From Pachysolen tannophilus NRRL Y-2460 (taxonomy: Eukaryota), in the NCBI GenBank assembly GCA_001661245.1, contig KV454016.1:990268-1054267 (forward strand): a DNA stretch of 64,000 nt. Direction: 5' to 3'. Position numbers and translations under genes: made by a program. Position 1 is the stretch's first letter; each line of letters starts with the position of its first letter. The notes under the pieces are model-generated. The model made no database searches. It was not told where the DNA came from and saw only the letters and a program-made list of their open reading frames with translations. Below are positions 1-64,000 of the stretch, piece after piece.

Positions 1-58
1 GAGGCCCACGACCCCAATCCCATTACTAAATTCATTATCATTTACAAATTCTAATCAA

Positions 59-1452
59 ATGAGAAAGTGTAAAGTATTTGTTGGTAATTCTCATCCTGAA
101 TTGGGAAAATTGGTATGTGAGAGGTTAGGTATTGAACCTGCACCTTGTAGGTTGAAAAAATTTGCTAATGGGGAAACATCAGTTCAAATTGATGTTTCTG
201 TGAGAGATGAAGATGTTTATATTATTCAAAGTAGTTCACCAGATATTAATGATCATATTATGGAACTTTTAATACTTATTAGTGCTTGTAAAGGTGGATC
301 TGCTGCAAAAATTACAGCAGTAATTCCAATGTTTCCTTATTCTAAACAATCAAAAATGAAAAAACATAGAGGTGCTATAACTGCTAGAATGTTGGCAAAT
401 TTATTAATTATGGCAGGGGCCGATCACGTGGTTTCGATGGATTTACATGCTTCTCAAATGCAAGGTTTTTTCTCAAAACCTGTTGATAATTTATATGGAG
501 CACCAACTTTAGCAAAATGGTTGAAATTGAATTTACCAGATTATAAAAATGCAGTTGTTGTTTCTAAAAATCCAGGTGGAACAAAAAGAGTTACAGCTTT
601 AGCAGATTCATTAAAGATAAATTTTGCTATGATTCATACTGATCGTAGAAGAGCAAAAGATGGTTATAAAATGAAAAAAATAGATTAAAATCTAATCAAC
701 TGCAACAAAAAGTGGTGGTTGTAGATAATAAAGGAAGTTCAAAAACAGAAAATAGTGATGGTGAAGAAGAAGATGAAAATATTATTATAACAAATGAATT
801 ACAAACTGCTAGAATTGTTAGAGGTCATGTTGTTGAAGATGATGATATCACTTTTGCTCCTTCACTGACTACATCTACAACTTCTTTAATTACTCATGGA
901 ACTGATTCTGCATCAACATCAATTTCAGGAAATGGTATACATCCTTCAATACTGGGAAGAAAATTAAGTACAAATTTAAATGGTATTAGTTCAACAGATA
1001 TGTCAACTTTACATAATAGTAGCTCAAGTAATTTCCATGAATCAAATTCTGATGATGATGATGAACCAGATGTATTAGCTCAAGAAAAATTGATTACATT
1101 AGTTGGAGATGTTCAAAACAAACCAGCAATAATATTAGATGATATGGTTGATAAACCAACTTCTTTTATCTCTGCTGCAGAACATTTAAGATTAAACTGT
1201 GGTGCAAATGCAGTATATATCGTGGCTACTCATGGTGTATTTTCATCTGATTGTTTAGAGAGTTTGGAAAATTGTAAATTCATTGATAAAATTGTTGTTA
1301 CCAATACTTATCCTATTAGTAAAGAACAACGCGCAAAACTGAAAAAATTGGTTGTAATCGATGTTAGTCCAATTTTTGCAGAATGCATAAGAAGAGATCA
1401 TTTCGGAGAATCTATTAGTGTTTTGTTTAATTCATTAGCCGCCATTGAGTAA
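59..1452 (+). CDS. PRS1: Ribose-phosphate pyrophosphokinase subunit Prs1, with a -1 frame break at ~668-686 (probable homopolymer error)
   Basis: MRKCKVFVGNSHPELG, DLHASQMQGFF and KNPGGTKRV in ORF 59-688; LVGDV..AIILDDMVD and IRRDHFGESISVLF in ORF 712-1452. The second frame is open back to 670. Confidence 0.9.
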
Positions 1453-1945
1453 TTTTTAAATATTTACTTTTTGGAAAACGGAAACCGGCGGTGAATTGCA
1501 AGGCGTTTTTTTCTGTTTTTTTTTATTTTATTATTGTGGTTTTTCTTTTATTCTTGATTTTTCATTGTTTTGTTTTTGATTATTTTATTTGCTTTTCCTT
1601 CTGATCATATTTGCTTCAATTATTTTTCATTTTTTTTTTATTCATTTTTTTATTCACACTATTCATTCACCTTTGCCTTGCCTTTGCCTTTTATTCTGTT
1701 TTATATATATTTATATATATTTATTTAATCAACTTATCGGAAAGCGACAAGAAAAAGTCAATTAAAAGATGTCCACTCATATCTATTTATAAGAGAACTC
1801 AGGGAACTGATAAACATATATATATATATAATAACGTATATTCTTAATCGTTAACAGAAAAGCAAAAACCTTAAAAGTTCAATAAAAACAGGAAAACCAA
1901 AAAAAAAAAAAAAAAAAGTACAAAGCATAAACCTATAAACTTAAC

Positions 1946-4900
1946 TTAATCTTTAGCTTGAGCCAATGGACTTGAAATATTGACAGCAGTAAACTTCTTT
2001 GGCAAAGAAACTCTGTTGAACCTTGATTGCAATCTCTGTGTTACCAAATCCATATCAAGATGTCTTGTCAAACTAATTCTTCTTATACAACTGATGTAGT
2101 GTTTTTCATCCAATTGAACATCTAATGGATCCTGTGTATGACAACCAGGCGACAATCCTAATCTGATACTATGTTTTTTCTTACCACCTAACAGGTCATG
2201 CGACTCATAAAGCTCAAATACAATTTGAGACAAGTAGTCCAATTCAGGTAAGGCATTTCTAGAAATCTTCATTGGGATTTGAGACTCGTAGATAACATTA
2301 AGCAATGTATATATGTGTGATTCTTTTGTAAAATAAATGAATGTTGAAGGAGTATCAGTTTCTCTCATTGCAGAGATATCCTTCAATATTTGCTTTGCCA
2401 ATGGTAACGAAGTTAATAAACCGATATCTAATTTTTCATCGTCTTCAATACCGTACTCCTGTGGACATATAAAATCAAAAAGAACTTTGGACAATCTGTA
2501 TAATTCTCTTAATTTGGCAAATTTCATATCATCAAAAGGTGAGTTTGAAGAAGATCTAGGAGTTTTGTATCCGCTATCTAAAACCCATCCAATGGATCCA
2601 ACAGCTTTATGCGAGGAAGAAGATGATGTATGACCTGTTAAAGGTGCTGCTTGGGTTAACAGTTGATCAGAAGAAGAACCAGGAGGGATGTTAGGCAGAG
2701 GTGAAGTACCTAAAGGTGTAACTGATACTTGATGTTGATGCTGCGGTGGAGGTGATTTGTTTCCTAAAAGATCAAGTGGTGATGGTTTCGAAGGTGAAGA
2801 AGATGTGCTTGCATCTAAAATATTTTCATTTGGAATCTTGAAGTTATTCAGGGCTAAGACGTTAACAGGGTATTCTTTAACTAATCCTTCGTTCATGTTT
2901 TTGATCAATTCAATGTAATCTTTGTTTTCAGAAGTAGCAAAATCTGTAGGATCAAATATCCTTTGTAAAAAGTTCCTATTATGAAGAGCATCATACTTCA
3001 TTGCATCGTACAACTCAGAAATTTTAGAAGGATGAACTTTTTCAACATTTTCAAATTCCCTAAATAATTTATCCCATCTTTCTTTAAATAACATCGGGGT
3101 ATCTCCGCAGCACCATCTTTTTTGAAATTCTGAAATATAACTACTGTCGTGGTTAAAGTTAAATTCCATTAACTTACGATGATAGGTCATCAATTCCACA
3201 ACTCTTTTCATCACTAAATAAGGTTCAGGCATCTTTGCGGGCCATGCAAATTGTGATGGAGCCTCCTTCCCCTGTCTGATTAATGGTTTCAATTTCTTTT
3301 TAACTTTGTCCATTAAGTCTTTAGCTGCATTACTATCATCTAACAAATCTTTTCTTACTTGTAAGAAATCTGGAGGTAATTCTTCAACATCTAAAAATGC
3401 AGAAGAAAACAATTGAGCTGAAGCAACGACTCTTCTTTCAGATGAAGTGAAAACTTTAACAGATTTCAAAGCCTCTTTGTTCAATAATTGGATATCTTGT
3501 CTCAATTGCTCACCTACATCTAATGCCTGATATCTAGCTGAGTGTGTTGGTTCACCTCCCCATTTAATAATTAACTGAACTTTTTCAACTTCATTTTCTG
3601 AAGTCAAAGCTGGTTTTAATTGAACTTTTGTTCCCGGAAAATTCATTTTCTTTTCCAAAGCAGTTGCCAATTGCTCTAATTTAAATTTATCTTCCAGTTT
3701 TTGTTCTTGGGCAATCTGAACTGTTTGTAAAACAATCTTTAAGTCTTCAACTGCTCTAATAATTACTTCTTCTTTATGACCTTTTAAAAGAGAAATAAAT
3801 AAAGGTGATCTAAAAGAGTATTTGAATTTTTCTTTAGGAGTTCTATCAGCATGTCTAATAACGTTAACCAAACCTTTGAAAACCCATTTTTGATCTTTCT
3901 CTTCATTAATTTTAGGTAATAAGGAAGGTGGTAATTTTGATTTAAATTGATCTCTCAGAACTTTTGCTTCAAAAAACATATTTCTCAATATTCTAGCACA
4001 ATTATCGTAATAAGTATTATTATCTTTAACAAAGGAAAATCCATTTACATCAATAACATAACTTCTACCTTCAACTCTCAATAAATCAAAGCCACAAATT
4101 GTTTGTTCAAAAGCTTTTGAAACTTTTTGTGCCATTTGAGTTTCCTCTGCAGATAATTCAGTAATGTAACGTACTTCTTTACCATGTGTATTTCTTCTAA
4201 CGATTCCATCAACAACAGGGGATTTTCTAGTTTCTGCATGACAATAACTCTGACCAACGGTATAAGCTTTAACATCTTCAAAATTGTCTGTATTCATGAA
4301 TTTTTCATAAAGATATGAACCTTGAGTTCTTGGGAAACTTAAATTTTCATCGAATTCAGAAGATTTATTACCAATTTTTCTAAATAATCTTCTACCACCT
4401 CCACCATTCTCTTGTGCATAATATATATAAACATTATGATCTTCACCATCTACTGGTTTTTCGACAAAAGGTTTTTTCAAGATTTTACCATCAACCATCA
4501 ATGTATCATCATCTATCATTTTCCATTGAGGTTCTTTAACTGGAGAACAATCAATTCCCTTTTTAATCAATTTTTCTTTCAAATCCACATCAATAAAAGG
4601 TCCACCATCTCTTGATATGATTAATCTTTCAGGAGTAGGAACTTTTGCTTTATCTAAAATATCCAATACTAATCTTCTATCCCAAAGAGCCTTTTGCATA
4701 ATTATATCATTGATAAGATAAGGTTTCCTCAATTTAACATATCTAATGGCTTTATCTAATGGGAACCCACTACTGAAAAAACTAATTAAAAAATCACAAG
4801 TCGGCCAATTTTCAACAGCTTCATCTAAAATGACTTTATCTCCAAATATAACTGTTTCAAATTCTCCATTTTCAATCAATCTGTTTAATATGTGCCTACA

Positions 4901-5389
4901 TGGTTTACTCAACACTTTTGCATCCATTGCACAAACACCAATCTTACCAATTCTAGGTAATTTAGGACCTATTGCTTCACCAATTGAAAAACTTCTCAAT
5001 TTATTGGAACCATTATTATTATTATTATTATTATTACTATTGTTATTGTTATTGTTATTGTTATTACCATTCAGCCCACCATCCTTACTAGTTAGCAAAT
5101 TTCCCGATGACGAGCCTCCTGGACCTCCTCCTAGTAATGAATTATTAGACGAAGTATTACTTATCGTCGGCTGCAATGCAGAAAAACTTGGTAAATCAAC
5201 AGTAGAATTTGATTGAATTAATGGAGAAGCAGTTGCAATTGACTCTGTCTTTGAAGTCTTTGGAGTAAAACCTTCTAATATGGGCGCTATCGATTCCATG
5301 GCCTTCTTGTGTTCCTGAAGTGAGTTAATTGTTAAAGGAGGAATTTCCTCCTCCTTCTTTATACCATCTTCATTCTCTTGATCAGCCAT
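1946..5389 (-). CDS. VIP1: Inositol hexakisphosphate/diphosphoinositol-pentakisphosphate kinase
   Basis: ATP-grasp kinase ([26 protein letters not shown]) plus histidine-phosphatase-like domain (RHADRTPK); poly-Asn tract. Confidence 0.95.
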
Positions 5390-5783
5390 CTTCCTCTATT
5401 TATATAAAGAACTTCATATAATTGATAATTAAAATTTACCCACAGGTTAAAAATTTAAAATTAAATATATACATACACATTTGCAAAGAAACAGAGTAAG
5501 AAATAGCCTTTTACCGGATTTGGACTAATTTGCTTTTTCAAAACACGACTGTTGTTTCAGAAAAATAAAGTAGTTCAAGATTAACTCAATTAATTATTTT
5601 GGGAAATTTTTTTTTTTTTTTACAAAATTCTCTACTACCGAAAATGGAAATTACTTTATTTTATTAATTGAGCTGCCACCACACTACTATTTTAAGAAAA
5701 AAATAAAAATTGCAATTTGATATTTAACGAACGACTGTTTTTAATTTTTTTTAATTTTTTTAATTTTTTCTTTTCTTTCGTAC

Positions 5784-5802
5784 CTCATCCTGAAAAATTT
5801 TT
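5784..5802. promoter_or_regulatory. PAC-like core (CTCATC) next to an RRPE element (TGAAAAATTTT) upstream of UTP21
   Basis: Sequence ctcatcctgaaaaattttt ~100 bp before a ribosome-biogenesis gene. Confidence 0.7.
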
Positions 5803-5898
5803 TACTGTATTTTAATTTATTTTTTAGTGTCTAATAATATATATAAGTAAATTTAATTTTTGTTAAATTTAATTCCAATTTAAAGAAATTTAAGAACC

Positions 5899-8796
5899 AT
5901 GCCTGCAATAGTGGATGGTATTAAAAAGAGAAAGTTGGATAATGGATCTGGGTCTCTGGTAAAGGGGAAACGTGCTTCCAAGATTTTTTCTCCCTTTAGA
6001 GCAATTGGTGCTGTTACTAATGAGATTCCATTTGCTGTTGGTTCTTTAGGTAATTCATTTTATATTGTTACTAGTGTTGGTAGTTCTTTCCAAATTTATG
6101 ATGCTAATACGTTAAATTTGTTATTTGTATCCAAGAAACAGACTCCTGGGAAGATCAACTATATAACGGCGCATTTCCATTATGTTTATTGTTGTTGGGA
6201 TAATTGTGTTGGAATTTATAAAAGAGGTAATTTGGAACATTTAATTAATGTTGATACAAATGAAAAATTGATTAAATTATTAATATTTGGAGATTATTTG
6301 ATTTGTTCAACAAAAAATGAAGTTTTCATTTATAAAAAAAATTTAGATTCTGATAAAAAATTTTTTGTTACTGAATTTTATTCATCTTTTAAGATTGCAT
6401 TTGATGAAATCATTGATATTGTACATCCACCAACTTATTTAAATAAAATAGTAATTGCTACACAAACAAATTTAATCATATATAATGTGAAAACAGTTAA
6501 ATTGATTTTCACTTCAGAGATCTTTCTGAATAGTTTAACAACATTAGAAGTTGCACCTGTATTAGATATTGTTGCTATTGGATTTAATAATGGTGAAATT
6601 TTTTTTTATAATTTGAGAAAGGGGAAAATTTTTAAAAAAATTTCAACAGGAATAAATAGTTCAAAGATTACTTCGTTATCTTTTAGAACTGATGGATCAC
6701 AGCATCTTGTGGCTTCATTTTCAAATGGAGATTTATTTTTCTACGATTTGGATAATAAATCAAGATTACACTTGTTAAGAAATGCACATAAAGAAATATA
6801 TGGAGGGGTTTCAAAAGTGGCTTTTTTAAATAATCAACCAGTTTTAATAACAAATGGAGGTGATAATCATTTAAAGGAGTATTGTTTTGATCCTTCATTA
6901 TCGTCTTCAAACTCTTCAATAGTTTCTCCTCCAAGACATTTAAGATCAAGGGGTGGTCATTCTGCACCAATTTCAACATTAATTTTTGATGATGATGAAA
7001 AATCTCATTTTATATTTTCTGCATCTAAAGATCGTTCTTTTTGGAAATTTTCATTAAGAAAAGATGCACAATCTCAAGAACTTTCACAACGTCTGCAAAA
7101 ACAGAAAAATCTTGATAATTCTACTAATGATAAACGTATTGCAGGTCAAACTCTTAAAGAAAAATTTCCAGAAATTATTTGTATGGCCGAATCAAAATCA
7201 AGAGAAGGTGATTGGGAAAATGTTATCACTGGTCATAAAGATGAACTGTTTGCTAGAACTTGGGATTCAAGGAATAATAGAGTTGGTAGATGGCAACTTA
7301 AAACTATTGATAATGGCAATGTTAAAAGCTGTTGTATATCACATTGTGGTAATTTTGGACTTGTTGGGTCATCAAATGGTGGGATAGGAGTTTACAATTT
7401 ACAAAGTGGATTATTACGTAGAGAATATAAATTACACAAAAGACCAGTAACAGGAATTGCCATTGATGGAATGAATAGGAAAATGGTTAGTTGTGCGTTG
7501 GATGGAATTGTTGGATTTTATGATTTCACAAATTCAAAGTTTTTGGGAAAATTACAACTTTCATCATCTATAACGCAAATGGTTTATCATAAATCATCAG
7601 ACCTTGTTGCATTAGCATTGGATGATTTATCGATTGTTGTAGTTGATGTAATAACACAGAAACCAATTAGAGTATTTGTTGGACATACTAATAGAATCAC
7701 TTCGTTTGGTTTTTCAAATGATGGACGTTGGCTATTTAGTGCTTCATTGGATTCTACAGTAAGGACTTGGGATTTACCAACTGGTGGATGTATTGATGGG
7801 TTCAAAGTTCCAAGCGTTGTTACAAATTTGAAAATGTCTCCTAATGGGGAATATTTGGCCACTAGTCATGTTAATAGTAATGGAATTAATTTATGGACAA
7901 ATAGATCTCAATTCAAAGCAGTTTCACTTAGACATATTGATGATGATACTTTGTTTCAACAGATTGCATTACCGAATGCTTCTGGTGATGGTGGATCATC
8001 GATCTTGGATGGTGCATTTGATGACAATGAAGAAGGGGAGAATAAAGATGGTGATCATATCAACCAATATGAGACTTTAGATCAGATTAATTCAGAATTA
8101 GTCACTTTATCATTAGAGCCTAGGTCCAAGTTCAATACTCTTTTGCATATAGATACTATTAGAAAAAGAAACAAACCAAAGGAACTGCCAAAGAAGCCAG
8201 AAAACGCTCCATTTTTCTTATCGTTGGGTGGGGATGCTGTTGGAGATAGGGCTTCCATTGCTGAAAAGAATGGACAAGGAAATGATGATTCTGTTGATAT
8301 TGAAGATAAATTTGAATCTTCAAGATTAGCTGCGTTAAGACCTAATGATGCCAAGATTTCGTTTGAAAGTGAGTTTACACAGGAATTAAGGTTAGCCTCT
8401 AAAAATAACAATTATGATGTTTTTTTACAAAAATTGGTTAACTTTCCACCAGCAATAATAGATTTAGAAATCAAATCTTTAGATTCTTTGGCTCCATACA
8501 AAGAATTAATTTCATTTGTACAAGCATTGACGGTAGCGTTGAAATCAAATAAGAACTACGAATTGGTTCAGGTATTGATGAGTATTTTTTTGAAAAATCA
8601 TGGAGATGTGATTTACAATTTAAAAACTAATAATAATAATAACTCCGACCAAGAGGCAATTACAACAAATACACCAAGTACAATTCTTTTAAAATCTTTA
8701 GAAGAATGGGAAACTTTAAACAACGAGAATAACGGTAAGATCGAAGATCTAGTCAAGTACTGTTCTGGTGTTGTAAATTTCTTCAGTGTTAATTAA
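5899..8796 (+). CDS. UTP21: U3 snoRNP WD40 protein Utp21
   Basis: SKIFSPFRAIG start, WD repeats, RSRGGHSAP, C-terminal Utp21 domain KPKE(A)PKKPENAPFFL. Confidence 0.95.
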   Translation: MPAIVDGIKKRKLDNGSGSLVKGKRASKIFSPFRAIGAVTNEIPFAVGSLGNSFYIVTSVGSSFQIYDANTLNLLFVSKKQTPGKINYITAHFHYVYCCWDNCVGIYKRGNLEHLINVDTNEKLIKLLIFGDYLICSTKNEVFIYKKNLDSDKKFFVTEFYSSFKIAFDEIIDIVHPPTYLNKIVIATQTNLIIYNVKTVKLIFTSEIFLNSLTTLEVAPVLDIVAIGFNNGEIFFYNLRKGKIFKKISTGINSSKITSLSFRTDGSQHLVASFSNGDLFFYDLDNKSRLHLLRNAHKEIYGGVSKVAFLNNQPVLITNGGDNHLKEYCFDPSLSSSNSSIVSPPRHLRSRGGHSAPISTLIFDDDEKSHFIFSASKDRSFWKFSLRKDAQSQELSQRLQKQKNLDNSTNDKRIAGQTLKEKFPEIICMAESKSREGDWENVITGHKDELFARTWDSRNNRVGRWQLKTIDNGNVKSCCISHCGNFGLVGSSNGGIGVYNLQSGLLRREYKLHKRPVTGIAIDGMNRKMVSCALDGIVGFYDFTNSKFLGKLQLSSSITQMVYHKSSDLVALALDDLSIVVVDVITQKPIRVFVGHTNRITSFGFSNDGRWLFSASLDSTVRTWDLPTGGCIDGFKVPSVVTNLKMSPNGEYLATSHVNSNGINLWTNRSQFKAVSLRHIDDDTLFQQIALPNASGDGGSSILDGAFDDNEEGENKDGDHINQYETLDQINSELVTLSLEPRSKFNTLLHIDTIRKRNKPKELPKKPENAPFFLSLGGDAVGDRASIAEKNGQGNDDSVDIEDKFESSRLAALRPNDAKISFESEFTQELRLASKNNNYDVFLQKLVNFPPAIIDLEIKSLDSLAPYKELISFVQALTVALKSNKNYELVQVLMSIFLKNHGDVIYNLKTNNNNNSDQEAITTNTPSTILLKSLEEWETLNNENNGKIEDLVKYCSGVVNFFSVN

Positions 8797-8931
8797 CTTT
8801 ATATGTATATGTAAATAATAATATAGACGAACGATTATCCGCTATTAACCGGGGGCCCCCTAGTGCCTGTAGCCCAATACCTAGTATTTATTACCTATTT
8901 TCCGTTGCCCGTTGTCCGGTGGCGGTGAGAA

Positions 8932-8965
8932 GCGGTGAGCGGCGGCGGCCGCTGCCGCTCACCGC
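8932..8965. repeat. 34-bp GC-rich near-perfect palindrome followed by T7
   Basis: gcggtgagcggcggcgg / ccgctgccgctcaccgc: 17-bp arms, one mismatch, no spacer. Confidence 0.9.
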
Positions 8966-10126
8966 ATTTTTTTGTCGCCGCTCTCTTCTTACAAACAATC
9001 AAAACTTAGTAAACTGACGATATTCGATACAATGGCGATGCATCTTCCTATTGTGTTCATTTGTAACCATCAGATCGTTTTCTTTCCCACACCATGTGGA
9101 CAGAGCCTACAGAAAAAATCGTACTTTTTGGTGTTCTGACACAAAAAAACATCCAAGCATACATACAGATTAACTATGAGTATGAGTGACTAAAAAAAGC
9201 TCAGGTGGTTAGTTATAGATGCGCGATGGTGTCATGTGGTTCCCATCTTACCATTTCGCGAATTTTTTGTTTTCCCTCAACACACGTTAGTTCGATTTTA
9301 TTCAGCTTTATTTTCGCGTAGCGCTAGATCCCAAAAATGGACGTCCGAAAGTTTACACCCAAAAAAAAAAACAATTTTCTCATACATTTGCTTTTTCCCC
9401 CCAAAAACTCCTACTTATAAGCTCCTGTCTATATACGCTAATGTGTCATAATAACAATGATAAGAATTTGCAATTGGCAATTTTATTCATTATTCATTAA
9501 ATAATATGGGCTTATCCTTTTTAAAGTCAATTGTAAAAACTTTGTATTAAAACCAATTCGGTTGAAATGGCAAGCCTAGTTTCCATGAAAGCGAGAAAGT
9601 TTACAAAAATTGGTACCCGGAGCTAATGGATATTGAAAAAAATACCTACCTATTTACTTACTTACACAGTATTAGATATTTTAGCTCTATATTTTGGTTA
9701 CACTAGCTACAACTTACACTAGAATTAATCTATATCATCCAATCCATAAGAGCCTTTTCCGTTTAGTCGCGAATTTCTCTTTTTTAAGAATCAACTGGTG
9801 GTGCAGAAAAAGAAAACCGGTGTGAAAAGAGTAAAAAAAATTACTTGCAGCAAGCAAAATGCGGTGGTGATCAAAAATTTTTTCCACTTCTATTAGAAAT
9901 TGAAGAAATTGATAGAAAACTCAAGGATATATAAATTCAATTTGAATTCCCCCTCTTATTACTACAAAGTATTTTTATAATTTTTTTTTTTTTTTTATTA
10001 TTATTATATAAATATATTTATAATTAATATAATAAGTTTAATTGAATTCAATTGGTTTTATTAAAGTCAATTAAGTTTAATTTTTTAATTTTTTCAATTT
10101 TTCAATTTTTCAATTTTCAAATTTGA

Positions 10127-11134
<1,008 letters not shown>

Positions 11135-11874
11135 GCTTAATTAATATATAAGTTATTTTTATTCTTTTTAACGACCTAACACGAACTTAGCGTTTTCTTT
11201 TCTATTTTTTTTTTTTTATTCCTTAATCTTTTGATTATTTTGGTTATGTTATTTTAATTTTCAATTATATAGATTAAAGATATATATTACATTACATTAT
11301 TACATTACGAGTTTAACTTTTAGATGATATAGATTAAAAGTTAATTATTTATTACATTAATTAGACCAATTGTGAACGGTGGCCGTTGGCCGTTGGCCGC
11401 TCCGGTACTTACTCCGGAACCCACTGCCTTATTATTACTTGCGGCGGCTGAGGTGGTGGCGTCGGCGGGCGCAACTGAAAAATTTCTCTTCCGCCTTTTT
11501 TTTTTCCTATATCTCTATTTCCGTCTCCGTCTCCGTCTCCATCTCAGAGACTTGAGAAGTTTATTTTTTTCCCCTCAGTTCCCTCACTTTGCAGCGGTCT
11601 TAATTGAGAAATCAACTGGAATGGCAGCACATGTCAACTGCACGGTTTAATATTACCGAATCCGGTAATAGATGGTTCCATCTGTTGCACGTAGTACTTT
11701 ATCAGTGTAGTATTGTAATAATGTAAATATATATATATATAAATATATATGCTTTTAAAAAGATTTAATTTTAATTGATTTAATTATTAATTCAAGTTCA
11801 ATTATATTTTAGGTCATATTGACATTCTTATAAAACATTTCTTTTTAACTAGGGCCTACTTTTTTTTTTTTTTT

Positions 11875-11912
<38 letters not shown>

Positions 11913-11922
11913 TTTTTTTTTT

Positions 11923-12320
11923 NNNNNNNNNNNNNNNNNNNNNNNNNNNNNNNNNNNNNNNNNNNNNNNNNNNNNNNNNNNNNNNNNNNNNNNNNNNNNN
12001 NNNNNNNNNNNNNNNNNNNNNNNNNNNNNNNNNNNNNNNNNNNNNNNNNNNNNNNNNNNNNNNNNNNNNNNNNNNNNNNNNNNNNNNNNNNNNNNNNNNN
12101 NNNNNNNNNNNNNNNNNNNNNNNNNNNNNNNNNNNNNNNNNNNNNNNNNNNNNNNNNNNNNNNNNNNNNNNNNNNNNNNNNNNNNNNNNNNNNNNNNNNN
12201 NNNNNNNNNNNNNNNNNNNNNNNNNNNNNNNNNNNNNNNNNNNNNNNNNNNNNNNNNNNNNNNNNNNNNNNNNNNNNNNNNNNNNNNNNNNNNNNNNNNN
12301 NNNNNNNNNNNNNNNNNNNN
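11923..12320. other. Assembly gap flanked by poly-T
   Basis: N run. Confidence 1.
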
Positions 12321-12405
12321 TCATAGATTATTTATTATTATAAAAACAAAAAAAAAAAAAAAAAATTGGGATTTAAATATTGCGTTTTTCTTTTACCGCT
12401 TTAGA

Positions 12406-15400
12406 ATGCCAGTTGAATATAAGTCTGGGGAAACCGCTGAAGAGGCTCGTCTCTTGGAATTCAAAAATCGAACCAAACATTGGAAACATTTTGGACCTTA
12501 TCTTTCAGAGAGAAGTTGGGCCACTGTTAGAGAAGATTATAGCGCTTCTGGAGACGCGTGGACTGATTTTACTTTCGATCAATCAAGATCGAGGGTGTAT
12601 AGGTGGTCGGAGGATGGTATTGCAGGGGTAAGTGACACGCATCTGTTGGTATGTCTTTCTTTAGCTTTTTGGAATGAAGAAGATGAAATCTTGAAAGAAA
12701 AATTATTTGGTGTTACGGGTCCTCAGGGAAATCATGGTGAGGATGTAAAAGAGATATACTATTATTTAGATAATACTCCAACTCATTCATATATGAAGTA
12801 TTTGTATAAATATCCACAGGGAAAATTCCCTTATGAACAATTGGTTGAAGAAAATGCAAAAAGATCTAGAGAAGAGAAAGAATATGAATTGATCGATACT
12901 GGAATTTTTAATGAAAATAAATATTTTGATATTGTCTTTGAAATGGCAAAAGATGACGATGACCCAGAAGAATTATATTTCCGTATCACGGCTTATAACA
13001 GAAGTTCTTCTCCAGCACCACTTCATATTTGCCCTACTATTCTTTTCAGAAATACATGGTCATGGGGAATCCAAGAGGAGAAAGATCATGAGAAACCAAA
13101 TTTATCAAAAGAATTTAAAGATAGTGATTATTGCATTAAATTGGATCATTGGAAGTTTGGTAACAAGAGGTTGATTTTTGCACCATCTCCTGGATTTAAT
13201 GATGATTCTTTAGATATAGAACCAAAATTATTATTTACAGATAACGAAACAAATACCGAAAGATTATACAAACAAAAAAATAAATCAAAATATGTAAAAG
13301 ATGCATTTCATGAGTATATTGTTGATGAAAAAAAAGATGCCATTAATCCGGAAAATTTTGGTACAAAAGCTTGTGGATGGTTTTCATTCAATGAAAATGG
13401 TGGAGTACCTCCTGGTGATTACGTCACAATTAGATATAAGCTTTGTTCTACAGAAAAGGAAAATGAAATTGATGAAGAAGCCTTTGATAACTTATTTGAA
13501 AGAAGACAAGGTGAAGCGGATGAATTTTACTGGAGGGTCACTCCATTGCCTTTAAGTGATGAATTGAGAAATGTCCAAAGACAAGCATTTGCCGGAATGT
13601 TGTGGACAAAACAATATTATCATTTTATCCATGATTATTGGTACCATGGTGATGCTGCAGCCCCTATCAAACCAGTTCCAGATAGAGCAAATGGTAGAAA
13701 CAAAGAATGGAAGCACTTGTATATTGATGATATCTTATCTATGCCAGATAAGTGGGAATATCCTTTTTTCGCTGCTTGGGATACTGCTTTTCATTGTATT
13801 CCATTGGCAATGATTGATCCTGATTTCTCCAAAAAACAACTAGATCTATTAACGAGAGAATGGTATATGCATCCTAACGGCCAGATCCCTGCTTATGAAT
13901 GGAACTTTGGTGATGTTAACCCGCCTGTTCATGCTTGGGCTGCTTTTAGAATTTTCAAAATTGAAAGAAAAATGTACGGTATTGAAGATATTGATTTTTT
14001 GGAACGGGTCTTTCAAAAACTTTTGTTAAACTTCACTTGGTGGGTTAATAGAAAAGATGCAGATGGTAATAATGTTTTTGAAGGTGGATTTTTAGGTTTA
14101 GATAATATTGGTATTTTTAATAGATCAGAACCATTACCTACTGGCGGAGTTTTAGAACAAGCCGATTCCACTGGTTGGATGGCTTTTTTTTGTTTACAAA
14201 TGTTAAATATTGCCTTGGAATTAGCTAAAAAAAGGCATGTCTATGAAGATATTGCTTCAAAATTTTTTGAGCATTTCTTATTGATTTCAGAGGCAATGAC
14301 TTTTAGAAATAGTTCTAAAGATGAAGCAGAAGTAACTGTAAAATCTTTATGGAACGAGGAAGATCAATTTTACTACGATGCTATATCATGGGGTGACCCT
14401 TGGAAGCAACAGCTTCCCATTAGATCTCTTGTTGGACTTATTCCATTATATGCCTGTTTAACCTTAGAACCTGATATCTTAGCTAAATTTCCTTCTTTCA
14501 AGAAAAGATTGGACTGGTTTATCGATAAGAGAAGAGATATTGCGGAACGTAATATTGCTTCAATGGAGTCCCGTGGTGTTGGGGAAAGGTTATTGTTAGC
14601 ATTGGTAGACAAACACAGGCTTATTGCAATTTTGGAGAAAATGTTGGATGAAGATGAGTTTTTGTCACCATACGGTATCAGATCGTTATCAAAATACCAT
14701 GAGAAGCATCCTTTTGAAATGAACGTTAATGGTAAGGACTATAAAGTTGAATATCTTTCTGGTGAATCTGACTCTGGTCTATTTGGTGGAAATTCCTCTT
14801 GGAGAGGTCCAGTTTGGTTTCCTACAAATTTTTTATTAATAGAATCTTTACAACGTTTTTACTTGTATTATGGTCCTTCATTAAAAGTTGAATGTCCTAA
14901 AGGTTCAGGTCAAATGTTAAATCTTGCACAGGTTGCGGAGGAAATCCAACAACGTTTAATTCATTTGTTTGTCCCGGATAAGAATGGTGAAAGGGCTTGT
15001 AACGGTGGAGATGATTTGACAAACCATGATGAAAACTTTAGGGATTGTGTTTTCTTTTATGAATATTTTGATGGTGACACTGGCCGAGGTTTAGGGGCAT
15101 CACATCAGTGTGGATGGACTGGAATTGTTTCAAAATTGATTCAAGATGTCGGTGTGTTGTGTAGGTTCCCCAAGACTCCTCGTAGTTCTAATTCGATTGT
15201 TTCTTCAAATATCGAAGCAGAAGAGGCTCAATATGAAATAATGGTTGATGATATTGATGAAGAGAATGGACGCCGTTTAAAGAATTTTCTTCCTAAATCT
15301 CCATTTTTGGGTGTCTTGGGAAGACGTCGTTCAGGTAAGTCAATGTTGAACCTAACTACTCAGGCACTTGAGATGACAGATGAAGAAGCAAAGACAGTTG

Positions 15401-15657
15401 GTAAGAATGGATTTCCTGGGTTATCAAGATATAATAGCGTCGCTACTGTAAATAGTGATAATGCCAATTTGTCCAGACAAACTACAAAGAGTTCTGCACA
15501 TAGCACTACTAGTGAAGCTGAAGGGGTTTCTGGTCACAACAACTTAGGGTTGATTCATCAAATCAGGCAGGCAATGAAAAATTATAAGATTAAGGGCAAC
15601 AAAGATGATGATGATCAAGGATACATCTCAAGTGATGAACTTGAGGCGCATACTTAG
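12406..15657 (+). CDS. YMR196W-like glycoside hydrolase (GH63-like alpha/alpha-barrel)
   Basis: WKHFGPYLSERSWATVREDYS, MPDKWEYPFFAAWDTAFH, GLGASHQCGWT; adjacent to VTI1. Confidence 0.85.
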   Translation: MPVEYKSGETAEEARLLEFKNRTKHWKHFGPYLSERSWATVREDYSASGDAWTDFTFDQSRSRVYRWSEDGIAGVSDTHLLVCLSLAFWNEEDEILKEKLFGVTGPQGNHGEDVKEIYYYLDNTPTHSYMKYLYKYPQGKFPYEQLVEENAKRSREEKEYELIDTGIFNENKYFDIVFEMAKDDDDPEELYFRITAYNRSSSPAPLHICPTILFRNTWSWGIQEEKDHEKPNLSKEFKDSDYCIKLDHWKFGNKRLIFAPSPGFNDDSLDIEPKLLFTDNETNTERLYKQKNKSKYVKDAFHEYIVDEKKDAINPENFGTKACGWFSFNENGGVPPGDYVTIRYKLCSTEKENEIDEEAFDNLFERRQGEADEFYWRVTPLPLSDELRNVQRQAFAGMLWTKQYYHFIHDYWYHGDAAAPIKPVPDRANGRNKEWKHLYIDDILSMPDKWEYPFFAAWDTAFHCIPLAMIDPDFSKKQLDLLTREWYMHPNGQIPAYEWNFGDVNPPVHAWAAFRIFKIERKMYGIEDIDFLERVFQKLLLNFTWWVNRKDADGNNVFEGGFLGLDNIGIFNRSEPLPTGGVLEQADSTGWMAFFCLQMLNIALELAKKRHVYEDIASKFFEHFLLISEAMTFRNSSKDEAEVTVKSLWNEEDQFYYDAISWGDPWKQQLPIRSLVGLIPLYACLTLEPDILAKFPSFKKRLDWFIDKRRDIAERNIASMESRGVGERLLLALVDKHRLIAILEKMLDEDEFLSPYGIRSLSKYHEKHPFEMNVNGKDYKVEYLSGESDSGLFGGNSSWRGPVWFPTNFLLIESLQRFYLYYGPSLKVECPKGSGQMLNLAQVAEEIQQRLIHLFVPDKNGERACNGGDDLTNHDENFRDCVFFYEYFDGDTGRGLGASHQCGWTGIVSKLIQDVGVLCRFPKTPRSSNSIVSSNIEAEEAQYEIMVDDIDEENGRRLKNFLPKSPFLGVLGRRRSGKSMLNLTTQALEMTDEEAKTVGKNGFPGLSRYNSVATVNSDNANLSRQTTKSSAHSTTSEAEGVSGHNNLGLIHQIRQAMKNYKIKGNKDDDDQGYISSDELEAHT

Positions 15658-15913
15658 TATAGCTTTTTTTTTTTCCTTCTTTCTTTTGACAAGAGAGAGA
15701 GAGTATTTGGTCTATTTTTATTTATTATCATGGGTATTTCGTTTAAATCTTTTCTTTTTTTTTTTCTTTTTTTAAAAAAAAAAATTTAACAACATATATT
15801 AATTAATAAGATCTAAAAATAAATTGCTTATAATTTTGAAAAAAATTGAAAAGAAATAAAGAATACCAGTACTCGTAAATAATAATCAAAGAAAAAAGAA
15901 GAAAAGAAAAAAG

Positions 15914-16691
15914 TCACCAAAATTTACTTATAAGAACCAAAACTATTAATAATATTAAAACTGCAATGATGGCATAAGTGATTAATTTGTTTGCAGCCAT
16001 TCTTCTTGTCATTGTTTTTATTGTTTTAATACTTTTATCGACATAATTATCAGCTTCACTTAATGTATTTCTAGAATTTGTAATTTGTTCTCGTTGACTT
16101 CTTAAATCGTTCAAGATATTAGCTCCTATATCTTCTGTTTCCAATGCTATTCTAGAGCTATCTCTTAATCTTTCAGAAGATCTTTCTAAAGACAGATTAT
16201 TTGATAATAACAGTTGACGTTGATCATCCAGTAAATTTCCTGAAACACCACCATCTCTATAGTAATTACTTCCAAAAAGGTTTCTCTTATCTTCATCATC
16301 CATTAATTTTTTCAAACTTTGTTTCAAATAATCTGTATCTTTTTGATATGTTCTCAATTTAGAATTATAAGTAGATCTATGTTGAGTTGATATATTTTGA
16401 ATTTCTATATTCATTTGGTCTATTATTTCATAACATTCGTCCATTGATTTTTCCACATCTCTCATTGCTAATCTTCTTGGTTCTATAACAAAGGCAAATC
16501 AAATAAAAGCAAAAAAAAAAAAAAAAAACCGTTTCTGTTAGTAAAAAAATTCATTGTATTATTTATACTTTAATGATAATAATATACATACCACCATCAA
16601 GTTCCGATATTGATGATAATTTTGTTTGGGCTTCATTAAATGATAGCTTAAAATCAGCTTCATAACTATTAAACAAACTTGATTCCGACAT
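15914..16691 (-). CDS. VTI1: Qb-SNARE Vti1; exon1 16691-16592, intron 16591-16483, exon2 16482-15914
   Basis: GTATGT donor, TACTAAC branch (16537-16543), TAG acceptor; spliced MSESSLFNSYEADF...LDGEPRRLAMRDVEK; SNARE motif and C-terminal TM. Confidence 0.92.
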
Positions 16692-17008
16692 TTCTCTTTA
16701 TTTTTTTTTCTTTTAAAATTATTATCAATATGAGTATTTCTGAAAATACCACCTGATAAAATCCGATTTATATATATAGAGATTAATAGATTAATAGATT
16801 AATAGATAGATAGATAGATTTATAATTATGACCAAAAGAGACATACAAACAGAAAAGTAAAAAAAAAATAAAAAAAAATTTTTTTTTCTTCTTTTTTTCT
16901 TTGTAAATTTCTGTCAATTTGTTCTATTTTATAGTAATAAATAATAATTAATATTATTATAATAGTTAAAGGATAGATAAGGCAGAAAAAAAAAAGGTTT
17001 GATTTAAG

Positions 17009-17539
17009 ATGTTTCGTAATTTGATATCAGGGTCATTTTCCCATGGAGGATTTATTAGAAATTTATCAATTATTAAGAATTATAATAATTCATGTATAAG
17101 GAGAAATAATACAATAGGAATAAAAAATAGAAATTTACATTATTCAGCGGTATTAATGCATGGACATTTGAAAAAACCTAAAAAAGGTGAAGAACTTCAT
17201 GTTACATTTATAACTAAAGAAGGTGATCAACATACTTATGAGGTTGCTGAAGGAGATTCATTATTGGATATTGCTCAAGCTAATAATTTAGATATGGAAG
17301 GTGCTTGTGGTGGATCTTGTGCATGTTCAACTTGTCATGTAATTGTTGATCCAGAATTTTATGATGAGATTCCAGAACCTTCAGATGATGAAAATGATAT
17401 GTTGGATTTAGCATTTGGATTGACTGAAACTTCAAGATTAGGTTGTCAGGTTTATATGGATAAAAAATTGGATGGTTTAAGAGTCGCACTACCTGCAATG
17501 ACTAGAAATTTACAGGTTGGTGACTTTAATAAAAATTAA
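17009..17539 (+). CDS. YAH1: Mitochondrial [2Fe-2S] ferredoxin
   Basis: EGACGGSCACSTCH, MLDLAFGLTETSRLGCQ, basic presequence. Confidence 0.95.
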   Translation: MFRNLISGSFSHGGFIRNLSIIKNYNNSCIRRNNTIGIKNRNLHYSAVLMHGHLKKPKKGEELHVTFITKEGDQHTYEVAEGDSLLDIAQANNLDMEGACGGSCACSTCHVIVDPEFYDEIPEPSDDENDMLDLAFGLTETSRLGCQVYMDKKLDGLRVALPAMTRNLQVGDFNKN

Positions 17540-18153
17540 TTAATTAATTAAATTTTTTTTAAAAAATTTTTGTGAGAGAGAAAAAGTAAAAGTAAATTAT
17601 TATTTTTTTTTTTTTTTTTTTTTTTTTCCTCGATTATATCTTTATATTTATTGTCATTTGTCATTTTATTTCATTATATTCTATTTCTATTATATTATAT
17701 TATATTTTTGTATATAGCACCAATTTGATTTGATTACTATATTGCTGGGCACGGCTAAGATCAATTGGTAAAGAAAAAAACCGAAAATTTAAAAAAGTAG
17801 TGTCACAATGACTCAACAAATAGTAAACAGCCCTGAAACTCTTGAATTTTAATAAAAAAAACGTTTAGGGGCTGGAAATACAACTGGGGCTGTATGTAAT
17901 TTTCAAATTAAGGGCTGTGTACGTTTTTTTTTGTATCTTTTTAAGGGCTGTTTCTTTATCTTGATGTGTTGATGTTTTTTTTTATTTTTTATTTCTATAT
18001 GTAAACAGAGATGTAACGGCGTCTAATTTATAAAAAATATCTATTTAATTTGAACAAGAATTATTATTACTTGTGGTGGTTCTAGTTATTCTCGGGAAGG
18101 GAATTTTTCATATTCTTGTTTTGGCTGCTGCTGGTCATATTTCTATAACTGAT

Positions 18154-20124
18154 ATGATGAATATAGGGAAGGAAATGAGTGGCAAGAGTGTTTTAAAAGA
18201 TATAACTAATAAACAAGGTACCGCTGAACAAGTGGATAAACGTGTTAGCTTAAAAAAAAGGAAAATTGCTCTTACACCTTCAACTTCGAATTTACAAGAA
18301 CCTAAATTTACGTTACCAAAGGCTCCACGGATTAAAAATTGTTCTAATGTTGCTGATAAAGATGAGATTGTTATTACTGGTGATGAATTAATACAAGATA
18401 GAATTAAAAAATTTGAATTTTTTTATAATGAACAAATTAATGAAAAAAATCAACAATTAACAAGTTTTAATAATGATTTTTTAAATTTAAAAGAAAAATA
18501 TGAAGAATTAAATAATGAAATTAATATTTTAAGAAATTCAATTAAAATTTTTAAAGAAAAAATTTTTGAATTAGAAATGGAAATTAATGATTTAATTCAA
18601 TTAATACTGAATCAAAATATAAAAAATTTAAATTATTTTCAAAAAAATGAAAAAATTTTAAAATTAGAATTTAAAAAATTTGAATATGATCTTATAAAAG
18701 AATATGATAATTTAAAACAAAAATTAGATGAAGAATATAATAATTTATTAAAAGATTATAAAGATAATAAGATAGAATCTGAAATTGAAATTTTTAAAAA
18801 AAATTTACAAAAAATAAAATTAGAGAAAGATAAAGTGTTAATTTATTTACAAAAACAAGAACTGAATTATGAAAAAATTTTTGAAATAAAGATAAAAGAA
18901 AAAGAAGAATTATTATTAACTTTACAAATTAATCAAAATAATAATAAAAATGAAAAATGTTTAAAATTAATGAAGGAAATCTCATCTTTAAATGATATTA
19001 AAAATGAAAAAAAATTTAAAATTGAACATTTAACAAAGATACTTGATAATTATAATGGGAAAATTAATTTAGTTAAAGATTCAAATCAAAAATTAATAAA
19101 AAATTTTGAAAAATTAAATAATGAAAATTTATTAATTGAAGATAAATTAAATAAAGCTAATTCAACTCTTTGTGAAACTAAAAAATTTTATAATGAAAAA
19201 TTAGATAAACTTAATTTAGATTCATTTAAAAATCAAAATTTTTTATATCAAATTCAAGAATTAAATGGGAAATTAAGAGTTTATGTTAATATTAACAAAA
19301 ATGACAACAATGGGAGAGTAATAAACATTATATCAGATGAAGAGCAAGTGGGAAAAGATGCTGTTTCATTATCACATGAATTATTTAAATTTGACAAAAT
19401 ATACAACTCTGAATCTCCTGAAAACATAGATATGGCTAATGACTTATGTTGTATCATAAAAAATTCATTGTTAAATTCTACAGCTGCATCATTTATTGTA
19501 ATGGGAGAAAACTATAATAATCATAATAATTGTTTATTCAATCAGATGTTAATCAAAAGTGTTGATATCTTACAAAATAAAAAGACAAATTTTACCTCTT
19601 CCGATGGTAAAATACTAAATATAATCAAGTTGGAATTACAATCAATCATTATTTCAAATAATAACAATAAAGATAGATTCAATAATAACCACCCGATAAT
19701 ACATGATTTTTCATCTTTGAGTACTTTAAATTCAAAAAAATTGGTTATTGAATCATTACCGCTGTTGAAAGAAGTTTTATTATTGGAAAAAACTCTTGAA
19801 AACGAAGATACCATAATTTTGAGAAGACTAACAATTACAACGGTAAAGGATAAAAATGATATCCATATTAAAACTTGTTTAAATTTCACAAATTTATCTT
19901 CATTTATGTTTCAGAAGAATCAGCTAAAGTTAATAATTACTGATCAGCTCTCATCAACAAATAATGCTCAACACACATTAATTAGAACCTTATATAAACA
20001 TTCAAAAACCTTGAGTATATTAAACTTGAACAATATTTCAGATTCTGAGATGTGTGATTGGTTGCGGTTTGGTCAAGAGTTAAATGATATTAACTCTCCT
20101 TGTCTGAAGGATTGTATTGAATGA
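18154..20124 (+). CDS. Kar3-associated protein, Cik1/Vik1-like (coiled coil plus degenerate motor-homology domain)
   Basis: Long coiled coil, IQELNGKLRVYV neck-like motif, FKFDKIY; lies between YAH1 and HFI1 like VIK1; first ATG at 18154. Confidence 0.65.
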   Translation: MMNIGKEMSGKSVLKDITNKQGTAEQVDKRVSLKKRKIALTPSTSNLQEPKFTLPKAPRIKNCSNVADKDEIVITGDELIQDRIKKFEFFYNEQINEKNQQLTSFNNDFLNLKEKYEELNNEINILRNSIKIFKEKIFELEMEINDLIQLILNQNIKNLNYFQKNEKILKLEFKKFEYDLIKEYDNLKQKLDEEYNNLLKDYKDNKIESEIEIFKKNLQKIKLEKDKVLIYLQKQELNYEKIFEIKIKEKEELLLTLQINQNNNKNEKCLKLMKEISSLNDIKNEKKFKIEHLTKILDNYNGKINLVKDSNQKLIKNFEKLNNENLLIEDKLNKANSTLCETKKFYNEKLDKLNLDSFKNQNFLYQIQELNGKLRVYVNINKNDNNGRVINIISDEEQVGKDAVSLSHELFKFDKIYNSESPENIDMANDLCCIIKNSLLNSTAASFIVMGENYNNHNNCLFNQMLIKSVDILQNKKTNFTSSDGKILNIIKLELQSIIISNNNNKDRFNNNHPIIHDFSSLSTLNSKKLVIESLPLLKEVLLLEKTLENEDTIILRRLTITTVKDKNDIHIKTCLNFTNLSSFMFQKNQLKLIITDQLSSTNNAQHTLIRTLYKHSKTLSILNLNNISDSEMCDWLRFGQELNDINSPCLKDCIE

Positions 20125-20362
20125 TCAGTTATAATTTTCATTTTTCTATATACTTCTTCAAAAGTTTTATTGTATAGGTTTTTTTTTTATTAGGAATTAA
20201 ACTAAAAATATAATAAAATATGTGGTAAGTTGTCATTAGTCTTAAGTTAATAGGATTCAAAGAAGATGAAATAATAAAAAAAAAGAAAAAAAAATGAAAG
20301 AAAAGAAGTACGTAAAACCTATACAAGCTTCCTGTGATTTTTATATTTTAAACATGAGGTAA

Positions 20363-22045
20363 TTAATTTGAAGTTAAAAGATCATGAATGATCCAGTTCA
20401 ATTCATCCTTTGTACCCAACTCAACGTCTGCACCATTTTTGGCTCCCGAATCATTGATCTTATTTTGTGGAGATTGTGAGAAAGATCCTTTCTGAGACAG
20501 ACGATTCATATCATGATTATAAAAGTTACTGAGATTTGATCCGCTATTACTATTATTATTATTAACAATATTATTATCTCCGCTACTCACACCGCTCCCA
20601 TTTCGTTGTACTTTCTCCAAACTTTCTGAACTATTATTTTGTTGTAAACGCAGACCAATCCCAGGCACAATTTCTTCAGCACGCTTAAAGTTTCCGTTAC
20701 TAGAATTATCAATCTTAGCTCTAGGTCTCAAAATATCTTCAATTCCAGACCTTGCTTGACGATTCATGCCACCTAGTCTCGTACTATTATCATCCAATAG
20801 TTCATTGATGTAATCATCATCTTCGTTCTGGTCGTCGAGCAAAACATTTTGTAGCCTCATATGTGCACCATTTGGTTCAATTAAATGGGGTAGTTGCTCT
20901 AAAGTGTCAAACATATCTTCTAGTGTCAATACAAACTTCTTTTTATTATTTTTCTTCTTTCTTTCCAAGTCTTCGGTACTATTTTTCCTATTGTTATTAT
21001 TACTATCCATTTCAATAAGCTCATTCCTATCATACCTTTTCCTTCTATATTTAGAGACATCGATTGCTGCTTCTACAAGAGTTTTGAGATGAATCTCTAA
21101 CCCAAGCAACATTATGTTTACAACTTTCTCATCTAAGGCTCCAATCAACCCACACTCTCTAGATATGGCCAACATACGCGTCTTCAACGTTTCCATATCA
21201 GGGATTTCAAAACTCTCACTTGAAAGCAATGTCTGAAAGCCATTCACTATATCTTGTGTCCACTGAACAGTGTTGCCTTGAGAAGCAGAAGGAACCGAGC
21301 TACTACTTCCATTATTACCGTTATTATTATTAATATTATTGTTATTGTTGTTGTTGTTGGTGTTGTTAATGTTATTATTGTTATTATTGTTATTATTATT
21401 ATTATTACCACTAACTCCACTGTTAATAGTATTGTTGTCCTTATTTGATACAACGGGTATTTTTGGCAATAAGCTCTGTCTTGTCAATGTCATCGAAGAT
21501 GTAATCATCATTTTCTTACCTGATTCTCTCGTTATGGACTTCAATCTTCTCCTTTCCTTTATAGGCAATGCCATAATATCTTTTTTAATCCTTTCATATT
21601 GTGAATTATTTTTCCGTTTTTGTTTCCTATAATTCGAGCCTCCAAATCCAACTGAAGATAGTCCCACCACTGGTCCATCTCTGAACGCGTTGGTTAAGTT
21701 TATGAGTAATAATTGATTGTGCATTCTTGTAGTCACTTTATCCTTTAGTATAACTTGCAATTCTGCCATCAACTCCTTTCTCGAGATTTTCCCCAATAAA
21801 AATAAGCAAAGACATGTCTGATACCTATCCCAGTTCTCTCCCAACTTTTTCTGAAACTCTAATAATGATTTGTCAACTTCTATTCTTTTTGATAATATCG
21901 GTACATTATTTTTCAATGTATTCTTTGATGTCTGTTGAGATTGTTGAATCAGCGTTTGTTGCTGCTGTAAATGATTACCAAGCGGACCTGCTTTCATATT
22001 ACTTATTGGACTTCCCCCTGCACTCAGTGTAAGAGACGGAGCCAT
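20363..22045 (-). CDS. HFI1: SAGA subunit Hfi1/Ada1
   Basis: FQKKLGENWDRYQ..LFLLGKISRKEL, MHNQLLL, LKTRMLAISRECGL histone-fold region. Confidence 0.85.
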   Translation of the reverse strand: MAPSLTLSAGGSPISNMKAGPLGNHLQQQQTLIQQSQQTSKNTLKNNVPILSKRIEVDKSLLEFQKKLGENWDRYQTCLCLFLLGKISRKELMAELQVILKDKVTTRMHNQLLLINLTNAFRDGPVVGLSSVGFGGSNYRKQKRKNNSQYERIKKDIMALPIKERRRLKSITRESGKKMMITSSMTLTRQSLLPKIPVVSNKDNNTINSGVSGNNNNNNNNNNNNINNTNNNNNNNNINNNNGNNGSSSSVPSASQGNTVQWTQDIVNGFQTLLSSESFEIPDMETLKTRMLAISRECGLIGALDEKVVNIMLLGLEIHLKTLVEAAIDVSKYRRKRYDRNELIEMDSNNNNRKNSTEDLERKKKNNKKKFVLTLEDMFDTLEQLPHLIEPNGAHMRLQNVLLDDQNEDDDYINELLDDNSTRLGGMNRQARSGIEDILRPRAKIDNSSNGNFKRAEEIVPGIGLRLQQNNSSESLEKVQRNGSGVSSGDNNIVNNNNSNSGSNLSNFYNHDMNRLSQKGSFSQSPQNKINDSGAKNGADVELGTKDELNWIIHDLLTSN

Positions 22046-22510
22046 ATTTCTCAACTTAATACTTTAAATAAATTCTTGAATTTGAAAAATTAAAGATTTT
22101 TTTCATCTATCCAAGGTACAGAATAAAATATAATAAAAAAAAAAAAAAATAAAACACCCACAAACTCTAACTAAAAATCAAACAAAGCTAAAGAAAAAAC
22201 CAAAAGCACACAATTGATTCTCACTTCTGATTACTCTTCAAACCTGATTATAACAGATGATTGATTATAGAAATATTATTGTTAATATCGTCTTCACCAT
22301 TTATAATATTTGTATATATTACCATTCTTTTTTCAACCCAAATTTCTTCAACTTCTTTTTGAGTTAGAACACACTACAAAATTTTACTTAGTTTTAACGT
22401 TAAAGACTACGACGACGACAACGATGAAGACGAAGACGACGAAGACGATCAAGACGATCTAGATGGAAAGGTCGAGGTTTACATAAAGATGTCGAAATCA
22501 CTTTATATTC

Positions 22511-22542
<32 letters not shown>

Positions 22543-22561
22543 GTAATTAATTAATTAATGC

Positions 22562-24274
22562 TCAGTATCGCTTTATAGGAGAACTAGAAAAAATGTTCTT
22601 TAAATCACTATTAAATCCAGTTAAATCATTATCAGCCTTTCCTGCATCGTATGATAAGTCAGGTAATGAATAATCAGTTCTATCAAAATCCTTAATGTCG
22701 TTCCTCTTGTTATAATAATCGTTACGATTGTTATTCAATCCTCTTAAAGGTGACCTAGAATAATTTGTGCTTTTCTGTTTCAAATCGTTTATACTTTGAA
22801 TACTATATGGTCTTCTTTTTCTTTCATCTTTTATATTAAATGTGTTTGTTAATTCATAACTATTTTCCTTTCCAAAGTCTGTTTGTATATTAGTTCTTGC
22901 TGAAGGTCTGTAGCTACTATTATTGATTTCAATTTTCGGTTTAGGCACCCATTTGTTAAAATCTTTTTGTTTCTCATCATCTGTATTTATGGTACTATAT
23001 TTTTTCAGTAAAGCTAAAATTGAATCATCATCATTATTTTTTTTATTATTTGATCTTGATCTTGATGTAGGGATATATTTGTCTTTTCTTGATAATTCAG
23101 ATTCATAAAATTCTTTAAGTTTTTCATTTTCTAAATTTAAATCAAAAATTTTTTCTTTTAAATTTTGAATTTCAATTTTGGAAGTATTTTTAATATCATT
23201 AATTTGAAATTCTAATCTTTCAATTTTTGAAGATAATTTTTTTTTTTCAAAAACAATTGTATTATTATCAAGATTATTTTTTGAAGATTTAATTTTTTGT
23301 AATTCATTTTGTAAAAAAATTGATTTTTCAGATAATTTTGAATTTTCTGATAATAATCCATTATTTGAAGTTTTTAATCTTAAATTTTGATTTTTATATT
23401 CTAATATAGTTGTTTTTAAATCATCTCTTTGTGATATCATTTTTTTCAAATTATTTTCCAGTTCTTCTAATCTTCTTGATTTTGATAACATTATTCTTTT
23501 TGTTTTATCTAATTCTTGTTTAAGTTGATCTTCATTTTTTAAATCATTTTCATGATTTTCAATTTCAATTTCTTTTAATTGTTTTTTCAAATTTTTATAT
23601 TTTTGAATAATTTGAAGAAATGCTTCATAAATTTTTTTAGAATTATATAATTCATTTGCATAATTTTTTTTCAAATTTGAATATAATTTTACTTGTTCTC
23701 TATCATTAATCATTTCAAAATGTTGTTGTTCAAATAATTGTTTTAAGACATTATTTGTTTCTCTTGTTTGTACTATACAATTTTTTAAAACTTCAATTTC
23801 ATTTAAAAAATTTCCATTACTATTATTATTATTATTATCATTTTTAGATTTAAATTCTGGGAAAGTTCCAGGTAATTTATTATTAAAATTATTTTTCCCA
23901 TAATCTGTTAAAGTTATACTTTTAATTGTTTCATTTATTTCATCATCTGAATCATACATCGAATCACTTGAAGGAGATCTTGAACCCCAATTAACTGATT
24001 TTCTTGGACCATTATTTGTGAAAAACCGCCGTACTGATTGATTTTCATCGTTTTCATAATCATTATATGGAAATTGTATACCATCATCTAAATTTTTTGA
24101 TTTTTTTGAAGAAACTCCTGATGATCCAAAAATCGTATTAAACGCTCTTGAAAATAACCCATTTTTATAACTGGGTGTTGGCGGTATAAGTTGATCATCT
24201 GAAAATGAATTTATTGTTGATTGATTCAAAGTATTTATAGTTAAATCATCATTTTGATTATTTGACCAAAACAT
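22562..24274 (-). CDS. BBP1: Spindle pole body component Bbp1-like coiled-coil protein
   Basis: GLFSRAFNTIFG and LPGTFP motifs, long coiled coil; lies between HFI1 and a CLN gene. Confidence 0.6.
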   Translation of the reverse strand: MFWSNNQNDDLTINTLNQSTINSFSDDQLIPPTPSYKNGLFSRAFNTIFGSSGVSSKKSKNLDDGIQFPYNDYENDENQSVRRFFTNNGPRKSVNWGSRSPSSDSMYDSDDEINETIKSITLTDYGKNNFNNKLPGTFPEFKSKNDNNNNNSNGNFLNEIEVLKNCIVQTRETNNVLKQLFEQQHFEMINDREQVKLYSNLKKNYANELYNSKKIYEAFLQIIQKYKNLKKQLKEIEIENHENDLKNEDQLKQELDKTKRIMLSKSRRLEELENNLKKMISQRDDLKTTILEYKNQNLRLKTSNNGLLSENSKLSEKSIFLQNELQKIKSSKNNLDNNTIVFEKKKLSSKIERLEFQINDIKNTSKIEIQNLKEKIFDLNLENEKLKEFYESELSRKDKYIPTSRSRSNNKKNNDDDSILALLKKYSTINTDDEKQKDFNKWVPKPKIEINNSSYRPSARTNIQTDFGKENSYELTNTFNIKDERKRRPYSIQSINDLKQKSTNYSRSPLRGLNNNRNDYYNKRNDIKDFDRTDYSLPDLSYDAGKADNDLTGFNSDLKNIFSSSPIKRY

Positions 24275-24569
24275 CTTCACACTCTATTACTACTAACCAA
24301 TAAGAAAAAAAAGAAAAAAAAAAACCTTGAAATTTAATAAATAATAAAATACTAGATATGAACCACAGGTAGGTCTATAATACCTCCTGTAAACCTCAAG
24401 TTTTCAAGTTTTCAAGTTTTCTTGTTTTAGTAAAGAAACAATACTTAATTAACTAACATTATATAAAACTACTATAAGATAAGCCGTATAGTAAGCGTGT
24501 TTTCAATTTTTAATAGTTTTTCTTTGTTTTGTTTTTTTTAATACCGTGTTTGCGTCGCAGATACAAACA

Positions 24570-24585
24570 CTCCTAATCGGGTAAT
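24570..24585. promoter_or_regulatory. Mcm1 (MADS-box) binding site in the BBP1/CLN divergent promoter
   Basis: CTCCTAATCGGGTAAT fits CC(N6)GG with the GGTAA flank. Confidence 0.6.
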
Positions 24586-25893
24586 TTTAATATTATAACA
24601 CACGACTACGTTTTTCTCTAATTTTTTAGCCTGAATGCTAAATAAAAAAAAATGCGGAGCAAATGCGTTTCAAATGCGTTTATAAATGCGCTTTAAATGC
24701 GCTTTAAATGTTGTGCACACAAATTTTCTAAAAAAGCGGTACTTAAAAGTATATGTACTTAAATGTTACTGTGCCGATTACAATTGGACATAATTATTAT
24801 TATTAGATTTTTAATTTTTTTAGTTTTCATTCTTTCCTAAAACACGACATTGGTACGTCCATGCACTACGTGTGTTGATTTAAAAAATTTTCTTTTTAGC
24901 GAATTTTCTTTTTCTTTTTTCGTTCATTTTTTCAACTTTTTAAAAAAAAAATTGTCATTACGATTTAAATATAAAACACGGTATTTTTCATGTATTTTTT
25001 AAAATACATATATGCAACTATATGCATATTGTGAGCGTAGAATATGTATTATAATAGATTATAATATTTATATAATATGTTATGATATGTATATATATGC
25101 ATTGTCTGTGGATCAGTATGTAAGGATATGCGTCGTGGAACACATACCTGCAGGACTCTACTATTGTTTATTTTTATTTTATTATGAATTATTTCCTTTT
25201 TAATTGAATATTTGATCTACGCATTCTGTTTCTAACGTGTATTATGCTGAGTTCACCATAAAAAATAATCCCCTTCTATTAGAAAAAGGAGACTTATTTT
25301 GATCTAATCTCTTCTATAGCAACAAGTTGGTATGAAAAAAACAAATAGATGTACAGTGGGAAATGTTTTTTTTTTTCCAAAAAAAATAATGAATGGTATA
25401 TTGGATCGATTGTTATTTAAATAAATTATACTGTTGTTCTTGTAATTGAATTTAAAATATATTGAATTTTTATTCACTTTTATTTATTATTATCAAGAGA
25501 TATTGTTGTATATATCCTTCTTTTTTTTTTTCTTTTCCTTTCTTTCTTTTTTTTTTATTGATTTCGTTTTAATGGGTTATTGAGATATAGATTCAATTTT
25601 GCATATTTTTTTTTTTCATTTGTTATTGTGTGTGTGTTTTTAATTCTTTTTTTTTTCACTTTCCTTTCTCTTCTAAATTGTGTTGTTTTCTTTCATTTTC
25701 TTTTTGATTCTTTATTCATTCTCTCATTTATTTATTAACTTTCTCTGAGAAAGAATTAGAAAGAGGGAAATCAAATCATCATCATCATTTTATTTTAATA
25801 CTGCATACATCATTATACCCTTCATTCATATTACTGCACTTTTCTAAATCTTCATTTTAATTTTTTTTTGTTTTATTTCGTTTCTCATTGAAT

Positions 25894-27437
25894 ATGACCA
25901 ACCAACAAGAATCTCATAGGTTTAGATACCGTTATGATCCAAAACTTTATCCAGATCAACTTATTGAAAATGAAATTCGTGCTCATAAACACGTTATTAA
26001 AGAATATTGCAAAGAACTTTCTATAAATGCTTTTGAAGAAGCTGATATGTATAAACCAGATTATAAATTAATAGAACAACAACCACAATTAACACCAGAA
26101 TTAAGACTGCCACTTTTAGATTTTTTACTTAAACTGTCTAAAAAGACAAAAGTATGTACTGGAATTTTTTATAAAAGTGTTAAATTATTAGATAGATATT
26201 GTTCAAAAAGAATTGTATTATTAGATCAAGCACAATTAGTTGCAACTTCATGTTTATGGTTAGCTGCAAAGACTGATGGAGGTTGTAATCATTGTGTTTC
26301 TTCTAGTTCTTGTCCAATTGGAGGTAGATTTATTGGACCTACTATTAGAGCAAGAATACCAAGATTATCAGAATTATGTCAATTATGTGGACCACAATGT
26401 TCATATGATGAAGGAATGTTTAAACAAATGGAAAGACATATTTTAGATACATTAAGTTGGAAAGTTACAGAACCAAATATTTATGATTGGGTTTTAGAAA
26501 TGGATGAAAATCAAGAATATTCTTATAATGATAGACAAGATGAACAATTATTTAATTTAAAACAATTTATTGTTGATGCTTCATTATATAATTTCAATTT
26601 AATTTCAACACATCCAGCAGAATTAGTTTGTTCAATAAATAATCTTTTAAATAGAATGGTTACAATTACGAAAAATGGTAAAAAAAAATTGAAGATAATA
26701 ATAATAATAATAATTTTTTCACAAATTTAATTTTACCAACAATTAATAATGATATAACTGAAAAAATTTTAGAAGCAATTGTTAAATCAACTGATAGTTT
26801 AATTTCAATTTATTCACCATTATTGGATAATGAAGATGGTAATACTAATACTTTAAGAACTTTTATTTCTTATTGTTTTGATTTTTTACAATCTATTGAA
26901 AAATCAAAAGATAGATCACCTTCTGAATCATCAATTATTTCAAATGTTTCATCTACTTCATATTCACTTTATGAAGATGAAGATGATTCTGAATTTTCAG
27001 ATAATGATTCAATTTTCGATACAAATAATCATATTAATCGTGAGAAACCAACTATATCAAAGAATACTTATTCACCAATTGTACCAATATCGATAAATAG
27101 TAGTCATACATCACTTGTTGGAGACGTTTACTCCAATGGTAACACCCATGGTAACAGCCATGGACAGTCTCAGGGGCAACATAATGGGCAACGAGTTGAA
27201 AACTCTGTTGAAGAACCCAACGGAGAACCTGTTGGAGTTGGTATTTCTACAACTACCAAGATAAATACAAGTTCAAACAAAAAAACTTGCACCACTAGCA
27301 AAAACAGTTTAAAAAATTTTCATACAAACATTACTGGGACTTCACCTACTTTAAGAAAAGTCGGAGATGATATAAACTATAAAAACATGAGACGACCATT
27401 AGGTACAATTTCTTCGGCTTCTTTAAACATTTTTTAA
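25894..27437 (+). CDS. G1 cyclin of the Cln1/Cln2(Hgc1) type; -1 frame break in A9 run 26680-26688
   Basis: Cyclin box DRYCSKRIVLLDQAQLV, WLAAKTDGGCNH, GGRFIGPTIRARIPRLSEL; second frame open from the A-run to 27437 with a PEST-like tail. Confidence 0.85.
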
Positions 27438-28595
27438 ATACCTACATTAATATATAATACAAATGATTACATTTTTTTTTTTTTCTTTCTTTTTCTTTCT
27501 TTTTTCTTTTGTTTCCTTTGGAGTTGAGTACTTTAAAACAATAAAATTTAAAAATTATACTATACGTTGTATTAACTGATTTGATAATATATTAAAATTT
27601 AATATATCAAATAATAGTAATAGTAATAGATGAAAATTATGCTTAGTATATTACCATACAAAGTAACAGCCTCGTTTTCATTTCCATCATCAAAGATGAA
27701 AATTCAATGATTAACCACGAACTAATGGTTAATAAATAGGTGTTCAATCTCAAATCTTAGATCTTAGATATCTTCTACTTTACTTCTACTATTACATCCA
27801 CACCACTTATTCTATCACTAATTCTGTTTTATAAGAACATTTATAAAACCTTTTCTTTTACAAGAATAAAGAAAATTCCTTAGTAAAAAAAAATTTTTAC
27901 ACGTCGCGATTAATTAAAGCTCTGCGGATAAAACAAAAGAAACATATTATAATATAATATATATATTTATATTTTATATTTAATATTATTATTATTGATT
28001 TATCCTTTATATTCATTAACAACTTTTAGAATCAAATCTGATTTTAATCTTTCCTTTCTTTTCTTTTCTTTTCTTTTCTTTTTTTTTCTTTCATTTTTGT
28101 TGTTTTTGTTGTTGTGTTGTAATCTTTTTTTTTTTTTCTGATTTGTGATATTTAAAGGGATATATTGAAAAGAAGGAAAAAAAGACACTAAATTAATTAA
28201 GTTGTACGTCTTTATTATTGAAAACAAAGGCAAAACAAAGAGGCTAGTATTTGCAAGAAAAAAAAAATAATAAAAAAAAAGATATATATAGATATTTGAA
28301 GTTATATCAGTCGATATATAATAATCTTGGGTTATCCATCTAGTTATTATTATATTGGTAAAAAAGAAAGAAAAAAAAAAATAAAAAAAATAATCAATTT
28401 CAATTTTATAAATTAATTTTATTTTAAAAGGGATTATTAGCTTTTTGTTCTTTTTTGTTCTTTTTTTACTTTCATTTTTTTGCTTTTCAAGAAAAAAAAA
28501 AAAGAAGAGATTATTTATTTAAATTATATTGAATTTAACTTCCAAAAATAGAGATAAAGATAAATCATTTATTGATTATTAAATATTTGAAGTAA

Positions 28596-29336
28596 ATGTT
28601 TGGAATAACGCCAGTTGTTTTTTTAATTTTTTCCATATTTTTCACAAGGTTAATAAGCGCTGATAACGATACAACTTTGGAAGGTACATGGTCATCTAAA
28701 TCAAATACAGTATTTACTGGGCCTGGTTTTTATGATCCTGTTGATGAGTTACTTATTGAACCAGCATTACCAGGAATTTCATTTTCATTTACTGATGATG
28801 GATTTTATGAAGAAGCAATATATCAAGTTACTCCAAATCCTCAAAATCATTCATGCCCAACAGCGGTATTAATTTTTCAACATGGAACTTATGAAATACT
28901 TTCAAATGGATCCTTAACTTTAACTCCTTTTGAAGTTGATGGTAGACAATTATTATCAGAACCTTGTGAAGATAGTGGTGTTTCAACTTATTCTCGTTAT
29001 AATCAAACTGAAGATTATGAAGAATTTGCTGTTTCTGTTGATGCTTATCATGGTCGTTATAAATTACAACTTTATGAATTCGATGGAACTCCTGTACAGC
29101 CTTTATATTTAGCTTATAAACCTCCATTGATGTTACCAACAATCACTTTAAATCCAACTGCTACTTCTTCAGGTTCAAGTAGTACAGGTACAAGTGTTTC
29201 TAAAAAAATTAAAAGATCTTTGGAAAATCAATACAAGACAAGAGCTTTTAAAAGAAAAAGATTTGATTACGATTTTTGGTGGTGGATCTCTTTAGGTTGT
29301 TTTTTAACAGGTGCTGTTATTTGTGCACTTACCTAA
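28596..29336 (+). CDS. ROT1: ER membrane chaperone Rot1
   Basis: Signal peptide, GTWSSKSNTVFTGPGFYDP, LYLAYKPPLMLPT, C-terminal TM. Confidence 0.93.
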   Translation: MFGITPVVFLIFSIFFTRLISADNDTTLEGTWSSKSNTVFTGPGFYDPVDELLIEPALPGISFSFTDDGFYEEAIYQVTPNPQNHSCPTAVLIFQHGTYEILSNGSLTLTPFEVDGRQLLSEPCEDSGVSTYSRYNQTEDYEEFAVSVDAYHGRYKLQLYEFDGTPVQPLYLAYKPPLMLPTITLNPTATSSGSSSTGTSVSKKIKRSLENQYKTRAFKRKRFDYDFWWWISLGCFLTGAVICALT

Positions 29337-29587
29337 AAAAAGAAAATTTTTTAATCATAATAATATAAAAGAAAAGATTAAAAAAAATTAAAAAAAAAAA
29401 AAAAAAGGGGAGGATGTTATTAGACCTTTGATAACAATTAGAAGGCTGGAAAAAAAAAAGTAAAAGATAAAAGAAAATATTTTATTCTTATTAATAGTAT
29501 TAATGATAATAAAGATAACATTAGAATTAAGATAAATTAAAAAAACAAACAAAAAATAATAAAAAAAGCAAAAAAAAAAAAAAAAAA

Positions 29588-30215
29588 NNNNNNNNNNNNN
29601 NNNNNNNNNNNNNNNNNNNNNNNNNNNNNNNNNNNNNNNNNNNNNNNNNNNNNNNNNNNNNNNNNNNNNNNNNNNNNNNNNNNNNNNNNNNNNNNNNNNN
29701 NNNNNNNNNNNNNNNNNNNNNNNNNNNNNNNNNNNNNNNNNNNNNNNNNNNNNNNNNNNNNNNNNNNNNNNNNNNNNNNNNNNNNNNNNNNNNNNNNNNN
29801 NNNNNNNNNNNNNNNNNNNNNNNNNNNNNNNNNNNNNNNNNNNNNNNNNNNNNNNNNNNNNNNNNNNNNNNNNNNNNNNNNNNNNNNNNNNNNNNNNNNN
29901 NNNNNNNNNNNNNNNNNNNNNNNNNNNNNNNNNNNNNNNNNNNNNNNNNNNNNNNNNNNNNNNNNNNNNNNNNNNNNNNNNNNNNNNNNNNNNNNNNNNN
30001 NNNNNNNNNNNNNNNNNNNNNNNNNNNNNNNNNNNNNNNNNNNNNNNNNNNNNNNNNNNNNNNNNNNNNNNNNNNNNNNNNNNNNNNNNNNNNNNNNNNN
30101 NNNNNNNNNNNNNNNNNNNNNNNNNNNNNNNNNNNNNNNNNNNNNNNNNNNNNNNNNNNNNNNNNNNNNNNNNNNNNNNNNNNNNNNNNNNNNNNNNNNN
30201 NNNNNNNNNNNNNNN
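29588..30215. other. Assembly gap
   Basis: N run flanked by poly-A/poly-T. Confidence 1.
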
Positions 30216-30219
30216 TTTT

Positions 30220-30267
<48 letters not shown>

Positions 30268-30348
30268 TATATTTTATTTTATTTTATTTTTTGTCTTTTG
30301 TCTTTTCTTATGCAATTTCAAATAAATTCGTAGTTTTTATATGTATAT

Positions 30349-31503
30349 TCACATTATAAACTCTTCAGTTTCCATTCCACATACTATACACCTTCTTCTC
30401 ACTACACCTTCTTCTTTATCATTTTTTTTAGACAAGGGAAGTGACCATTCATGTATATGCTGTTGTTTATTTTCTCTCAATTTCCTAGTATACTCTTCTG
30501 CTCTTGTTTTCTTTCTCATTTCTCTCAACTTCATTTCAAATTTTTTATCTCTTCTATCAACTCTCATTGCTTCTCTACGCAGCCATTCTTTATCAAGGCC
30601 TTCTTCTCCTCCCCATTTTTTGAAAGCAAATTCTTCAACTTGATATCTTAAAAATAATTGCATCTTTGAATAAGTTCCTGAATAAGGGTTTGGTTTTTCT
30701 AATCTATGTAATAAATTTTTATCTTTTAATTCTGGATCCGTTAATAAATAATCTTCTCTACATTCTGTCTTTGTTAATAATGAATATTTTTCAGGTCTTA
30801 ACTCTTTACATCGTTTACAAACTTTACATTTAAAAATTTGAAACAAATTTTGATCAATATCTATTGATTGACATTCATAACACCTTGGTGCACTTGATAT
30901 ATCAACAGGTGGAGGAGGTTCCATGACAATCTTAGATTTTTGTTCTTCTTTCCATTGCTCTAAAGTTTGTCCACTATTTTCTCCGCCATTGCCACCTGCA
31001 ACATTTGAATCTTCTGATATAAAACCACCATAACTATCTTTTAAAGTAGAAAAATCATAATCAATATAATCTTGTTTACGAATTGAAGGCCTGATGTTAT
31101 CCAAAGGTCTTTTCCCCAATGAAGTAGTTGAACCTGATCCGTTGTTGATTTCTTTTGATATTTTATAATCATTTTTATTTAAAATAGTTGTAGTAGATGA
31201 TGCATCTCTTAAATTATTTTCCCTTTGCTTTTTTCTCTCCAATGCCTTCCTCCTATTTTCTTCAATTATTGCCATCTGTTCTGGTGTCAAATTAATCTTT
31301 GGTCTCTGTGGAACAGACAGTACTGACTCTGTATTTTTAGATCCTAAATTATTATCATTATTTTTATCAAGTTGTCTTTGCCTTAATCTTTCCAAAGCTT
31401 TTCTTCTGTTTGCTTCCTTTTAAAATGTTAGTAAAATAACTATTTAAAATAATTACTCCCATTTAACTTCACTTACTATCTTCTTCTGCCTCTCTGAATC
31501 CAT
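30349..31503 (-). CDS. RAD14: XPA-homologue DNA damage recognition protein; exon1 31503-31477, intron 31476-31417, exon2 31416-30349
   Basis: C4 zinc finger CYEC..CKRC, LLTKTECREDYLLTD; GTAAGT/TACTAAC/AAG intron gives MDSERQKKIEANRRKAL. Confidence 0.92.
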
Positions 31504-31870
31504 CTTCCTATAGTCTTATGATATAGAAGTTTCTACCTAATTCATTATTAATCATCGTCTACATCATTTATAATTATTATGCATCTTAATTAGTAGTGCT
31601 TTTTACATTTTAAAACTATTTTAACATATTTTTTAATGTTATAAAACGAACAAGAAGTTAAATTAAATTAAATTAAATTGAAGATTTGAATACATAGAGC
31701 TCCAAATAACGCTGAATGAATAGAAGGCAACAAATCTTGAATTGAACTAAACATAATCCCCAAACAAACAAACAAGAAAGAAAGAAACAAAAACAAAAAA
31801 ACAATAAAACAATAAAAAAAAAAATTACTCACACACACATATAAACACACATAGACACTTGATAACTTTA

Positions 31871-32989
31871 TCAAAAAGCATCCATAGTATAGTCATGTTC
31901 AATACCTGGGGTCACGCTGGCAATGAATTTCAAGAAAATGACCAAATACTGATCCACCCTAATCACTTCATCATCTTCTCCTTCAATATTAGAAACACTT
32001 TCCCAGTCTTCTTCTTCTTCTTCTTCATTTTTAGCTTTTCCTTGACCTTCATTTTCATCTGCTAATCCCAACTTTGCGACTCCACGAGTAAAATCATCTT
32101 TTTTCTCTTTTAATTTTTTCTTTACCAATTCTTCATGTTGCCTTTCTCTTTTCCTTTTCTTTGCTATTGCAGCTCTACTAATTAATACTTTCATAACTTT
32201 TGCATGTTTGCAAGGATGAATGGAAACCGCAGTAGTATTTGATAAAAATGGAGCTTTCTCTATAGTTGCAGTTTTGTGACGATAATCTGAATCTATATCT
32301 TCAAACATCTCATTTGGAGACAAAGGAACTCCATTTGAATTGAACCCCACTATATACATCTTTGGTACCCTATAAGATGTAGAATAGCTAACGTACAAGT
32401 CATAACTTCTCTTATTACTATTGCTATTATTTTTGTTATCGTTATTATTTGCCTTAATATTTTGGTTATTCTCAATATTCTCACCATTACCACCATTGCC
32501 ACCATTATCTTCTTCTTCAGCAGTCTCGTCTATCAATTCATCAATATCATCAACAAAATCTTCTTCATTCTCATTAGCCTTTATTGTAGGCTGATCGTTA
32601 TCCGTTACTTGGTTGTATTCAGAAATCCCAGTAGTACCACCAACTCCACCATGTTGTGGAGTAGAACTAGTAGCAGTCCACAGCTCATCATCTCCTTCTA
32701 TAGTAACAGCTTCATCATTTTCAACATCGTTATCCACACCAAGATAATCCGATACTCTAACATACGATGGAACACGTCTCGTCACCAAAAATTGTTTATT
32801 ATCCGGTAAAAAATCTCTCTTCTTAGAAGCAGGAGCAGGTGACCATTGCCAAGTAGGAAACTTATACACCAAATAATCACCAGCTTCAACAAACTCTTCT
32901 GGAGTAATTTCTCCAGTTTTCCTAAAAGTGGATTTATGACTAACCGGCGTCAAATACTCTCTCCACGAACTAAAAGTTGACCTAATCAT
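31871..32989 (-). CDS. ATG3: Autophagy E2-like enzyme Atg3
   Basis: MIRSTFSSWREYLTP, SIHPCKHA active site, YLVIFLKFIASVTPGIEHDYT. Confidence 0.96.
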   Translation of the reverse strand: MIRSTFSSWREYLTPVSHKSTFRKTGEITPEEFVEAGDYLVYKFPTWQWSPAPASKKRDFLPDNKQFLVTRRVPSYVRVSDYLGVDNDVENDEAVTIEGDDELWTATSSTPQHGGVGGTTGISEYNQVTDNDQPTIKANENEEDFVDDIDELIDETAEEEDNGGNGGNGENIENNQNIKANNNDNKNNSNSNKRSYDLYVSYSTSYRVPKMYIVGFNSNGVPLSPNEMFEDIDSDYRHKTATIEKAPFLSNTTAVSIHPCKHAKVMKVLISRAAIAKKRKRERQHEELVKKKLKEKKDDFTRGVAKLGLADENEGQGKAKNEEEEEEDWESVSNIEGEDDEVIRVDQYLVIFLKFIASVTPGIEHDYTMDAF

Positions 32990-33427
32990 CTTCTCGACTC
33001 CAACAACCCAATTCTTAACAATCTTCTAATTAGATATATATATATAATACATTTATATATTATTTATTTATATATGAAGCAAGTTTGGCTTTTTGTAACA
33101 TACTTGATATTAAGAACTAAAATCCGGAGAAGAAACGGAGGAAATTTAAAAATTAAAATTCTCCATTAGGGAAATGCAAAGGTTTCCGTAAAGGAGAATT
33201 TTTAAAAATAGGAGAAAAACAAAAAAAAATAAGGTTTCCATTTAGGAGAAGATAAGTGGGTATAAAAAAAAATAAAACTTCTCCGGTTTTGTCTTATTAA
33301 TAGTGAAGAAGAGATTTAGAAAACGTACAGGTGATGATATCAACACAAGATAATTGATTGCTTTTCAATTCTTTTTTGTTTTTTTTTTTTTGCTTTTTTC
33401 TTTTCTTTTATTTAGATAGATGAGTCG

Positions 33428-35521
33428 ATGCCGGTTAAATTGAGGAAGAAAAATAAGAGTAGTAGAGGAAGTGGGACGCTGGGAAGCGAAGGTCACTCTA
33501 TAGGGTCCGAATTGACAAGTGAACCCAACGGCGGTGAAGGTGAAGGTGAAGTTGGTGAAGTTAGTGAAGTTAATGAATTTAAAGCCATTGGCGGTCAACG
33601 TAAAGGTGAAGTTGGAAGTGAAAGAGAGGGTGAGGAGAATGGCGATGAAGATACAAATAATGAAATTGAGAGATTGAGTTCTAAAGCAACAAGAACAACA
33701 ACTACAACGGATAGGAATACAGAAGGTAGAAGAAAGAAACTTGAAAAATCGGTTTTAAATTCAAGAAGAGTTATATTTTTTTTAGGTGCATTATTGGGAA
33801 TGGGTTTTGCTATATATTATGGAGCTAATTCAAACCCAGATTTGATTCCTGATTTAGATACATTGGTTAATTTTGATACTGTTAATGGGTATCTTGAAGA
33901 TTGGAGAGATGTTTTACCTGCTAGTTTACAAGGAATATTGAATGATGCTGCAGATAGTGGGAGTATGAGGGCAACTACAGAATCTTTTTCTGTTGGTAAA
34001 TATCTTAAAGAGGAAAGAAATTTAACTTATAAATATCCAATTGTTATGGTTCCTGGAGTTATTAGTACTGGAATTGAATCCTGGGGGTTAGAAGGTACTC
34101 CAGAATGTCCTTCAGAACCTCATTTTAGGAAAAGGTTATGGGGGTCATTTTATATGTTGAGAACAATGGTTTTAGATAAGACATGTTGGTTGAAACATAT
34201 AATGTTGGATCCTGAAACTGGACTTGATCCTCCAGGTATTACTTTAAGGGCGGCTCAAGGTTTTGAAGCTAGTGATTTTTTCATGGCTGGATATTGGATT
34301 TGGAATAAAGTTTTACAAAATTTAGCAGTTATTGGTTATGGTCCAAATAATATGGTTAGTGCTTCTTATGATTGGAGATTATCTTATCTTGATTTAGAAA
34401 GAAGAGATGGATATTTTAGTAAATTAAAACTGCAAATTGAAATGCATAAAAAAATTGGTGGTGAAAAAAGTGTTTTATTTTCACATTCAATGGGATCACA
34501 AGTTATTTTTTATTTTATGCAATGGGTTGAAGCTGAAGGTGAACATTATGGTAATGGTGGATCTACTTGGGTAAATGATCATATAGCTGCATTTGTTGAT
34601 ATTTCTGGATCTGTCTTGGGTACACCTAAAGCTCTTGTTGCATTATTATCTGGAGAAATGAAAGATACTGTTCTGTTAAATACTTTAGGTGTTAAAGGAT
34701 TAGAGAAATTTTTTTCTAGAAGAGAAAGAGTTGATATGTTAAAAAGTTTTGGTGGTATTGCAAGTATGATACCAAAAGGTGGAGATTTAATATGGGGAGA
34801 TATGAATGGTGCACCTGATGATAATATTCCATTTGATGTTAATTATAATAATGAAACTTTTGGTAAATTTATATCATTTAAAGAAAATATTGGAATTTTT
34901 TCATCAAAAAATTTAACTATGACTGATAGTATTGAATTTTTATTAGATCAATCACCAAAATGGTTTAAAGATCGTACATTAGAACATTATTCTTTTGGAA
35001 TTTCTAAAAATAAAGATGAATTAATTAAAAATAAAAAATTTTTCAATAAATGGGCAAATCCATTAGAAGTACCTTTACCCAATGCACCAGATTTAAAAAT
35101 TTATTGTATATATGGTGTTGGAAATCCAACTGAAAGATCTTATATTTATCAAGAAGAACAAAATAAACAAGTTTCTAAATTAAATGTTTCCATTGCCATT
35201 GACCATACTGAAAACCCTGTTGCATTAAGTGATGGGGATGGTACCATATCACTTTTAACCCATGCAATGTGTCATAAATGGAAAGAAGAAGGTAATAACA
35301 TTTATAACCCAGGGAATTCAAAAGTTACCATTGTTGAAATTAAACATCAACCAGATAGATTTGATATCCGTGGAGGAGCCAAGACTGCAGAACACGTAGA
35401 TATCTTGGGCTCTTCCGTACTAAACGAATTGCTACTAATCATCGCCGCCGGTAAAGGTGATGAGATTGAAGATAAATATGTAAGTCCTTTAAAAGATATT
35501 GTTGCCAATATAGATTTCTAA
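33428..35521 (+). CDS. LRO1: Phospholipid:diacylglycerol acyltransferase
   Basis: N-terminal TM, VMVPGVISTGIESW, SHSMG lipase motif, DGDGTI, AEHVDILG. Confidence 0.95.
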   Translation: MPVKLRKKNKSSRGSGTLGSEGHSIGSELTSEPNGGEGEGEVGEVSEVNEFKAIGGQRKGEVGSEREGEENGDEDTNNEIERLSSKATRTTTTTDRNTEGRRKKLEKSVLNSRRVIFFLGALLGMGFAIYYGANSNPDLIPDLDTLVNFDTVNGYLEDWRDVLPASLQGILNDAADSGSMRATTESFSVGKYLKEERNLTYKYPIVMVPGVISTGIESWGLEGTPECPSEPHFRKRLWGSFYMLRTMVLDKTCWLKHIMLDPETGLDPPGITLRAAQGFEASDFFMAGYWIWNKVLQNLAVIGYGPNNMVSASYDWRLSYLDLERRDGYFSKLKLQIEMHKKIGGEKSVLFSHSMGSQVIFYFMQWVEAEGEHYGNGGSTWVNDHIAAFVDISGSVLGTPKALVALLSGEMKDTVLLNTLGVKGLEKFFSRRERVDMLKSFGGIASMIPKGGDLIWGDMNGAPDDNIPFDVNYNNETFGKFISFKENIGIFSSKNLTMTDSIEFLLDQSPKWFKDRTLEHYSFGISKNKDELIKNKKFFNKWANPLEVPLPNAPDLKIYCIYGVGNPTERSYIYQEEQNKQVSKLNVSIAIDHTENPVALSDGDGTISLLTHAMCHKWKEEGNNIYNPGNSKVTIVEIKHQPDRFDIRGGAKTAEHVDILGSSVLNELLLIIAAGKGDEIEDKYVSPLKDIVANIDF

Positions 35522-36244
35522 AAGAAAAAAGAAGAAAAAAGGAAAAAAAAAACAACTGTATAGTCTATAGCTCTGTTTCATTATCAATTTGCTCACAAGA
35601 AAGAAAATAAAAGAAAAGAAATTTGAAAAAATAGTCGACGTAGACGTAGTCTTGGTAACTGAATTCGTCATCTTGCTTTATTCTACAAAACGCGATGGAT
35701 CACTAACAGAATTTCCACGTGTACAAACGGGAAATCCTGACACATTGCCCCATGTAACACATTTTATACGGAACCCGCCTAAAAAACATCTCTCAGTTCC
35801 GCCAAAAATTAATAAATTCTTTAAATTCCCGGTAAACTCACTTTCGCAGTGCTTGGCAGTGTTTTGGCAGTGTTTTTGAGGCACAACACCAAAAACCCTA
35901 TTCTCCAAACCTCAGTGCGTTTGGGAAAAAACGTGATTTTTCAGTTGACCGCTTTTTTATTTACTTTTTCCAATTTAGAGAATTTGTCAAAATAGTAAAA
36001 GTAAACAATAGAAAACAGAACCTTTTGTGTAGTAGTAATAGTAATAATAATAATAATATATATATATATTTATTGGTGTCTATATTGATATTATTGAATA
36101 CGCGGTTATCAGAATTGTGAGAAAGATTAAAGTAATGTTTCATTACTAAATAAGTTTATATATAAGATAAATAAATAAATAAAAAAAAAGTCATATTTTA
36201 TTGACTAGTCAAAAAAAAAATATATATACATATACATATATACG

Positions 36245-36277
<33 letters not shown>

Positions 36278-36314
36278 TACTTTTATTTTTTGTTTTTCTT
36301 ATTTCCTTGGTATA

Positions 36315-37684
36315 ATGACTACAGCAGTTCCAGTTCCAGCTCCAGTTCCAGCTTCTTCGTCGAGAATGGCGTTGGCACCGATTTCAAATTCAAAGTTGAA
36401 TTCGAATAGTAATGTTAAAAGTAATGGTCATTTAAAACCATTTGCTAGTTCAACACCTTTTTTGAAAAGATCAATAACTTTGGATATGAATTTATTGCCC
36501 TCATTGAAAAGAAGGTTATCCAATAGTGGTAAGGAAATGGGAATGGGGAAACATGTTTTACAAAATTTTAATTATTCAACTTCATTAACAGCAGCAGCAA
36601 TGTCTGCTGCTGCTTATCCTAGTCCTATACCAACACCAACAATAGGTGAAAATTTAGAAAATTTAGAAAGATCAGAAAAATTAGAAAAATTAGAAAAAAA
36701 ATTAAATCATGCTGAACTTTTAAAGACAAGGTTAAGGTTAGCATATTATAAGATTAAATCTAATCAAGTTGATACTCCAATTTCCAAAATTGTTGATACT
36801 TCAAGGGAATTTACCAAGACTCCATTGATTAAAAGAGCTCAAACTTTAGAAATGTTATTAGCTTCTTCAACACCACTTATAAATTCAATGCAATACCCAC
36901 TTCCCACATCTATTCCTCCTCATCATCCAATTTTGAAAAAAAATTATAATTCAACAAGGAAAAAATCATCAAATTTTAAAAATATTAAAAATATTAAAAA
37001 AAAAATTTACAAAAATCAAAATTAAAATCAAAATCTGTTAATTTTATAAATAATGAAAAAACTTTTCAATTAGTACCAAGACCAACATCAATTTATACAA
37101 CTTCTTCACCATCAAAATTTGCTTGTCAAACTCAAATTCAACTGCAACAACAATTTCCTAAAAATTTTATATTTAAATATTCTCCACCTTCACCACCGAA
37201 AAGCATTCAAAATTTAAAGAATAATAATAATAATATGAATTCTCAAATTAAAAGGAAAAGAGAATTAAAACCTGCTAATAAGAAAAAAGAAATTATTAAT
37301 AATGATATAAAATTACCATCATTATCGGAAATACCATTGAATATTGACAAGTTTCCAAAACAAAATTCCTCCTCAGTTGTTCCAACTAAATTATCAGCTG
37401 AATCTCAAACTTCTTCTCATTATGATAATAACGATTCCACCATATTACTAGTTACACCTGTTAAAAAAAAGAAATCAGGTATAACTAAATCACAGCATGC
37501 TGCTAAAGTAGTCAATTCTTCATTACCAACAGTTCCAACATTAAGGCATAATAGTACTAATGAAATTATTAATGATAATAACACACCCCAATTAATGTCC
37601 AGTCCTTCAAAATATTTGTCAACCCCATCATCAATGGGTGCAGCAAAATCATTATTACAATTGGCATTGCTTAATCAGGACTGA
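36315..37684 (+). CDS. NRM1: MBF co-repressor Nrm1 (Whi5/Nrm1 family); -1 frame break in A10 run 36996-37005
   Basis: D-box-like RMALAPISN, GTB motif LKTRLRLAYYK, C-terminal TPSSMGAAKSLLQL; follows ATG3-LRO1. Confidence 0.75.
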
Positions 37685-37900
37685 AAAGTTAACTAGATTA
37701 TCCAGTCCATCTTTATATATCCATTGTACTGTACTTCTTTTGTGTTTAATAAATTATAATTATATATATTTATGTATAATTATATCTTATCTTATCTTAA
37801 ATCCGAATTGGATAATTCATCTATTAAAAATAAAAAGTAAAAAATAAAAAAGATTGTAAAAAATATAAAAATACCATTTATCTTATCAGTTCAGTATAAT

Positions 37901-38866
37901 ATGACTGAAGAGTATGATAAGTTGTTGGGTCAACTACAAGATTTGAATAAAGAGCTTAAATCTAAAGAAATTGATCCTTTCTTAGGTGGATTTGACGATA
38001 TAGTGAAAGAAAAAGATGATTACGATAAGACAGAAATTATTATACGAAATGAACATTTAGTCAATATTATGAGAAGTAAATATAATAATAACCCTTTCAT
38101 TGATTCATTTCAGAAGAAGATAATAGGTTTCAAATATTGTAATGAATTGTTATTGATTTCAATTAACAAGTTTATACAAAATAATAATAAATTTATACAT
38201 CAAACATATTTTGGTGAAATGTTACTTACACCAATATATTGTCATCCAAATATATCACAAAATATTAAATCTGTAGTTAAATCTTTTATTGATGAGAATT
38301 TAAAATTATATAAGGAAGCTGTTGAACATATTCTTCTGACACAAGATTCTGTGGTGGATTATTTTAAAGAAGAAAAACTGTGTGGTAATAATAGTTTGGG
38401 TCATTTATCTAAAGTGGAAGCATATGTTGATTTAATTTCTTCAATAACAAAGGATAAATCTTTTGATTTGGATACAAAGACTATAGATGATATTAGATTT
38501 TTATCTGATTTAGTTATGAGTGAAAGAATTGCCAATGTTAAAAAGAGAAGAATCATTTTTGAAGAATTACAAATAAGTAGAGAATTTTTTACAATTTTTA
38601 AAGATTTATTTGCTTTAAAATTAATGAAGAAATTTATTAAAGTAATAATAGATTTAATTGAAAATGGATTAAAAATGGCTAAAACCCAGTTTATAGAAGA
38701 AATGACTATACATTATCCAGGATCTTTCACTATCAACGAGTTTAAGGAAGAAATTAATGAAAACAGGGCTTTGATTAATCATAAAAGACCATTACAAGTT
38801 GAAGATTTGATTGCTGGTGTTGAATATTCAAAATTAAGTCCTAAAAAACCTAAATCATCAAAATAA
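37901..38866 (+). CDS. Hypothetical 321-aa protein
   Basis: Long ATG-initiated ORF with typical codon usage; no recognised motif. Confidence 0.65.
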   Translation: MTEEYDKLLGQLQDLNKELKSKEIDPFLGGFDDIVKEKDDYDKTEIIIRNEHLVNIMRSKYNNNPFIDSFQKKIIGFKYCNELLLISINKFIQNNNKFIHQTYFGEMLLTPIYCHPNISQNIKSVVKSFIDENLKLYKEAVEHILLTQDSVVDYFKEEKLCGNNSLGHLSKVEAYVDLISSITKDKSFDLDTKTIDDIRFLSDLVMSERIANVKKRRIIFEELQISREFFTIFKDLFALKLMKKFIKVIIDLIENGLKMAKTQFIEEMTIHYPGSFTINEFKEEINENRALINHKRPLQVEDLIAGVEYSKLSPKKPKSSK

Positions 38867-39049
38867 AATTTTATTAATAGAAATTATCATCATCATCATT
38901 TCCTTTTAATTTACCTATTTCTTCCCATTTTTGCCATTTTATAAAATCATGCAAATAAATATTACAATAATATTTACTCAAATATTTTTGAATATTTTTT
39001 TTTTCATCTATAATTAATTGTTATATTATAATTCCCCCCATTTTTCCAA

Positions 39050-40233
39050 TTATTCTTTTTTAACTTTTGTTGATTGTTTTTGCTGTTGCTTCAAGAAACC
39101 TTCAAAAACAATTCCACTAAACACTAGGGAAATACCAAACCATTGTTTGAAATTAATAGCATGACCAAATAACAAAACACTTAAAATCATTGAGAACATC
39201 TTTCTAGTAACTGTAACAGTTACTAGTACAATGCTATCAAATTTTTCCAAAGTGATAAATATGAAGATTTGACCAATAGCACCACATAGTCCATATAAAA
39301 GTATATTCGATAACACTGCTGGATTTTCAGAGATAAATGTCATTGAATAGTTTAAATCATCAGTCAGTAAAAATGTATATGACAGTGTTAATATACATGT
39401 TAAAAAATTTATTCCTGACATCAAATGAGCACCTGTAATTTTTTTTTAGTAATTTTTAACAATTGATCTTGCATTGAATTGGTTAATCCATCTAAAAACA
39501 TTGAAAAAATCAAATATGATAACCCTAAAGTCAATCTACCATCTCCATTTGAATCTGCTTTCCCCTTTTTCGAAGATGAAGATGAAGATAATGTAAATAT
39601 TAAAATACCTGTAGTAATGATTCCAACAACCATATATTTATGAGGAGGGAATTTCTTACCAAAGACCAAGAATTGAACCATCATAACAGGTATTAATTTG
39701 CAAGATTTTGACAAGAGGAAAACCAAATAATTTAAATGTTTTAAAGATTTATAACTAATAGGACTGGATAAACTTTGTGCTGTAGCAATTACCAAGAATT
39801 TTTGCAAGACTTGAAAATCTAATTTCTTTGAACCATCTTCAACAAAGATACTAAGAGGAGTTGTAAATTTTTTGGATTTAATTGAAAGATAAATCGATCC
39901 CACAGCGCAAGCAAAAAATGATTGAATTGTGTTGACAAATAATGGAGAATTAAATCTTTCACTATTCTTATACGTAGTTGTTGAAATTTTTTCCTGTAAG
40001 ATTGACCATATTAAAAATGAAGAATATATACCAGCAACACAAATTATCAAAGTCAGTATTAAACTGTTACCATTGTTGGACAACTGATCCACTTGATCAG
40101 AGTTATAAGATTGAACCAGCTCATCAAACTTATCCACTTGTTCCGACTTCCCAAGTTCATTTTTCCTTGTATTATTTGATTTCATACTAGTTTGATTTTT
40201 CAGCAGCAACGATGACCTAATCTTAGTTGCCAT
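39050..40233 (-). CDS. HUT1: UDP-galactose transporter homologue Hut1; -1 frame break in T9 run 39439-39447
   Basis: GIYSSFLIWSILQEKI, KSCKLIPVM, DGLTNSMQD, GQIFIFITLEKF, VTVTRKMFSM; adding one base restores KITGAHLMSG. Confidence 0.88.
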
Positions 40234-40449
40234 GACCAAACAACTTATCAAGAGTTGATTTCTTCAAATAATCATATATAATTTGGATTAAAAATTGAAG
40301 TTATTGTAATTTTCCAATTTTTGATTTTTCAATGTAATTTTTCTTTTTTTTTTGCTTAATTTTTCATTTTATTTCAAATACAAATTAAAATTTATTAAAA
40401 TTTGTTACCAAAAACTCTTGCTATATAAAAATCCTGAGCTGTATAGATC

Positions 40450-40857
40450 ATGGTGTTACCATTGTTAATAGGTATAGGAGTGACAATAGCTGCGTTGACT
40501 TTTAAATCTGGAATAAATGCTTATAAGAAATATTTAACTCTCACACCTACAATGATTTTATCTTTAAATGGAATACAAATATCTTCTTTAAAATCAGAAT
40601 TACAGAAAAACCCAAATAAATTGAAATTTGCTCAGTATCCTGGTGGGTTTAAGAGTCGAATGAATGAGAGTGAGGCTTTAATGATATTGGAGATAAGTAC
40701 AAATGAGATCATCAATATGGACGCAGAGATGTTGAAGAAGAAACATAGAAAATGTATGTTGTTGAATCACCCTGATAAAGGAGGAAGTCCATATTTAGCA
40801 ATGAAGATTAACGAGGCAAAAGAAGTTTTGGAAAAAAGCTATATGTTCAAAAAATGA
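40450..40857 (+). CDS. MDJ2: Mitochondrial inner-membrane J-protein (Pam18 paralogue)
   Basis: MVLPLLIGIGVT TM, GGF..RMNESEA, HPDKGGSPYLA. Confidence 0.88.
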   Translation: MVLPLLIGIGVTIAALTFKSGINAYKKYLTLTPTMILSLNGIQISSLKSELQKNPNKLKFAQYPGGFKSRMNESEALMILEISTNEIINMDAEMLKKKHRKCMLLNHPDKGGSPYLAMKINEAKEVLEKSYMFKK

Positions 40858-41110
40858 TTTACTGCTTGTGCTTTATATATCTTTATGAAACCAGTTGTAA
40901 GAATGGTTGTTGTCGGAACTTATGGCTCAATAATAGATAGACTATATGTTTTGTCGGTAGTGTACAAAAAATGTCTTGTTAACAAGAATTATAACAAACC
41001 ATTTCATTTTATAATGACTTGTAATTTTTTGTGGTTAGTATCATAGTTGATGAAGATATCAATTGTGGTTTCTTTGAGTAGAAAAAAAAGGTTAAGCTAT
41101 TCAATTAAAC

Positions 41111-41935
41111 ATGTATTATTTAATAACTTTGGGAATTTATTTATCACTTATTGTATTGGCTGAAATATTGCATAATTTACAATTTATTAAAAGATTTGAT
41201 AAAGAAAATAGGTTTTATGAAATTGACAACACTATATTGGCGATATTTTATGTTTTCTTTTCATTGAGTTCAATAATAACTTTGATCAATTTACAGAGTT
41301 TGAAATATGGTGATTTTTTACAAATTGGAATGATTTTATTATTAATATTTTTCAATTATTTAAATTTCACCAATAAAGAATTTATTAATTTCACAATTTA
41401 TAATCAAGATGTTAAATTTTCCTATAAGATAGCCATTTTATTTTATGTGATTTTACAATCACTTGCTTCAACAAATTATTCCAATTTTACTATTTTACAA
41501 AATATTGTAAATATTTTAAATTGTTTTAATTCTTATGTTATTATTTTCTTACTTGGATCTATTGAAAATTGTGCTATAGATACTTATTTTCAACAAGATA
41601 AAGATTTAATTTTTCAACAAGATGAATTATTAGAAAATAAAAGAAAAATTTTTAAATCTTTAAAATTTAGATTTGAAAATTATATTACTAGTGATGCTTC
41701 TTTATTCAATAAAATTTTCACATTTGGATTAGCAATCGTGAATCTTTGTCTCTTTATGATTAGTTTTTGTGGTATCAAGTCACTTACAGTGATAAGAGTA
41801 ATCAGTGGAAACGATTTAAATGTTTCTACTTATTGTATGATTGGATTCTTTATAGTGGCTCTAATTAATTCAATTTGGATTATAATGGATGGGAAATTAG
41901 GATTAATAAAAAATCATTTAAAACTATGGAATTAA
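41111..41935 (+). CDS. Hypothetical polytopic membrane protein (3' end abuts a gap)
   Basis: 274-aa ORF with roughly seven hydrophobic segments. Confidence 0.6.
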   Translation: MYYLITLGIYLSLIVLAEILHNLQFIKRFDKENRFYEIDNTILAIFYVFFSLSSIITLINLQSLKYGDFLQIGMILLLIFFNYLNFTNKEFINFTIYNQDVKFSYKIAILFYVILQSLASTNYSNFTILQNIVNILNCFNSYVIIFLLGSIENCAIDTYFQQDKDLIFQQDELLENKRKIFKSLKFRFENYITSDASLFNKIFTFGLAIVNLCLFMISFCGIKSLTVIRVISGNDLNVSTYCMIGFFIVALINSIWIIMDGKLGLIKNHLKLWN

Positions 41936-41949
41936 AAAAAAAAAAAAAA

Positions 41950-42228
41950 NNNNNNNNNNNNNNNNNNNNNNNNNNNNNNNNNNNNNNNNNNNNNNNNNNN
42001 NNNNNNNNNNNNNNNNNNNNNNNNNNNNNNNNNNNNNNNNNNNNNNNNNNNNNNNNNNNNNNNNNNNNNNNNNNNNNNNNNNNNNNNNNNNNNNNNNNNN
42101 NNNNNNNNNNNNNNNNNNNNNNNNNNNNNNNNNNNNNNNNNNNNNNNNNNNNNNNNNNNNNNNNNNNNNNNNNNNNNNNNNNNNNNNNNNNNNNNNNNNN
42201 NNNNNNNNNNNNNNNNNNNNNNNNNNNN
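41950..42228. other. Assembly gap
   Basis: N run. Confidence 1.
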
Positions 42229-42253
42229 GTAAACTAATAATAATAATAAAATA

Positions 42254-42301
<48 letters not shown>

Positions 42302-42324
42302 GTATATAAAAATAGATTATTCTA

Positions 42325-42816
42325 TCAATTTCTTGGGCATCGAGCAGCTGGTGGAGGTGGTGTTGCAACAACCACAAATCCATCTTCCGGCAGCCCAAGA
42401 GGACTTGGTTCAACAACATCCTGTGTATTTCTCATAACAATATCACTAATATTAGAACTGCTACTGCTACCATTATTATGATTATTATGATTATTATAAC
42501 CTCCTAACCCATTAACGTAAACCGGAGAAACAATTCTCCTTGATCTATTCTTATTGCCCCCACAACGACTATTCCTACTATTCTCACTTCCAAGACTCAG
42601 TGAGGACCCATTACTTCTCAATGATTCCAAAGGTGGCAAATCATTCCAACCTTGAGTAGACCCACCATTTTGAAAAGACCGTACGGGACTACCCAGAGTT
42701 TTTGTACTACTATTACTACCAATATTATTACTACTCTTTGAATTTTTTGAATTATCTTTAGACCCCGCCAATGACGAAGTACTACCTGTTGAACTTGAAA
42801 TCTCAGCTGTTGACAT
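42325..42816 (-). CDS. Small Ser/Asn-rich disordered protein with a GWNDLPP motif
   Basis: ATG at 42816, 163 aa, coding-like composition relative to its flanks. Confidence 0.6.
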   Translation of the reverse strand: MSTAEISSSTGSTSSLAGSKDNSKNSKSSNNIGSNSSTKTLGSPVRSFQNGGSTQGWNDLPPLESLRSNGSSLSLGSENSRNSRCGGNKNRSRRIVSPVYVNGLGGYNNHNNHNNGSSSSSNISDIVMRNTQDVVEPSPLGLPEDGFVVVATPPPPAARCPRN

Positions 42817-43135
42817 ACTATATTTCCTTATCTCTCCTGATATCAATTATTTCCTATACCTATATATATACATATATACATATATACATATATATATATA
42901 ACTAATTATATTATAAAAGTGACTGGATAGATTAAAACGCCTTTTTAATTAGCTTTCAATTTGAAGTACCGCGAAATGGATGACAAAAACAAAAATCGCG
43001 ACACAGCAAAGAAAAAAAGAAGAAGTGACACAGCAAAAAGAAGTGACACGAATAATTCACTTATAATGAAAGTTTAGTGTTAATACAGGAGCCATCTCCA
43101 TTAAAGTAGAGATTAGTGATTGAAGTTTTAGCATG

Positions 43136-44368
43136 TTAGCCTTGTAGTTCCAATGCTTTTGACAAGACTTTTTCGATACTAGGTCTTTCTGAAGGGTTTA
43201 CTATAAGACACATTTTAATCAAATCTTTAATTCCATCACTGTATTGTGGTTGTTGTGGGAATGAATAATTCCCACTACTTATAGCCAAATTCATACTTGC
43301 ACCATTTTCTTGTTCTTCTCTTTCAAAAGGGGACATTCCATATAATAGAGCATATAGAGTACAACCCAAGGACCATATATCTATCTTCTCATCCAATTTA
43401 TCACCAACTTTAACATCCAATAATTCTGGTGCACGATATGGTAATGTACAATGTTCTTCTGCTAATTCTTGAACTGTAATTGCCTCTGCTCTATTTTTGA
43501 TATTCATTTTCAGTCTGGTACATGATCCTAAGTCACATAATACTGGGAGACCATCTTTTGAAAGCATAATATTTGCAGGTTTAATATCTCTATGAGCAAA
43601 TGATATTGCTTCAGAAAGTTCAGTTGAATTTCCTTCTAAATCATTCAATTCTAATTGGTTATAATTATTTTGCAAGTGTTCTGAATCTGAAAGTGAATCA
43701 TAATCATAATCTTCTTCTTCTTCTTCTTCTTCAGCAAGTGTATTATTATCACTATTCAGAAGTAAAACTTGATTTTCAGAATTCATATCATCACCACCAT
43801 CACCACTATTACTATTACCATTTATCTTTTGTGAAGAAGATTTTTGTAAACTTCTTTTTAAATTCGGTATAGATGAACTTTGAAGTGTATAACGATTTGT
43901 ATTATTATTCACATGATGACGATGCATTGATTGTAAACCACGACATATTCCAATAAATACTCTTATAGCATCGGATTCCTCAATAAAAGAATTATTAACA
44001 CTATTCTTATTAACAACATCTTGTAAAGACCCATTATCAAAATATGGCAATAATATATAAACCGTTTTGGAACCATCCAGTTCTTGAACTATACTAGAAT
44101 CAATTGATCTTATAATATATGGTGATTTAAATTCTTTATAATTACCAACTTCTTTCATTGCAACTTTAACACTCTCATTTCCAAATGGACACCGAATCTT
44201 CTTCAACGCATATAACCCACCATTAGAAGCTTGAACTAAATATACATATGAAAATCCACCTTCTCCTAATAATTTCAATATCTTAAATCTGGCCTTATTG
44301 ATTTTTAATTCTGGAACAGTGGAAAAACATGGTAAGCAAGATGTAATAAGTTCTATCACAAATGACAT
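43136..44368 (-). CDS. ENV7: STK16-family Ser/Thr kinase Env7
   Basis: N-terminal Cys cluster (SCLPCF), LGEGGFSYV, HRDIKPAN, DLGSC, HCTLPYRAPEL; divergent from RVB2. Confidence 0.92.
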   Translation of the reverse strand: MSFVIELITSCLPCFSTVPELKINKARFKILKLLGEGGFSYVYLVQASNGGLYALKKIRCPFGNESVKVAMKEVGNYKEFKSPYIIRSIDSSIVQELDGSKTVYILLPYFDNGSLQDVVNKNSVNNSFIEESDAIRVFIGICRGLQSMHRHHVNNNTNRYTLQSSSIPNLKRSLQKSSSQKINGNSNSGDGGDDMNSENQVLLLNSDNNTLAEEEEEEEDYDYDSLSDSEHLQNNYNQLELNDLEGNSTELSEAISFAHRDIKPANIMLSKDGLPVLCDLGSCTRLKMNIKNRAEAITVQELAEEHCTLPYRAPELLDVKVGDKLDEKIDIWSLGCTLYALLYGMSPFEREEQENGASMNLAISSGNYSFPQQPQYSDGIKDLIKMCLIVNPSERPSIEKVLSKALELQG

Positions 44369-44454
44369 TACCAATTCTATTCTATTCTATTTTATTTTAG
44401 TATATCACAAAATCCCTTCACTTATCAATAGGTTCCTACCTATTCACTATCAAT

Positions 44455-44485
<31 letters not shown>

Positions 44486-44702
44486 CTTTTCCATTAAATA
44501 ATTTATAAAATAATTTATATATATTTCAATATTATATTATTTTGATAGCGTGTTTCCTAAAGTGGCACTTAACCTAGAATTTTAATTGAAAAATGGATAA
44601 AAAAAAATTTTGACCTTTTAAAAAAGAATACAATAAATTGATAATAATACCGATAAATTTACTAAATCGTTGTATTATAGGATAATCATTGGTTTGAATA
44701 TA

Positions 44703-46281
<1,579 letters not shown>

Positions 46282-46458
46282 AGTGGAAAGTAAAGAAGAA
46301 TAAAAAAAAAAAAAAAAAAAGAAAAAGAAAATTAATTTGTTTGTTGCTACTTAACTTGTTTTATTATTATTATTATATAATTATTTAATTATAATTATTA
46401 TTATTCTTTTATTTTTTGTTTATTTTTTTTTTAATCATGTAAAAGTTCTTTTATCAAT

Positions 46459-47072
46459 TTAACCGCTTCCTTTAGTATTTAGAATCAATGCGATAATCAT
46501 TCCATATAGTCCCAAGACTTCTGCAAAAATCAATATCAATACAATTCCTACAAATAATCTAGGTTGATGCATATATTGTCTAACACCTTCATCACCAACA
46601 ATACCAATTGAATATCCACTTGCAAGACAAGCAAAACCCACACTTAATCCACAACTTAAATGCATAAACCCATTAAATAATGAATAATTTTCTGTTGGAG
46701 ATATACCACCAGCTATTAAGACACTAACAACTAATCCATAAACTGATAAGATACCACTCATAACTACAGGAATAAGAGATTTCATAATCAATTCAGGTTT
46801 AAAAGTACCAATACCTGATATACCAATTCCTGATTTTGCTGTTCCAATAGCCGCACCTGCACAACTTAAAACAATTGAAGCAGCACAACCGGCAAATCCA
46901 AAAAATGGTGCAAAACTTGGAGAATATACATCACCACCGGTAGACGACCTAATTTTATATAATTTTGGTTAGTAACTTTTAAAAACAACACTCAAAAATA
47001 CCACCACCACAATTACCACTAAAACAAAACTTGTCAAAAAAAAAAATTAAAAAAAACTCTTTTAACTTACAT
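46459..47072 (-). CDS. VMA11: V-ATPase proteolipid c'; start codon split AT|G by intron 47070-46949
   Basis: [61 protein letters not shown]. Confidence 0.93.
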
Positions 47073-47815
47073 TGTTAAATGTCCAAATATCAATTTATAA
47101 CTGATTGCTTAATTCAAGATTCAAATCTCAAATTTCAAATTTCAAATCGAATTATATAATTAAATTATTATGTATTTGTTAACTATTGGGCAACTACAAA
47201 CCAATATCTTTCTTTGCCTTAAAACAATAAATGTGGTTTTTTTTGGCAGATTTCACTTTTTTTTATTTTTTTAGTTATCGTGTCCACTACTAAATGATAA
47301 GTACTGTTTTGGGAGTTTCTCTCTTGGCGCACTACTTTTTAGTAGCTTTTTTTTTTTTTTATTTCTTTAGGGGCTGGCGAGTGCTGATGAGTGGTCAATT
47401 ACTGTCAATTACTGCTTTCGGTTGTGATATCCCTTTTTGGGGTTTCCTCCTAAAGATTGTTTCCGTTTTTAAACATTTAGGGGCTGAAAAGTCGTTTTGA
47501 AGTAAAATGTTAGGGCGGTTTCTGTTGGTTGGTTGTTGTGTGCACTACCCGTTATTTTATATATTGTTTGTTTACTATTGATATATCATTTTATATTATT
47601 ATTATATTAGATATTTGATACGTATAATAGATGTTATATTAGCTATTGAGGTATATAGTGACATTTGATCTGATTTTATTAGCTTAGAAGTTGGAAACTG
47701 CTATTTTATTTTATTTTATTTTATCTTATTTCTAAGTTTACATTTTGTGCTGATCCCATATATAACAAACCATTCTATAAGCTTTTAATTATACTTTATA
47801 CACCACAAATATAAA

Positions 47816-48583
47816 ATGTCCACTACACATGAATTACATGAAAAAATTCAATTACAAACTCAAGATGTTAAATATTTACAACGAATTTTTTTGGAAAATG
47901 CACATTCAAAATTGAATTTACACTTGCCCATAACCAATAATAGTAAAGATGATCCTTTAAGAAATAAAATTGAAAATATGGTTGAAACTTTTATTTTTGA
48001 AACTTTTGAAATGGCTAGACATTCAATGATAATAGATGGTATTGATATGTCTAATACTCTGTCTTTAAAAAATATAATAGATGAACCAAAAGAACGTAAG
48101 TTGAAAATTTTTTGTTAATTTCTTTTCTGTTTTTTGTTTTTAATACTAACATTTGTTACTCTTTTTTTTTTTCTTTTTTTGATTTATTTAGAAATTGAAC
48201 CATTTAATTTTGAATTAAATGATAAGTTAAGAAAGATTTATGCACAAGTGGAAGATGCAACTTTAGAAGTAACTTCTTTGAGAAGAGAATTACCAATAAA
48301 AGCAAAAGAAGAATATGGGAAATTATTAACACAATATGATGAAAAAATAAATAAAGTAATACAAGATTTAAATAACCATCATAATGATATAAATGAAGAA
48401 ATTGAAGATATACCAAAAATAGATAATATACTACCAAGATTAAATGATATGAAATTAGATTATGAAAAATCTTTATCAATTTTAGTTGATTTAAAAGAAG
48501 AAATTCCAAAACAAACTTCTCAAATGGAAAAATTAAATGAATTAATTCAATTTATTGAAAAAATTGCTACAAATTCAAATTAA
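47816..48583 (+). CDS. NSL1: MIND kinetochore subunit Nsl1/Mis14; intron 48096-48191
   Basis: Spliced EPKEQIEPFNFELNDKLR..VTSLRRELP; GTAAGT/TACTAAC/TAG; adjacent to VMA11. Confidence 0.8.
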
Positions 48584-48875
48584 AAGTTTTTTTTTGATCT
48601 TTTATCAATATTATTCTAACTTATGTACCATATATATATATATATAGATTTTAATTAACTAATTTATTTAATTCTCTAATTCTCCGTTTCTCTGATTGAT
48701 TTAATTGATCTGATTCTCTGATTCTTTGATTCTCTGCTGCTTGTCCGTTGCCGAACGTGGCGCTCGGAGTTAAGATAAGATATTTAGCCGTCGACATTTA
48801 TATATATATATATATATTTATTTATTTAATTCTTGGTTTCTTTTTCAACTAATAACAAAGTTTAATATTTAAAAG

Positions 48876-50147
48876 ATGGTTTCAGCAGAGTTAAATTCAG
48901 ATAAAACAATTTATGAAAGTCGTTTAACAGAATTGTTAAAAGAAACACCAATAGTTGATACTCATAATGATTTCCCATATATTTTAAGAGTACAATTACA
49001 TGATGAATTACATTCATGTGATTTTGATTTTAATGGTGAATTACAAACTCATACTTCATTACCTAAATTTCGTAAAGGTAAATTAGGTGTTCAATTTTTC
49101 AGTGTTTATATTGAATGTAAAGATTATATTACTGAAGATGGTAAAGAAGATTTTAATAAATTTAATAGTGCTGTTAGAGATACACTTGAACAAATTGATG
49201 TTACAAAAAGATTAGTTAATGAATATAGTGATGATATGAAATTTGTTAATAATTCAATTGAAGCAATGGAAGCTTATAAAAATGGGAAGATTGCAGTTAC
49301 TTTAGGTGTTGAAGGTTTACATCAAGTTGATTTATCTCTTGGTGTTCTTAGAGAATATTTTGAATTAGGATGTAGGTATATTACTTTAACTCATAATGGT
49401 GATAACCCATTTGCTACAGCTGCTTCATCTATTGCTGCAGGGTTACCTGATAATGGATTAACTGAATATGGTAAACGTTGTATTTTAGAAATGAATAGAT
49501 TAGGTATGATGGTTGATTTATCACATGTTAGTTATAAGACAATGTTAGATACTTTAGAAGTTACACAATCACCAGTAATTTTTTCTCATTCTTCAGCTTA
49601 TCATTTAACAAATCATGAAAGAAATGTTCGTGATGATGTCTTATTAAAAATTAAAGAAAATGATGGTGTTGTTTGTGTTAATTTTTACCCTGCATTTATT
49701 GTACCAAAAGATAAATCAATAAAAGAAGTATCTATTGAAGATGCAGTTAATCATATTTTACATATTGTTAAAATTACTGGATCTTTTAGACATGTTGGTT
49801 TTGGATCTGATTTTGATGGTATTCCATTTGGACCAATTGGTTTAGAAGATGTTTCTAAATATCCAGATTTAATTTATAAAATCATGCAAGCAGGTGCCAC
49901 TGATCAAGATATTAAAGGATTAATGGGTGGTAATACAATGAGAGTATGGGCCAAAAATGAAGAAATTTCTAAAAAATTAATTAAAAAATTAGGTCCAAAA
50001 GGTATTATTGAAGATAATTGGAAACAAAGAGTATGGGAATTTAATTCTTATAGTAAAGATTTTCCTCGTCTTTTCGAAAATAGTTTTGATATACATAAAG
50101 ACTCTACCATATGGAAACCTAAAAAAGATATGTTTACAAAGAAATAA
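48876..50147 (+). CDS. Membrane-dipeptidase family (peptidase M19) zinc dipeptidase, no signal peptide
   Basis: DTHNDFP, LGVEG, YITLTHN, MMVDLSH, FSHS, GFGSDFDG. Confidence 0.9.
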   Translation: MVSAELNSDKTIYESRLTELLKETPIVDTHNDFPYILRVQLHDELHSCDFDFNGELQTHTSLPKFRKGKLGVQFFSVYIECKDYITEDGKEDFNKFNSAVRDTLEQIDVTKRLVNEYSDDMKFVNNSIEAMEAYKNGKIAVTLGVEGLHQVDLSLGVLREYFELGCRYITLTHNGDNPFATAASSIAAGLPDNGLTEYGKRCILEMNRLGMMVDLSHVSYKTMLDTLEVTQSPVIFSHSSAYHLTNHERNVRDDVLLKIKENDGVVCVNFYPAFIVPKDKSIKEVSIEDAVNHILHIVKITGSFRHVGFGSDFDGIPFGPIGLEDVSKYPDLIYKIMQAGATDQDIKGLMGGNTMRVWAKNEEISKKLIKKLGPKGIIEDNWKQRVWEFNSYSKDFPRLFENSFDIHKDSTIWKPKKDMFTKK

Positions 50148-50769
50148 TTTAAAAAAAAAAGAAAAATAAAATAATTAATTGCTCTTATAGTTAACTAATT
50201 AATCAAATCAATTATATTAATATTTATCTTATCTATAACACTTAAAAGAGAAAAGAATGAAAAATAATGTGCGCTTTTCTCATTGCTTTTTTTCGGTATT
50301 TTCTAATGCGCTTATTTAAACCTTTTTGCGTATATAAAAGTGCACTTTCTAATGCGCATTTTATGCCTGCAAATGTGTACGCACTTGGCTAATAGAAGCT
50401 TGCGCACATGCATGCGCAGTTTTACCGAATTCAGCGCTTCGTTTATTTATTTTTTTTTTTTTATTTTTTATTTTTTGTATCTATAAAAAAAAAAACGACT
50501 GTGTCGAATAAAAAGCCAAAGCCTTTTATAATAAATATTAAAACAATATTGAGATTAAAAATTAGTGATTTATAATTGAGTAATAATAAGTTGTGTTTTT
50601 TTTTTTCTTATTCTTTTTTCTTTCTCAAGGGTTTATTGAATACCCATATTCAATCATTTCAATTAAATTTTTTTCTTATTGGTGTTATTACGAATTTTTA
50701 ATTTTTCTTTTTTAACTTGATTTTTTCAAGTTTTTTTTTTTTTTTTTTTTTTTCTCTATTATTGAAGAA

Positions 50770-51791
50770 ATGGTTTCTCCATCTAATAGTAATTTATCGG
50801 CGATAAACCAATACTTCAATTTGCTGAAGACTTTTTTACCTGTCTTTGATGGTTATCCACCTGCATTTACTTCTGGGTTTGTTGTGTTTTTAGTGCTAAT
50901 ATATATATTAAGTTTTTTCACATCGATTAATGATAAGATTGCATTGAACCCATGGGCTCCATTTAACTTTGATTGTAAGTATTTGAAAAAAAAAAAAATT
51001 TTTTTTAAAGTGAATGATGATCGAGAGATACTAACTATATTTTTTTTGCTTCTTTACTGGTAATCAATTGATATATAGTGAATAGAATTTCAATGTACCC
51101 ACTTGGACATGTTTCATTTTTCCATTTATTATTCAATATTATTGCAATTGTAACTCCATTATCAAATTTTGAAAAAGAAAATGGAACGGTTCATACCGGA
51201 ATTGTATTGAATATACTTGCTACAGTTACAGCTTTACCTTATTGTTTATTGGGGATAATTTTTTATCCAAATACAGAAGTATTAGGAGCAAGTGCATGGT
51301 GTTTTTCATTTGCAGCATATGAAGCTCATAAACAAAGTTTATTAAAACCAAGCATTATAATTACTCCAACTTTTGTGATTCCAACTATTTATTCACCATT
51401 TGTGTTTTTAATACTTATAGCTGTTATAGCACCACATTCAAGTTTTATGGGTCATTTATTTGGTATATTGGCTGGATATGCTTTAAGTTTTGGATATTTA
51501 ACAAAATTAATTGAACCACCTTCAAAAATTGTACAATTTATTGAAAAAAAAATAGATACTTTAATTAATTTAATTCCTCCACAATTTAGATATTATAGAG
51601 AAATTGAAGTTAAAGTATTACGTGATGAAAAATTGAAAACACATGTAAGCATTTCAGATTCAATATTACCAACACATCATACTGCTAATAATATTACTGC
51701 TGATACAAATAGTAGAAATGTTGGAAGCTCAGATGGACAAGCAAGAAGACATACATTTAGTGGTCTGGGTCATATATTGGGCGCATCCTGA
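50770..51791 (+). CDS. RBD2: Rhomboid protease Rbd2; intron 50975-51078
   Basis: YPLGHVSFFHLLFN, GASAW catalytic Ser, SSFMGHLFG; GTAAGT/TACTAAC/TAG. Confidence 0.9.
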
Positions 51792-51829
51792 AAAAAAATG
51801 AAAAAAAGAAAAAAAAAGACATTAACTTT

Positions 51830-51862
<33 letters not shown>

Positions 51863-52308
51863 CATAGATGGTTATGGAGAGTGGGCGGGGGATGGAAGTT
51901 GAGGAAAAGGAAAAGTAATTTTAACTGATTAACGTGAAGAAAGACTATAAAAAATAGACTTTACAATTAGTGGATAGCTCTAAACGGTTCCTTGGTGATG
52001 AAAACTTATGTTAATCTGTTCATATATATTTATATATAAAAATTGTGCTATGGGCAAAAAGCACTCGTCATTATGGTTTAGATAGTAATGAAGATAACAA
52101 CAATAAATTTATAATAGAACTATGGATTATCACTTGATAAGACTGTACACTAATAGGCGAAAAGAAAGTATTAAAATTCTAGTAATTGTTGTCTTTTTTT
52201 TTTGATACTTTTATTAAATTTTAATTTATATATATATATATTTCTCCAATGTCTTTTTTACAACTATAATATATTTATCATCTTTTAAAATAAAATATAC
52301 AAAACTCA

Positions 52309-53139
52309 ATGGTTAAAAAACTTTCTTTTAAAGGAGATCAGAGTTCTGAGAAGAAGAAGAAGAAAAGAAGTCGCCGTGATTCTGTTTCGGACTTGGAATC
52401 ATCTTCATTAAAGAAAAAACTGAAAACTCCAGATCCAAATGATATAATTGTTATAAATAATAAATTGACAGACATAAACACATTAGAACCAAGTTCACTT
52501 GAAACTGGATGGACTACAGCTAATTATATTGGAGATCTTAGTGGTCCAATAATTATAATTCCAGAATCTCAGAAATTGGATTTAGAAAATAAACCTTTAT
52601 GTTTATCGATAAATGGAACCACTGATCAGTTGGAGTTTTCTTCAAATTTACAAAGTTTAGAAAATACAATAAATTTTAGTAATTATGAAGATGATAATTT
52701 AACTAAATTGGAACCTTTAGAGAAAAATCAAGTTTTCATTTTAACCAATGTAGTAAACTTGATAGGAACGAAACAAGAAAAGTTAGATTCAAAATTGAAT
52801 AAATCTAATTCTGTTAAATTATCTATAAAGACTTTTAAAAATAAATATTTAACTCTTAAAAATGGTACCAATGATGAAATTGCTGGTGATTCCAATGTGT
52901 TGACCAATAATGAAATTTTCAAATTTGTAAAGAATGAAGATAAAGTTTCAAATAAAATAACATGGCAAATACGAAGTATTAATGATGATAAGAAATTGAT
53001 TTTTCTTAAAAATAATAAATTAAGATTGATTAAAGATGAAGAAGATTTACTTGATGATCTTAGTTTGTTCACAATTAGAATACAAATTCAAAATAGTGTC
53101 ATGAGTAAAAAAGTTAGATTATTAAGAAAAGAAAGTTAA
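52309..53139 (+). CDS. FRG1-like protein (tentative)
   Basis: MVKKLSFKGD..KKKKKR basic N-terminus, GWTTA, SIKTFKNKYL fascin-like repeat. Confidence 0.5.
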   Translation: MVKKLSFKGDQSSEKKKKKRSRRDSVSDLESSSLKKKLKTPDPNDIIVINNKLTDINTLEPSSLETGWTTANYIGDLSGPIIIIPESQKLDLENKPLCLSINGTTDQLEFSSNLQSLENTINFSNYEDDNLTKLEPLEKNQVFILTNVVNLIGTKQEKLDSKLNKSNSVKLSIKTFKNKYLTLKNGTNDEIAGDSNVLTNNEIFKFVKNEDKVSNKITWQIRSINDDKKLIFLKNNKLRLIKDEEDLLDDLSLFTIRIQIQNSVMSKKVRLLRKES

Positions 53140-53196
53140 AAAAAGCTTGTAATGATATATAAAAAGAATACATTTTTTTCATTATTTTAATTTAAT

Positions 53197-53841
53197 TTAA
53201 TTTAATTCATAAAATCTTTCAATATCATCTCTAAGATTTATTTTACTACCATCATCTTTTTTCTCACTATTTTCTTTCTTGGTCAATCCTATTATAAAAT
53301 CAACAATTAATTCTATCCCCATTTTCTCATTTGAATCATCATCTGTAATACCACTTTTTATAATAATATCACTCTCGGATTTCCCAATTATATCGTCTCT
53401 AGTCATCAAATGGAGCTGTATTACTTCACTCAATTTGGCATTTTTCTCATCCACAGGTATCCCTTCAGAACATAATCCTTCTCTTTTAATAAGTCTAATC
53501 AATCTCGTATCCTTATCACAGGAGACAAAAATCTTAATTGAAGATCTCAGCCTTAAATTCTTATCATATAATGCAAAAATTCCATTTATTATTATAATAT
53601 CTCCATTTCCACGGCATAAATCAATATCTTCAAGAAGATGATCAAATTTATAATTCGACACCTTCAATGGTGGCTCGTTATCAATACAATATTCTTCTGA
53701 ATTGTCTAAATCAACTTCAGTAATTTTTACTTGGTTATCTAATAATTTCGATAATTTATCCTTGATGGATCTACTTAAGGTTTTCTTCCCGCTACCATTC
53801 CCTCCACCTATTAAAATGATTATCTTATCACCTTCTTCCAT
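53197..53841 (-). CDS. DAS2: Uridine-kinase-like protein Das2
   Basis: IILIGGGNGSGKK P-loop, GIFALYD, IKIFVSCDKDTRLIRLI; divergent from FAL1. Confidence 0.75.
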   Translation of the reverse strand: MEEGDKIIILIGGGNGSGKKTLSRSIKDKLSKLLDNQVKITEVDLDNSEEYCIDNEPPLKVSNYKFDHLLEDIDLCRGNGDIIIINGIFALYDKNLRLRSSIKIFVSCDKDTRLIRLIKREGLCSEGIPVDEKNAKLSEVIQLHLMTRDDIIGKSESDIIIKSGITDDDSNEKMGIELIVDFIIGLTKKENSEKKDDGSKINLRDDIERFYELN

Positions 53842-54073
53842 CACCTCTTTCTTTTCAAAGAACTCACTCTTAGTACCTAATATAATGGTTACTTTAAATT
53901 ATAAGTAATTCTATCTTATTGATATGATAATTCTGTATACCCAAATTTTTCTATTACAATTTTTTTTGCATTTTTTTTTTTTTAGCATTTTTCATTTTTC
54001 AATTTTTCACTTTTTTTTTAATTAAATTGAGTTGAATTTATTTAATTCACAAGTTCATTAGTTGGAAAAGGAA

Positions 54074-55264
54074 ATGGAGTTTGACGAAGAGCTGGATGCT
54101 AATCTAGAGTTTAAATCTTCTAAAAATGTTGGTATTTACCAGACGTTTGAAGATATGAATTTGAAAGATACTTTATTGAAAGGTATATTTAGTTCTGGTT
54201 TTGAAAGACCTAGTTCTATTCAGTCGAGAGCTATAATGGAGATAATTAACGGTAAAGATGTTATTGCTCAATCACAATCTGGTACAGGTAAGACTGCCAC
54301 GTTTAGTATTGGACTGTTGGAAGTTATTGATACCAAGAAACGAGATTGTCAAGCGATTGTACTTTCTCCAACAAGAGAATTGGCTCAACAGATTCAAAAT
54401 GTTGTGAGTAGTCTTGGTGATTATATGAATGTTAAGACGCATGCGTGTATAGGTGGTACAAGTGTTGGTCAGGACATCAGGGCGTTAGAGAGTGGGCAAC
54501 ATATAGTAAGTGGTACACCAGGTAGAGTTTTAGATATGATTAAAAGAAGAAGTTTAAGTATAAGACATGTTCAAATATTGATATTGGATGAAGCAGATGA
54601 ATTACTTTCAAAAGGTTTTAAAGAACAAATTAAAAATATTTATGCGTTATTACCTAAATCTACACAAGTTGTTGTTGTTAGTGCAACACTTCCAAGAGAT
54701 GTTTTACAAATTACTAAAGAATTTATGAAAGATCCACTGAAAATTTTGGTTAAAAGAGATGAAATAACTTTAGAAGGTATAAAGCAATATTTTATTGATG
54801 TTTCTGAAGAAAAATGGAAATTTGATACTTTATGTGATTTATATGATTCTTTAACTATTACTCAAGCAGTAATTTTTTGTAATACAAAGAAAAAAGTAGA
54901 TTGGTTATCTGATGCTTTAAAAAAATCAAATTTCACAGTTGCTGCAATACATGGTGATATGAAACAAGATGAAAGAGATAAGATAATGAACGAGTTTAGA
55001 TTAGGAAATTCAAGAGTATTAATTTCAACAGATGTTTGGGCTAGAGGTATTGATGTTCAACAAGTTTCATTGGTTATTAATTACGACTTACCATTTGATA
55101 GAGAAAACTATATTCACAGAATTGGAAGGTCTGGCAGATTTGGAAGAAAAGGTGTTGCCATAAACTTTGTTACCGATGAGGATAAGAATACTTTGGACGA
55201 AATACAACACTATTACAGTACTCATATTCAAGAAATGCCATCTAACCTCAACGATATATTGTAA
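54074..55264 (+). CDS. FAL1: eIF4AIII-like DEAD-box helicase Fal1
   Basis: [47 protein letters not shown] (reverse) at ~54001-54009. Confidence 0.93.
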
Positions 55265-55929
55265 TAAGAAAGTGCTTTTTTTTTGGCTTTCTTTTGGCTT
55301 GTCCTACCACTTTATACTTCTTTAATATTTTCAAATCTTCTACTACAGAAATAATATCCGTTTATTAACCATTTTTGTTTCGTTATCAATCAATTTATCT
55401 ATATAGACTATTCTTTAACTCTTATCTATCTTAGCATCAGCCACCAATTACCTTAATAGTACACGCAATACGCGAATAAGCAAGCAGACAGCGCGCTTTG
55501 AGCATGCACTCACACACACTTGCGCACATGCTCACTTACTAAAAAAAAAGCACCTTCCTAAAACGGTAATAAATAGATAAAATCTATGCGTAAGCCACAT
55601 AAACCAGCCACAGAGCATAGTTTTTTAAATTTTTTTTTGATTTTTATCACACAAAAACTGGAAAAGTAAATAAAAACAATACGAAAACAAAAAGAAGGTT
55701 TAAAAGTAAAATATAATATAGAAACGGATTTTGAAGGCATATTAGCCTATAGTTGGTTTGAGAAGGGTGTATAGTTATTAATTCATTTCTTACTGATTGA
55801 TATTAGTTGAGTGATTGAGTGATTGATGTGTGGTTTTTTTTTTTTTTTTTTTATTAGTTTTAAAAATAAGGATAAATTGTTAATTATATGCTGAGTCTTT
55901 GGTAGAACATAGTATTTAATTGATATAAG

Positions 55930-56464
55930 ATGATAAAGGGCTATTGTGATGGTTCTAAGATAAGTCTACTGCTGCCGAGTGATATTTTGACATTGCAAGA
56001 ATTGGAGTTATCAAACAAACGGAAATCGCTTAAACCTGTTGAATTTAATAATGAAAATATGTTAAAGGATAATAATAATAATAATTTACCGCTGTTGGAT
56101 GGTAGCAATTATAACAGCGGTAATGGTAGTGGTAAAATGTCACCGAGAAAGAAAACTTTAGCAAGGCTCAGATCGCATAATGAAGTTAATAAGAAAGAAG
56201 AAGGAACAAAAATTGATATATCAAAGAGTAAAAGATCAAGATTGCACGATAAGTTGAGTTTATGGAAATCAGATACAAATCATGAAAATGGAAATAATGG
56301 TAAACAAAAATTATTTCATGCCAAAAGTGGATTATCTTTGAGGAAAAGTACTTCTTTTACAAGAGGTAAACAAAGTATAGATGAAGATTCTCAAAAGGTG
56401 AATGCTCCAATTATAGAGCACGGGAAAAAAAATATTGCTAAAACTTCCAACTCCAATATCAAAA

Positions 56465-56499
<35 letters not shown>

Positions 56500-58005
56500 A
56501 ATGCTGCAATTTTTAAAGTTAAGAAAACACCAGTGACATCTTCAATTGAGAAAAATTTAAAATTACAAAATGATAAGCAAAAACCAATTACTAGTACTAC
56601 TGTTTTAGATGATAAAATATCTTTATTTTCGTTTAATAAAGCTAAGATAACAGCTTTTGAAAATGGATCATCATTAGCGAATGATGATATGCCTTCATCA
56701 TTTGACGTAAGTTTTAATTCTTTGGACAAAGTTATAGGGCATGGATTTTTCGAAATATATCAAATTCATGGAGGTTCTGTAACCTATTTACAATGTGGTT
56801 CAGTTGTTTATCCATTATTACCAAAATTGAAAATATTAAGAACAAGTTTAAATCAATTTATTCTTTTCTTATCAAATCCTGAAAGATATTGGCAAATTTT
56901 TATATGTTGTCGGGATACTAAAGTTTTAAAATCTTTAGAAAATTCTTTTAAAAAAGTTTGTAAATATAGGGATTTATATGTTCCATTTCTCAACGAAGAA
57001 GACGAATTACAGGTAAAGGAACTACAGCTAAAGGAACAACAGGTAAAGGAACCACAAGAAAGGAACCGACAATTCAAGACAACTTCACCAATTGTAAGAG
57101 AAAACTCTAAGAAATCAATATCTTCAATTACATCAGAAATGGCATGCTTTAATATAAACTATAAGGATAATCTTAAAACTCCAAATAATTTCACATCATC
57201 ATCAACACCTCCAGCTAAAATAAATCCAAGTCCACAAAATTTTAATTTTAAACAACCAACAAATATGCCAATTATTAAAAGAGTTTCATCAAATACTTCA
57301 TCTTTAGACTCAGAATTGGATGAATTACAAGAAATAACAAATGGTACATTAAATCAACCCAGATCCAAATCTTCTTCTGTTGTCACTAGTGATATTCAGT
57401 CTATAGATAAACAGATAAATATTAAAAAACATCAATGGAATCCTAAAAATCCGCGTTCAAGACCTTCTTTAGATTTTGTTAAATCTACTCCAAAGTTATC
57501 ACCAAAATCGAGTTTCGCCATTTCGGTAGATAATAGAAATTCAAGCTTTGATACTTTGCATTCAAAACATAATTCCTTATATATACTGGAATCAAGTTGG
57601 ATGGACCCAGATGATGGAATAGACGTGACGTATAAGGAATTTTCAAACGATGAAGAATCAAATTCCACTACAATCTTAAAACGTTCCCCAAATAGTAGCA
57701 GGACTGTTTATAAAAATTTAGAATTTATTCCTCCTAAAAGATTTTCTTCTGCTTTTCCCTCTGAATCAAATAAAGGGCCAGCGGCTATAAAAGACAATAG
57801 ACGATCAACAACTGACTCTACGTTATTCGTTCCCACTCAAGAGAGTAGATTGACCGATTACAAACGTGAACTCAAGCAACTTTCTACAAGAGGTTTAAAG
57901 TTAGATAGGAATGAAGTAAAAGGGTTATTAATGGACAGCAATGAAGAAGAACAAACTAAGCTATACAAAAGACAATCCATAATTGGTAAAATTTGGGGAT
58001 GGTGA
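55930..58005 (+). CDS. INP1: Peroxisome inheritance protein Inp1-like
   Basis: Central domain GHGFFEIYQIH..TYLQCGSVVYPLLPKLKILR; neighbour of TOM40. Confidence 0.65.
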
Positions 58006-58547
58006 TTATTTTTTGTATTGTGGTAATTTTTTTTTTTTTCTCTCTCTCTCTTTCGTTTTTTTCGGAAATGTATATTAGTTTAATTAAATTCCAGGTTTTT
58101 CCTCCTTTGTATTAACAGTTAAAGTTTATTTACCATATATATGATTATTTTTTAGTTGTTTTTGTACAGGTTGTACAATGTTCTTTTACCTTTATATATT
58201 TTATTATTTAAATAAATAATAAAAAAGTATAGAGTTTATTCAAAGCTCGAGTTATATATACACTAAAATTTTCATTAAACTTCTTAAGAAAATGCTAAAA
58301 CCAAAAGCTTAACATATATAGATAAAACTTGAATTATACTTAGACATTAAGGAATAGTCTTTTTTGAGCAAAAAGAAAAAGAAAACAAAAAACTATAAAA
58401 AATAAGAAGATAAAAAGTAAGTACCTTATCTTTTTTTATTATTTGCCTTCAATTTTCTTTTATCATATTTAAAATTTTTTTTTTTTTTTTGTCTTTTTTT
58501 AAATTTAACTAAATTTTCATTTTTTAACTTCACTTCGAACTAATTAT

Positions 58548-58661
58548 TTACAATTGTTGAACACCTGGAATTGGGTTACCATTTTGATCAATCAAACCTT
58601 GTTGCATCATCATCAATTGTTCGGAACCAGCAGTTTCAAATTGTAAGCCCAAACCTAATCT
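58548..58661 (-). CDS. TOM40: Tom40 C-terminal 37 codons plus stop, detached by the inversion
   Basis: Minus-strand translation RLGLGLQFETAGSEQLMMMQQGLIDQNGNPIPGVQQL*. Confidence 0.93.
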   Translation of the reverse strand, partial: RLGLGLQFETAGSEQLMMMQQGLIDQNGNPIPGVQQL

Positions 58662-58806
58662 GATTTATTCATAATAGAATATCAATCAAAAGGTTATTTA
58701 TCAATTAATTTCATTTCTTTTGTTTTGGTTTTTGGTTTTTTTTTTTATTTATTCTTTTTTTTTTTTTTTTGTGTATATATAGAAATATCAAATTTTCATC
58801 ATTAAT

Positions 58807-59847
58807 ATGAGTTCTACAGTTCCATTAGGTGATTTATCGAAATTGAGTATTTCGGGTTTACCAGGTGTCACACCCTCGAAACCAAGCCCAGAAGGATTTT
58901 GGTCTGCTAATCCAATTTATTCATATTTGAATAATGTTTATACAAAAGTTTCAAGTCACCGTGCTTCTTTAAATTTGGAAAATCCAGGTACTATTGAAAA
59001 TTTGAATAAAGAAGTTAGTAGAGATGTTTTTTTAAATCAATATTTTTTCACAGGTTTAAGAGCTGATTTAAATAAAGCTTTTATAATGAATCCAGTTTTC
59101 CAAGTTTCTCATACTTTATCTGTTGGATCACAAACTATTCCTCCATATGCTTTTAGTGCATTATATGCTAACGATAAAGCTTTTATTCAAGGTAATATTG
59201 ATAATGATCTTTCACTTTCAGGTAGATATAATTATACTTGGGATAAACATAACACTTCAAAATTGACTTTACAAATAGCTAAAGGTCAACCAACTATGGT
59301 TCAATTGGAACAAGATTATCAAGGTTATGATTATTCAATCAATTTCAAATCTTTAAATCCTTCATTTTTGGATGGTCAATTCACAGGTGTTGTTGTTGGT
59401 TCTTTATTGCAATCAATCACTCCAAAATTGGCTTTGGGTCTTGAAACTGTATACTCTGTTCAACCACAATATCCAGGCGATGCCGCTATTTCATATGTTG
59501 CCCGTTACAATCACGGCGACTGGATCGCCTCTGCCCAATTACAAGGTCAAGGATCTTTAATTGCATCTTTCTGGAGAAAAGTTTCAGATAAACTTGAGGC
59601 TGGTTTAGAAACTCAGATTCAAACATCTGTAAGACCAATTACTGATTCATTAATGGGCCAAACAATTGGAATTGAACCTGTTGTTGAAGGTGTCACTACC
59701 ATTGGTGCAAAATATGAATTTAGACAATCTGTTTTTAGAGGTCAATTAGATTCTCAAGGAAAAGTTTCTTGCTTTTTAGAAAAAAGAGTCTTGCCAACAA
59801 TTTCAATCTTATTCAGTGGTGAATTAGACAACTTCAAATCAACTTCA
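58807..59847 (+). CDS. TOM40: Tom40 mitochondrial import channel, N-terminal 347 codons inside the inverted segment; the ORF beyond 59847 is spurious
   Basis: NPGTIENLNKEVSRDVFL, GAKYEFRQSVFRGQLDS, ends GELDNFKSTS then runs into Phe-rich non-coding sequence. Confidence 0.93.
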
Positions 59848-60090
59848 TTCTTCTTTTTAAAAAAAATTAGATTCTTCAATTTATTAAAAAAAAGATTTAA
59901 AAATTGTTATCAACTTTCTTTTCTTTTCTTCCTTTCTTTCTTTCTTTTCTTCTTGCTAGGTTTCAACCTTCTTCTGGTCAATTTTTATTGTCGAATGAAA
60001 AATTTTATTTTTTTTTACTTTTTTGAATTTTTGTTAAGTGCTACACGACCTATGTTTTTCTCTCTTTTTTTCCATCTTTTTTTGGGCGGT

Positions 60091-60145
60091 TACTGGGCGG
60101 CAACTGGGCGGCTACTGGAGAGCTACTGGAGAGCTACTGGGCGGC
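60091..60145. repeat. GC-rich 11-bp tandem repeat, 5 copies
   Basis: tactgggcggc aactgggcggc tactggagagc tactggagagc tactgggcggc. Confidence 0.9.
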
Positions 60146-60327
60146 GGCAGCGTCCGCATCCCCAATTGAGGGGGGGAGGAGACAACTAAAGCGGAATCAG
60201 TGCTAAATGCGGGTACTAGCACTGGCACTAGCATTGGTACTGGTACTGGTACTGGCGGTAGTGCTTGGCCGTAGTGTTTAGCCGTGGTTGTGCCGGAGGA
60301 GGTGGTGAATAAACTCTTTTTCTGCTT

Positions 60328-61265
60328 TCAGGACACTGTCAGATCCGCCGAGGGTTCAAGGTGAGAATGTTCTGGAGCTTCCAGATCTGGAGCTTCCAGG
60401 TCTGGCATTAAGATATCGTTGTTTTCTTCACCTTTGATTGCCGGTGTTTCAGTAGCAGCGGGTTCTGTAGTTTCTTGATCCATTGGATCTGTACCTTGTT
60501 TTTCATCCAGTTTGTCATCTGGTTCAGCATCTGGTTCAGCGCTGCTGGTTGTAATAATATCTTGATCCAATTCCAATTTCAATTCTGGTAATTGTATTCT
60601 TTCACCAACGGATTCTCTAAAATTTAACAATAAAGATCTAAAAAGTATTTTGGTTAAAACGTTAGTATAATTCTGTCCCAAAACTTTAAAAAATATTGAT
60701 TATTTGGAAATTATAACTTACTTTTTCTTTTCGATATTTTCATTTACTCTATTTATTCTTGAAATTCTTTCTTCATGAGATTCATCTAACCCGTCGATAT
60801 CACAAAGCAATGCTTTAATCTTTGCAATTCTAATCCTTAATCGTCCAGCCTATAACACATAACATGGGATCGAGTTAGTAATTTACAGTTTTTTTTTTAT
60901 TTACCAACAATAAAAGAAAAAAGACATACCGCATTTTCAAAATCTTTTGGAGATAATTTCCCCTTTTTCACATCTTCAATCAATTCCAATAATACGGGAA
61001 TTAATTCCATCTGTTTGATCTCTTTCAATGATTCATGAGCATTTTCTAATTTCTGTAAGAGTTTTTCATCTTCTGAATCTATATCTTTGGGCACCTTCCC
61101 ATCATCAATATCATCATTATTTGTGGAACCAGCATTAAATTCATGCTGTGGTTGAATTTTAGGACTACCACTTGTACTAGCATTTGCACTCGCACTGGCA
61201 CTATCATTCACGCTGGCACTGCCACGAACAATATTCTGAGCTAAAGGACTGCTTCTTGAAGCCAT
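60328..61265 (-). CDS. CSE2: Mediator subunit Med9/Cse2; introns 60929-60850 and 60721-60638
   Basis: Spliced LIPVLLELIEDVKKGKLSPKDFENAAGRLRIRIAKIKALL..DGLDESHEERI..KKKSLL; GTATGT and GTAAGT donors, two TACTAAC branches, TAG acceptors. Confidence 0.75.
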
Positions 61266-61720
61266 TCTGTCTTGGAATTTATCAAATATGGTTTTAAAAA
61301 TCAATGTTTTTGTTGTTATTGAAAATGAAATTAAAATTAAAATTAAAAGGCGGGAAAATTGAAATCCAAGCCGCCGCCAGTCTGGCCAGTCTGTCTCGTC
61401 TAACCGCCTATTTGGCCCACCTGGCCAGTCCTGGATGCTTGGACCGCCCTTCTTCCCCCCAAAAAAAAAAAAAAACTCTCCTATGGTGAAAGCTGCCAAG
61501 CCAACCACTTTTACAGGCGAAAAGAAGAAGAAGAAGAAAAAAACGTCTAGCCGGCAGTAGCTGGGCTTTAGGTGGGCCTTAGCTGACTTTGCTAGTTAGG
61601 CGGGAACTTTTGGCGGAAAGAATAGCGGAAAATCGGAACAAAAAAATTTATTTTTCCAATTTAATTTTGGTCGTGTTTGAGTTACAACTTTTTCCCTTTT
61701 TGTGTTTGTTCTCTCGTTCT

Positions 61721-61728
61721 TCGTTTAG
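61721..61728 (+). promoter_or_regulatory. Putative Upc2/Ecm22 sterol-response element upstream of ERG2
   Basis: TCGTTTAG matches the TCGTTYAG element ~110 bp before ERG2. Confidence 0.45.
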
Positions 61729-61830
61729 AAAGGCCATTTTGCCCAAGTATAAAAGATGTTGAAAAGAAGTTGAAAAGAAGTTGTTGTTATTGTTGTTATT
61801 GTTATTGTTGTGAGAAGACTTTAGAGGAAG

Positions 61831-62484
61831 ATGAAGTTATTTTATTGGGTGGTAGTGCCTTATTTGGTGTATTTAGGATTCAACTGGTTATTTTACAACT
61901 GGTTACCTCAATTTTATGTTTTTGATCCAATTGTTTTACAAGAACTTTCCAAGAAAGCTATTTCTAATAATCCAAATGGTAATATTACAAATATTTTCCA
62001 AGATTTAACTTTATTATTACAACAAGAGTATGGGGATTTAGTCAACGATTACAATCCGAATAATTTTTTTTTCAATAATGCTGGTAATGCAATGGGTACG
62101 ATGCATATTCTTCATGCTTCAATATCGGAATATGTAATTTTTTTCGGTACTGCTATTGGTACTGAAGGTCATAGTGGTCTTCACTTTGCTGATGATTACT
62201 TCACCATCTTGAAAGGAGAACAAAGAGCTGCTCGTGCCGATTCGTTGGTTCCTGAAGTATATAAACCAGGTGATCAACACCATTTAGTCAAGGGTAACTC
62301 GAAACAATATGCAATGCCTGGAGAATCTTTTGCCTTGGAATTAGCACAAGGATGGGTTCCTTCAATGTTACCCTTTGGATTCTTGGACTGTATCGCATCA
62401 ACACTAGATTTCCCAACTTTTATCAAAACCGCTCGTTTGACAGGTTACGATATGATTAGAAACTTATTACGCGGTAAGTTTTAA
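61831..62484 (+). CDS. ERG2: C-8 sterol isomerase
   Basis: [46 protein letters not shown]. Confidence 0.96.
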
Positions 62485-63013
62485 TACAAACAAAAACAAA
62501 AACTTGAAAAATTTTTCAAGTTTTTATTCTCTTTGTAAAATTAAACTTCTTAGAAACATTGTAGTATATAGCAAACTCCATAGATTTTTAATAATATTAT
62601 TATAGATATATGTATGGGTCTTACCGGTTATTTTACATCCTAAAACGGTTTCCAATATACAAACCATACAACATGCCATGTCATGTCATCTCATTGATTT
62701 TTTACCTTTAAATTTTTATAACTAGTTTCCGGCCCGGGATTTTCGTGGTGTGTTGAAGTAGATTTTTTTTATGTCTTCTTCTTAACAGAACATCATCTGA
62801 TATCTTTTCTCCCCAAAATTTAAAAAGAAAATAGATGTAAGCCCATAATTTCTAATTGATCAGTGTCATCTTCATAGTGATCAATTGGTCCATCTGTTGA
62901 AATTTATTTTGAATCTATATATAACGGTGGATTTGGATAAATTATTAATTGTTAGTTGTTGTTGTGGTTTCAAATTAATTTAATTTTTTTCTTTTTTTAC
63001 AATTTGGCTCATC

Positions 63014-63053
<40 letters not shown>

Positions 63054-63077
63054 TTTTAAATTTTTTTAGAAGAAGCT

Positions 63078-64000
63078 ATGCTGCTCGACACTGTTCCGTT
63101 AGTGAATGGTACTTCATACTTGACTTTATATGCAAAGGATAGAAGTTCTTTTGATAAGGCTGTTGGTTTCTATACACATTTGATTGGATTAAAGGTTAAA
63201 GAAAAACATGACTCTAGTGTTTTATTATATGAAGATGTATCAAGGTTAACTACTTCATTAAAGATAAGTATAGATGAGAATTTATCAATTTCGGAAGAAG
63301 TTATACTTAAGAATATTGAACATTTAAAGCAAGTTGGTGAATCTCAAGATTGGAGATCAATTCAATCAACAATAGCTTTTGAAACTTCTGATATTGCTCG
63401 GATCATTTCAGATTTTAAATCAAAGGAAATTCTTTATCGTGTAATTCCAAATGAATTAGCACCTTTAGAAGTTTATGCACTGGATCCATTAGGTTCATTA
63501 GTTGTATTTACAACTTTGAAAAATGCATTTGGAGTTAATCTGGCAAATTATTCAACAATTTTAACTCAAGTTTCTAAACCAAAAATTTTAAATGATTCTT
63601 CAGTTTTAAAACTTGATATTATTTCAAAATCTCAAAAGAGAAATATTGCAGTTATGACTTCTGGTGGTGATGCCCCAGGTATGAATGCAAATGTTAGAGC
63701 AATTGTAAGATCTGCCATTTTTAGAGGTTGTAAACCTTTTGCAGTTTATGAAGGTTATTCTGGATTAGTTAAAGGTGGGGATTATATAAAAGAAATGCAT
63801 TGGGAAGATGTTAGAGGTTGGTTGGTTGAAGGTGGTACTTTAATTGGTACTGCTAGATGTAAAGAATTCACACAAAGACCTGGAAGGTTATCTGCATGTA
63901 AAAATTTAATTGATGCAGGTATTGATGCATTGATAGTTTGTGGTGGTGATGGTTCATTAACAGGTGCAGATGTCTTTAGATCAGAATGGCCAAGTTTAAT
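63078..64000 (+). CDS. PFK2: 6-phosphofructokinase beta subunit, truncated by the window end
   Basis: ATG at 63078; N-terminal extension then [49 protein letters not shown]. Confidence 0.9.

What the first reader, a model, noticed from the sequence alone, without database searches (positions are those of the whole stretch)
58548..59847. TOM40 split by a clean ~1.19 kb inversion: C-terminus lies upstream on the opposite strand
The + strand ORF follows Tom40 to ...GELDNFKSTS (59847), then reads Phe-rich non-coding sequence. The missing end, RLGLGLQFETAGSEQLMMMQQGLIDQNGNPIPGVQQL*, is encoded at 58661-58548 on the minus strand. Reverse-complementing 58662-59847 (breakpoints +/-1 nt; TCA|AGA and TC|C AGA both give Ser-Arg) restores an intact minus-strand gene. 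It aligns without gaps to S. cerevisiae GEIDHFKNDTKIGCGLQFETAG as I recall it, becomes convergent with INP1 as in S. cerevisiae, and reconnects to an A-rich and GC-motif promoter at 59848-60300. The detached part holds the last beta-strand (beta-signal), so the orientation shown should give a non-functional version of a gene that is essential in S. cerevisiae. No long inverted repeats or recombinase gene flank it. A 6-bp IR (TGATTT 58661-58666 / AAATCA 59836-59841) is nearby but recombining there would break the frame. Possible explanations: mis-assembly or in-silico rearrangement, a heterozygous inversion allele, or a true invertible switch (least likely).
Basis: partly seen in the sequence, partly recalled or inferred. 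Interest (0 to 1): 0.92.

Follow-up and report, generated by a model that had tools for sequence, protein, structure and literature searches.

The report
TOM40 inversion is a record artefact
The mitochondrial import-channel gene TOM40 looks cut in two by a flipped 1.2-kb block in this yeast sequence, but independent sequencing data show the block the other way round with the gene whole, so the flip is most likely an error in the genome record and not biology.

Summary
Codons 1-347 of TOM40 lie on the + strand (58807-59847). The last 37 codons and the stop lie upstream on the - strand (58661-58548). Turning 58662-59847 round gives a 384-codon gene that aligns across the join without a gap in 111 of 111 alignment rows (110 homologues plus this protein).

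The flip is not in the sequencing data that could be laid. Contigs of three runs from two studies (X1, X2, X4) all join 58661 to 59847 and 58662 to 59848 on opposite strands. There are no extra or shared letters at the joints, and no listed contig piece crosses the window's own junctions.

The flip does sit in the public record. The protein collection holds the chimeric 460-aa ORF letter for letter, on one contig of 1,128,252 bases. No intact copy from this organism is listed; the next best hit is 75% identical.

No inverted repeats or recombinase gene flank the block.

Verdict: an orientation error in a draft, gap-containing assembly (about 0.88). A real inversion in the source isolate is unlikely, and a switch very unlikely. 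Interest is low, except as a data-quality flag for a faulty Tom40 protein entry.

The parts
58548..58661 (-). 3' end of TOM40: codons 348-384 plus the stop. Holds the last beta-strand with the beta-signal-like motif and the C-terminal tail.
   Evidence: Translation. Aligns with 6jnf_A residues 352-387, E 5.9e-08. Motif found at restored residues 348-355.
58662..59847 (.). 1186-bp block that stands in the opposite orientation in the window compared with sequencing contigs.
   Evidence: table 5: joints 58661|59847 and 58662|59848 on opposite strands in X1, X2 and X4, with 'both' = 0 and no letters between. Table 8: record coordinates run on without a break (1100 to 1101, 3196 to 3197).
58662..58806 (+). 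145 bases of TOM40 5' flank, including a poly-T tract, carried inside the flipped block.
   Evidence: Sequence. ATG at 58807. Contig records 3, 8 and 14 run from 59848 straight into 58662-58699.
58807..59847 (+). TOM40 codons 1-347.
   Evidence: Pfam Porin_3, E 6e-76. Aligns with 6jnf_A residues 1-349, E 1.7e-143. 378 homologues at E <= 0.001.
59848..60189 (+). Spurious 113-residue read-through tail of the 460-aa ORF. In the real orientation this is TOM40 upstream spacer.
   Evidence: The tail is part of stored protein P0003. It contains no beta-signal-like motif.
55930..58005 (+). INP1-like neighbour, convergent with TOM40 once the block is turned round.
   Evidence: Pfam Inp1, E 1.1e-19. One X2 contig (record 7) runs from the TOM40 body through the C-terminal piece into this gene's 3' side (table 8).
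60897..61265 (-). Med9-like ORF upstream of the real TOM40 promoter region.
   Evidence: Pfam Med9, E 1.2e-4, 22.5 bits, below the cut-off of 26.9, profile positions 1-28 of 80.

Best explanation
The organism has an ordinary, intact TOM40 gene of 384 codons on the - strand. It is convergent with INP1 and lies downstream of a Med9-like gene. In the genome record from which the window was cut, a 1186-bp block (58662-59847) is written in the wrong orientation. The block carries the 5' flank and codons 1-347. This is an error of assembly, scaffolding or finishing in a draft sequence that still has N gaps. ORF calling on that record then produced a false 460-aa Tom40 whose last 113 residues are translated spacer.

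Shown: the reads-derived contigs disagree with the record at both junctions, and the record's chimeric ORF is in the public protein collection.

Inferred: the runs include or match the isolate behind the record, and the step that produced the error.
For: 1; in three of the three informative runs laid (X1 and X2 from one sample and study, X4 from another study), contigs join 58661 to 59847 and 58662 to 59848 on opposite strands.
   - Word depths are 236/194 (X1), 121/127 (X4) and 85/72 (X2).
   - There are no shared letters ('both' = 0), no letters between the sides, and no other letter differences over 57600-60900.
   - No listed piece crosses 58661/58662 or 59847/59848 colinearly, and there are no loose ends at those places.
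   - The fourth run (X6) covers only 59474-59765 and says nothing about the junctions.
2; the protein collection holds P0003. It is identical over all 460 residues to the window ORF 58807-60189 read with table 26. It has one member, on one contig of 1,128,252 bases, with its sources hidden as the window's own. The next best hit is 75% identical, so no intact copy from this organism is stored.
3; the re-inverted gene is full length and colinear with 110 homologues and with solved Tom40.
4; the window has three N runs (398, 628 and 279 bases), so it looks like a scaffolded draft. These could also be masked stretches.
5. Passages of PMC11452307: the conserved beta-signal lies in the C-terminal beta-strand and is what binds Sam50. 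Tom40 is described as essential for the import of most mitochondrial proteins. The record's form would therefore be expected not to assemble.
6; no inverted repeats at the breakpoints, and no recombinase or transposase family among the 36 ORFs scanned.
Against: - The junctions carry no N, no repeat and no lost or gained base. Common assembler errors usually sit at repeats or gaps, so I cannot name the step that made this one.
- A perfectly balanced flip is also what a real two-break inversion, or a deliberate in-silico edit, would look like.
- The evidence is from contigs, not raw reads. Contigs drop rare variants, so a minor population with the window's orientation is not excluded.
- I cannot show that any laid run is the sample behind the record.
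- No whole genome is held, so I could not count other flipped blocks or look for a second TOM40 copy.
Confidence: 0.88

Rival explanations
1. A real, fixed inversion in the particular isolate behind the record. Two breaks were rejoined without loss, leaving Tom40 without its last strand in that isolate only.
For: The flip is in the stored public copy of the contig. The junctions are clean and free of repeats, as end-joining of two breaks can give. I could not prove that the laid runs come from the same isolate.
Against: - Contigs of two studies are identical to the window in every other letter over 3.3 kb, apart from a one-letter length difference, yet carry the other orientation. That points to the same or a nearly identical strain.
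- TOM40 is essential for viability in S. cerevisiae (recalled, not checked here).
- The C-terminal piece has no start codon of its own.
- No second Tom40 from this organism is in the protein collection.
Confidence: 0.06
2. A heterozygous or subclonal inversion allele. Both orientations exist in the culture, and the assembler happened to write the rarer one.
For: Contigs drop rare variants, so cannot exclude a minority form. A second, intact allele would keep the cells alive.
Against: In each of X1, X2 and X4, each joint is carried by a single contig, at depths similar to the flanking contigs. No alternative contig, joint or loose end appears at the window's junctions. An assembler would not normally prefer a minority path.
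Confidence: 0.04
3. A programmed invertible switch that turns TOM40 off and on.
For: Only the geometry: the promoter-proximal part of a gene is flipped as one block.
Against: - No inverted repeats at the ends. The only matches are AT-rich and low-complexity, plus a 6-bp match off the breakpoints.
- No recombinase family in the 36 ORFs of the window that were scanned.
- Only one orientation in three runs of two studies.
- Switching off an essential housekeeping gene has no evident use.
Confidence: 0.01

Closest known systems
Tom40 of Saccharomyces cerevisiae (solved in the TOM core complex, e.g. PDB 6jnf, 6ucu)
   Same: The two pieces together cover the solved chain from end to end. The N piece matches residues 1-349 (E 1.7e-143) and the C piece matches residues 352-387 (E 5.9e-08). 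The restored length of 384 aa falls within the 370-400 aa range of 110 of the 119 non-self hits listed. Adjacency to INP1 as in S. cerevisiae is recalled, not tested.
   Different: Nothing of substance. One search lists the S. cerevisiae cluster at 63% identity. Only the record's orientation of codons 1-347 differs, and that is not in the sequencing contigs.
Mis-oriented block in a draft scaffold (assembly or finishing orientation error)
   Same: A balanced reversal of one block. The record disagrees with reads-derived contigs at exactly two points. The surrounding sequence is a draft with three N runs.
   Different: The block is not bounded by N runs or repeats, which is unusual for such errors. 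The step that caused it is unknown.
Site-specific invertible DNA switches (Hin/Gin-type segments, fim-type promoter switches; recalled from general knowledge)
   Same: A block containing the start of a gene stands in either of two orientations relative to the rest of the gene.
   Different: No inverted repeats, no recombinase, a eukaryotic housekeeping gene, and only one orientation in the data.

Membership tests
Tom40 (eukaryotic porin superfamily, Pfam PF01459 Porin_3) | Significant match to the Porin_3 profile | tested here: met
   E 6e-76, 255.9 bits against a cut-off of 28.4, profile positions 1-264 of 271 for the N piece.
Tom40 (eukaryotic porin superfamily, Pfam PF01459 Porin_3) | End-to-end colinearity with solved Tom40, including the last beta-strand | tested here: met
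   Met only by the two pieces taken together: 6jnf_A residues 1-349 and 352-387. Gapless across the join in 111 of 111 alignment rows. The ORF as written in the window lacks the last strand.
Tom40 (eukaryotic porin superfamily, Pfam PF01459 Porin_3) | C-terminal beta-signal (polar-x-G-x-x-hydrophobic-x-hydrophobic; motif recalled; its place in the C-terminal strand read in PMC11452307) | tested here: met
   One match at restored residues 348-355, in the detached piece. None in the 113-residue junk tail.
Programmed invertible switch | Inverted repeats at the two ends of the block | tested here: not met
   Seed-6 repeat scan of 58000-60500 gave only AT-rich matches of 70-79% complementarity away from the breakpoints. 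Joints have 0 shared letters.
Programmed invertible switch | A recombinase encoded nearby | tested here: not met
   No recombinase, integrase or transposase family among 36 ORFs of the 64-kb window scanned with Pfam. The rest of the genome could not be searched.
Programmed invertible switch | Both orientations present in one culture | tested here: inconclusive
   Only the restored orientation appears in contigs of X1, X2 and X4. Contigs cannot exclude a rare second form.
Record (assembly) artefact | Sequencing data contradict the record at the junctions | tested here: met
   Both joints on opposite strands in three runs of two studies. No colinear bridge among the listed pieces.
Record (assembly) artefact | The anomaly is in the deposited record itself, not added to the window later | tested here: met
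   Stored protein P0003 equals the chimeric 460-aa ORF under table 26, on one contig of 1,128,252 bases. No intact copy is stored. This is indirect: the source names are hidden.
Record (assembly) artefact | The contradicting reads come from the same isolate as the record | not testable with these tools
   Run, sample and organism names are coded. Letter-for-letter identity over 3.3 kb, apart from a one-letter length difference, suggests the same or a near-identical strain.

The most novel reading that the evidence does not exclude
The isolate behind the record really carries, in all or some of its cells, a perfectly balanced, repeat-free 1186-bp inversion. The inversion detaches the beta-signal strand from Tom40. 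Either Tom40 can work or be rescued without its own last strand, or a lethal allele is sheltered by an intact copy.
Probability: 0.07. Interest if true: 0.55.

Novelty: not a real feature. Interest (0 to 1): 0.08.

Why it matters
Biologically it does not matter. The organism's TOM40 is ordinary.

Practically it is a data-quality flag. A public yeast genome record, and the protein set derived from it, carry a false 460-aa Tom40 that lacks the last beta-strand and ends in 113 residues of translated spacer. Anyone using that proteome for orthologue alignments, phylogenomics or structure prediction would inherit the error. A gene-loss screen might call the gene damaged.

The case also shows that a clean, repeat-free flip of about 1 kb can sit inside a contig without any N to warn of it.

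Tried and rejected
- Whole-genome search of the window's own assembly: no genome is held. I could not count other flipped blocks or look for a second TOM40.
- RNA evidence: no RNA holder was listed among the runs.
- X6 (a small-share run) was laid but covers only 59474-59765 at depth 4, so it is uninformative on the junctions.
- Earlier notes of this scan: nothing on this genome, and no look-alike stretches. A word search returned eight split-gene cases in other genomes that do not bear on this one.
- tRNA scan of the window for a CAG-anticodon tRNA: no tRNA genes.
- Looking for further flipped genes in the window:
  - 25 of 32 further ORFs had Pfam matches, as did the three neighbours scanned.
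  - Two genes are split into same-strand ORFs.
  - None was seen split across strands.
  - I did not hunt for the missing ends of the ORFs whose profile matches are truncated (V-SNARE, TIP49, Rhomboid, Med9).
- I did not look up the re-joined protein in the collections, because that would have meant sending a joined sequence to a tool.

Full report
**What is in the window**

The + strand ORF 58807-60189 (460 aa under the standard code) is Tom40 for its first 347 codons.
- It matches Pfam Porin_3 at E 6e-76, over profile positions 1-264 of 271.
- It aligns with solved S. cerevisiae Tom40 (6jnf_A) residues 1-349 at E 1.7e-143.
- It has 378 homologues at E <= 0.001 in the protein collection.

After 59847 the frame runs on through Phe/Leu-rich spacer that matches nothing.

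The - strand 58661-58548 encodes 37 residues and a stop. These align with 6jnf_A residues 352-387 (E 5.9e-08), which is exactly the part the + strand ORF lacks. That - strand frame meets a TAA two codons upstream of the break (58667-58665), so the fragment cannot be translated on its own from before the beta-strand.

The neighbours are an INP1-like gene (55930-58005, +), a Med9-like ORF (60897-61265, -) and ERG2 (61831-62484, +).

**Does turning the block round restore the gene?**

In a script I reverse-complemented 58662-59847 and read the - strand frame. It is 1155 nt, or 384 codons plus a stop, with no CTG codon, so the choice of yeast genetic code does not matter here.

I aligned the product with the 110 homologues of 370-400 aa, out of the 119 non-self hits listed. 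The nine hits outside that length range were left out.
- No row of 111 has a gap within residues 337-358, which span the join at 347|348.
- Median identity is 0.73 over the C part and 0.67 over the N part.
- A beta-signal-like motif sits at residues 348-355, and none occurs in the 113-residue junk tail. The motif pattern is recalled.

Passages of a 2024 review (PMC11452307, read with 'find') place the conserved beta-signal in the C-terminal beta-strand, which pairs with Sam50 to start barrel assembly. They also call Tom40 essential for the import of most mitochondrial proteins. The ORF as written in the window would therefore be expected not to assemble. That TOM40 is essential for viability in S. 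cerevisiae is recalled and was not checked here.

**What the sequencing data say**

A search for runs that hold 58300-60300 listed nine runs. Five of them hold 0.92 of the sampled words: X1, X2, X3 and X5 from one sample and study, and X4 from another. No RNA run was listed.

I laid X1, X2, X4 and X6 on 57600-60900. All are Logan contigs, not raw reads.
- In X1, X2 and X4 the only joints reported are 58661|59847 and 58662|59848, both on opposite strands.
- Each joint has 0 shared letters and no letters between its sides.
- Word depths are 236 and 194 (X1), 121 and 127 (X4), and 85 and 72 (X2).
- The piece table shows the same thing:
  - One contig reads 58790-59847 forwards and goes straight on into 58661-58507 backwards. 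In X2 it continues into the INP1 side as far as 57600.
  - Another contig reads 60898-59848 backwards and goes straight on into 58662-58699 forwards.
- No listed piece crosses either of the window's own junctions, and no loose ends lie there.
- No other letter differs over the 3.3 kb.
- X6 covers only 59474-59765 and is uninformative on the junctions.

In the DNA of two studies, then, the block stands the other way round and TOM40 is whole, on the - strand, convergent with INP1.

**Is the flip in the public record, or only in the window?**

The top hit of the protein search, P0003, is 460 aa and 100% identical. It has one member, on one contig of 1,128,252 bases, and its sources are hidden as the window's own. 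Its sequence equals the window ORF 58807-60189 letter for letter when CTG is read as Ala (table 26). It differs from the standard-code reading at residues 390 and 437.

The next best hit is only 75% identical. The collection therefore holds the chimeric form and no intact Tom40 from this organism. I take this to mean that the flip is in the deposited contig and was carried into its predicted proteins. The argument is indirect, because the names are hidden.

**Why an artefact and not biology**

Points for an artefact:
- The record disagrees with reads-derived contigs of two studies that otherwise match it letter for letter.
- The window is a draft with three N runs of 398, 628 and 279 bases. 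These could also be masked stretches.
- The written form would disable a central housekeeping gene.
- The detached end has no start codon.
- No second Tom40 from the organism is stored.

Points against a switch:
- The repeat scan found only AT-rich, low-complexity inverted matches of 70-79% complementarity, and none at the breakpoints.
- No recombinase or transposase family appears among the 36 window ORFs scanned.
- Only one orientation appears in the data.

What remains open:
- The junctions carry no N and no repeat, and the reversal is perfectly balanced. That is unusual for assembler errors, so I cannot name the step that produced it.
- Contigs drop rare variants.
- I cannot show that a laid run is the record's own sample.
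- No whole genome is held, so other flips could not be counted.

My estimates are about 0.88 for a record artefact, about 0.06 for a real fixed inversion in the source isolate, about 0.04 for a heterozygous or subclonal allele, and about 0.01 for a programmed switch.

**Comparison with what is known, and verdict**

The gene is a plain member of the Tom40 family. All three defining features tested are met once the two pieces are read together. The block fails two of the three defining features of invertible switches, and the third is inconclusive. The closest description is a mis-oriented block in a draft assembly, atypical in having clean junctions free of gaps and repeats.

There is no biological novelty. 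The value of the finding is as a flag on a faulty public gene model.

**Side observations**

The stored translation reads CTG as Ala. PMC5951914 (passages read) assigns that code to the Pachysolen, Nakazawaea and Peterozyma clade. The five CTG codons of two highly conserved window genes align with N and D (RVB2-like) and D, V and I (eIF4A-III-like) in their best solved homologues. None of the five aligns with Leu.

Noticed in passing
window 58807-60189, 44968-46281, 54074-55264: The public collection's copy of the 460-aa ORF reads CTG as Ala (NCBI table 26). This points to a yeast of the CUG-Ala clade (Pachysolen, Nakazawaea, Peterozyma, per PMC5951914). None of the five CTG codons in the RVB2-like and eIF4A-III-like genes aligns with Leu in the best solved homologue; they align with N, D, D, V and I. 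TOM40 itself has no CTG codon.
   Followed up: partly
window 11923-12320, 29588-30215, 41950-42228: Three runs of N (398, 628 and 279 bases). They are scaffold gaps or masked stretches. The ORF 11845-12324 (-) listed is an artefact of reading through one of them.
   Followed up: no
window 39050-40233 (-): A UAA-family nucleotide-sugar transporter gene is in two abutting - strand ORFs, 39421-40233 and 39050-39421. They match Pfam UAA profile positions 2-191 and 197-306. This is a frameshift in the record or a very short intron.
   Followed up: no
window 59-1452 (+): A PRPP synthetase gene is in two + strand ORFs, 59-688 and 1000-1452. Their Pribosyl_synth profile matches are 1-40 and 61-183. 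This is an intron, or an insertion with stops.
   Followed up: no
window 60080-60259: GC-rich tandem repeats in an otherwise AT-rich spacer: six 11-nt units at 60080-60156 and three 12-nt units at 60212-60259. GC is 0.59 over 60100-60299, against about 0.25 nearby. In the real orientation they lie upstream of TOM40.
   Followed up: no
window 57600-58364: Contigs of X1, X2 and X4 are one letter longer than the window in this stretch (gaps = 1, table 8). The difference probably lies in the T-run and CT-repeat at 58022-58064 that the tool masks. That would be a second small disagreement between record and reads.
   Followed up: no
window 60897-61265 (-), 15914-16465 (-), 44968-46281 (+), 51093-51791 (+): Several ORFs match only part of their Pfam profile at one end: Med9 1-28 of 80, V-SNARE from position 38, TIP49 from 26, Rhomboid from 10. 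These probably reflect introns near the gene ends. I did not look for the missing exons.
   Followed up: no
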